Assembly (NCBI RefSeq): GCF_009914755.1
Contig: NC_060928.1
Strand: one strand, 5' to 3'
DNA length: 64,000 bases
From: the human T2T-CHM13v2.0 reference genome, Homo sapiens
The notes under the pieces were generated by a model, which worked only from the letters and a program-made list of their open reading frames with translations, was not told the origin of the DNA and made no database searches. The position numbers were made by a program, and so were the translations under genes. This document shows, one piece after another, positions 1 to 64,000 of the stretch (position 1 is the first letter of the stretch; every line of letters begins with the position of its first letter).

Positions 1-909
1 GTTCAGGAAAATTTGAAACTGAACCGTGAGGACAGGGGCATTCAGGCTATCATCCTATAACCCCACTCCCCTGTGCTGGACTGTTACAATTATTTCTATA
101 AAATCAGCCTCCCCATGGCACTGTGAGCCACTTGAGGGCAGAGCCTGTGCCTTATCCAGCCCTCTAGCTTCTGAGCCTGGCATAGGCTCCTGATAATAGT
201 GGGAGCTCAGTCACCATTGATGAACCCAGATATGAAATGGATGGAAGGGTGAGCCCACAACTTGGATTTCTGTCCTGAGAGCTGGCGTCTGTGGGAGAGG
301 GTTCTGTACACAGTCACGCCAGCCTCTGCACTCACTGAGCACTTGCTGGGCTTCTGGCTCTGCTCTCAAAACTGCATGAATATCAACATTTCCAATCCTC
401 ACTGAAACCCACGAGATAGGGACTATGATCCTCATTTTACAAATGGGGAAACTGAGTCAAAGAGCTATGCATAACTTGCCAAATACCACACAGCAGGTCA
501 GTTGCAGGGCTGAGACGAGAACCCCAGCGGAGTTGCCATCTCAGCTGTCAACCCTCTGCACCACCGGTCCTGGTGCCAAGGCTTCATCCCATCCCCCATG
601 GACCTAGTAACTAAAACTTTGGGTGACTTACTTGATTGTGCCCAGTGACCATCACGCAGCTTGGATGGGAGGGAAGGTCCTGGCTCCCACACTGCTGGGC
701 GGTGCTGGGCGGAATCACTGCATCTTTCCATACTTCAGTTCCCTCAACTTCAGGGGGAGGCTCACTCCTACCATGGAACTTCTGGGAGGTCATAGGCCAT
801 CTGTGTGAAGCCCAGGGCCCTGTGGTGGCATGATTGTATGCTGTGATCTGAATATGATCAGTCGTTATTGATGGTCTTGAGGTTTTCCCGTGTGGTATTT
901 CTTTTTCAG

Positions 910-987
910 AAAAGGAAAGGGGGCTGGCCTAAAGGCAAGAAGAGAAACCCCCCGAGGGACCTTGCTGTTCCGTGTTCCTACGACAGG
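910..987 (+). pseudogene. HMG20-like pseudogene exon A: basic motif preceding the HMG box
   Basis: Acceptor ctttttcAG (908-909), donor GTaag (988). Reads KRKGGWPKGKKRNPPRDLAV-[frameshift at ~970]-RVPTTG, matching recalled HMG20B KKRGWPKGKKRKK..PKAPVTG and HMG20A RDSNAPKSPLTG. The exon is 78 nt; 80 are needed for phase 0 to 2, implying a 2-bp deletion. Confidence 0.85.
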
Positions 988-2000
988 GTAAGATGCAGGG
1001 AGATTACTCTGACCCAACGTTGAAGTAATCTGCAGGGCTCACCATGTGGCCTGGGCCACGTGGCGGGGTTGGTACGATCCCATCTCAGCCTTTACCTGTT
1101 CTTTTAGGGTGCTTGGTTAGCTAGGGGGCCTGACACCACTGGGAGTGTGGGGTGGGCTGCTTAGTTCTTTAATCTGTAATGAGGTCCTGGTCCTGGAGGA
1201 GAGAGGACAGAAGAACCAGGTTTGGGTTCCAGACAGGAAAAGGGGTAGGTGTGGGCTTGGTGGGTCTGCTTTCCATCCCAGGCTTGAAGACATGGGCGCT
1301 CTGTGGCCTTGGGTAAGCTGGTTAACCTTCAGGGGGCTCAAGCCACCCTTCTCAGCACCTGGGACCTTGTCCCTTTCCCATGAATCTTGCGCCATAGAAG
1401 AAAGGTCCCATGCCAGCTGCTGACCAGAGCTCTGAGGGTCACCTTGCCCCATCTAGAAGCTTGTACACTTTATCCTCAGGGTTCACACGGCTCTAACGCT
1501 GAGGGGCTTCCTTCAGTATTCCTGTGGCTCACATGGATGAAACTGGTTTGGCCACAGCCTTTCTCCCTCCCCTTCAAAAGAAGTCCTTGAGCAGGAGGGG
1601 GAGGGGCCTGCACCTGGAGTATTAGGCCACACCTGTGAGCAGGTGGCATTATGTTCATTATACAAAGGGGGAAACGGAGGCTCAGATGGGTTACGTGGTT
1701 TGTCCACATAATGCAGCATGGCTATTTGAACGTGTCCCCTGCCAGACACAGCCACCCAGCCTTCATACACCTCGTGCCCTGTGGGGAGCCCCTCTTCTCA
1801 TTCCTAGGCCTTTTACGAGACTCTGGGTTAACAAGCCACTGGAGGATGTGCCCCTCTTAGCCTTCAGTTCTCTGGTTAGACTGAACAAGATGGGCAAACC
1901 TGTGACTCGTTGTGAAAACCGGAAAGTGGAATGAGCTGCCCCTGGCCGGCTCCCTTCCCCACCGGTTCTCAGAGCCAGGTTTGTCCCTTCTGTGGCACAG

Positions 2001-2123
2001 GTACATGATATTCCTGAATGAGCAGAGAAGTCAGCTGAGGGCCACACACCCCGATCTGCCTTTCACAGAAATCATGAAGATGCTGGCTGTTCAGTGGGCC
2101 CAGCTGTCTCAGGATAAAAAGGG
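2001..2123 (+). pseudogene. HMG20-like pseudogene exon B: HMG box helices 1-2
   Basis: Acceptor tgtggcacAG (1999-2000), donor GTaagt (2124). Reads (G)YMIFLNEQRSQLRATHPDLPFTEIMKMLAVQWAQLSQDKK, versus recalled HMG20B [42 protein letters not shown]. It ends 1 nt short of the phase-0 junction with exon C. Confidence 0.92.
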
Positions 2124-3775
2124 GTAAGTCCTGTTCTATGTGGTGAATACAAAGCGAGTCCCCCCGTGAGATGGGGCCTGGGCAGCCCGCAGCCACCGCC
2201 AGGGGCCGTTCCCTCCTAATCCATTTCTTACACCACAGCCAGAGGGAACCCTCTAGAGTGCAGACATGAGATGCCACTCACTCACCCATTTAGAGCAATT
2301 AATGGGTCCCCTTGCTTTTGGCAGCATCTCCTAAACTGGGTCAGGCAGAATGGCCCATCCAGGAATCATGGGCCGGCTGTCAAATAAGTCTAGGAAATTC
2401 TGGAGGAAATCAAGATCGTAGATTTCTCCCTCAGCAGGACATTTTTGGCGAATCTACAATATATTTGTGTAGCACTTGTTATGCCTGGCACCATGCTAGG
2501 TGCTGGGGATACAGCCACAAGCATGGCCAATGGGGCCCCTGCTGTCCTGGAGTGAGGCTGCGGAGGAAGAGACCGAGCCAAGCATGTAAAGGGGCATGAG
2601 AGTCTCTACGTGTGAGCGCTGGTGTGCGGTGTTTCTCAAACTAATTTACCAAGGAGCCTCTTTTTCACAGAGCACCTGTTAACCTCCTACAGAGGCATGT
2701 TCTGGGGGCCAGGGGAGGAATGCCAAATTATGGCATAAGGTCAAAGCCCATTTCGCATGAAATACTGTTACATTCCAATATCACTTCTGCCACCCCCAGC
2801 TGTACCTTCCAGCCACACTGAACAAACGTGTCATTTTCTGTTCAAGCCATGCCTGCCTCAGTGCCACCTCCTACAATAAGCCCTCCCACACCCCTAAGAA
2901 TATCTGACCTCAAAGCCCATACTTTCTCCAGAACAGCACCCTGCCTCCAGAGTGTCATTTCCTTGAGTCAAATACAAAGACCCTGACGTGAACTTCTTTA
3001 AACCTCTACAATTTCATCTTGCTTTAGTCATAGAAAACTCTTGTTTAACAATTGACAAAATCCTAATGGGGGGCTCAGTTAGTAACATCCCTCTCCTTCC
3101 TACCCACGTTTCCAACCAACTAGGAACTATCCAGTAGCCAGTCAGATGGAGATTAAATGTCAGCTGTATTCACGCAAAGCGAGGGGGAGGGTGTCTTTGG
3201 ATCAGTGGCTCCAGCTGCTGGCAGTGCCGGACAATTCCTGGCACTAGGTCAGAGCAGGCCCCTGAGCATGTGGCCAAGAGCAGTGCAGAGCCTTCGCTGC
3301 CTGCCAGCGGATGGCAGGGGCAAAGAGAGAGGGAGGGGCTCTACTCAGCATCCCAAGGCCTGGGGTTGGATCTGATTCGTCTGTCACTAGTGCCCAGCCC
3401 AGGACCCTGTGCAGGGAAAAGTGCTGATGTTTGCATGAAGGATCATTGAAGAGAAGTCTAAGGTTCCCCCTGGCAGGAGCTGATAATGCTGCCCTTCTCT
3501 GCAGTCATCAGACCAAACCTGGAGAATGGTAGTGGCCACAGCAAGGCAGATGCCAGTTGATGGGAAGGAAAACAGTGCCATTCAAACAAGGAATGAACTT
3601 GCTTGGAGGTAGTGAGGTCCCTGTCCCTGGAGGTGTGCAAGCAGAAGCTGAGTAGTAGCTTCTTGGGATCATCCTAAAGAGCCCCAAGGAGGTTGGACAA
3701 GAGGATGCCCAGCCTCCATCCCCATCCCAACCCCAAATCTGGAGCGCCTCAGAATCTCTGTGCTCCTTCCTCCAG

Positions 3776-3896
3776 AGGTATGTGTCTCAGGTGGACGAGG
3801 ACAAGTAGGGCTATGTCTGCGAGCTACAGGCCTTCCAGAGCTCTGAGGCCTACCGAGCTTTCCTGCAGAGGTGTGCAGCCCACAAGGCGCTGTGTG
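3776..3896 (+). pseudogene. HMG20-like pseudogene exon C: HMG box helix 3 with in-frame stop
   Basis: Acceptor ccttcctccAG (3774-3775). Reads RYVSQVDEDK*GYVCELQAFQSSEAYRAFLQRCAAHKALC, versus recalled HMG20B [26 protein letters not shown]. TAG at 3806-3808. The 3' end is inferred: GGatg at 3897 may be a mutated GT donor. Confidence 0.88.
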
Positions 3897-5567
3897 GGAT
3901 GCAGGAGTGGACTGGAGCTCACCTCTCCCAAGCCGGGGTCTGGGATGTTTACGCAGCAGAAAGTACGCTGGGAAAGCCCTTGGTGTTACTCCACCTCCTT
4001 CAGCGCTCACACCAGTCGCCTTGATTGAAGAGCCAAAGCAGTTGGACATCCAGTCTCTTCCTTTTCAGCCCATCCTGGACCGGTTAAAGATTAAAGATAA
4101 GAGGCAGCTTGTTCCCTCCTACCTGGGAGGGTCAGTGGACATTCAGGGAGTGCTGAGGCAGCGGTTACTTTGTAGTGTTTAGAAAAGGGAAAGGAATCAC
4201 AGTGACAGGCCTGGCACTTCTCAAATTCCAGCATGCACACGGTCACCGAGGGTCTTGCTGGTAGGCAGGTTCTGCTCCAGCAGGTTCAGGGTGGGGCCTG
4301 GGAGTCTGCATTTCTGACATGCCCATGGGCCATGGCTGCTGCTGCTCCAGGGCCCACACTGACTATGCTGCAGGTTGGTTCCTGCAGCACTCACCACTCC
4401 TACATGCCGCGGCACCCTCCCACAGCCCAGCATCTCTGCCGTGGGCTTTTCTCAGATGGCCATGGGGCCACATGTGCAGGGCAGAGCTAGCAAACTGAGC
4501 ATCTATGTAAACCCACGCAGACAGCTTTCCACCACCACCGCCATGGTGAGACAAATCCCAGGTGGGTTCCATACCCCAGAGAGTTCCCATGGGACTGAGC
4601 CCCATTCCTGTAATGGCCCTGCCCAGCCAGCTGACTCACTTCCAGCCCTACTGGTGCTTCCTGAGATCAATACCCAAACAAACCATTGACACCAAAATCC
4701 TCATCTGGGGGGCCTGGCTCTGTCCCCAGAGTCTGAGGCAGAGGAGGGAACCCTATCCATTGTCTACTCACTATGCCTTCACCATGGAGGACACTTTCCA
4801 CTCATTTTTCTTTTTCATCCTTTTTGAAAGTATTCTCAATCGCAGAGCCCATCAGCAGCACTTTTACATTGAGACCCACAGGGCGGCCACCGGCCACCAG
4901 GATTCCAGTCTTCTCTGAGGGGCACAGGCCTGCAGGGCAGCATTGAAGTGTCCTTGTCAGTGGGGGTCCAGGCGCCAGTCTCTGGCCCCACCAGTGGCTG
5001 CCCCAGGGCAGAGGTAGGCTTCTCCCAGTGGTCCTGGGTCCACCCCCGTTCACCCTGCATGTTCCTGCCCTGCACGCTCCATGGTCAGGGCTGGCCCGCG
5101 TCCCTAGGACGTCACAGCAAGGCCTGCCTATCTTTCACGTTGCTGCCTCTCCGGCTGAGCACCGGAGGAAGCATGCATCAGGGGCTCTGCCATCCACGAG
5201 ACTCCAGGACCAGCCACGTGTGTCCCATGCTCCCACCGGGACTGGCTGAGAGAGCTGCCTTCCTGGTGACCAGGGTGTGGGCTCCAGAGTCCAAGTGCCC
5301 AGGTTGGAATGGCAGCTCTACCACTCGGTGGCTCTGTGGCCTTGCACAAATTGCTGGAACACTCACTGCCTCAGTTTCTTCATCTGAAAAATGGGGCTGT
5401 CACAGGCCCTTCTCCTCAGGGCTCAGTGAGGATGAATGAGCTAAACCACAGAGAGGTTGGTACTCAGCGCCTGGTACATGGCAAGTGTTCACACTTGCGG
5501 TAAGTGTTCACACTTAGTGCCCCTCCCTGTGCGCTGGGGCATGGCCCCCACCCTAGCTTCCTCCAAA

Positions 5568-5770
5568 GCAGGGGTCAGCAAACTTTTTCTGGAAAGGGAT
5601 AGATAGCAACTGTCATAGGCTTTGTGGGCCACGTGGCCTCCATCGCAGTCATTCAACTCTATGCTTGTAGCAGGAAAGCAGCCATAGACAATATGTTCAC
5701 AAAGGGCCGTGTCTGCATGCCAATAAAACTTTATTTATAAAAACATACAGAAGGCTGAGTTGGTCCACAG
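5568..5770. mobile_element. MER58A-like hAT-Charlie MITE
   Basis: caggggtcagcaaactttttct...ccaataaaactttatttataaaaac, typical MER58 text. A second copy lies at ~62420-62600. Confidence 0.7.
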
Positions 5771-6855
5771 GTAGGTCTACTCTGGCCCATCGTACTTATT
5801 GGGTTTCCACGTAACCTTTGTTTTCAATCAAGTGCCTGTAGATAAAAATAATCAACTGGAAAATCTCTGGTCTGGCATAGAACTAGCAGATATACCCACG
5901 CATGGTGGCGTCTCTGATGGTTCCAGGGGAGCTGCAAGGCCTCTGGTCCTCATCATGAATGTCAGATCTCTTGGTACCAGAGTTAAGCAGAGGGTGCCTG
6001 AGAACAGCTGTCATTCCTGCTCCTGGTTTTCTCCCAAAATGCCATTTGTCCAAGCTTAGCAGAGAACAGCTTGTCTTGCTGAATTCTTCATTCATGCTGA
6101 GGCCCTGCGGCCTTCTCCTTATTTGGGGGATTGTTTGTAAATTGTCGTCATGCAAAAACCTGGTGTGTTACAAGGAAAGGTCACTCCAACACAGCAGCCT
6201 CGTCTTTAAACAAATAAAATATATCACTGCCTTATTTAAAACATAGTAATTTTAAGAGTTTGCTGTATAAAAATAAATTAGTAGTCAATATCCATTTTAA
6301 AAGTATCACCTAGAATCTGCCATGCTAAAAAATGAAGTTTCCATTTTTCCTCGTTTCTCCCTCATCTTCATTCCATACCTAGCCAGGTGCTTATACATTG
6401 ACATCAGAGGTACCTGGTGTTTCCTCTTGGCTCATTGGGGTTTTCAGACCTCAGATTAAATTGAACCGCATTGATCCTCCTCCAGCAGGTAACATGAAGA
6501 CCCCTCGAGATGATGTTTGCAATCAAAGAAGGCACCTCTGACCCTCTGATTGGTGTCCCCCAAATAGGGCTGAGCCCTTTCCTGAGACAAATTCTGAAAA
6601 CGCACCTCTATCTACTGAGGACCTAGCACTTTCTCTCTCACCCGATGACAGAGGTCTTGAGATGAATTGAAATTCTCATCTGTGCTCAGAAAGGTGTCAC
6701 ACCTAGCAAGGAAATTTACAGTGGGGAAAGGGAGTTGCAGGGCCCAGCCCTGTCCACACAAAGCCCGTGTGTCTTTTTCAGCTGATTTTATGTTCAGAGA
6801 AGGCTGGATCACCTGCGCCTCCTCCCTGCTCACCTGAAACCCTTTCTGTCCTCAG

Positions 6856-6962
6856 GGAGATGAACTCAATGACCTCTACTGCGGGACCTCCAGGCAGCTC
6901 TTCAGCTCCCTGTGCAACAAGAAGGAACCTGCTGCAAAGGCAGCACCTGCAGCGCCTCTCAG
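6856..6962 (+). pseudogene. Pseudogene exon D: degenerate U1/matrin-type C2H2 zinc finger
   Basis: Acceptor tttctgtcctcAG (6854-6855), donor GTaac (6963). Reads GDELNDLYCGTSRQLFSSLCNKKE-[c, 2-bp deletion at 6928]-LLQRQHLQRLS(G). Spacing fits C-x2-[C>S]-x12-[H]-x5-H with the conserved aromatic residues. Confidence 0.7.
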
Positions 6963-8292
6963 GTAACCAGCCTGGGCCAGGCGGCTCAGCCGCAAACGCT
7001 GGCCTTGACTCCACCTGCGCCAGAGGTCACCAACAGGCGGCCCACGTGACACCTCTTGTTATTAAAATGCAATTTTAAGACAGACTCTAGTCAAGCCCAC
7101 TTACCACCAGGTGGGTGTTTAGGACAGGGTAGGTCTTCCACTATATCTGTTTTCCTCTTAGTTCGCCAGGCCCGCCTGCTCTGGGCCACGCAGGACACGG
7201 ACGTCAGCTTCTCCTGGAGCGCTCGCTCACTTTATTCCATCTCTACGAGCTCCTCAAGTATCCCAGAGCATCCCCAGGCCTGTGGCCACCTCGGGTCTGG
7301 ATGCCGCATTCTCTGACCTGTGGCACATTCTGGGTGCCCATGATTATGATGAGGTTCTGTGCCCATGTGGCCTCAGGGCTCTTGAGACCACCCTTCAACC
7401 AGGTCTTTGCTCACCTGTCTCCTGCCCAGGGACGCCACCCAGGTCACCGGTGCAAACCTCCAGCCCCTGCCCGTTTCTCTCCATGAGTGCATTGCCACCT
7501 CGCAGCCTCTTCCACTTGCTCATTCCTGGTGTTATTGCCTGTCTCCCACTGGAAGAGAAGGCCCTCGAGTTCAGCAACTGTTTTGCCTGTTTTGTTCACT
7601 GTGGTGAACCCCGGGCCTAGAACCACGCCTGGCACTCCCAGTAGGTGCTCAATAAGTATCCAATGAGTGGACAGATGAATGGATGTGTTCAACAAATGAC
7701 CCTAGAGCGTGTATTCCTTCCAGGGACAGAGCGAGGTACTGGGGACACAGGAAGGACGAGGCAGAGCTCCGCGCTGACGAAACCAAGGGCCAAGCGTGCG
7801 AGTGAATACGAACATCCTGGCGTTAAAACGTCTTGCATTCTAGTGAAATGAGACCCATTGGACACAGAGAAGCCCCACCACAATTGCATCTGTGTAAAAT
7901 CGAGAGAAAGATCGTGAAAACAGCCATGGCAGGTGCTGGACTAAGGGGTGACATTGGGTTTTCTCTTCCCACCTATCCTTTAGGGTTGTTAAAACAGAAA
8001 TAGATCTCACGTAGGCCCCTGCTCTGCACCCTGCTTGCTGAGTCACGCAGGGCCAGTTACGCAGCTACCGTGTGCTTACCCGGCCTCATCTGTAAAATAA
8101 GGATGACACTGCCTGCCTGGCAGGGCTCTCCTGAGAATACACAGTGCCTCGTGCAGGGCCCAGTGCAGCAGAGAGGTCACCTCCTCCAGGAAGACTTTCC
8201 TGACCTGGGCTTGGGGTTGGGCCTCCCCAGGGCTCCTAAGGCTTCCCCACATACCCTTCACTTTGCAATGATCATCCCCTGTTACTGTCCCA

Positions 8293-8516
8293 CAACACAC
8301 ATTACACACAACACCATACAAACACATGCATTCTACACACACACAACATACACATGCACTACATATAACACACATTATACACATTACAAACACAACACAT
8401 ACCCCACACTTCACACTCATATACACACATACACCACCCACATACACTCCAAACACTCCGCACACATACAAACACATACTACATACAACACACTCATACC
8501 ACACACATGCACACAC
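8293..8516. repeat. Degenerate (CA/CATA)n low-complexity tract
   Basis: About 220 bp of acacac/atacac. It generates the His/Thr- and Cys/Val-rich ORFs at 8070-8568. Confidence 0.95.
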
Positions 8517-9959
8517 GGGTCTGGAGGGCGGTGCTGTGTGGGGCTCCGGGCGCATCCCTGATCCATAGCAGATACTGAATATTTGCTGAAGGAATATCCA
8601 GGAGACTCGTGCTACGTCTGGTGTTTGAAAGGAAATGAACAGTTCTTGGTAATGTCTTGTTTAGGGTGAATAATGGCACTGAAGACAGAAAATGCATCTT
8701 ATCACCTGCTCTGGAGCAAAACATGTGTGCTTGGATGCGTAGAGTTATTCTGTGTAAATTACCCACCAGAGAGAATTCAGGCGTGTTTCAAAATCTATAA
8801 AACCGTGTGCTGGGGGACCATGAAAAGTTGTAGATGCACGTGGCCGTGAACCACTGTAACTCTCTGGGGGCCTGCGTGACCGTTTAAAAGGAAACAGACA
8901 TGGGCAAACCTCGTTTCATCTTCTCTCTAAATCACCTACAATTTTACAGTAGCAGTCGGGCTCTTGAGAGCTTTCCCATTTCCACTTTTCTTGGTGGATC
9001 TTGCTGGAAATCAGTGCTTTTGGCAGCTGCAGTCTCTGAGGCGGGGCCCTGATTGGGGATGGGGTGTTAACCTTGCATTCTTTGGGGTTCAGGTCTCAAA
9101 TGGCTCTTGTAGCCCTGGGATCTGAGGAGCGAGACCAGGACTCAGCTATCTCCACCCCGGAAGAACCTTCCCTGCTCTTCCACATCCAGCCCAGGCCTCG
9201 GCTTCCTCGTCTGCAAAACGAGGGTGCTGAGAAGATGGGAGCAGGGGTCCAGCGTTTTCATCAGCAGGGCTGTTGAGATGTAATTCCCATGCCATAGTGC
9301 CCACTGGTTGAAAGTCTATACAGTTCAGTGGTTTCTAGTGTATTTTCAGATATATGCAGCCATCACTGTGGTGGACTTTAGAACATCTCTGTCACCCCAA
9401 AGAGCAACCCCGTTTCCATTGGTGTCACTCCCGGGGCTCCGCATTCCCAGCCCAGCAGCCTAGGACAAGTTTTCTGCCTCTGCAGGAGGCCCCCAAGTTT
9501 CAGATCTTGATGTCTCCTTTCTGTGGGGAGTCCAGCAGGCATCTCCACCTTAGGGACAGCTTAGTGGACAGTGCTGTGTCACCATCAAGGGCCTGAATCC
9601 CCGCTCTGTCACCTACTACCTCTTTTACCTTGGGCAAATTCTTCACCCTTTGCCTTGGTTTCCTTAGGTGAAAATGGGATCATCGTGCTGACCTCAAGGG
9701 CAGCTGTAGGATTCGATGTTCCTCATGTCACGGTCTCTAACCGTGTGGCACATTCTGGGTGCCCATGGTTACGATGATGGGTTTGGGGGCTGGAGGGATC
9801 AGTGACTTTCTGCCTCCACCCCCTCTCTAGGAACGGCAGGCTGCTAAGGAACCCCACAGGCACATGCTGTGTGGCTCCCTGCACGCTGTCCTTCTCCTGC
9901 CGTGGCTTTTCACCTTTGTGTGCCAGTCTTGCTCCTGTTCATGCCTCAAAATCCCACCA

Positions 9960-10645
9960 AAAAGACAATAACAGGTGCTGGCAAGCATGTAGAGAAACTG
10001 AAGCCCTGCTGCTCTGGTGGTGACAGAGGGCACACTGCATTGGAGAATGGTCTGACAGCTCCTCAAAAGGTTAAACATAGAGTTGCCGTGTGACCCAGCC
10101 ATTCCGCTCCGGTGGCCAATCTGAGGTTTCAGTCCAGGCTGTCTGGTTCCAAGGACTCTGTTCTTTACCACTTTCTATGTGTACACCCAAAGAACTGCAA
10201 ATGTATGATCAACCAAAAATATGAACATGAACGCTCATCGCAGCACAGTTCGTAATAGCCAAAAAGTGGAAACAAACCAAACGCCCATCAAGGGTTGAAT
10301 GGATAAACAAAACGTGGCCCATCCTTACAACAGCGTAACCTTGGGCCGTACAGAGGAGTGAAGTATGATATGCACCACGATGCGGAGGAAACTTGAGAAC
10401 ATAGTAAGTGAAAGAAACCAGACACAAAGGACCACACACGGTGTGATTCCATTCACACCAGATGTCCAGAGCAGGAGATCTGTAGAGGCAGAAAGGAGAT
10501 TGCTGGTTGTCTAGGGCTGGGTTTCGGGAGGATAAGGGAGTGATAGCCAAAGGCTGCGAGTTTCTTTATAAAGGATGAAAATGTCCTAAAATTGGGGTGA
10601 TGGTTGCATGTCTGTGAACCTACTAAAAACCACTGAATCACACAC
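9960..10645 (+). mobile_element. Old L1M (L1MB/ME-like) 3' fragment; continues briefly after the Alu
   Basis: gtgctggcaagcatgtagagaaactg, gttcgtaatagccaaaaagtggaaacaa, gaatggataaacaaaacgtgg: L1 ORF2 end and 3'UTR signatures. Confidence 0.75.
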
Positions 10646-10647
10646 TT

Positions 10648-10967
10648 ACTTTATTTTTATTTCTTTATTTATATTTATTTATTTATTTATTGAGTCAAGG
10701 TCTCACTCTGTCGTCCAGGCTGGAGTCCAGTGGTACAATCACAACTCACTGCAGCCTCAACCTCCCAGGTTCAGCTGATCCTCCCACCTCAGCCTCCTGA
10801 GTAGCTGGGACTGCTGGCGTTGGTCACCATGCCTGGCTAATTATTTTGTAGAGATGGGTTTTACGCCACGTTACCCAGCATGGTTTCGAACTCCTGGACT
10901 CAAGGGGTCTGTCCACCTCGGCCACCCAAAGTGCTGAGATTACAGGCGTGAGCCACTGCACCCAACC
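10648..10967 (-). mobile_element. AluJ-like
   Basis: (TTTA)n tail followed by reverse Alu body. Confidence 0.9.
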
Positions 10968-11251
10968 ATGATATGTGAACTAGATCTCAATAAAGGTGTT
11001 AGGCAAAAAACAAAACAAAACAAAAAAACACCATCTCAATCAAGGACCCTTACTCCAGGAGGCCTCCTCTGCTGGCCTCTGCCCCTGCCTGGTCCTGGCG
11101 TGCTCTGCTTGTCTGTCTCTCTGTCCACCAAACAGGGGACCCTGAGGCAGAGGCTGGTTCGCCCACATGTGGACAGAGGGCCAGGCCTGGAAGTGCTGCT
11201 AATTCTCTGCTCGTGGGCTGACCTCTGTGACAGGATTTCTTTGCTTTTTAG

Positions 11252-11452
11252 GGGAATTTAAAAAAGATCCTGCCACGTACTCATAGCACCTGGAGCCTCT
11301 GGAGGAAGAGGAGGGACAAATGAGGTCAAGTCAGAGGAGGAAGCTGAGGGCCCCGAGTCCCTTCTGCTCAGATGTCCGCATCCAGAGAGGAGTTCTGCTT
11401 CTCTCAACCTGTGTTTCTTGCAAGAGTTTATCTATAAATTGCTGAAAAATGG
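11252..11452 (+). pseudogene. Pseudogene exon E: acidic linker leading into the coiled-coil region
   Basis: Acceptor ttctttgcttttAG (11250-11251), phase-compatible with exon D (G+GG gives Gly), donor GTaatc (11453). Reads GEFKKDPATYS*HLEPLEEEEG-[frameshift ~11318]-NEVKSEEEAEGPESLLLRCPHPERSSASLNLCFLQEFIYKLLKN. The end loosely resembles HMG20 FTEEFLNHSKAR. TAG at 11284-11286. Confidence 0.55.
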
Positions 11453-11878
11453 GTAATCAAGTTCAGCAACTCCCTGGCATCTGTGATGACCTATGGTTTG
11501 TAATCCTAGTCAGAATCACCTACATAGAGGATATAATATTAATCAGAACAAAACAGAAAAGTCGCTAGAGGAATAACAATAGTAAAATTTACAATCAGAT
11601 GAAGAATAAAGTTTTCAATGAGGCACAGTTCTAAGCACTTCATACAAATAACCTGTCTTAATTCTCATAAAAGTACTGCAAGGCAGGTGATAATATCATC
11701 TCCTTCTAAAGATAAAATGCAGCACAGAGAGGTTAAGTAACTTGTCCAATGTTGAACAGCTAGTGAGTGGTCAATCTGAGATTTAAATCCAGGCTGTCTG
11801 GGTCCAAGAACTCTGTTCTTCACTACTTCTCAACAACATCAACTATGTAAAATGACACACATACATAAACCCACATCA

Positions 11879-12766
<888 letters not shown>

Positions 12767-13124
12767 TCAGTGCAGTGTTTCTAGTCTTATTTTCTATAAA
12801 TATCTGAATCTACCCGCCTATTTCTCTATCTCTCTACCTAAATATATCTGCATGTTATTTGTATATCTGCATATTTATCTTATATTTATCTAAATAAATA
12901 TATCTAACTATATCTCTATATAGAGATAGAGATAGAAAGATGGAGAGAAAGAGAGATAGAGAGATGGACATGAAGGTAAAATCCGTCCTGCAGCTCCCAT
13001 TTGCAGAAGAGCGTGAGCATTTTCACATCTCCTTCAACGTTCTTTTAGGCATCGCCCCTCCTGGCTGCATAATATTTCATCATATGCGTGAGCCGCACTG
13101 GCTGCCCAGTTCCTCACTGTGTCG

Positions 13125-13378
13125 TTGTTTGTTTGTTTGTTTGTTTTGAAACAGAGTCTCACTCTGTCGCCCAGGCTGGAGTACCGTGGCATGATCTCGG
13201 CTCACTGCAAACTCCGCCTCCTGAGTTCAAGTGATTTCCGGCTAATTTTTGTATTTTTAGTCGGGATGGGGTTTCACCACATTAACCAGGCTGGTGTTGA
13301 ACTTCTGACCTCAAGTGATCCGCCCTCCTCGGCCTCCCAAAGTGCTAGGATTACAGGCGTGAGCCACCGTGCCTGGCC
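13125..13378 (-). mobile_element. AluS-like with internal deletion
   Basis: (GTTT)n tail and reverse Alu body missing part of the right arm. Confidence 0.88.
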
Positions 13379-14509
13379 ATTATGACTGTACGTTTTGGTG
13401 ACACCTGGTTCTTACGTTAGAAATCAGGCTGCTGAACGTTCTGCTCTGTGTGTGTCTTTGTGCCCATTCTTGTTGGCTTCCTTAGAGGGATTTCTGGAAG
13501 TTCAATGATTATGTAAAAAGCACAAGCCTTGCTGGGACCCTGGAGTGGCGTTGGAGTCTCTCGTGGTTAGGAGCCCAGGCCCTGGCCTGGCCATCGGGGG
13601 CTGGAATCCTGGCTGTGTCCTCCGTAGCCATGTGCCCCAGGCAGCTTTCCTCACCGCCTGCCTGTCATCCAGGGATGCAGGTAGGTCCTGCTCCATGGGG
13701 TTGTCATGGCGATCACAGAGACTTGTCCGTGTGGACCACCTAGAGCAGTACCTAGCAGGGCACCTGGCGCCCTGGGGTCACCTTGGATCAGGGTTGCAGC
13801 TGACCCACTCCCATCCCTCCCAAAGGCCCTTCAGCCCAGACTTTTGTGCACCCCAAATTCCATCAAAATCCTTTTTCCTTTGAGAGTAACTTTATTCATT
13901 TCCCTGCAGCTTATTAAAGAATTCTGAAGAACAGTGGGTGTTAAATTTTTTAAAAGAAAGAAAACATTCCAGTAATCCAAAGCCATCACGCAATAGCCCA
14001 CCCGACAGAGGTCCCTGAAAAACAGCCCACAGGGGTCCTTGGGGTTTGCGTCCACGACCCTCTAAGCAAGGTGCCTCACCTGGCGGAGCTCCTGAAGACG
14101 GGAGCTCCTGAAGACAGGCGCCCCCTCCTAGGATGCCAAAGGTCAGAGGCCGCAGTGGGAGAGGCCTGGCTGACAGCTTGTATTCCAGTGGGCTAGAGCC
14201 TCCAGAGCCCTCACCACTGGATTGCCCCTTCTCTTGGCTGGGCGGGACCTGATTTCCACCTGCACAGCCCTGGTGAAGCCACGCAAAAGGAACCTGGGAA
14301 AGGCTCAGGTCCAGAATTGGATGGACACAATTGTGGAACTCAGCCCTCCTCCCCGGCTGGGGGACCTCTGGACAGGTCCCTGAGCCCCTTGGAACTTCGC
14401 TTCCCCAGCCTATAAAATGAGGCAGGCATGCCTCTCTGAGGGTCTGGTGAGCTCTTGAGCTCCTGCAAACGGCCCAGAGTGAAGTAATAGGAGTTTTTGA
14501 GCTGAATTC

Positions 14510-14749
14510 TCAGTCTGTTGCTCAGGCTGGAGCACAGTGGTGCAATCGTAGGTCACTGCAACCTCCACTTCCCAGGTTCAAGTGATTCTTCTGCCTCAGC
14601 CTCCTGAGTAGCTAATTTTTTCTACTTTTAGTAGAGACAGGGCTTCACCATGTTGGCCAGGCTGGTCTCAAACTCCTGGCCTCAAGTGATCTGCCCATCT
14701 CGACCTCCCAAAGTGCTGGGACTACAGGCATGAGCCACTGCACCCGGCC
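14510..14749 (-). mobile_element. Truncated Alu
   Basis: Reverse Alu text without a poly-T tail. Confidence 0.85.
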
Positions 14750-14867
14750 AGAAGTCATAGGATTTTAACGAGTGGAGACAGTGTGGGTGGGGCCATTATT
14801 CCACTTCCTGGAGAGGAAGAGAGATCCTGGCAATGTCTATAGATCTCAGGTGCTCTGCAGGGCATGA

Positions 14868-15035
14868 GTGTATTTATTTACATATTTATTTACTTGCTTA
14901 TTTATTTATTCACCTATTTATTTACTTATGTACTTATTTACATATTTACTTTTGATTTGCTGACATATGTATTTACTTATTCATTTACTTATATATGTAT
15001 TTATGTACTTCATTCCCTTTCTTATTTACTCTTTC
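14868..15035. repeat. Degenerate (TTTA/TTAC)n low-complexity tract
   Basis: tatttatttacatatttatttactt... It generates ORF 14864..15058. Confidence 0.9.
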
Positions 15036-15117
15036 ACTTGTTGCCCGTCTATTCATGACATCTGAGTGTCTCTCTCCCAGTAGAGGCCAGGGCATGCACC
15101 TCTCATGTTCCTTTCAG

Positions 15118-15249
15118 AACCAGCAGTAGAGGCTGGAGGTGGAGCTGGCAGGGCTGAAGACCTATGGGGGGGACCTGGAGGAGTTTGAGACCCTCAGCAT
15201 GGTGCTGATGCTGTCCCACTTCAGCCCGCAAGTGATGCACACCGGGTGA
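15118..15249 (+). pseudogene. Pseudogene exon F: HMG20-like C-terminal coiled-coil remnant, probably the last coding exon
   Basis: Acceptor gttcctttcAG (15116-15117). Reads NQQ*RLEVELAGLKTYGGDLEEFETLSMVLMLSHFSPQVMHTG*, resembling recalled HMG20A EKLEVDVIQERSRNTVLQQHLETLRQVLTSSF. Internal TAG 15127-15129, TGA 15247-15249. Confidence 0.55.
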
Positions 15250-15841
15250 GCCGGGCCGTGGAGGGCGCTCGCTGCCCACTCCACTCTCCCTTCTCCCCTC
15301 TCCCCTGCCTCATGCTCCTTCCGGTCCTCACTAGGCCATACAGCCAAGGCCCTGGGACACTCCTGTCTGTCCATTGACTTATTCGTACATGCTTCACTCT
15401 TTTCTTCACTCAACAAACATTCCTGTGTGTCAGCGCATCCCAGCTATGCTGTGTGCTGGAGGATGGGGAGATAGACAATGACTCCGGTCATCCCTAACCC
15501 AGCCCCATGGGTACCAGGCCCTGAGCTGGGCACTGGGCAGAGGAATGCAGAGATGAAGGAGCCCCTGGTAAGGAGCCTGTCAGGGGACAGGGGCAGGGGG
15601 CTGGGGAGTCTGCCTCCATGGACAAGGTGCCGTTGGCACTCAGGTGGGAGGCAACGAGTTATGCAGCAGGGTGGCTCAGCGAAGGGCCAGATAGAGGCCA
15701 GAGCCTTCCAGCGGGGCCCATGGGGACAGTTACAAACTCCTTCATCAAAGGGGACACCGGCACGCAGGCAGGGAAACCTGTGTGTGCAAAGGGAAGGAGA
15801 TTGGAAATGCAGAGGAAGGGAGGGAGGGAGGAGAGCAGTAG

Positions 15842-16191
<350 letters not shown>

Positions 16192-18057
16192 GGATACACT
16201 CTTTTCTTTAAAGAAAAACTCATGAATGCCATTTCGTCCTAAAATATTCAGACGCAATCCTTTGGACAGTCAGAAACTGCGGCCATTCCCCTTCCTCTCC
16301 CTGGAAGTTTTCGCTGTTAACATTTTCATGTGCATCTTTCCTTCCAGGCATTTTTCTATTTATGAATGAATGGGTTGATAGTTGAATAGTTGAAAACTGG
16401 CACTTCTCAGGACACCACCAGCAAGCAGGCTTTGTCCTTGGAGCAGGGTCCCTGGGGGTCATGTGCTGAGCCAGGTTTCAGCACCTTAGATGGTGGATGG
16501 TCTGGGGGACATTTGCCAAACAGACCTGATGTGGCCCCACTAGTGCGTTTCTGACCAGCCATCAGCACCATACAAACACTAGCAGAGAAGCTCGCCTGTC
16601 AGCAGCGTGATTCCTATTTCTTACCCATGGGAGGGCACTGTTCATATTGTTCTTGGTGTGCTGTTCTGCGCCTGACTTAGCACTCCTTCCCATCTACATG
16701 TAGTCTCCTTTGTTGTCACCTGTGTATGGTGTGATGCAGCCAACCCCAGCACCCTGTCCCCGCTGATGGACACTGCAGTGGGGACAGCCTACGGTTACAC
16801 CAGCACACGATGGTGCAGTGACTCCTAGGGCACACCACGGCTGGACACAGGCTGGAGCACTCCTGCTCTCAAACAGTGAAGCTCCGACCCAGGCCCCTGG
16901 CATGAGAGGGGTGGGTGGGTCCTGCTGCTGCAGAAGCTTGGAGAGACCCTTCCCCTCCATGCCCCTCCCATTCCCCTAACCTTGAGTGAGAGCATTGGCC
17001 TTGGAGTGATTTCCATGTGAAATTTTACACATACATCATGTAGGATTGGACAAAAGTGGTCAGGCTCGAGTGCTACTAAGGAAGAAGGAATAGGCAGACT
17101 TGGGTCTTACCAGATGCAGGGAGCAGGTAGGAGGCACACTCTTTAGTGTTAATAAGCCCACCAGCCCCCATTCTTTCTTCCTTGACACTCAGATGCAATT
17201 CCTGCAGTCATGATATTGGCTGCTTTGGGAAGCAGCTGCAGAATGCTGTGGGCTGTTGGGCAGTGGGGGGCTGGCTAACGTCAGGTGTGTTCACATGAGC
17301 GTGCTCACAGGGAACGTGTGATGGAAGGTGCTGGAGCTGGTACCTGGGCAGTGTGATGAGAAAGGAACGTGGCTTTCAGAAAGCAGAGTTACAAATGCAT
17401 CTAGCATCAAGTAATGTCCAGAAAGCAGTTTTGCCAGATTCAGCTCCTTCCTGGCTCCAGCCACTCTCTCTACTTCCTGCAGTTCCCACTCCAGTCCGCT
17501 CACTAAGTTCATTCCTTCCAGAAGACATCTTCTGAGCACCTACTGTATGACAAGCCCTGGGCTTGGTGCTGGAAGTCCAGAAATTAGAGATGTTTTATGA
17601 CTTCACAGGGCTCTGAGTCTCAGAAGTGTGGCACAGGGGTAGTGAATCAGGGGTACTGGTGTGGTCAAGGCATCGGGGTGACCTTGAGTCATGTACACCA
17701 GGGGTACTGGGGGTGCCAAGGTGGGGAGCAGAGCTTCAGCCTTCAAGACCCAGTCCCAGGGCAAAGTGAACCTCCGAGTTCTTTCCCAGGCCCAGTAGGT
17801 CTCCAGGAGGGTTTAAGAGGAGAGTGAATGAATTAAGATCAAGTGAGACTGGTGCTCCCCCAGCTTTGTCCTGGCAGTAACTCTTCCTCTCCCTTCCCAA
17901 CTCTGCAGCATAAGGCCATGTCCTGCCCCAGGACCAGCCTCCAGGACCCCTCCCAGGTGCTCAAGTGTAGCTCCCATAGCAGCAAAGGAAGGATGCAAAG
18001 TCTCAGGGCTTTTCAGGTGGACAGTCAGACAGCTTTGCTGACCAAGGAGAAAATAAG

Positions 18058-18145
18058 TTTGTGTGTGTGTGTCTGTGTGTGTGTTCATGAGTGTGCATGT
18101 GTGTGCACGCATGTGCATGTATGTGTGCACGTGTGAGTCTGTGTG
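18058..18145. repeat. Degenerate (TG)n microsatellite
   Basis: gtgtgtgtgtgtctgtgtgt...gtgtgcatgtgtgtgcacg. Confidence 0.95.
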
Positions 18146-18626
18146 AGCAACCAGCTCAGTCTGTGTCTGTGTCTGGGGCTCAGCAGAGCATCTGCACTGT
18201 AAGTGTTCCTACTGTGGACTATAACCTGGGCAGCATTGATTTGGGAAGATTTTGGTAACATGGCTCCATCTTTCCACACCTGACATCCCTTAGAGGGACA
18301 TGTACACACCCACTCTGACCATGTGCACAGGCGCCAAGCAGCCATGGGGACCAGACCGCTTACGGTCTTGGCCTCTGGAGCCCTGATTTTGAGCCCATTG
18401 CTACCTCCTGTGGGCCACCACGGTGACTTGGGGCACAGTTGGTTTTCTCCATTGAGGAGACAACCAACAACATTAGGTCAATAATCGCTACTTGTCAGCC
18501 TTAAATGGTGGGGTGAAGATGGAGTAAGGCAATCAACTTGTCCAAGTTTCGGTCCCCAAGAAACCAACCCCAAGATCAGCATTTGCCTGCAAGCGGGTTA
18601 TCTGGGAGGTAATCCCAGGTAGGGGA

Positions 18627-19189
18627 TGTTATAAATAAATTTTCATGGCACTCAGACATAAATTTAATTTTCTCAGCAAGGCAATTTTACTTCTATAGAA
18701 GGGTGTGATTCGTGGATGGAGCAATGGCAAAAGCACACCTGAACAAGGGAGGGGAAGGGGTTTTTATTTCTGACTCAAGCAGCCCCTCCTGCTGTGTCAT
18801 TCCCCTATTGGCTAGTGTTGGACCGCACAGTCTAAGCTAATTCCAACTGGCCATTTCAAAGAGAGAAGGGGTACGAGCTGGAGTGGCGGGGTGAGTAGTT
18901 TGGCAGGAAAGATGGTTACAGAACAGGTGACTCAGGATGACTCAGGTCAGAGCAGGTGACCAGGGGTAACTCGGGACAGAGCTGGTGATAGAGGCAAGGA
19001 GGGGGTTGTTTACTGAAACTAGGGGCAAGGAGACGAAAAAAACGAGGAAGTTAAACTTTAAAACGAAGAACAAAGAACAGGGGAGCTGAACATACTGATA
19101 CATTAGTTATTTGGAGAGGATCTCAGAACCCATTGTACTCAACAATTTACAGGCTAAAACCTTTGAAGAGGAATTTATTATATGCTATA
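18627..19189 (-). mobile_element. LTR10-family solo LTR (ERV1) inserted in an older LTR16-like element
   Basis: Starts TGTTATAAATAAA, ends gaggaatttattatatgctata, 4-bp TSD GGGA (18623-18626 and 19190-19193). TGACTCA at 18771, 18928 and 18938. The flanks rejoin as gatcccagg..gtagggga|gttagggaagaga, LTR16-like. Confidence 0.75.
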
Positions 19190-19269
19190 GGGAGTTAGGG
19201 AAGAGAAACTGGGAAGGGAAGACAGCTTTGTGAGTTAGGAGGTTATCCTAGCCACTGGAGCTGGGAAAG

Positions 19270-20230
19270 CCAGAAGCCAGCGCAGCGCGTGCATCTGAGA
19301 GTCAACACGTGATGGCGAGGAAGCCAGGGTGTTTGTGCAGCAGCTCCCTCCAGTCTGCAGGAGGACCGCTTCCAGGAGGACTTCCGGCCTGCTGCACCAG
19401 TGGCAACCTGAGCACAGAAGGCCAGAAGAGCCCCTGGGCAGGGAGTGCGGTGCTCCCCCTGGGAGGCTGTGCCCTGGGTGCTCGGGTGTGGGGGTCGCCC
19501 GCGCTCCTGGGAGCCGAGCAAGGGCGCGCACCCCGCAGTGGGAGAGGGGCTTCCTGCGCAGCGCGGGAGGAGCTTCCAGGACGGGAGCTGTCTGGGGCAG
19601 AGCCCTGGCCACGGTGGCCTCGCAGCACAGCGAAAGCACAGGGACTGCGCAGTCGGGAGGCGCTTGCTCTCCGTGCAGACCCCCGGGTGCGCGGCCGCAG
19701 TGCCTGCAGCCATCGCCCTACGGGGCCTCGCGACTCGGGCATCGCCCCTGCTCTCCAGGCAGGACTAGAGCTTCCAGAAAGTCCCAGGGCACCCCTCGCG
19801 CATCCCAGGGGCCAGGCGGGCGCTGCAAAGCCTGCTGGGAGGTGTAGTTTTCGCTGAAGACGGGGCTGCCCAGAGCCAAAGCAGGGTGGGCTCCAGAGCA
19901 AGAAGCCATCGTGGACGCGGCGTCTGCGGGAGGAAAGCAGCTCCTTCTGGCTTCGCGAAGGCCGCCTAGTCCAGGAGCCCCAGCGCCCTTCTCCCAGCCA
20001 GGTGGATGACAGTTCCCAGCGCCTCGAAGGCCTGCTCTGTGCCGCGCGCCCTGCACACACGATTGCATTTCCTGCACGCAGCCCCCCGGCGGGGCAGGTC
20101 GAGCCGTTTACGGATGGAAGAGAGGAGCCCCACACCTTGTTGGAGGCGCCGTCAGCAAAGGCGAGGGCTTCTTTTCCATCCTGACTGTGTCTGTTCTCTG
20201 CTCTGACCGCGGGGCCTGCAGGGCTGTTAG
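19270..20230. promoter_or_regulatory. Orphan CpG island-like region
   Basis: Visibly high GC and CpG density (gcgcagcgcgggagg, gcgcggccgc, gccgcgcgcc) against CpG-depleted flanks. No recognisable exon. Confidence 0.7.
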
Positions 20231-20546
20231 CCCCATTTGCAGGAGGAAGGGCACCCTTTTCTTTCCAGACCAGTCTCTCCCTCCGGGCAGTTACCACCTC
20301 CTCCCTACCGGCCCTGCCCTCCCACTTTACCCCCTCCCCACGGTATCCGGCATTCTCCCTGCTTCCCCTCTGGGCTGGGAGCTTTTCCAGAGCCCGGACC
20401 CTGGTGCCAGCTGGGCCAACCTTGATGAGTGATTAACAGTCAGATTCTCCAAATTAGACTATGAATAGGATTCACAGATAAAGCAGATAAAAATACAGAC
20501 ACCACCAGCTAAATCTCAATTTCAGATAGACAACTTTCAGTGTAAG

Positions 20547-21182
20547 TCTTACAGTAGGTAGGTAGTCAGACAGGAGCAGGGCAGGAGAGCCACCACCGCC
20601 CCCCATGCAGCCAGTGCCAGGGAAAGTTGGTCTCCCACTCCGTAGAAACACTGGAAGCTGGTGATCAGCAGCTTTCCGAATAGATCGCAGGAGTTGGGCA
20701 GGTGGGCTCAAGCATTCACGCTAAGAGGCAAAATGGTGGAGTTTAACTGGTCTGTAACCTTCTAGGAGAACTCCACTGGTAAGGGAAGCACGCCTCAAGA
20801 GAGCATGCGTACAACTCTGGTAAACACACCGCAATGCAGCCCCTCCCAAGTACTGGCAGGCCACTGTGAATACAGACAGCCCACCCCAAAGGAAGAATCA
20901 GGGAGAAGGGACACAACCCCGAAGAAGCATGCCAACATATAAAACCCAAGGTCAAAGGTGAAACCGCACACTTGATCTCTCAAGTCACCCACGTGGCCCT
21001 CTTCCAAGTGTACTTTACATCCTTTCCTTCCTGCTCTAAAACTTTTTAATAAACTGTCACATTAGCTCTAAAACTTGCCTCGGTCTCAAACTCTGTCTTA
21101 TGCCCCTAGGTTGAATTATTTCTTCTGAGGATGCAAAGAATTGAGGTTGCTGCAGACCCATATGGATTTGCCACTGCTAACG
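20547..21182 (+). mobile_element. MER50-like solo LTR (ERV1)
   Basis: ttacagtaggtaggtagtcagacaggagcagggcaggagag start, TATA-like tataaaa ~20938, AATAAA ~21048, 4-bp TSD TAAG (20543-20546 and 21183-21186). Confidence 0.7.
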
Positions 21183-21262
21183 TAAGTATATCCCTTGCAA
21201 TATTTGGGATATACTTATATAAAAGTTATCCGTTGTTTATGTGAAATTCAAATCTAACTGGA

Positions 21263-21701
21263 TGTATTAGTCTGGGTTCTGTAGAGGGACAGAAGTAATA
21301 GGATAGATCTATATATAAGGAGAATTTATTAAGTATTAACTCACATGATCAGAAGGTCCCACAATAGGCCAAATGCAAGCTGAGGAGCAAGGAGAGCCAG
21401 TCCGAGTCCCAAAACTGAAGAACTTGGAGTCTGATGTTTGAGGGCAGGAAGCATCCAGCGTGGGAGAAAGATGGAGGCTGGGTGGCTAAGCCAGTCTCTC
21501 CTTTCACATGTTTCTGCCTGCTTTATCTTCTAGCCTCACTGGCAGCTGATCAGATGGTGCCTACCCAGATGAAGGGTGGGTCTGCCTTTCCCAGTTCACT
21601 GACTCAAATGTTAATCTCCTTTGGCAACACCCCCACAGACACATCCAGGATCAATACTTTGTATCCTTCAATCAAGTTGACACTTAGTATTAACCATCAC
21701 A
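21263..21701 (-). mobile_element. MLT2A-like solo LTR (ERVL)
   Basis: TGTATTAGTC...TTAACCATCACA termini, 5-bp TSD ctgga/ctggg. Confidence 0.8.
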
Positions 21702-23329
21702 CTGGGCATCCTGTATTTTATCTGGCAACCCTAACACTGACTATGTAGCTCATTTAGCTCAGCCCCTTCCTGTCACCATAGGAAATACAGGTGCCCAGAG
21801 GGGGAAAGGGGTCCTCCCAGACACACAGCAAATTGGTAGTAGCTATCCCCAGGCACCTGGAACTGAGACAGGGCTTTTCCACAGAATAACACTAAAGTGG
21901 CAGTTTCCAAGTGAGGAGGGAGCAGTGCCATGGTCCAGGAGGTGCAGTGCGTGTCTTGGGCAGCAAGAGGAAGGATTTACCTGCAGATGGTGGGCAGGGT
22001 TAATTCTGGCCTTGGTGCTACCTCCAGAAGCCTGCAGGACCTGAAGCCCACCCCTTCGCCTTTTTTCCCCACTGCCACAAGCGAGTTAGAATAGCTGGGG
22101 GATCTAATACTTCCAGTCTCAATGTCAGCAGACACGCCCAGTCCCCACACTCAATCTTATCTCCACCTTAGCTCAGGTGGGGCACTGAGCAGGGCACTCC
22201 CTCTCTCAGCCTCAGGTTTCAGATGTATAAAATGGGATATCAATACCTGACGGGGTTACTGCAAGGATGAAAGCAGATGCATTTTTTTAAAGTGCCCTGT
22301 GTGATGCTTGTATCCTGCAGGGGCTCTAGACCTAGTTATTCATGTTGTTATTGACAGTCACTCTCCCAGGATCAATGCTGGGAGATGCAGTGATAACAAA
22401 ACCCAGATGGACTGCCTGGCATGTGCCATGCCTGGGCTGACTGTCTCGTGTAATCCCTGTGGTTGAGCCTTATTGCTAAAGTGATTCCATTCACAGTGCA
22501 CCTTGGGGTTCAGGTCGGGCCTTGGGTTTCATGTCTGGCCAGCAAGCAAGCCCCCCAGCTGAGGCGCCCACACATCTCCACCCAATGAGCCCGCACTTAC
22601 AGGACCTAGGGCCACCATTCTGGGTCATTGGGGATGAAACAGCCAAACCTGGGCCTTCAGCATTGCGGGTGAGGTCGAGGAGCAGAGAGGAGTGACAGAC
22701 ACAGACATTGGTGCACATGCGCCCCCTCCTAGTGGGTCGGGTCGTCGATGCCAGCCTGGCCTGCACCTGGAGCTTGGGTCCCAAGCCTCAGCAGGACATT
22801 CTTCTCTGGCCAAATTTAAAGTGCCCCAGGAAACCAAATCACTAGGGGTAACAGAGCAAGCAGAGCTGTGGCATCACAGTCTCAGTCACCCTGCTGGGAC
22901 AGGAGGCATGGTAAGAAATGAATTTTACATATGGCCCAGCACACAGATATAACTAAGACCAAGCCCTTGCCCAACAATATTTACTCCACTTCAGAGGTGC
23001 GCTCTGACCCTTTGTTTTCTTTTCTATTTCATATGTTTTAGCTACTGCACACAGCCCACTGAATTGCTTTCAGGACTTCCTAATAAAGCATGGGATGCAG
23101 CTTTAAAATCTTAGACAATCCTCATCACAGACCCTTTAAATTTGACGACCCACTTTTATGGCCAGACAAGTTGAAGTCGTGAGCCATGAACTATTTCCTC
23201 TCTTCACGCTGGGAAGTGCCTAGACCACAGTGGGGGGCCGGCCAGCCCTTCCATCCCAAGAGCCAGCCCCTGTGGCTCCTGCGGCCCCTGCATAAATATG
23301 GAACTCTCAGGCCAGGATGGAACTGCCAG

Positions 23330-24370
23330 GGCTCAAGCAGTAAACTTTATAAGTTATTACAAAACAGAAGTGTACACAGGGACACTGTAATAAAGCGTAT
23401 TGGGAGTTACGGGAACTCTCCAACAAGTTTAGAATCTCTGGTTTCAAAAACTATTGCAACATTATAATAAACAAATATCCAAAAGCTTAGAAATAGAAAT
23501 TAAAGATAAAGATGGTCACGTTTGACCAAAAGAACAATATTTTCGTACTGAGCTTTGATGATACAATTATTAATGAGGAAGATGATTTTAAAATTAAATT
23601 CCCCTTGTAATTCAAGATACAGTGATACAAGGCATAAACGGGCAATTACGCTATAGTGCATTCAATCCTTAAAGCCACCGCTGGTTTTCTGTATAACCCC
23701 CACAGGTTGCAGGAAGGTCAGCCATGAAACATTAAAATACCACTGTCTGTCTACATTTAAAATTAAATTCAGATTCACATAAAAATGATTTGTATAAAGA
23801 GTTAAATATTTTTAGAAAAATTGTTCTGCAAGAATCATCAGCTCTAGATATACCAACATTTGTATTTCAAAATTATAAAAAATGTATCTCAAAGTTATTA
23901 CAGCCTATAAGATACTCTTAATAGCTCCAATAAAAAATGCATCAGCAGAAAGGTCCTTCTTAAAATGGAAAGTGTCCTAAAATGATTTGTGAGCTTGTAT
24001 TTGCCAACAGCAACTGATGTCACATTCAATTATATCGATTGAAAACAAAGTTGCTAAAAGTGTAAGCTTTGATAACCTAATAAATGAATTTGCAGAAAAG
24101 TGAGCCAGGGAAAGCTTCTAATCCAGTTATCACATAAAGTATTATTTGTTTTATTGTATAAATAATCACACCCAAAATATTATTTTGACAAATTTGTAAG
24201 TTTATGTTGTTACTCATGCATCACTATTATCCCTATTACATTGCATAAGTAATAAATTTTTCAAGGGAAAAGCTTTCTATTTCACCCCTATAACTGCACT
24301 TTCCTCCTGCTTTTTGAATAAGGGGCCTGAATTTTTATTTTGCACTGGGCTTTTCAAATTATGCAGCAAG
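23330..24370 (+). mobile_element. hAT-Tip100 (Zaphod/MER45-like) DNA transposon fragment with transposase relic
   Basis: AT-rich block. gcatcagcagaaaggtccttc encodes ASAERSF (hAT dimerisation motif) at ~23939-23959. The end ttgaataaggggcc..ttttgcactgggc..caaattatg is MER45/Zaphod-type. Confidence 0.7.
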
Positions 24371-25116
24371 GGATGATCCAGCAGGTGGAGAGCTCTGAGC
24401 TCCGAGTGGACTGTGCCGTGCTGTCTGTGATATCTCCTAACATAGAATGTCTTCCGATATGTTACTGTGCATGTGGGGAGTACTGGCTTTGAATCAAAAG
24501 ATCCTTGGTGAAAACCCCTGCCTCACCACTATGCGTCCTTGGGGAAGTCACCTCTGCACCTTTTCTTTGACGTCAGGTAGTGAGATGGCACAGGGAAGCG
24601 CCTCCTGTGGGCACCTGCATAGAGGGGAATGTAGGTGGCTCTTAAGTGCTGAATCTCTTCCCGACGCAAAAGTGTGCTCTAAGCACCAGCCGCATCGACA
24701 TCACCTGGGAACTGGTTACAAATGCCGAATCTAGAGCTCGCCCCAGACCTATTGAGAAAGAATCAGCATTTTAATAATATTCCAAGATGATCTGTAGGCC
24801 TGGGAGTGTCTAAGAAGCGTGGCCCTAGACAAACGGCTTGGGGATTACCTGAGTACTTTGCCGTTTAAATTTAGTCCTAACTATTGCTATTCAAAGAGTG
24901 ACCACTAGAGGGCACAAGAGTCAAGTGATTAGTTGTTTGATTTGCCAACCAGGAGCTTGGAAAGAGAAAAATAAAATGTCACAAACAGGGCTGGGAGTTA
25001 CCTCCAAGAGTCAAATCTTCCTCTACACCCCTGATCCCCACCCCAAAGACAAGAGCTTTCTGCTGACCTCCTCAAAAGCATGGGTTTTTTTTGGGAGGGC
25101 CAAGGTGAGGGTTGGG

Positions 25117-25440
25117 TTTTTTGTTTGTTTGGGGGGTTTTGTTTTTGTTTTTTTGAGGCAGAGTCTTGCTCTGTCACTCAGGATGGGGTGCAGTGGCATG
25201 ATCATAGCTCACTGCAGCCTCAACCTCCCAGGCTGAAGCAATCCTCCCCATCAGCTTCCCAAGTAACTGAAACCACAGGTGTGCACCACAATGCCCAGCT
25301 AATTTTTTTATTTTCATTTTTGTAGAGACATGGTCTCACTATATTGCTCAGGCTGGTCTCGAACTCCTGAGCTCAAGTGATCCTCCCACATCAGCCTCCC
25401 AAAGTGCTTGGGTAACAGGTGCGAGCTTCCGTGTCCGGCC
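25117..25440 (-). mobile_element. AluJ-like
   Basis: Reverse Alu with gatcatagctcactgcagcctcaacctcc. Confidence 0.9.
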
Positions 25441-26498
25441 TCAAAGGCATGTTTAATCGGAAATGTGCATTGGCCATGGGCCTCCAGATCTGAGGTCGGA
25501 GGACTGATTTCCACAGCGGAGGCCCTACAGTTGAGCCAGCCTGCAGGGATGTGGGAACCCAGGACTGGGGGGTTTGGGGCTTGCACGGCACTCACTGCCA
25601 CCAGGTGACCTTGGGCAAGTCACTTCTCTCCTGGCCCGCGTGCCTCTATCCTTAAAGTGCAGGCAGTTGGCGCGCGAGATTCCCGGGGTCCCTCTCGGTT
25701 TTAAAGCCTAGGCTTGCATAGTATGGGTCTTTTCCTGTTGCAGCTTTCTGGTTTGTGCCCCAGAATTTGCCAGGGAAATAGAACCAAGCCCCAAGCTTCT
25801 GTCTCCAGAGATAAGATGGCCTTCTCTTCCTGTCATTTAAGGCCCTGGGAGGCCCTAGAATTTGGAGTGTCTGGCAGGCCTGGACTGTTAAGGTGCCCAG
25901 CATTCCAGAGGCGATGGCACATTTGTCTGTGTCAAGGAGGCTCTGGGCATGGGTAGGGAGGTGCGAGGTAAGAGAGGGCAGAGCTGAGGGCACAAATCCA
26001 GCCATTTCACAGATGGGGAAACCAAGGTTCAGAGGAGGACATGGCTATAGCCCAGGTCCCTGTAGCCCGGAGTCAGTGGTGGAGCCAGGACTTGAACTCA
26101 AGTATTGGAGTGCAAAAGGCAGCAGCCCAAATGCTGACGGCATCCTAGCGAGGGCTCTGAGCCCTGGAGTCGAGTGGGTGCTTGTTGCCTGGGTCTCTGG
26201 GGGAGCTCGCACTCCCTGGCATTCTCATGGGCACCTCCTGCCCCAGGCAGAGCTCCAAGCCTTGGCCAGCAGAGCAGGACAGGCCTGCAGGGGCTGCCCA
26301 CGGACCTAGTGTTCTCGGGGTTTCTGCCAAGGTAACAAGAGCAGGGAGGGCTCCCTCCCCACGCTGGATCCTGTCCAGTCCTCTGCTTGGCTCCAGGGGC
26401 ACTAACTGGGACCCTCAAGCCTGCTGGGCCACAGTGGTAGGCCATACCATCCCAGAGCATGGCTCTGACCAGGCCACTCCCCTGCTTAAAGCCTCTAG

Positions 26499-26835
<337 letters not shown>

Positions 26836-29540
26836 TCACTCCTCAGCCTGGTGTTCAATGCCTTTGGCTTGGGACCCACCCTCCTTGGCCATGCACACCA
26901 AGCTGTCCTGCCCAAGGGCATCTCTTGCTGGGCCCACCTAAGCCCACGCATGCCCGCCCACCTCCCTCTTTCCATCTCTATTTATAGAGCCCCTGCCGGG
27001 TGCCAGGCAGTGCTCTAGGCACTCGGGGGCAATGGTGAGCAAACGGAGCCCTCCCTCTTTGGACTCATGTTCTAATGGGAGGCAGGCGAAGAAATCAACA
27101 GCTAAGCTTATGGCACCCAGCAGGGAGGAAGGAAGGGGGACGGGATGGGAGGGCTGCAGTGTCCCCTAGGGTGGCCAGGGAGGGTGTCTGAGAAGGTGGC
27201 ACATGTGTTGGGATCATGAACTCTGGGCGTGGCTGTGTAGCATCCAGGCAGAGGGAACAGCAAGTGTAAGGACCTGAGGCAGGAGTAGGCTCAGCATGTT
27301 CCAGGACCAGCAAGGCCAGCTTGAGGCCAGTGAGCAAAAAAACAGTGGAGGTGGGAGATGGGGCCCACGGGTGACACCGCCAGGCCACGCAAGGCCTTGG
27401 GGGCATTGGAAGGACTTTGGCTTTTACATTGAGAAGACAGAGCTCCTGGAGGGCTTTGTCCAAGGACTGATGAGCCCAGACATCACTGGCTGCTCCGGTG
27501 AGCCTGGAGGGCAGACAGGGGAGGAAGTGGGGAGACCATGGGAGGTGACCCGTTTCCGTAAACCTGAACCCCTGCAGATGCCATTCCATCTATCTGAGCC
27601 CCTCCCTGCAAGCTGTGTTCGGAGAACGCCTATATGTTCACGAAAGCTAAGCTCAAATGCCACGTGCCTGCTCCTTCCTGCACCCCAGGTAGAAACACCC
27701 TCGTTTGCCTCTCAATTCCCACTTTCTTTGAGCACTGTTTTTGAAAGCACCTGCTTTGTAGACCCCTACAGAAATTCTCACTTGTGAGCATCTCCTGCTC
27801 TGGTACCAGATGCTGAGCCCTTGCAAGAGAGCAGGGAGCTGGGCTGGTTTTGCCATCATGGAGCAGTGCACCTGGCCTTCTGCACAGGCCCCCAAGCCAC
27901 CCAGCAGGGCCTTCTGGGTAGCCTCACCCAGACCAACGGAATCAAAATCTGTGTTGGGGTGGGGGGCTTGAGCTTCTGCTTTTAAAATTCTTCCAGGGGT
28001 TTGGGTTAATTTGTCTCCCTGGGGCTTTGTGTTAATTTGTCTCGCTGGGAGTAGGGCCCAGCGAGATCGTCCTAAATTCAAATCCTGCAGCAGCCATAGT
28101 AGCTGTGGGATGTGGTCACTTAATCTCGCTGAGCCTCGGTCCCTCTTCTATAGCCCCAGGTGCCCAGCAGGCCGACAGAGGCTGTGGCCGCCTCTCCCAC
28201 CTCTTTGAATTGGGCTGAGAGACAGACGCGCACCTTCCGGAGAGGACCGTCAGGCTGAAGAAGACACAGCTAGTGTCTAACGGGAGGGTAGGTTCTAAGG
28301 AAGTGAAGATTTATGAGAGAAATGAGTGAGTGTGATCATGTGTCTCATACCACAGCGTGTGAGTCCGTGCAAACGCCATGTCTGTCCCCTCTCAGGAGAA
28401 CCCTCTCTCAGAGCTATGAAAATCCTTACCTTGCCTCATTCAGACTCTCAAAGTCTGAACTCTGTCACTTTAGAGCACAGGACTCAAATGTGACTGTGCT
28501 CAGGAATCAGATGGGGGTTGGGTTAACATGCACATTCCCATGGGCAGGTCCAGGGCAGGGCCCAAGATTGCATTTCTAGCTCATCCTTGGTGATGCTGGC
28601 ACCACTGGTCCACAGATGGCACTTTGAGCAGCAAGATTGCAGCCCCTAAGCCCTACTGACATAGAATCTGCAATGTAACACTATCTCCAAGAGATGCGTT
28701 TGCACACTAATGTTTGAGAATTACCAGTGCAGAGACTTGGAAGAATGCTTATTTTGGGGTTCAGCATGCCCTAGAGAGAGGCCAAGAATACGTTTGTCAT
28801 TCTGGTCTCCTTTCAATAACTGTGAGTGCCTCTTGGTTTATTGTTAGACATTGAGTTATTCAGATAATTCCTAGTCAGCTCCACAAAAGCCCTATGTGAG
28901 TGTGTGCAGTCATGTCTGGCCCCCAGTGGAGGAGTGGCAGAGGGTGTGTGGTGGCCCGGGAAAGGTGTGGGTTCTGCAGAGAGGGAAATTAACTTTGGTT
29001 AAGGCTGCTTACTGGGTGCCAGCTTTTGTGCTGATCACTGCGCCTGGATTAGTTACCGTATGTACTCCTCACAGCAGCCTTTGGAGGCAGATATTACTAC
29101 TGTGTTACAGATGGGGAAACCAAGGTTGGGAGGAGGAAAGGCACTTGCCCAAGGCAAGCTGGCTAGCAGAGGGTGAGACCGGGATTGAAGTCAGGCTTGT
29201 CTGTGTGTCAGATGGGGCAAAGCTAGCTGCGGCAACAAATCAACCCCAGATTGCAGGAGCTTGGCAAACAGAAGTTCATTTTTGTTCCCTAACAGTGCAA
29301 GCTGGTACTCCTGGTTGATGGGCCACCTTCCTCCACATGGTGACTCAGGGATCCAACCTGCATCCAGCCTGTGGTATCACTCTCCCCAGGGCCTCGGAGA
29401 GCCCACTCCTGGCTGGCAGTTGGAGGATGACTGTGTAGAGACGGTAGAGTCTTCTTTAAACCCATAGCGCAGAAGTGGGACTCATCATTTCCCAGGCTTC
29501 CCATTGGTGAGAAGCAGTCACATAGTCACACGCACGGTGA

Positions 29541-29681
<141 letters not shown>

Positions 29682-29721
29682 TAATTAATTATTTATGTAT
29701 TTATATTTTTTGTAGAGACGG

Positions 29722-30087
29722 TGATATGGTTAGGCTTTGTGTCCCCACCCAAATCTCATCTTGAACTGTAATCTCCATAATCGTCACATGTCGAGGGAGA
29801 GACCAGGGAGGTGATTGGATCATGGGGACCGTTTCCCCCATGCTGTTCTCGTCACGGTGAGTGAGTTCTTTGAGATCTGATGGTTCTATAGGGGGCTCTT
29901 CTCCCTTCGCTCAGTGCTTCTCCTTCCTGCTGCCTTGTGAAGAAGGTGCCTTGCTTCCCCTTCACCTTCCACCGTGATTGTAGGCCTCTCCGGCCATGCT
30001 GAACTGTGAGTCAATTAAACCTATTTCCTTTATAAATTACCCAGCCTTGGGCAATTCTTTACAGTAGTGTGAAAATGGACTAATACA
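29722..30087 (+). mobile_element. THE1D-like MaLR solo LTR inserted in the middle of an AluJ (-, ~29553-30200)
   Basis: TGATATGGTTAGGCTTTGTGTCCCCACCCAAATCTC...GGACTAATACA, 5-bp TSD gacgg/gacgt. The Alu text rejoins across it. Confidence 0.85.
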
Positions 30088-30589
30088 GACGTGGTCTCAT
30101 TGTGTTGCTCAGGGTAGTCTGAAACTCTTGGGCTCAAGCGATCCTCCCAGCTTGGCTTCCCAAAGCACTGGGATTACAGGTGTGAGCCACCGTACCTGGC
30201 TGGGGTTGTGATGTTGAAAAATCACACAGCCTTGGAGCGAGAAAGGCTCTGAGGTTCTGTTCATCCATCCGGCACCTGAAGGTGCTCTGCAAAGCTGGCA
30301 AGATGATCATCCAGCCCCTGCCAGACATGAGGCCACAGCCGGCCCAGTGACCTGGAGTCACCCTCTGGTAAGGCTGCTGCCCTGGGACCTGCGTTTCTGG
30401 GATGCTGCTGACCTCTGCCCTCCAGGCTGACCCGAGGCTGACCGGGAAGCCCAGTGGTTCGAGAAACAAGGAAAGGTGGGAGTGCGGGCCCTCCCAGTCA
30501 CCTCTCACCCTCCTCAGGTCACAGTGATTATCTGATTCATTCATTGATCAATCAATAGATACCCTGGACTGGTTGCTAGGGACAGTAGG

Positions 30590-31400
30590 TGTACTAGTTG
30601 AATGGCCCCCTAAATCCATGCCCACTTAGAGCCTCAGAATATGACCTCATTTGGAAATAGGGTCTTGGAAGAGGTAAGCAAGGGAAGATGAGTTCATTAT
30701 GTGACCGGCGGCAATACCCTGACATTCCTAGTGGGTTGGGGAAGCCTTCTCCTGCCCTGCTCATGTCTGTCTCACCACCTGTAGCAGCTAGGAGGGGCCC
30801 TACTCTGAGGACTGGTGCCCTTTTAAGAAGAGGAGGCGGGCACAGTAGCTCACGCCTATAATCCCAGCACTTTCAGAGGCTAAGGCAGGCTGAGGTCGGG
30901 AGTTCAAGACCAGCCTGGCCAACATGGTGAAAACCCATCTCTACTAAAAATAGAAAAACTAGCCAGGCGTGGTGGCGGATGCCTGTAATCCCAGCTACTC
31001 AGGAGGCTGAGGCAGGAGAATTGCTTGAACCCAGGAGGCGGAGGTCGCAGTGAGCCAAGATTGCGGCACTGCACTCCAGCCTGAGAGACAGAGCGAGATT
31101 CTGTCTCAGAAAAAAAAAAAATAAAAACAGAAGAGGAAACTGGATACAGACACAGAGAAGCTAATGCCATATAAACAGAGACAAGGAAGACTGTGGAACA
31201 ACGGAGACGCGATGGGAGCGATGCTGCCACAAAGACCGCCAGCAACCAGCGAAGCCAGGAGAGAAGCAAGGACCCAGGAAGGAGCCAACCCCGCCCACAC
31301 CTGGGTTGCAGACTCCTGACCCTAGGACTGTTTGGGAGAGTGCATTTCTGTTGGCCGAAGCCACTCATTGTGGCGCTTTGTTACGGCAGCCAGGGCACCA
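30590..31400 (+). mobile_element. MLT1-type MaLR LTR interrupted by an AluS (30835-31125)
   Basis: cctcagaatatgacctcatttggaaatagggtctt, then gcatttctgttggccgaagccactcattgtggcgctttgttacggcagcc, with a full Alu between. Confidence 0.75.
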
Positions 31401-32314
31401 CCAGCGAGGGGCAGAAACCAGCGGGTGAGTCATGTGCAGGCCAGGAACGGAGAAAGAGGAAGAGGCAATTCACAGGCAAAGACACGAACAAAACACAAAC
31501 AAGGGAGACCAAGAGCGCCTGCATTGAGCAGGGGTGGGAGGGTGCGGTGGAGGGCAGCAGGAGAGGACGCTGTGTGAGGGTGGGGAAGGAGGGCTGAGAG
31601 TGGGCGCCTTCGTGAAGCAGGGACTCTGGGCAGAGAGAATAGCATGGACGAAGGCTCTGGGCTGGGAAAGAGCTTGGTGTGTTCAGGGGACAGGAAGGAG
31701 GCCGGTGTGGCTGAGTGGGTGGGAGGGGCAGAGAGGGGCCTGAGCTCAGCGGGGAGGGTCACTCTCGGAGGCCACAGGAAGGAGTGGGCATTTTCTTCTA
31801 AGTGCATCAGGAAGTCTTTGGAGGGTTTTAAGCAAGAGAGTGACATGATGGGATTGATGTCATTTGGACTGCTGTGTGGAGGATGTGAAAGCATTCATTC
31901 ATTCATTCATTCATTCCTTCATTTCAACAAGTAATAATACAAACAACCTCAGGACCGTGACCAGGCCTGTGGACAAAAGAAATGGCAGAGAGATCACAGC
32001 CTTGGGGAGTCAGGGCTGTCAGAGAATTCCCCTCTAAGATGACCTGGAGCAGGGGCCTGGAACAGCCATAGGAGGGCTGGGGAAGGGTGCTCCAGGGTGC
32101 GCAGTGAGCACAAAGGCCAGCTGGTGGCTCACACCCCTGCAAGCCATCTCTCCTCCAGGCTGGAGTCGGTGCTTCCCACAGTTACTTCTCACGACTTTCT
32201 CATTTTGTGAGAAATTCCTGATAATGATGCTCTCAGCTTTCTGACAAAGAGCTCAATTGTTCCTCAGGCGGTACCAATCTTAATCGTTATAGTCAAGAAG
32301 TTTTATAAGCACTT

Positions 32315-32760
32315 TTTTATTTATTTTTTTTTAATTTTTTGAGACAGAGTCTTGCTTTCTCACCCAGTCTGGAGTGCAGTGGTAAAAGCTCACTGCAGTC
32401 TCCTCCTCCCAGGTTCAAGCAATTCTCATGCCTCAGCCTCTCGAGTAGCTGGGACTACAAGCGTGTGCCACTATGCCCGGCTGATTTTTGTAATTTTAGT
32501 AGAGATGGGTATCACCATGTTGGCCAGGCTGGTCTCGAACTCCCGACCTCAAGTGATTCTCCCGCCTTGGCCTCCCAAAGTGCTGGGACTACAGGTGCGC
32601 ATCACCATGCCTAGTTAATTTTTGTATTTTTAGTAGAGATGTGGAGGGAGGGGTTTCACCATGTTGGCCAGGCTGGTCTCGAACTCCTGACCTCAAGTGA
32701 TCTGCCCTCCTTGGCCTCCCAAAGTGCTGGGATTACAGGTGTGAGCCATCAAGCCTGGCC
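32315..32760 (-). mobile_element. Alu with duplicated left monomer (trimeric)
   Basis: Right arm plus two left arms inside one TSD ttataagcacttt. Confidence 0.85.
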
Positions 32761-33212
32761 TTATAAGCACTTTATAATTTGCAAAGCCCTTCTGCAATTC
32801 AGTTCAATAGCCCTTCCCTGGCCCAGAGGTGTGGGGAGAAGGCAGATGTGCACACAGATCTTATCTCACCTTCAGGAAGGTCTGACTCCATCTGGTCATA
32901 CAAGATAACCGCTGTGCAAGTTCCAAAGCAAGGCCAACATAGAGACACATGCCCAGGTGCACTGATGTGAAACATTCACCCGTCATTCAACTCCCAGAGG
33001 GGCCTCAGAGGCAGCAGTCTAAAATGTGGCAGGTTGATAACAAGCTGGTACCAGGTCAGGGTGTGTCTGCAGGCACAGAGCTCCCCGCCAGGAGGGAGAA
33101 GACAACATTTGGTCCTTGGCTCTGTGGCCTTGAACAAGCGTCTTAACCTTTCTGAGCCTCAGCTGCAAAAGATCGATTCTATTTGATTCTCACAGGAGGC
33201 TCTGAGCCATCA

Positions 33213-33860
<648 letters not shown>

Positions 33861-34741
33861 CTATCAACTACCACCTGACCCCGGACAAGGCAGTATGGTT
33901 TCCTGAACCATAAAATAGGGGGAGTGATAGAACCCACCTGATAGCTATTCTTTCTTTAAGACTGAGCTCCAGTGTCACCCTTTCCCCAGCCCCTCGCAGT
34001 CCATCTCCGGACCTCACCGTCCATGCTCTGCACTTGCCACCCTGAGCCTCATTCCGAAAATACCTGCCCGTGCTGCCCTCAAAGCTCAGCATGTCTTGGG
34101 CCCCCAGTGTCTCTCCAGGCAGGTTCTCTGCACAGATGTCAGGCCAGACTGTCCCTCTTTGCTCAGGGAAAAAGAAGATGAGCTCTCAAGGTGCCAGCCT
34201 GTAGTCCCTGCACTGGGGCAGGACAAAGGTAAGTAGAATCAAGAATCGCCACCAGGACTACACTTTCCCCAGGAAAAACTTGAAACGAGTTCACGTAGCA
34301 TTTTGGATCCCACCAGAACAGCAGCCCTAGAGAAAGTGCCAAGAGAATTCCTATACCCAAGTTTCTTCTCTTTCTCTTACCAGAAGCTCTTTGGCATTTC
34401 ACAAAGCAAGTTGCAACCAGAGTCTGGCAGCTTCCATTGTATCGAACAATTAAGGAAAACAATGATCTGTGATCACGGCAAGCTTCTGGGTAATTTATAT
34501 TTCTAAAGATTGTCAAAAACAATATCTCCTTCGCTAAAACTGTTCAAATTGCTCCCACAAACATCAAAAGTGCTCCCCACCCTGCCCCCCACTTTCTCTG
34601 CCCGTCTCTATGGCAACGTGGAGCTGTGCTATTCTGATCACTGCTACCAAGCCAAGCAGGTGTCCGGAAAGTTTTGGGGAGGATTTTGAGTTGGGTAATT
34701 TTTGGCTCTTCTTGACATTTCCTAAGTGCCGTGATGCCTAA

Positions 34742-35517
<776 letters not shown>

Positions 35518-36109
35518 AAGTGAGGAGATGTTGCAAATGCCCCCCCACCCCAAACCACACCTCGGGGGTGTTTGTCTAAGAAAACATCTTTTGTGACCTG
35601 TGTGTTATCTTCTTTACAGCCACCTGAAACGCAGAAGGGAGCTTGCTGGGTTTCAGACATGGGTAAGTGTGGGGTGGCATTGCAGCAGAGATTGGAGGCC
35701 GTCGGACCAAAGAGGTGACCCAGAGTGGCCATGGGCACAGGACTCAACCTCTCAGAGCCTCTGGTTCCTGGTCTATAGCCTGAGGACGATCCTACCTCCC
35801 AGGTTGTCAGGTGGATTTAATGGGCCACCAGGTGTAATCAGTATTCAGGAAGGGATGGTAATGGTCTGTGGTGTGGTTATGGAGGAAGCTGATGTCCACC
35901 AATTCCACGTCCACGCAGGTTAGCTCCCAGGTCTTCCCAATAACCCTTTGGGGCAAAGGATTTACTGAGTTGACGTCCAGGGAGGTCCAATGAGTTGCTC
36001 CAGGTCTAACGACATTGCCTAAGCGTGTCATAGCCCCTCCCCATGCTCAGTTCCCTGATTTAAAGTCAGTGCCTCTTGGAAGCAATCACCGTGTCCTTCG
36101 GGAGGTGAG

Positions 36110-36935
36110 TAGATACATAAGTGGATACGTAAGCTGTGGTCCATCCAGACAATGGACTATTACTCAGCAATAAAGAGAAATGAGTTATCAAGCCATGGAA
36201 AGCCACGGAGGAAACTGAGCCGCATATCACGGAGTGAAGGGAGCCAAGCTGAAAAGTCTACGCACTGCACCGTTCCAACTCTGTGACATTCTGGACAGGG
36301 CACAACCATGGAGATTGGGAAAAGATCAGTTGTTGCCAGGAGGCAGCGGGAGGGAGGGATGAAGCAGTGGAGTGTCAAGAGCCTTAGGACAGTGACGCTG
36401 CTCTGTATGATGCTGCAGTGGTGGTCCACGTCATTCTACATTTTTCCAAACCCACAGAATGCACAATGCCCAGGGTGGACCCCGATGTAAATGCTGCGCT
36501 CTAGGAGATAGCAATGTGTCAATGCAGGTTATCCTTTGGAACAGGTGTGGGGAGGCTTTGCATGGGGAGGTGTGGGATCTACGGGAACTGTCTGCACTTT
36601 CCACTCAGCTTTGCTGGGAATCCCAAACTGCCCTTAGAAATAAGGTCTATTAAAAAGGGGTAGGGGGCGGCTGGGTGTGGGGGCTCACATCTGTACTCCT
36701 GGCACTTTTGGGGGGCAGAGAGAGATGGGAGGATCACTTGAGCTCAGGAGTTCAAGACCAGCTTGGGCAACATGGCAAAACCCCTTCTCTACAGAAAATA
36801 CAAAAAGTAGCTAGATGTGGTGGTGTGTGCCTGTAGTCCCAGCTACTTTGGAGGCTGAGGTAGGAGGATCACCTGAGCCTGGGAAGATCACACCACTACA
36901 TTCCAACGGAGTGAGACCCTATCTCAAAAAAAACC
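36110..36935 (+). mobile_element. Old L1M 3' fragment (36110-36655) followed by a degraded AluJ (36668-36935)
   Basis: gtggatacgtaagctgtggtccatccagacaatggactattactcagcaataaa, then Alu text. Confidence 0.75.
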
Positions 36936-38929
36936 TGGGGGGAGTAGGGGGCAGAATAAAGCCAGCACCTCCTCCAGGGAGCCGTCCCTGACCACCATCA
37001 CCTGCTGCAATTTCTCCCCCTGCCAGGAATCCGCAGGCTGTCATCACTTCTCCTCTGGTCAGCCCCTCCCCAGAATAACAGTGGCTGGGGTTTCCAGCTT
37101 CCGGACCTAACAAGCCCCTCCAGGGCAGGTACGGGGCTGTGTGCCTTAGACCCTTCCACCTCACACCAGGGCACCCAGTGAGACCTGTGAGGGAGCGGGT
37201 AGCAGGTGTTGAACGATTGCCCCTTCCTGCCAGTGACTGACATTTGTAAGAGAGACTCAGCACGAAATGACAGCTGCACGGTGTGGGCACATTGATGTAC
37301 TTAGCAAATGAGGCCCCTGCTGCTGCCGTGTCCTGTGTCCAGTCCTGGTGACACAGCCCTGGGACCTGAGACCTGTGCCCAGGCCCCATGCTGGCTGCTG
37401 TCATGGTCTCCCTGCATCCAGGGCAGGCTGGGCCCATTTCGAAGGTGAGGGCTGGGGGAGGTGGGGGATCTCAGCTGGCACTGCTCAGTGACGTAGGGGC
37501 ATGACTGGGACACAGGCAGGCCTGGGAACAGCGTCTCTCCCCACATGGGCATTTTCCTTCTTCTGCCTCAAAGTTGCTTTTGCATCCTGGCTTTTTTTTT
37601 TTTTTAATTCCCCAAATGAAACTTCCCAGTGCACTTGGTGACTCGTCTGTGGGCTGTGAAGTGGCGTTCGCTCTCTGCCTTCAGAGATGAGCACATCACC
37701 ACTCAGACCCATGGGAGGGCTCAGAACTACCCGGCGACAATGCAGTGTGTGTGTGTGGCAGGTGGGTGTGTGCACGGGGGTGTGTGTGGAGGTGCTGGCA
37801 GGCGTAGGCCTCTGATGTGGCACCAGCCCTGGTGACACAGAGCCGTGTGACCAGCACCGAGCCCCCCACGACACCCCCACCAGCCACAACTCCAGCCACT
37901 TGGGCTGTGATTCCAAGGAGACTGTAGAGTGGGCAGGGAACTCAGGTTTATAAAGGGAACACTGGGAAGGAGGGAGGAGTGGTGGGCCCAGGGTGGGATA
38001 TGAGCAGGGAAGTGGGAGAGGACGAAGGAGGGGGGTGGGAGCCCAGAGGCTCTACGGCCCAGCAGCTGCAGGGTGTGTGATCCTGGGAAGCTTCCATACC
38101 CTCAGACCCTCGGACAGTGAGGGAGGCTGCCCCGTGTGTCACATTGTGTTAGGAAGATCTGTCGGGGTATAGCAGCAAAGAGAGCTTCCTACCTTAGATG
38201 TGGTCAAGGCCTGGTGGGATGGCCTCAGGAAAGAGGCAGTGGATGGGGCACATGGCCTGAGTGAGCTCCAGACCTTGCTAAATTGCAAAGGCACCCATGC
38301 GGTTCCTCTGCTGCACCCCTATCCAGGACTCCCCATAGAATGCAGACTTCTGGTCCAGCTGGCCTGGGCAGGACAAGCTCTCCAGGTGGCGCTATGTGCA
38401 TAGCCTGAGCTAAGCACCTCCAGCTTGCAGCATGGCTTCTCTAGCTTGCTTTATTTATTTATTTAGAAACAGGGTCTCACTATGTCATCCAGGGTGGTCT
38501 TGAACTCCTGGGCTCAAGCAATCCTCCTGCCCAAGCCTCCCGAGTACCTGGGACTACAGGCATATGCCACCACTGGCTCCAACCTTAATGTGCATGCAAA
38601 TCCCAAGGGCATCTTATTAAAATGCAAATTCTGACTGAGGAGGTCCATGGTTGGCGCGGGATTCTGCATTCGTAACAGGCGTCCAGGTGACTGAGGAATG
38701 CTGGATGCTGATGTTGCTGGTCTGGTGGACCCATCACACTATGAACCACACTGCTTTATACTCATGGGTCTCAAATGTTCCTATGTCTCACAAACCCCCC
38801 AGGAACCTGTTAAAATGCAGATTCCTGGGCCTGGCTCCCAGGGATGCTGACAAGGCTAGTCCTAGGGTTTCGCTGTGCTAGAAGTCCAATGTGTGGCCGA
38901 CATGCCCAAACATGTTCTGTTCTTTTCTA

Positions 38930-40502
<1,573 letters not shown>

Positions 40503-41332
40503 TAGGTTTTAAATAGGTGTAGGGAAGGAAGTGGGCCAAGAACTTGAATGCAGAGTCTGAAAATCATGGGCAGACATCAAAGGACTGAATTGTGGGGGGT
40601 ATATTTGGATGTCAGGTTAAAGAGTTTGGACACTGTCCTATGGGCAAGAAAGAGCTTATATGAAGTCCTTGCATAGGTGATTCATCCATCCATCCATCCA
40701 TTCATTCATTCAATACTCAGCAGCAACATGCAGAGCTCAGCTCTTGGGGGAATGAGGACAGGTGTCCTAGAAAAGATAGCATTGAACAGCTGGCTCTTTC
40801 TCCCACCAGAGTTGTGTTTTAATAAGTTCTAGTATTTCTAGCAGTTACTGCTTTAAGTGTGTGGCTACTAGATTTTCTGGCTCATTCAGATTCATGACAA
40901 TGAAATCTTTGTGGATTGTGCCTGGCACCCTTACATAATACCACTCTTCCCGTGAATGCTTTCCATCATGCGTTCTTCCTTATCAATAGTAATTTGCCAT
41001 TTTTCAAATGTCTGCTGTGATCTTCTACTTCTCAATATTTTTGGTGTGTTTCTTGTAAATAGCGCTTAACTGGACTTTAGTTTTTGCCCCAATCTTACAG
41101 ACTTTGGATGGGAAATTCAGCCCATTCACCGTGTTACGAAGGCGGGTAGCCATGGCTTTATTTATTTTATCTCATCTTATGTTTACTATTATTAAGCTTA
41201 TTGTTCTTGCTATTATTTACTTTCCCCCTTAATTTTGCTTCCTTACTCTCCCTCCACCCCTCCCCCAACTTCTACCTAGTAATTCAGGAGTTCTACTCTG
41301 CTTCTTTCCCGTGAGTTGCTACTTTCCAATTC

Positions 41333-41530
41333 CTGAGAGTCATAATTCAACCAATCTTTCCCTGATAATGTATTAAAAGTAAATGGTAATGAAGCCCCCT
41401 CCCCACCACCAATAAGGCTTTCCTTCCCCAGCTGAGAGTCATAATTAAACCAATCTTTCCCTGCTAATGTATTAAAAGTAAATGGTAATGAAGCACCCCT
41501 CCCAACCACCAATAAGGCTTTCCTTCCCCA
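41333..41530. repeat. 99-bp tandem duplication, 2 copies
   Basis: ctgagagtcataatt(c/a)aaccaatctttccctg...aataaggctttccttcccca starts at 41333 and 41432, with only a few mismatches. Confidence 0.95.
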
Positions 41531-43429
41531 CTCACCAAATCAGATCCTTTTACTTCCTCCTTCTCCCCTCAACCAAATGTGATCTTAAAATATTCTGACT
41601 TCTCTGTGATAAGATTCTATTTTTTTTTTTAGTTCCAGGCTAATACAACTTTCTCTTGAAGCATGTAGCTTATGTTTTAAGAATCCTTATGTGGCACTGC
41701 TAGTACAAAATCACAGGCACATGTGGATTATCCATACTGTATATTTTGCAAGGGTCATTGCTTAACACCACTTCCTGTTCTGAGCGTTTGCTCTATCTTG
41801 AAATCTCTACTGTGATTGAACTGTCTCGGTGACGGGGGAACTCTGAATATCTTCCTCTGAAAGGGGACATCACTGAGGTCCTTTCTCTGTCTTGCCACAG
41901 TGGATATTTTCTCTCTTTTGTCCACATAGATGAATCCTGTAGTAGCCATGGTAAGGATCCTTGATCCTATCATCAGAGTCCCTGGACATTGCTCCAAAGT
42001 CCCCTAGGAACCACTTCAACTTTTCTCCCCTTAGATGTGACCTGTTCTTTCTGGAACTCTGCAAGACCGTCTCTTTATCCTTGGCATCTGGGATTTCCAG
42101 GGACACGTTCTCCTGGCACTTTGCTCACCTCTGTTTCCCCTCCAGCTCTTCCTGGAGTACCTGTCCTTTGTGCAATACACCTCCTGGAACTGTCTTTCCA
42201 GTCTCTGCTTTTTGTCCTGATGATTTTCATGTGCTTTTCCTCTACATCATGAAGCATTTACTCCACATTATCTTCCAGTTTGCTCATTTGTCCTCACCTC
42301 CACTCTTCTCTTTCTGAATTTGCCTGTTGCTTTTTCAGTCTCTTAGCTCCATGGAGTATGTTCAGTGTTGCTGTGTTCTGATAGAGGCTCCTTAAGCCAT
42401 CTTGTAGATTTTTTGTTGCACTTCCTCTCTTCCCTTAGACCTCCACAGGAGGAACTTTTCAATCTGTCCTCTTCTCTCTGCTTAATGAGCCCCTGCAAAG
42501 GGTTTGGGAAGTGCTTCAGCCTCTCTGTGATTGTGTGTTCACATTAATATTTATTATTTTCTTAAATGTGCATAAATCTCACAATGTGAACAGTGATCAT
42601 CTTTGAGTGATTTTTTTTCTCCTTTCTACTTTTAGTAATTCTCCAAATTTTCTACAGTTAGTGTGTGATAAGGTGGAAAGACATCTTCAAGACTTTGGGC
42701 AAATAACTATGTCTGAGCCTCAATTTTCACATCAATAAAAAATGGGCTCAGTGCCACCTCCCTCCTTGGGTCACTAGGGGGGCCCTTGAAAGCTGTGAAA
42801 GCCCCTAAGCCAACCTGGACAGAGCAGGCGAGGCTGACGGCAGGTGTTCTTCCTTCCTCTGTGAGCCTCACAGGGTCACACGTGAACATTGGGGATCGGG
42901 GGTGGGCAGTGGGGGCAGCTGGAGAATCAAATGAGGTGACTGACATGAACTACGCCGCTTTGACAAAAGTCCTCCGAAGTAGTGTGTTCAGAACTCATCT
43001 CCAAAGCCATCTGGAATATTTGCTCCCAACATGTTGGTAAGCATTATCTCTGACAGTCACTCCGAGCCCCAGTTTCTGCTGTGATAACTAGGACAGGTAG
43101 CTCAGGTTGGTTGTGGGGACCAGAGACAGAGCAGGCAGGGTCTCACGTTCCCCAGGGCCTCTCAAGGATAGACCCTCGCCCTCATCTCCAAACCACGCCT
43201 CCCAGACAGGAACCAAACTCCCAGAGTCTCCAAACTGCCTGAGCCTTGCCCACTCCCTGGGCTAACACACACTTTAAAGGAATCCCACAGTCACCGTGTG
43301 AAAAGCTTGCTACACTGCATTTGATTCTGGGCACTGATAGCAGTACTTGGCTGCAGACACTCGTTCCAAACAGGCCCCATTTTTCCATCTCTGCTGCTGT
43401 TATTAGGGGAGCCCTTAGACTCTCTTGCA

Positions 43430-44560
43430 GCGCCGGAATAGGCGGTCAAGACGTGTGTTAATATTGCAACAGCAAATATAATGAATCTGCAGTTGGGGAC
43501 GCTGAGGCCGGAGTGGTGGATGAAAGGTGGCCGGAGCCTTTTCCACGGGTCCAAACCACCTGTTACAGGAGAAGGCGAGCGGCCTCGCTAAGCAACTGGA
43601 CGTTCCGCGGGCGGGGCGGGGCCGGGGCCCGAGTCCGCTCGGAAACTTTCGCTGTGGGCGAGCCGGACCCGCCTTCTGGCCCCTCGGGCCCAACCACGCA
43701 GGGGTAGTGCCGGGCCGCAGCTAGGCGAGGCGCACCGTGATTGGCGGAGATGTGGAGTGATTGGCGGCTACACCGGCCACTCAGCAGGCCGAGCTGGCGC
43801 CGCATCCGGGGGGCCGCGTCTGGAGTGGAGGGAGGCCGAAGGCCCCGCCCCTGCCCCGCCCCCTCGTGCAGAAGGCCGCGCTAGCCGGCTCTTCAGCAGC
43901 GAGTGCAGATTGCTCCCCCGCGGCCGCAGATCTCCCGTTTGCGCCGCGTTCAGCTGCTCCCGAACAACTTTTCTGCCGGCCCAGAGGCCCCAGGGCGTCG
44001 CAGCGCCGCGTGCGGCCCACTCACGGGCCGGTGAGTACTTCGGCGCTGGGGCAGTGGCGCGGTGGCTGTGGGCAGCGCGCAGGAGGCGGGCAAGAGCCCT
44101 GAGGCACTGTCCTCCTCGGGCCTCAGTTTCCCCTTCCGAGCTGATGGGTGGCTGGCCCCAAAGTCCCGACAAGGTCCCCGAAGTTGGAGGGCCGGGGGTC
44201 CCGCCCGCTCTGCAACGCGCAAGGCGACCCCTGTTCCGGGCCCGAACGGGTCACCCGGGGGGCGCGCCCCGGTCCCCCGCGCGCTGTCGCCTGGAGCCCC
44301 GCCGCGGGCGGGACAGCAGGCCCGAGAGGCGGAGCGGCCGGCGGGCAGGCCCCCTCCCCGCGCCCCGCGCCATCCCCCCCGAGTTGCCCCGTCATGCCCC
44401 TCCCCCGCGGTCCCGGGACCCACGGCCGCCCTCGGTGCCCGCCCGGCCGTTGGAACGCGCCTGGGCCCCCGGGAGGTGTTGTGGGGGGAAGGGGGGTTCA
44501 GTCCCCCAGGGGGACCCGGCCCGCCCGAGGGGCAGCTTAGGGGTCATTCTGAATCCCCAC
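43430..44560 (+). promoter_or_regulatory. WFS1: WFS1 CpG-island promoter: GC boxes, two inverted CCAAT boxes, ERSE-like motif, TATA-less
   Basis: Dense CpG, gggcggggcgggg ~43608, ccccgccc twice ~43843-43862, ATTGG at 43740 and 43760, GAGGCGCACCGTGATTGG at 43727-43744. Confidence 0.93.
43866..44030 (+). other. WFS1: WFS1 non-coding exon 1 (5'UTR); start approximate
   Basis: Ends at a strong donor ccg|GTGAGT (44031), contains no ATG and matches the recalled WFS1 mRNA leader. Confidence 0.88.
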
Positions 44561-47500
44561 AGCCCACTTAGGAGCGCTGTGGCAGTTCCTCTCCCTCTCG
44601 GGGCCCCTCAGTAGAGAGTTGAGGGGTTTCAGTGGCAGCACCTGGACCCTGCCTCGTATGAACTCCACCCTCTGGATCATTAGCTTTTTGTTTGATCAAC
44701 GAAAACTTTCTGGAGAATCCTACCCAGCCCTTTTGGATGTGATGGCGCCCTGGCCTCTCACCCACTTAGCAGATGATGTTATGAATTCCAAGGAAGTCGC
44801 ATTTGTGCAACCCCCCACCACCCAGATTTAACCCTCTCAGTAGCCTTAGGCGGAGAAGTTATAGTCCCCGTTTGACACCCCAGGAAGCTGAGGCTCAGCA
44901 GGGTTTGGTGCCAGCCCAGGACCACGAAGCTGATGGGGCAGAGCCTGGTGTGAGGCCTCTGCCCTATCTCTCCAGAAGCAGCCCCGTCTCTCCTCACCTT
45001 GGACAATGACCCCTGGCATTTGGCCCAGGGCTTTGCAGTTTGTAAAGGGCTTTCTCTTATGCCAGCATCCATCACTCAAGGAGCTGTGCCCTGGGTACCC
45101 CATGTGCTGGCTGCCTGTTCTCTGCAGCAGGAGAGGGAGCCCACGGGAAGCCCAGAGGCCACCTTTGTCACTGTCCCCACCTGTTTACTTCTGTGTCCAA
45201 GGGTCTGTGATTCCCATGGGGTCTCCGTTGTATCCAACCAGGGATTTGGAGGGAGGCTTCTCCACATTTCAGCCTCTTTTCCCTACCTGCTGGTTTGTCC
45301 TCCCTTCGCAGACACAGGAAAAGTTGGCTGGGAGACCCCATCTCACCTTCTTTCCCAGGATGGAAGAGCATGGAGGGCGTCTCTGACTTAGGCCTCCCCT
45401 GCCCATCCCGGACCAGTGCTGGACAGGCTTCTGGGGCTGGTCACAGAGGGGACCTCAGCTCAGTCTCAACCCCCAGAGATGTCTGCACTGCCAGACAGAC
45501 CCGAAACACCCATCCTTGACGGTGGCAATAAGAATCATAATAGGTCGGGAGCTTTATGCCTACACGGCTCCCCTCCCCTCCCACTTCCCTACTTCCGGAA
45601 GTGGTACCACCACAGCCAGCCAGCCCCAGCCACAAACCAGACCACCCCCTGTGCCCTTCATTCCTCACTCCCAGTTGGGTCTCTCCTGGCTCCTGAGCCT
45701 CACTCGGATGCCTGCCCTGGTTCAGGACCCTCGCCTCTCCCTGGACGACCCCCAGGCTCCTCCCTGGTCCCGATCCGGGCCTGGCTGCACGCAGCCCTGC
45801 TGGTTCTTCAGCTGCCACTTCCCTCTGGGCTATCGGGTCAGGTCCGCCTCCCGAGCCAGGAGCCGGCATTCTTTCGGGCCCTCAGGGACCCGCCTCGCTG
45901 CTCACTCAGCCTCTCCCTCCTGTGTCCTCTCTCCAGCAGTCACCTCCCAGCCACCTGCGTGTTCCTGGCCACAAGCCTGGCTCACTGTCCCTCTGCTGCC
46001 TCCTCTTCTGGGCACAACCCCTGCTGGAATGCCCAGCCACCTCCCAGCTTGCCTGGCTCCTGCCTGCTTGTCCAGAAGGCTCAGTCAAGGCCTCCTGCAG
46101 GATTTCTGGCCTGCCTCTTCCCACAGTGGAGTGAGGGCCCCCTTCTGTGCCGTCTTTGTGGGTGTCTGTTTAGGTGTTAACCCTTCCCATCTAGATGAAG
46201 CTGCTCCAATGCTGGCCCTGGACAAGACTTCTCTAGGGCAGGGGGGCCCAGCACAGTGCTTGGCACAAGATGGACCTACCCTCAGTCCACACCTGCTGCC
46301 CATCCAGGCCAGGCCTGGAGCAGGTGCCAGGTGTGTGGTGGGGGCTTGGCCACTATGGCCGTCATGAATGCTGCTTGGGGCAGTCCCAATTCAAACCCCT
46401 CTGTTCCTGTGAATGTGCCACATTGGATAGAGCTGGAATGTTCCTTGGTTTGTCCCTTAATACTCTGAGCAAAAATAGGTACCTGGGATCCATCAAGGGC
46501 TTTGTGCCCTTGTCTTGAGGAGCAGCCCTGTGCCAGGGGGCTGGGTCAGGCCAGGCCAGAGCAGACATCCCAGGGCCAGGACCTCCTGGGCCTGCTCCCT
46601 TAGAGCTTGCTCACAGATGGGTTTTAAAATAACATTTGCTTTAATTTCAAAAACATCACACATTCATTATAGAAAACTAGGGAAATATGTTTAAAAGAAG
46701 AATAAAATGAAACCGCGCATAAGCTTTATCCCCAGAGACAACAAGTATCTTTTTTAGGGGGCGTTTTCTTCCGTTTTTTGGCAGATAAATTTTGTTTTCA
46801 TCCTAAACAGACTCCGGCTAATATCTTCTGCTGCTTTAAATCCTGCCTTAACAGTGTTAGGCCCACCTTTTCCTTGTCTCAAAACGTTCATGTACGAGGT
46901 CACGTTTACCAGCTGTACAGCGTTGCACCATATGGAGGGGTGTAGGCTTTATAGCCAGCCCCTTTCTGGACAGTGCTGAAAGTGCCATATGATGGACATT
47001 GTGTGTGAGCCCCGAGGGCATCTCCAGTGACTCCCCTGGACTGGCATCCTGGAGGCAGAGGCACTGATCAGAGAGAGTGAACATCATCTTGGCTTCCCAC
47101 AGGGGCTGTTTCTGAGGCACTGGCTTGGGAGATGGGGTTGCCCCCCCAGAGAGAACAGAATGGGGGTGGCCTGGGTGAGGGCCAGAGCCCTTAGGGCAGA
47201 AGGCCACGTGTGGTCATTCTGCTGCGGGTCTGAGTGGATGCATGGTGCCTGCAGCCCTCTCCAGGTGGCGGCCTCTCAGCTGAACTCCTTGGTGCCGGTG
47301 TTTGTGTTTGGACGGGATAAAAATATGCCTCATTGCTCATGAGGAAAGAATGCTAGCAACTTTGGTTTTGTGGATCTTACACAGTGACGGCTTCTAAGCC
47401 ATTGCTGTGGTCACCAGTAGGGAGTTGGGGCTGAGTGCCCCACCGTGCAGGTGGGGATCTGAGGGTGCAGAGTGGATGCAGCTGGAGATGCCTGGATGCT

Positions 47501-48006
47501 GGGGTCTGGGGGAGGGACTTGCTAAGGTCCCACAGCATTATTGCCTGGATGGTGCTCCTGCCCTAGGCCAGGCTGCCTCAGGTTCTGCCCACATGCATTA
47601 AGTGCTTAACGTATTCCTGGCAAGGCAGCCGGTCTTCCGAGTGGATAAGCTGCAGCCCTGCCCTCAGGGCTCACAGTGGCTGTAACATGCAGGAAGACTC
47701 AGAGAGGGAAGGACCAGACAGCAGGTCCTTCCACCGGGAGATCTTTTCTGATCTTCATTGTCCCTGTGACCAACCATGACCAGGAATTGTTGTGCTTGTT
47801 TTGAAATAACAAGCCCTTTGATCCAAACCAGACTTGGCCAACCCCCAGGGAACCTGAAAATTAATCCTCCTGTATTCATCCATTCTTACTAACCAGAGAT
47901 TTTACTTTAAACAGTTTTTTTTTAACTGCAGTGTGACATACATGGTACATAGGCCAGCTAGAATCTGTTTTCCTGAAATTCCTTTTATGAAGTGTTTTCC
48001 AACTGA

Positions 48007-48359
<353 letters not shown>

Positions 48360-49516
48360 GGCTTAGTTTTTTTTTAATGCCCAATAGTTTGCTTTCTCTT
48401 CTGCCACACACATAATCCCCATAGCACCCCTATGTGGGAGGTGCTATCCCCATTTTACATATGGGGAAACAGACACAGTGAGGTCATGTGGCCACTAGTA
48501 AGGGTAACCGACGCCCCACACCATGTTGCTTCCAGCTGTAACCTCTAGCAGAGGGAGGGCTCTGATGGAGAGGTGATCGCCTGAGTGCTGTGTGTTTACC
48601 TGAGTAGGTGAGGAAGACAGGGACTCGGGACAGACATAGCTTGGAAGCTCCCACAAAGGAGGTATCGCTGGAGCTCTTGACTTGAAGGGTGCTTAGGGTC
48701 TAGGCTGGGGGAGGGGGGTAAGAAGGCATTCCGGGAAGAGGGCCCTGCAGAAACAGAAGTGTGGAGGTCAGCATTTGTATGCTGATGTTGAAGGGTAGCC
48801 AGTGTTTTGCAGTGAATGGGCCCCGGGAGAGAGGGTGCAGTGGCAGTCTGATTTCAAAGTCATCTTTTTCAGAAATGAGCTTGCAGAAGCATTAGAATTG
48901 GGCAGGTCTGGATTTGAATTTCAGGTCTGGTACCTGGAGCTGTTTGACCTTGAGCAGGTCCCTCCCCTCCCTGCACCTGGGTTCCTGTCTGTGAAGTGGG
49001 GTGAGGTTGAAGGATAAAACATTTCCCCATCTATAACTCTGGGATGACAATAGGATCTACCTTCCAGGTCCATGCGAGGAACTCACGACAATAGGACCTA
49101 CCTTCCAGGGCCATACGAGAAACTCATGAGAAAAGACAAGTACAGAGAACAGAGCCGTTGGTCTTGATGGCAGAGATGCCCTGGCGTAGGTCAGCCCTCA
49201 GTAAAGGTGCCCTCTCTCTCTGTCTGAGAAAGTGACACCTGACTTCGGGGCAGTGGGAACCATGGGAGAGAAGGTAGACAAGGCCACGTGTCATTTGAAG
49301 ACCTGACTTTTCACCATCTCAGGTGGTCCAGTGGCCTGCAGGACCGTGGTTCTGTTTGCCCACAGCGTGTGGGTTCTACGTGCGATCCTGTATTTCTCTG
49401 CCACAGCTGACTAAGGGGACACTTAGGTCTGCACGTGCAGTTAAATGGCTGCTTTTGTGGAAGGTGCCAGTTCCCGGGAGCTGGGAACTTGGAAACAGGA
49501 TGGAGCAGGCTCCCAA

Positions 49517-49651
49517 GCTTGACCATGCATGGTTTGCACCTGGGGGATGCACCCGGGGGTGCTTGACCATGCATGGTTTGCACCTGGGGGATGCACGGGG
49601 GTGGGGTGGGGGGGGTGTGCTTGACCATGCATGGTTTGCACCTGGGGGATG
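49517..49651. repeat. Three copies of a 33-bp core with palindrome ACCATGCATGGT and G-run spacers
   Basis: gcttgaccatgcatggtttgcacctgggggatg at 49517, 49561 and 49619. Confidence 0.95.
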
Positions 49652-50684
49652 TTTTACACTAAGGGCTCAGTCCCTCTGAGGGAGGAACGTGTGGATTGAA
49701 ATCTGCAGAGTTCTTGAGCGACACCAGTCTGATCTTTAGGACTCATTTGCAGCGGGAATGGAGCAGAAATTGTTGTGTGTGGAGCCTGGGGCCACTCCTG
49801 ACTCTTCCAGTCACAGCTGCCCCCAAAAGTGACCTCTGGGCACCTACTCAGACCTGGCTGCTCAGTGCCAAGCACTGGGTGTTCAGAGGTGGCCAGGGGA
49901 CTCCCTCGTGCTGCCCATGGTGTCTGGTCTCACTGGTCCTCACAGTTGCCCCGTCCCCATTTTCAGATGAGGAGGCTGAGGTGCAGAGCGGGATGTGGGC
50001 TGCTCAGGACCACACAGCTGGTGGGCACAGAGCCAGGAGTACAGCGCTGCGGCAGCTTGGGGCTGGGAGCGAGACTCTCTGTTACCAGCCTCTCCCTGCT
50101 CTGTGCCTCAGAGGATGGCTGTGGCCCTGAGCTTGGGAGGGTCATTTGGGAATCTGAGGAAAAGTTTCCACAGCCTCACACAGCAGCAGGTTCAAGGTCC
50201 AGCAGTGCCAGGGGTTTGCATCCCACCCCTAACGCCGCTCATCCAGGGCCCATCCGGGTCCGGGGCTCGGGATCCTGCAGCGCTTTCAGCTCTGTGTCTG
50301 TGGCCGGTGGTTGTCCTTCATTACAGGGATGGTGGTGTTTTTCCATGTTGCTAAGCAGCATGTGAGGGCCTCTGTTGAATAAAATAAAGCCCTTGCTCCG
50401 GCGTGACACGGGTCACGGGATCTCTGCTCACTCTAGTCTCTTCTGATGCCCCCACCGCACTGTTTGCCTTAGTTTGCTTTTTACTCTCTGTGTTGATTTC
50501 TGGGGCATCAGTCCTCTGACTTCGGTGTTGTGGCTTGGGCCTGGGGTGGGGGCTGTGGAGCGGCAGATCTGGGTATGAATCCCAGCTCCACCCATTTGGC
50601 TCCCTCTCTTCTCTCCCCTGCCCTCTTCTCCCCTCCCCAGCTCCCTTCCCCTCTCATATTTACTTAACTTTACTCAGTACCAGC

Positions 50685-51075
50685 GTATTAGTTTTCTAGG
50701 GCTTCCGTAAGAAACTACTGGAAACTTGGTGGCTTAAAACAACAGAGGTTTGTTCTCTGATGGTTCTGGAGGCAGAAGTCTGAAGTCAAGGTGTGGGCAG
50801 GGTGGGTCCCTCCTGGAGGCTCTGAGGGAGGCTCAGTTCCTCGCCTCTGTCCAGCTTCTGGCAGTGGCCAGTGGTCCTCCTGCTCCTTGGCCACTGTCAC
50901 CCGTCTCCGCATGGCTCTGTTACGCTTCTCTTCCTATAGGCCATCAGCTCTTGGAGCCAGGGCTTCCCTACTCCAGGCTGATCTCATTTCAAGATCCTTA
51001 AATACATCTTCAAAGACCTGTTTTTCCAAATAAGGGCACATTCACAGACATTGGTGGGCACATGATGTGGGGCCC
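50685..51075 (-). mobile_element. MLT1-type MaLR LTR
   Basis: gtattagttttctagggct..ggtggcttaaaacaacaga..ttctggaggcagaagtctgaagtcaaggtg. Confidence 0.8.
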
Positions 51076-51222
51076 AATTCAGCCCCCTGCAGCCAGGCTC
51101 CACATGGGTGGGCTCTGGGTGTTGCTATCATCATCCCCGTTTCTTGGATGAGGGAAGGCCAGGGTTGTGTGGCTCATGCCCAGTGAGGCAGGGACTCCAG
51201 GCCTCGGCATGTGCAGGTCTGA

Positions 51223-51735
<513 letters not shown>

Positions 51736-52170
51736 TAGCTGGGTGGGAACGGGGTTCAGCCACCCCTGGAGGGTCCCCCCACCAGGTCCTCTGCAGTTCA
51801 GCATTGTGCAGCTCCCATGCTGTGCACAGGCGTCCATCCAGTGGGGCTACCCACCTCCTCAGAGCCTTGCACCTGTCACCTTTGTGGCACCCACTCGAGG
51901 TGGTGCTGGTGCCCCCACTCCTCTGCAGTCCTTCTCTTCCCAGGGCCTCTGCAGCACTTCACAGCTTCCATTTGCAACAGCGTCCAAACATGTGGAGTAA
52001 ATTCACGGGCCCTCTGTAACCAACTAGGGTGGCAGGCCAGAGGTGACAGCCACACTCTCGGGAGTGAGGCCACATGCGGGCGAAGCCCTTGGTGCTGAGT
52101 TTCCCCTCTCCCTGAGGGAGACTTGTGAGGGACGGGCGTCCTTCACCTCCATCCTGAGGCGGGATGCTGG

Positions 52171-52290
52171 GGCCCTGGGTGTTCACAGGCAGAGCTGACT
52201 GAGGCCCTTGGTCTTCACAGGCCGAGCTGACTGAGGCCCTGGGTGTTCAAAGCAGAGCTGAGGCCCTTGGTGTTCACAGGCAGAGCTGAC
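52171..52290. repeat. ~32-bp minisatellite, 4 copies
   Basis: ggccct(g/t)ggtgttcacaggcagagctgactga units; the third copy is shortened. Confidence 0.9.
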
Positions 52291-55200
52291 AGGCTTGTTG
52301 GTTCCTGGGTGGTGATGTGAGGGTGGTGGGTGTGAGCCAGGGGAGTCCGGCCCCTGGGCACCTTCTCCAGCTGACTCAGGCCTCGGTCAGCCTTCACTTT
52401 TGCTAGAGAGGCCGCTGCCAGGGAGGCTCAGTCCCAGCTCATCACTGCCCCTCCTGCCCATGCAGAAGCCCCAGACCCATGGTGAGTGCCTGCTGTGTAC
52501 ACCAGCCTTTTCCATGTGCCTGCAGGACTCCTCATGGCAGTCCTGAGAGGGGAAACTGAGACACCGAGTCTAGGTGACTTGCCCAAGAGACCCAGCGGGT
52601 GAGAGACGAGGTGCTCGAGTGGTCCAGGTTTCCTTCTTGTCCCAGTCACCCCACTGGCAGGGCCGTGGGGCCTCCCTGCTGTGGTCGCAGCGCGCTGAGG
52701 CTCCCATGTACCACTTATGCTGGGCATGCCCTTGGAAACTCACTGCAGCCCTGGGCCCTGTTTGTCTTTGCATCTCCTTAAAAGATCACTGTGCTCCTCT
52801 GCTTTGTTTTGGAGGCCTCTGGGCGGATGAGGGCCTGACCCCGGGATTTGGGCCCAGCCTCACGGCTTCAGGGGAACAGATACCAGGGCTCGGAAGCTTG
52901 GTTTCAATCTGGGTAATGAGAACAGCCCGCAAAGGACAGAGTCCAAGACTGTGTGTTTCAGATAAGAAGAGTCAGGAAGCAGCTGTGGTTTGTTTGGCTT
53001 CGGTCTCCAATGTGGGGGTGGTGAAGAGCAAGCCCTGGGCGCCGCCTGACAGCCCAGTCCCCACCACTGGGCCTGCAGCTGGGGGCAGTGGGCATCCCGT
53101 CTCCCAGTCACTGGTCACTGATGTGGCCAAAGCAGGCCTGGCCCTGCATGCCCAGTGGCCGCAGGGAGGGCAGGGCCCAGGGTCCCTGCCAGTAGCAGCT
53201 GCTGCGAGAATCTGTTATTTAGCTCCCCCATCCAGCCAACATAGGTGGGTGAGCATCAGTTGAAATACCAATAGGTAACAACAAGGGTAGCTATTTAACT
53301 GACACTTCCCCGAGCTAGGCATCTTTTTAGGGCATTAGCCCACTTGCCTCTTTAACAGCCCTGGGAGGCAGGCTCTGCTGCTGCCCTGTTTTTCAGATGG
53401 GAAACCGAGGGATAGAGGGCTTAAGTAGATGACCCAGCGTCCCGTGGTTGGTGAAGGGTGGAGGGGAGATTTAAACATACCGTGGAGCCTGTGCTCACTA
53501 TGGGCCTCAGGTCATCTGCGCCCAGGGATCCCCATGTCCCAGGCTCAGAGAAGTGCACAGAGCAGGTTGGCCTGTCCCTAGATCAGTGCCTGGCCAGGCC
53601 CTGGTGACAGGAGTGAAGGCTCAGTCCTGCCCTCCGGGAGCCCTGAGCAATATGGGAGACAGGAGTGAACAAGGAACTACATTCTGGGGCTCATGTAGCG
53701 CGGGGGACAACCCACATTGCAGTCCCCTAGGGGCCCCCCAGGAGGGCCTGGTCACTCTTCAGGGCATCAGGAGGACTGCCTGGAGGAGGCATCGTCGGAG
53801 CCCCATCTGAGCTGCTCCTTGGCCTGTACACTTGGGAAACAGGAGAAGAGCAGCCTTGGGGTTGCCCTTCTCTGGTTGCCTCCCTGAGGAACTGACCCCC
53901 TTTTCAGCCCTTCATTCAGCAAGGCTGGGGAGGGGCTGCTTCAGAAACGTCACTGGGCTGGAGCCCCACACTTCCTTCCCATCCTGGCTCTGTGGCCTTG
54001 GCAAGTCACCTGCCACCTGGGGAACCACTGCCGACGGGTCGGGGCTTGGAAACTCAGGGGCTCCTGGGCCCAGACAGGTAAAGGAAACAGTGACTCCGGC
54101 TAGAAAGGAGACTGCAGGGAGTTGTGAGGCTCTTGGGCGTCCCTGTGCCAGGGCGGGACTCCTCATGGCAGCCCTGAGAGGGGAAACTGTGTCCTGTGTG
54201 GAGCGTGGATGCCCACGTGCTGAGAGGTGTTGTCTGTTCTGATTTTTGACAGCAGCCCAAGTGATGTGCCAGTGGGCCAGGGCCGGCACCTGCCTGTCGG
54301 TGGCTGCCCCAGGGCTGATGGGCAGGGGCCGTTTCTTCACAGGCAGCTGTGGTGAGTCCTGTGATCACCTCAGTGTTGTCTCCAGCCCTGGGGGGATCTG
54401 TTGTTCTGCTCAACAAGAGAATAAAGCTGGGCTCGTCACACCTGGTCCCAGGTGACCCAGCAGGCACAGAGAGGTAGAGTTGACACCAAGCCTCACTCAG
54501 CCACCGTGACACGGCTGTGCGAGTCCACGCCCTGGCAGAGAGCCTGTTCTGGGCCTGTTCTGTTTAGCCCTGGGGCTAAAGGGCGGGCTCAGATGCACAG
54601 AGGGACAGGCCTGGTGCAGGTGGGAGGAAGGAAAGCAGACTGTGTCATCGTCTCAGCTTCAGGCTGGGCGTGCTGTGGCTATCATGTGCTTGGCCTGTGC
54701 TAAGTGTGTGCTAAGCATGTGGCCCTGGTGGGCACTCAGGCCTCCTGGGCACCAGCCGAGGCCCCACCCCTTCCCACTATGCGGCCCTGAGCTCTCCTGC
54801 TGTCTCTGTCATTCACGGGTCTACCAGTAGGACAAGGCCTGGGGTTGGTGGAGGAGGGAAGGAGGTGAGATTTGGGAGCTTTCCGAGTCGTACCCGCCAC
54901 TCCGTCTCCGAGCAGCAGCACTCTCATCTCTACAAGTCTCTACAGCAGTGCTGCCACCGCCTTGACCAGGGAATCACCCTACTGTGAGGTGGCCCAGCTC
55001 ACTGTGAGACTCTGGGGCAGTCATATGCCCTTTCTGTTGACCCCAGTGGGTGGCCAGCCCACACGACTGCTGAATCTGCCAGGCCTCCCAGCCATTGGGG
55101 GTAGGGGGATTGCTTTGGCAGCCACAGGGACACAGATGCGGACAGGAGCAGGAGCCCTGGGGAGGAGGTGCACCCCACCAGGAAGCACCCACCAATGCTG

Positions 55201-58092
55201 ACTGAGGCTGCACTGCCAGTTAGAGCCGCTGGGCGAGGGACAAAGAAGGGCCTTCGGGTGTGGGGAAAGCAGGCACCCCAGCTCCTACACTAAGGGCACC
55301 CTGGGCAGAGAGGGAGCCCAGTGGGGGGCACCCAAGACCCATGAGGAATTGGCTGTGGTGTCAAGAGGTCAGCCAGGCCAAGCAGGGCCCTGAGGGTCAG
55401 GGAAAGGAGAGGGCATTGTCGTGAGTGGGGCTCAGCTGTTAGATGGATTGTTTACATTAAAGGCCAGCCAGGAGGCGGAGCAGAGAGAGGAGTAGCCAGG
55501 CCACAAGAAGGCTGAGGGACAGGTAGACACGGAGGGGAGAAAGCCAGGGTGGCCTCCAGGTTTCTGGCTGGGGCTGCCAGGTGGACGGTGGTGGCACAGC
55601 CTGAGGTAGGGTCCTGGGGGTGGTTCCCGGCGGGGTCCGAGCTTAGTCTTAGAGGGTACAAGGGGGCCCAGGAGGGACTGGGGCTCTGATGCAGATGTGG
55701 GAGTGCGCTGAGCCCCTGCTGCCCTGGGGACAGGCATAGCAGGAGGTGCTACTCAGGGCACCCACCGTTGATTATTTAGGAAGCAGCTGTCACGCCTGTT
55801 CTTTATCCTGACCTGGCCCATCTGATTGCTGATGTGCTCCTGCTGAGCCCCCCACACCACACTGAGGACTGGCCACAGGATCTGGTGGCACTCAGTCTTC
55901 TGGGAACTTGGCAGTGTGCCTGTCCTACTTTGCGCTCCAAGCCTCGGACGTCACCTCCAGGAACCCTCCCACTGTGGGTGATGTCTACAGTCACCTACAC
56001 AGCCCCAACTCTCATGGGTGGACGTGCTCGTTCTTGCCTGGCCCAGGGCAGGCCGTGGTGAGCTCAGGGGTCCTGCCTGTCAGTTTGGTGCCCTCGGCTA
56101 CGCAGGGCCTGTTAGAAGGGTGCCCTCCCTGCCAGGGCCTCCAGCCACTGTCTGTCCTGTTCCCGCCTCAGAGTTCAGCCAGCATAGAAAGAGAGGGCTG
56201 AGGACCATTCAGCCTGTCCATTCACGAGAATCATTGTCAGTGTCACAGAGGCTGATGGGATGCCTGTGGTGCAGGGTGACCCCAGCTTCCCCATGTGGGG
56301 GATGCGCCGGTGGTGCAAGGCCACCACCCTGTGCCCTGTCTCTGGCACAGGGATGATGACAGCACACAGCACATCCTCTTTTCTTTCTACCTTTCCCTTT
56401 GGCACAGCCCCTTGTTGTGGGCGTCACGAGAGGCGCAGAGAGATCGTGGAGGTCAAGGGCTTGCCCAGGACCAGTGAGGGAGGGAGGGAGAGGGCAGCAG
56501 CACCCTTGGAGACGGGAGGATTACATCATATTTATTTACCACATGCCTAAGATCGCACTCTTAAGAGCATTTGACATACATCCAAAAATTTTTAAACACT
56601 ATGGAAGTATGTCTGGATGCATCAGTAATATGAAAGTGGAAGCCAGCTGCCCTGCTCCCAGCCCACTTTGGGAAAATTTTGTGCATGTTTTGAGCCAGCT
56701 GTTTGGGAAGGGAGGCCCCAGCCACTGCCCCTTGGGTGGGTTTGATGTTCATTGTGTGGGAAGAAGCCTTCCCTCCATCCTTTTCTATTTCTGCAGAATA
56801 TCTGCTCAATCAGGGAGTTGAGCTTGGCAGTTCAGCTGCTCAGCCAGGGAGGTGCTGTGTCCTGGACTATGCTAGGATTTCAGAAGGAGAGAGGGCAGCT
56901 GCAGGCCCTGTTTGCAGTGGCTTCCTCCTGGAATCCCCGTCTGCTCCCTGTGTACTGTCCAGCGTCGTAGTGGAAGCTGGTGGCGAGACGGGTGAGACCC
57001 ACGGACATAGATGGCATCCACGAAGGCTGGCGGAGCCTGTGATAGACGATGGACGATGACCCAGGTTCCAGCAAGATATGGCAGTGGGCTGTGCCGGGAA
57101 GGGGCGCATCCTGGAGGATGCCCTAGGTAGTGCCTGAGAAAGTGAGGGTCATTGACTGATTCCACGTGGCATCCATGAATCTCTCAAATCCATAGGGCCC
57201 GTGCATGACAAATAATTAAAAAGATGTAGGGTGTTCTCCATGGAACCTCACAGAGGGAAGGAGACCTGCCCATGGTATCCAGCTCTGATCACACTGCTAT
57301 TTTGTGATTGATAGGCAGACTTTCAAAGAATGAGTTAGATTCAGGACCCTTTTAGTTGTAAGTGACAAAATCTCAATATAAATTGACACAAGCCAAAAAA
57401 GTAGAGGGGCAAGGGATTGATGAGTCCATAGATCTGTAGAGCCTAGAGTAGTTTGCTTCAGGCACGGCTGGATCCAGGGGCTCAGATGATGTCATCAGGA
57501 AGTAGTCCCCCGCCCCCATTCCACTCTGCTTTCCTGTGCTGCCTGTGTCTCAGGGGCTCTGCCCACAGGGTGACCTTCCACAGTTCAAGCTGGCATCCAC
57601 GTGCCAAGATGAGCAGAAGGTGAAAGCCCATTTCCCAGCAGTTCTAGCACAAACTCCGCTGGGCTGTGTCCATCCCTGAACCAGGTGCTGTAGTCAGGGA
57701 GATGACCTGGCAACTCTGATTGGCCAGGTGGGGGTGCGGGCCTTCTGTGCAGCGCAGGGGAGGGGGCAGTGCCACCCAGACCATGAGGACTGAGAGTGGC
57801 GGGGTTCCCCAAAAGGGACATCAAGGTGCAGTCATCAGAAAAAGCAAGGAACGGAGGTCGAGCACACAGAAAACACGTGTGTTTGATGGTTCTTGGTGGT
57901 CCACACTGATGCAGCCGGCTTCTGGGGGTGATCTTTCTGGCACTGAGCAGTGAGCATGCTGGGATTTGCCTTTGAGCCCACGAAGGCTCCTGCTTCATGG
58001 ACTGAGCTAACTGGTCTGCAGGACGAGCCCACCACTGCCATATGGAAGCTGGAATAATGAAGAGGGTGTGTGTACATCTCAAAGAGATTCTG

Positions 58093-58395
<303 letters not shown>

Positions 58396-59154
58396 AGAGA
58401 GAGAGATTCTGTATATCGGGGAGATGTCTTGAAATGTCAGGCTGTGAATAACTTCTGTGAAAAATTAATTATGGACTGGAAGAATCTTTTTAGACCACCA
58501 TATAGACTTGGACCTTCCATGTTTTGATTTTTTTAAAAAAGGGAAGAATAATATGACTTGTGAACTTAGGTCAAGTAAGGAGACTTGAATTCACTAGAGG
58601 TGCTGGCGTTGTGGTGGGAAGTACAGCAACAGCCCTGGGGTCTCCTGGGGAAGTGGGGGAGGGAAGAGAAAGCCTCCTCTTGTGAACAGCAACTTTGGAC
58701 CACTCACTACAAAGCATCTCTTTTCATCATAAACCATCCTATCAGATTGATGTTAACGATCAGATTGAAGCTGCTTCGGAGCAGTGATGTGGCCTGCACC
58801 AGGTTGCACAGCACCTTACTGTGGAGCATGGATCCACACGTGCGTCTGTGTCATTGTGATCGCTCACGCTGCTCTGTGGGCCCATGGCCTTGGTGCCTGC
58901 AGGCTCTGTGTCTGCAGTTCCTCTAGGGATAGTGAGTCTGCTGCTGAGCCCGCAGCCAGAAACCACGCTGGGGGGCTGGCAGGGTGAAGGCAGCAAGGAA
59001 GGAGAACTGTCCTTGATGGATTCAGGGAGCACCAAGGTCTGGGGGCTCTGGGGAGGGTGGGTGTCCAAAAGGGCTGCCCTGCGGGACCTGATGCCATCTC
59101 TGAGCAGCGTCCTTGAGGACCCCTGCAAGGAAGCTGAGCCCGAAACTCTGTGCA

Positions 59155-59450
59155 AGAGTTGCGTCCAGGGAGAGTTACATCCAGGGAGAGTTACGTCCAG
59201 GGAGAGTTACGTCCAGGGAGAGGGGCGTCCAGGAAGAGGGGCATTCGGGGAGAGGGACATTCAGGGAGGAGTCTTCCAGGGACGGGGACATCCAGGGAGA
59301 GGGGCGTCCAGCGAGAGGAGCCTCTAGGGAGGGGTACATCCAGGGAGGTGGCCTGTCAGGGAGGGTGGTGTCCAGGGAAAGCAGCATCAAGGGAGAGGGG
59401 TGTCCAGGGATGGGGGCATCCAGGGAGGGGGGCTTCCAGGGAGAGGGGCC
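59155..59450. repeat. 16-bp G-rich minisatellite, about 18 diverged copies
   Basis: Unit gtccagggagagttac grading into gtccagggagaggggc. Confidence 0.92.
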
Positions 59451-60212
59451 TTTGTGTTGGCGAGTTGTCCATCCACAGGGCTGGAGTGCGTGTGCCTGAC
59501 CACGAGAGCTTGTGAAGAATCCATCTGATTCTTCCCTTCTCCAAACACATGCCTCACCCACACAGCCTTACCTGTGAGGGCCTCACCTGCCACCTGCGAC
59601 TTTTGAGTTGTCCCAGCCTCCTTCTGCCCTCTCCAAACTGGGTGTGACCCTTCCTCTCTGCCTTTGCACCTGGCCACATCCCATGGTCTCCCACTGGAGT
59701 CCTGTCTCCTGTACACCTGGGTCATCTGAAGGCAGTGGCCAGGCAGCATTTGGTGCTGCAGAGCCGGTTCAGAGCCTGGCACGGTATGGTTCTGGGAAAG
59801 CCCTGGGTGAGTTGGACCAGAAAGGCTGGTCCTCAGTGTGGTGTTACTGGGAACCATGCAGCCTGTCCCGTTGTCAGCCAGCCTTGGGTGAAATGGGTAA
59901 GACTGCATGATGCTTTTGTAAATTCAGGTAACTTCTTAGGAAGTAAAATGCAGCACAAACTGTAGTTGATGTTTTGACCCTTGGTCTAATAATTCAACTG
60001 GAGAACCTGTGCTAGGAAAATGACTTCCCAAAAGAAAAGAAACGGTTCATGGCACCACCGTAGAAAACAAGAGGTTATTGGAAGCAACCTACAGACCTGA
60101 TGGAGAGGAGGGGAGGGTCAGTAACCTGACTCTGTCTCCTTGATGGATCTAGGAGCCACCAAAATGGTGAGCTGACTGCAGCGCATCGTGGGAAGCCAGA
60201 GAACAATCCACT

Positions 60213-60572
60213 GCTGTGGACTGAAAGTTTGTGTCTCTCCCAGATTCATTTGCTGAGATCTTCACCCCCAGTCCCATGGTGTTAGGAGGTGGGGCCTTTG
60301 GAGGTGATGAATCATGAGCGATGGCTTTACGGTGGAATTAGTGCCCCTATAAAAGAAACCTCAGGGAGCTCCCTTGCCCCTTCCACCCTGTGAGGACACA
60401 GCCAGAAGACCTGAAACAAAAAGCAGGCCCTCAGTAGACACGGAGTCTGCAACACTATGATCTTGGACTTCCCAGTCTCCAGAATCGAAAGAAATACATT
60501 TCTGATGTTTGTAAGCCACCAGCTTGGTCTATGGTATTAATATTTTTGTTATAACAGCTCGAACAGACTAAG
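60213..60572 (+). mobile_element. MLT1A-like MaLR LTR
   Basis: tgctgtggactgaaagtttgtgtc..ggaggtggggcctttgg..gatcttggacttcccagtctccagaa..gaacagactaag. Confidence 0.82.
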
Positions 60573-61027
60573 GCATTCACTCTTAAGAAGGAAAAGGTAA
60601 TATCAAGATGTATATACACTGATTATAATATCCAAAAAATGTGGTTTTTGTTGGTACAATCATGGAAAACATGAACTTGATTTGTTGGGGTTCTGGGCTT
60701 CGGGTACAGGTGCTTTGTATTATTTAGGTCATGGGCTGTCAAACTTGAGTCCTTGGATCTTTCTAGAGCCCCAGCTAGAGCAGGCCTAGGCCAAGGGGTG
60801 TGATGGTGGGACTTGGCTCTGTGCTCGCCTCCTTCCCATGCCTCCCACCCCGAGCGCTTTGAGTTGCTGTTGAACCACCTCACCCGCATAGAGTTTGCTC
60901 ATCTTGCTCTGGCGCTGCTTGTGACCGGAAGGCAAACAGTGGCTTTCTGGGCATCTTCCCTGTCTGTGTCTGTGTCTCTCTGTACTCCTGGCCTGGATTT
61001 GAAAGTGACAAGCAGCAGCAGATCTGA

Positions 61028-61291
<264 letters not shown>

Positions 61292-61953
61292 TGAGATCGG
61301 GGTCAGGAGCCAGCGTGGTGCACCCTACCCCACTTGAGCCCCATGTTGGTAGGGTGCCCATGTTCACTGTGCCAGTTTTCCTCCTGGCACTCCTCTGGGG
61401 AGCAGCGCTCATCCCCCTTTTGTCCAACTCACACCTCATCTTGGGCATCACCTCCTCCAGGATGACCTCCTGGCTTCCTGCAGCTGCCTGCTCAGTGCCA
61501 CCCCTCAACATACACTGTGTATGCTGCCCACTCTTGTCTCCCTGACTGGCCTTTCACCTGGCTGTTAGCTGTGTGCACGGGGCCCTCAGAGCGGTGACCA
61601 TTCACTTGGGCATCAGCCAAGGGCTGGGCTTTGTGCCAGTGCTGGGGACATGATGTGGCCCTCTCTTCATGGGTGACAGGTTAGTGGAAGAAGCAGACCC
61701 AAAAAACCCAAGTAGACAAGACACAGAAATACAGTGATTTTGAATTCTGGTGAGGGGAGAAGCCAGCAGAACGCTGAGACGGGAGGTGGCAGGGGGTCCT
61801 GTGTCCTCTGTGGAGGCAAGTTCTCACCACCTCACTCTGTCCCCTTGCACAGGGCTCAAGCAAGTGACCACAGTTATCCTGAGCAGTTTCCTGCCCCCTC
61901 TTCTCCCTAAAGAGGAGAAAAGCTTCCACGCGAAACCATAAATTAAGAATTTC

Positions 61954-62255
61954 TGGCTGGGAGCGGTGGCTCACGCCTGTAATCCCAGCACTTTGGGAGG
62001 CTGAGGCGGGTGGATCACCTGAGGTCAGGAGTTCGTGACCAGCCTGGCCAACATGATGAAACCGTGTCTCCACTACAAATAGAAAAATTAGCCAGACATG
62101 GTGGTGCATGCCTGTAATCCCAGCTACTTGGGAGGCTGAGACAGGAAAATCACTTGAACCCAGGAAGTGGAGGTTGCAGTGAGCCGAGATCGCACCACCA
62201 CGCTCCCAACTGAGCAACAGAGCAAGACTCTGTCTCAAAAAAAAAAAAAAAAAAA
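61954..62255 (+). mobile_element. AluS in WFS1 intron 3
   Basis: Full Alu body with poly-A tail. Confidence 0.92.
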
Positions 62256-62989
62256 ATTTCTTTCCTGACCTCACAGCCAGATTGTACTTTAAAGTTCCTC
62301 CCACATCCTTTTGCCCAGGCATTTGGAGGCCGGGGGAGCATAGTAAGCCCTTTTATGGGCTCTCTGTGCCCTGGGCCTCACTTTTTCCATCTGTAGAATG
62401 AGAAGACTGGACCATTTCAGCAGGGATTCTTTTTGCAAAGGGCCAGATAGTGAATATTCTGGACTCTGCGCAATCTCTGCCGTGTTGCTCAGCTTTGCTG
62501 TGGAGCACGTAAAAGCAGCATGGACAACATGTAAATGAATGGTTATGGTTGTATTTCAATAAAACTTTATTTGCAAAAACAGGCAGTGGGCCAGTGCTAA
62601 CCCTTGGTTAGCTGGCGTCTCTCCAGCCCTGGCTTTCTATGGTCCCCTGACTGTTTTGAGAGGTGTAAAGGACCCAGTCATGGTTCTGATTTCCATGCAT
62701 TGATGGTGAGCCTTGGCAGGCAGGAGCAACTCAAGGAAGAGAACCTGTACCAGTACCAGTCGGAGCCCGTGTCTCCCTCGCCGTGTGGATGGGGTGGCCA
62801 CACCTTCCTCACCGTGTTTTGAGGAGCGAGTGGCCGGAGGCTCAGTAGGGCCTAGCCTAGTGGACATGCCTGGTGTGACCCCATTTCCGCCCCTTCCTTC
62901 CTGGCCTGGGTGACAAAGGGAAGTGGGTGAAAGGAGGTGGGCTGGCAGGGAGCATGGGGTGGGAGAGGGTCGGAGAATCTGGAGGCTGA

Positions 62990-63163
<174 letters not shown>

Positions 63164-63956
63164 TGAGGCTTAGAACAGCCTCTGGAGGGTTGAGCAGCTT
63201 GTAATGCTGCTTGCTAACTGAACAACTAAAATCTTACCAAACCTAACGCTGGTGATGCTGTTGGGAAATTTCAGTTTCTGTTTTGCTGGTGGCCTTGTCA
63301 TTTTAGACACTGTTTCTGGACTTAACATGGGATATTTAACAGACCAAGCCATTTTCATTCTCTTTGGCTTGTGTTGGTATCTCCAAGTGGTAACTATACA
63401 TCCTGCTTCCCTGCTGGGTTCTGATCCAAACTGAGACATCGATCCTGGGTTCAGCTGAGAGGCAGTTTCCCTGAGGCAAAGCTGGAGACTGTAATGTGGC
63501 CTGCAGTCAGAGTGGCCCATGCCCCTGAGCTGATGTCCGTCGAGTCTGGGCAGACCAGCTGAGGGGCTGTGGGCCCACACAGACCTGGACAAGCATGTTC
63601 ACTTTGGGAGGAGGCAGGCTGACCCTTCATAGATAATCTCTTTCAAACAGAGAGGCAGGGGAGGAAAGGGACGCAGCTCAGGCCAGGGGTGGTGAGTTAG
63701 GACGTTGTCCTGCGCAAGGGAAGTGGCTGTCCCTGGTGCCGTGGGGCAGTGTGCTTCCTGAAGGTTCCACGCCTCAGGGAAAGATGAAAGTGGGTGTCAC
63801 AAAGGTGTTTTTTCTAATGATACCTTTTTTTTCAGATTGTAAGAGTATTTTATGCTTATCATAGAAAACTTGGACTATGTAGAAAACATAAAGATACAAA
63901 TTACTCATAACCTTGAAGCCCAGAAGCAACTCCCCATATTTTGGTGTATTTCCTTC

Positions 63957-64000
63957 TGTGTTTGTTGTTGTTGTTTTGAGATGGAGTCTCACTCTGTCGC
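63957..64000 (-). mobile_element. Alu 3' end, truncated by the window edge
   Basis: (GTT)n tail then tgagatggagtctcactctgtcgc. Confidence 0.85.

What the first reader, a model, noticed from the sequence alone, without database searches (positions are those of the whole stretch)
6856..6962. Extra U1/matrin-type zinc finger gives a domain layout not seen in HMG20A/B
Seen: LYCGTSRQLFSSLCNKKE[c]LLQRQH. Restoring TCC to TGC (6889) and a 2-bp deletion (c to CAC at 6928) gives exact C-x2-C-x12-H-x5-H spacing with Y before the first Cys and a central F. Established: this spacing is typical of U1/matrin/JAZ-type fingers, which often bind RNA, and HMG20A/B have no such finger. Inference: the ancestral protein combined a DNA-binding HMG box, a possible RNA-binding finger and a dimerisation coiled coil.
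Basis: partly seen in the sequence, partly recalled or inferred. Interest (0 to 1): 0.7.

Follow-up and report, generated by a model that had tools for sequence, protein, structure and literature searches.

The report
Fossil finger of lost HMG20 gene
This stretch of a human non-coding RNA gene is a broken exon of a lost chromatin-protein gene, a sister of HMG20A/B that is intact in pigs, whales, sharks and corals, where the exon codes for a highly conserved zinc finger predicted to bind double-stranded RNA and likely present in the ancestor of all HMG20 proteins.

Summary
Confirmed and extended. Window 6856-6962 is one exon of a decayed gene inside JAKMIP1-DT. They occur in mammals, turtles, sharks, sturgeon, eels, a hemichordate and corals. 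The finger is more conserved than the HMG box: seal versus coral 23/29 against 36/68. The human copy has two more hits than were noticed, an invariant His to Cys and a Gly to Gln. No intact copy was found in the genome, and chimpanzee and bonobo share the break.

The family is a sister of HMG20A/B, not a member (100/100). New point: sea-anemone HMG20A also has this finger, so it is likely ancestral and lost in vertebrate HMG20A/B.

Closest solved fingers are ZMAT5, ZFa and U1-C. RNA binding is inferred only (about 0.45). GENCODE curators already flagged the HMG exon as a pseudogene. I found no paper on the family or its finger.

The parts
910..987 (+). Exon with the basic KRKGGWPKGKK motif and the start of the HMG box; frameshift near 970
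   Evidence: tblastn 77-82% identity, E 1e-7 to 3e-7; the two frames seen
2001..2123 (+). Exon with the first part of the HMG box, frame open; its donor lies one base short of the phase inferred from relatives
   Evidence: Pfam HMG_box E 8e-11; best PDB hit 2crj, HMG20B; donor compared; this is the region listed as an HMG pseudogene in PMC6886504 Data S1
3776..3898 (+). Exon remnant with the second part of the HMG box; TAG at 3806; no GT at the expected donor; not in the RefSeq transcript
   Evidence: tblastn E 5e-14 to 6e-9
6728..6823 (+). Intron just before the finger exon, still alignable to an intron read-through in a gray whale gene model
   Evidence: 59% over 32 codons, E 1.7e-8
6856..6962 (+). 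The finding: decayed exon for a single C-x2-C-x12-H-x5-H zinc finger; both splice sites present
6889..6891 (+). Ser codon where relatives have the second Cys
   Evidence: Cys in 39 of 39 aligned relatives
6913..6915 (+).
   Evidence: His in 39 of 39 and 54 of 54 distant representatives
6927..6929 (+). Frameshift (2 nt short) at the first ligand His
   Evidence: frame change in tblastn; codon table
6935..6937 (+).
   Evidence: Gly in 39 of 39, 53 of 54
11252..11452 (+). Exon remnant: acidic linker and entry to the coiled coil; TAG at 11284 and a frameshift near 11320-11330
   Evidence: tblastn E down to 1.5e-13
15118..15243 (+). Exon remnant: second half of the coiled coil and C-terminus; TAG at 15127 and a one-codon gap
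   Evidence: tblastn E 1e-11 to 2e-6

Best explanation
Window 6856-6962 is a broken exon of a dead human gene whose intact relatives in other animals encode an HMG20-like protein with a single, highly conserved U1/matrin-like zinc finger that likely binds double-stranded RNA. Shown: the gene's exons lie in order from 910 to 15243 with stops, frameshifts and undetected exons; it has no intact copy among the genome search hits; its relatives form a subfamily apart from HMG20A/B, from corals to mammals. Inferred mechanism of the living protein: the basic motif and HMG box grip bent or four-way DNA with little sequence preference, as HMG20A does; the coiled coil would dimerise or recruit partners; the finger between them would hold an RNA duplex, as U1-C and ZMAT5 do, and so would tether chromatin complexes to RNA (about 0.45 for RNA as the ligand, 0.35 protein, 0.15 DNA). 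Inferred history: the finger was present before the two subfamilies split, which was before corals and bilaterians parted; vertebrate HMG20A/B lost it; the finger-keeping gene died on the primate line after the split from colugos and before the human-chimpanzee split. In humans the exon now survives as part of a lncRNA and cannot make a finger.
For: Exon-by-exon tblastn of 7 mammalian proteins. 81 of 84 hits have the exact spacing; 44 of 47 representatives picked by HMG box plus family coiled coil have it. Conservation: finger 15 of 29 columns invariant, HMG box 19 of 68 (39 sequences); seal versus Montipora 23/29, 36/68, coiled coil 21/68. The human read-through falls among mammals (100) next to colugo (86, unstarred). 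With the finger removed, 30 family rows are one side of a branch at 100/100. Genome search: the top places are HMG20A-like chr15, HMG20B-like chr19 and this locus; others are 41% or less identical HMG boxes (identities of the two loci). Sea-anemone HMG20A has the finger at the same place, 58-59 bits with the family profile. The finger profile's best PDB hits are ZMAT5 (E 3.7e-4), ZFa (1.8e-3) and yeast U1-C (0.14); Lys/Arg three residues before the first His and the Gly between the His pair are shared with ZMAT5 and U1-C. AlphaFold gives two short strands then a helix. U1-C holds an RNA duplex backbone and the ZMAT5 finger sits beside the U11 5' splice-site region (bioRxiv 2023.12.22.573053, passages). 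HMG20A prefers four-way DNA and dimerises through its coiled coil (PMC9508832, passages).
Against: No binding data exist here. Pfam scores that I saw are under the cut-offs: at most 17.7 bits in 7 full-length proteins, 20.6 against 21.2 for the one finger shown. Only one PDB hit is below E 0.001, and fold searches did not separate matrin-type from ordinary C2H2 fingers. An invariant Glu on the helix and an acidic run before the finger (net -4 to -8) fit a phosphate-backbone binder poorly. The trees are unrooted, and the finger-bearing HMG20A/B-type proteins are not one group and are weakly placed. Gene order (JAKMIP1-WFS1) in other species could not be read. Many invertebrate rows are unnamed, and several species names were cut off.
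Confidence: 0.8

Rival explanations
1. Same fossil gene, but the finger is a protein-docking module: its invariant His-Asn-Lys-x-Glu face binds one conserved protein partner.
For: H, N, K and E outside the zinc ligands are kept in 54, 54, 53 and 53 of 54 distant representatives, more than backbone binding seems to need; the ZMAT5 finger also contacts SmD3; HMG20A works through protein partners.
Against: The nearest solved fingers are all in RNA-bound proteins; the finger itself is net basic, +2 to +4, with Lys or Arg after the Gly in 51 of 54.
Confidence: 0.35
2. The finger reads DNA beside the HMG box like a classical C2H2 finger.
For: The conserved Ser, His, Asn and Glu fall at helix positions -1, 2, 3 and 6, the base-reading positions of classical fingers (numbering from my own knowledge; columns); weak Foldseek rows are mostly classical fingers.
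Against: It is a single finger; position 4 is Lys instead of the buried Leu; it has H-x5-H with Gly; no Foldseek row is below E 1.7; zf-C2H2 is hit by only 3 of 13 members at E 0.15 or worse.
Confidence: 0.15
3. The finger arose in the orphan subfamily alone and was passed to some HMG20A/B-type genes later, so it is a true extra and vertebrate HMG20A/B never had it.
For: 21 of 24 HMG20A/B-type representatives lack it; the five finger-bearing ones tested do not form one group.
Against: It sits at the same place between HMG box and coiled coil in both subfamilies; it is diverged, not a recent copy (44-59 bits against 94-102 for family members); anthozoans hold finger-bearing genes of both kinds.
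Confidence: 0.12
4. The human exon still makes a working peptide or finger, for example through the 113-residue frame of the lncRNA.
For: The exon is spliced in NR_037863.1 with both sites present; predicted proteins exist for human, bonobo and chimpanzee (P0002-P0004).
Against: Those models read the exon in another frame up to 6928 and hold one of four ligands; in the old frame Cys2, the first ligand His, the invariant His and the Gly are all changed; the human branch is 0.28 long against 0.065 for colugo.
Confidence: 0.03
5. The motif is a chance pattern made by allowing two edits.
For: Unrepaired halves hit no Pfam family.
Against: 39.7 bits against at most 21.6 in 30 shuffles; collinear with five other exons and bounded by splice sites.
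Confidence: 0.005

Closest known systems
HMG20A (iBRAF) and HMG20B (BRAF35)
   Same: Basic GWPKGKKRK-type motif, HMG box (best PDB hit 2crj) and a homologous coiled coil (hhalign probability 100, 237 columns).
   Different: Separate side of the tree (100/100); the orphan family has the finger and lacks the last helical stretch of HMG20A/B (tail score at most 0.3 bits in 47 members); vertebrate HMG20A/B have no finger.
Sea-anemone HMG20A (Nematostella P0243, Exaiptasia P0244)
   Same: HMG box + the same finger + coiled coil in the same order.
   Different: They are HMG20A/B-type by coiled coil and tail and by tree, not orthologues of the window gene.
ZMAT5 (U11-20K) and U1-C zinc fingers
   Same: C2H2 ligands, aromatic before Cys1, Lys/Arg three before the first His, H-x2-G-x2-H; ZMAT5 also shares L-H-N.
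   Different: One or two more residues between Cys2 and His; they are snRNP subunits without an HMG box; E only 3.7e-4 and 0.14.
ZFa/JAZ (ZNF346) double-stranded RNA fingers, Pfam zf-C2H2_jaz and zf-met
   Same: Same x12 and x5 spacing and H-x2-G-K-x-H; 13 of 13 fingers hit zf-met and 11 of 13 zf-C2H2_jaz at E 1 or better.
   Different: ZFa has repeated fingers, this protein one; scores seen are under the cut-offs.
GENCODE ENSG00000249896, 'High-mobility group family pseudogene' (PMC6886504, Data S1 row 419)
   Same: Same locus: the listed peptide is the window's 2002-2121 frame.
   Different: One HMG exon only; its id and coordinates did not occur in that paper's unitary pseudogene table; no finger, family or age given in the rows I saw.

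Membership tests
U1/matrin-type C2H2 zinc finger (intact relatives) | C-x2-C-x12-H-x5-H ligand spacing | tested here: met
   81 of 84; 44 of 47
U1/matrin-type C2H2 zinc finger (intact relatives) | Aromatic before Cys1, central Phe, Gly between the two His, basic residue three before the first His (features read from the U1-C, ZMAT5 and ZFa alignments) | tested here: met
   Tyr/His/Phe 53 of 54, Phe 54, Gly 53, Lys 53
U1/matrin-type C2H2 zinc finger (intact relatives) | Pfam zf-met, zf-C2H2_jaz or zf-U1 score above the curated cut-off | tested here: inconclusive
   Under the cut-off in 7 of 7 full-length proteins and in the one finger whose scores were shown (20.6 against 21.2); best E among 13 fingers 1.1e-4, bits not shown. 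SMART ZnF_U1 is not available.
U1/matrin-type C2H2 zinc finger (intact relatives) | Two-strand plus helix fold like solved matrin-type fingers | tested here: inconclusive
   AlphaFold gives the pattern (pLDDT 87-89 over residues 11-30); fold searches gave no significant match
U1/matrin-type C2H2 zinc finger (intact relatives) | Binds zinc; binds RNA | not testable with these tools
   needs bench work
U1/matrin-type C2H2 zinc finger (human copy) | Four zinc ligands in one frame | tested here: not met
   Cys2 is Ser, first His lost at a frameshift
HMG20 family in the wide sense | Basic motif + HMG20-type HMG box + homologous coiled coil | tested here: met
HMG20A/HMG20B subfamily | Falls inside the HMG20A/B group in a tree | tested here: not met
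   30 family rows on their own side, 100/100, finger removed
HMG20A/HMG20B subfamily | C-terminal helical stretch after the coiled coil | tested here: not met
   at most 0.3 bits in 47 members; 15 or more in 19 of 24 HMG20A/B-type rows (the family set was filtered to under 15)
HMG20A/HMG20B subfamily | Joins LSD1-CoREST, PHF14 or NuRD complexes | not testable with these tools
   needs pull-downs
Unitary pseudogene | Disabling changes in the reading frame | tested here: met
   3 stops and at least 3 internal frameshifts in the window; 3 exons not detected
Unitary pseudogene | No intact copy elsewhere in the genome | tested here: met
   38 matches among 122 scored candidates, none a second copy; finger search 1 match; the search scores best candidates only
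Unitary pseudogene | Intact orthologues and kept exon structure | tested here: met
   flanking intron alignable to whale
Unitary pseudogene | Same neighbouring genes in species with the intact gene | not testable with these tools
   no genomic context is given for the animal proteins

The most novel reading that the evidence does not exclude
Animals have an undescribed third HMG20 subfamily, older than the coral-bilaterian split, that keeps the original design of the family: a DNA-bending HMG box joined to an RNA-duplex-binding finger and a coiled coil, so bridging RNA to chromatin complexes. Vertebrate HMG20A/B are stripped versions that lost the finger, and with the death of this gene apes lost the last finger-bearing HMG20, a function that pigs, cattle, whales, bats and sharks still have.
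Probability: 0.35. Interest if true: 0.75.

Novelty: new variant of a known kind. Interest (0 to 1): 0.56.

Why it matters
HMG20A/B are studied as partners of LSD1-CoREST and PHF14, almost only in human and mouse cells. A sister protein that kept a finger more conserved than its own HMG box from corals to mammals points to a fixed partner and to a function missing in humans. It gives a ready test (one 29-residue module, livestock cell lines, Nematostella) and adds an old gene to the list of primate gene losses. It also redefines JAKMIP1-DT, next to WFS1, as the remains of a protein gene.

Tried and rejected
Pfam on the unrepaired human halves: nothing. Foldseek of the whole model returned HMG boxes only among the rows shown. 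Fold searches with the 50-residue finger model were uninformative: VIA-align was led by the long helix, best Z 5.7 to an unrelated phage protein; Foldseek had no row under E 0.001. A complex prediction of an HMG20B-type coiled coil with the family's coiled coil gave no answer (score 0.05, mark 0.34, alignments not used, chains from different species); it is not used as evidence. Three expected exons were sought and not found: the first half of the coiled coil between 11451 and 15115, the linker between 3881 and 6860, and the second N-terminal exon; short exons can be missed. No finger remnant in the human HMG20A and HMG20B stretches. Literature: 0 papers for JAKMIP1-DT and 0 for HMG20A + zinc finger + Nematostella; LOC285484 (4 papers), RP11-586D19 (2) and ENSG00000249896 (1) gave listings whose titles do not concern this gene's protein (LOC285484 and RP11-586D19 are recalled aliases, not checked). 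Gene-loss papers PMC10195156 and PMC5577775 (term searches of main text and held supplements), PMC7555810 and PMC2864566 (main-text term searches only) gave no mention. Rejected: chance motif, processed pseudogene (introns kept), copy of HMG20A/B (tree), live human finger.

Full report
Observation. Window 6856-6962 is a 107-nt stretch between AG and GT. It reads G-D-E-L-N-D-L-Y-C in one frame to 6927 and continues L-L-Q-R-Q-H-L-Q in the next frame from 6929. Two more changes hit residues found in all 39 aligned relatives: His to Cys at 6913 and Gly to Gln at 6935. The match is not chance: 39.7 bits against at most 21.6 in 30 shuffled windows.

The gene. The open HMG exon at 2002-2121 matches Pfam HMG_box at E 8e-11 and HMG20B (2crj) best among solved structures. 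A search with it gave 35 proteins of 35 candidates, named ones from mammals. Seven of these, run against the window, map in order to 907-972, 2002-2121, 3773-3898, 6856-6964, 11251-11447 and 15112-15243. The human copy has stops at 3806, 11284 and 15127, frameshifts near 970, 6928 and 11325, an HMG exon donor one base short of the inferred phase, and no GT at the expected donor near 3897. Three expected exons were not detected. A whole-genome search gave 38 matches among 122 scored candidates: this locus, the HMG20A and HMG20B loci, and distant HMG boxes. A finger-containing query matched only here. This is a unitary pseudogene in all respects that I could test. Gene order in other species could not be read, but the intron before the finger exon still aligns to a whale read-through (E 1.7e-8).

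The family. A search with the finger-to-end part of a fur seal protein gave 84 hits among 1072 candidates. Names include carnivores, ruminants, pig, whales, bats, sloth, anteater, colugo, naked mole-rat, gopher, turtles, rays, chimaera, sturgeon, eels, tarpon, Saccoglossus and two corals. 81 of the 84 have the exact spacing; the three without are two models lacking the exon and a pangolin model with Cys1 lost. A full HMMER search with the 39-sequence alignment listed 150 representatives. 47 of them have an HMG box and the family coiled coil, and 44 of the 47 have the finger. Many are unnamed; one unnamed member's nearest Atlas cluster is mostly arthropod (score 0.97), a lead that the family reaches protostomes. 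No mouse, rat, bird, frog or zebrafish name was visible, but names were often cut off and clusters hide members, so this shows no absence.

Conservation. In the 39-sequence alignment 15 of 29 finger columns are invariant, against 19 of 68 in the HMG box and 2 of 68 in the coiled coil. Seal versus Montipora: 23/29, 36/68, 21/68. Among 54 distant representatives with the finger (chosen by finger score and spacing, so the four ligands are fixed by construction), Phe, the extra His and Asn are in 54, and Lys, Glu and Gly in 53.

Relation to HMG20A/B. The profiles align through HMG box and coiled coil (probability 100), but the family lacks the last helical stretch of HMG20A/B. In a tree of 48 of the 245 stored proteins with the finger cut out, the 30 family rows are one side of a branch at 100/100. 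In a tree of 65 stored proteins plus the human read-through, the human row is among mammals (100), next to colugo (86), with a long branch. Both trees are unrooted; partial and redundant rows were left out by my choice. Of 24 HMG20A/B-type representatives, 3 carry the same finger at the same place, and a search with one of them found HMG20A of Nematostella and Exaiptasia with the finger (8 hits of 81 candidates). Anthozoans thus hold finger-bearing genes of both kinds. The simplest reading is a finger in the common ancestor and loss in the line to vertebrate HMG20A/B, whose human loci show no remnant. This is inference: the five finger-bearing HMG20A/B-type rows are not one group and are weakly placed.

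Timing. Bonobo and chimpanzee models read the exon in the same shifted frame as the human one, 35 of 35 and 34 of 35 residues alike, so the break, the Ser and the His loss predate that split. P0025, whose species name was cut off, shares the shifted reading and several human-like residues, but its letters imply an intact Cys2, and it keeps the coiled-coil exon. The frameshift is therefore likely older than the Cys2 change. Colugo is intact (P0037).

What the finger does. Pfam zf-met hit 5 of 7 and zf-C2H2_jaz 6 of 7 full-length proteins, all under the cut-offs; 13 of 13 isolated fingers hit zf-met and 7 of 13 zf-U1 at E 1 or better. A finger profile against solved structures ranked ZMAT5 (E 3.7e-4), ZFa (1.8e-3), U1-C (0.14), ZNF622 and Prp11. 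AlphaFold builds two short strands and a helix, with HMG box, finger and coiled coil as separate parts (pTM 0.30); fold searches added nothing. U1-C holds the backbone of an RNA duplex, and the ZMAT5 finger lies next to the U11 5' splice-site region and contacts SmD3 (bioRxiv 10.1101/2023.12.22.573053, passages). HMG20A prefers four-way DNA, has little sequence preference and forms dimers through its coiled coil (PMC9508832, passages). I commit to duplex RNA as the likeliest ligand (0.45), with a protein partner close behind (0.35), because an invariant Glu and an acidic run before the finger fit backbone binding poorly. None of this is shown.

What is known. [quoted passage not shown] One supplement file could not be searched and another was cut when stored, so they may hold more. 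Databases carry the relatives under automatic names such as HMG20A-like or uncharacterized, and one Atlas cluster, mostly cnidarian, has zf-C2H2_jaz on 25% of members. Ten paper searches and term searches in four gene-loss papers found no description of the subfamily or its finger; most subscription papers are not in the library. PMC2864566 used mouse genes as its reference (passages), which would miss a gene also lost in mouse; whether mouse lost it I could not test.

Verdict. The pseudogene was noted before; the old finger-bearing subfamily, and the finger in anemone HMG20A, appear undescribed in what I could search. New variant of a known kind; interest 0.56.

Noticed in passing
L012:6019-6075 (G000:C4 about 6,196,118; 3.9 kb before the window): A GC-rich stretch reads M-Q-R-N-C-G, like the start of the mammalian proteins, and then shifts frame into a stretch like the sloth model's read-through; likely the old first coding exon, about 21 kb downstream of the annotated lncRNA start. 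Short match, not tested statistically.
   Followed up: partly
window 11453-15117: The exon for the first half of the coiled coil was not found; the interval holds several masked repeats. P0025 still has this exon, so it may have been deleted later.
   Followed up: partly
window 2001-2123 joined to 6856-6964: The RefSeq splice skips the second HMG exon and gives a 113-residue predicted protein (hCG1761132, P0002) that reads the finger exon out of frame until 6928.
   Followed up: partly
proteins P0108 and P0066: An unnamed mammal-like representative has a decayed finger on a long branch, and a pangolin model named 'Zinc finger protein 346' has lost Cys1 and the HMG box: possible separate losses in other mammals.
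   Followed up: no
proteins P0087, P0090, P0091, P0093, P0104-P0107: Invertebrate members end in a conserved M-V-P-T-L-F-G-V-I-N-F tail in place of the HMG20A/B helical end; a possible partner-binding motif.
   Followed up: no
proteins P0029, P0031, P0027: Whale and dolphin models carry a 22-residue insert just before the finger.
   Followed up: no
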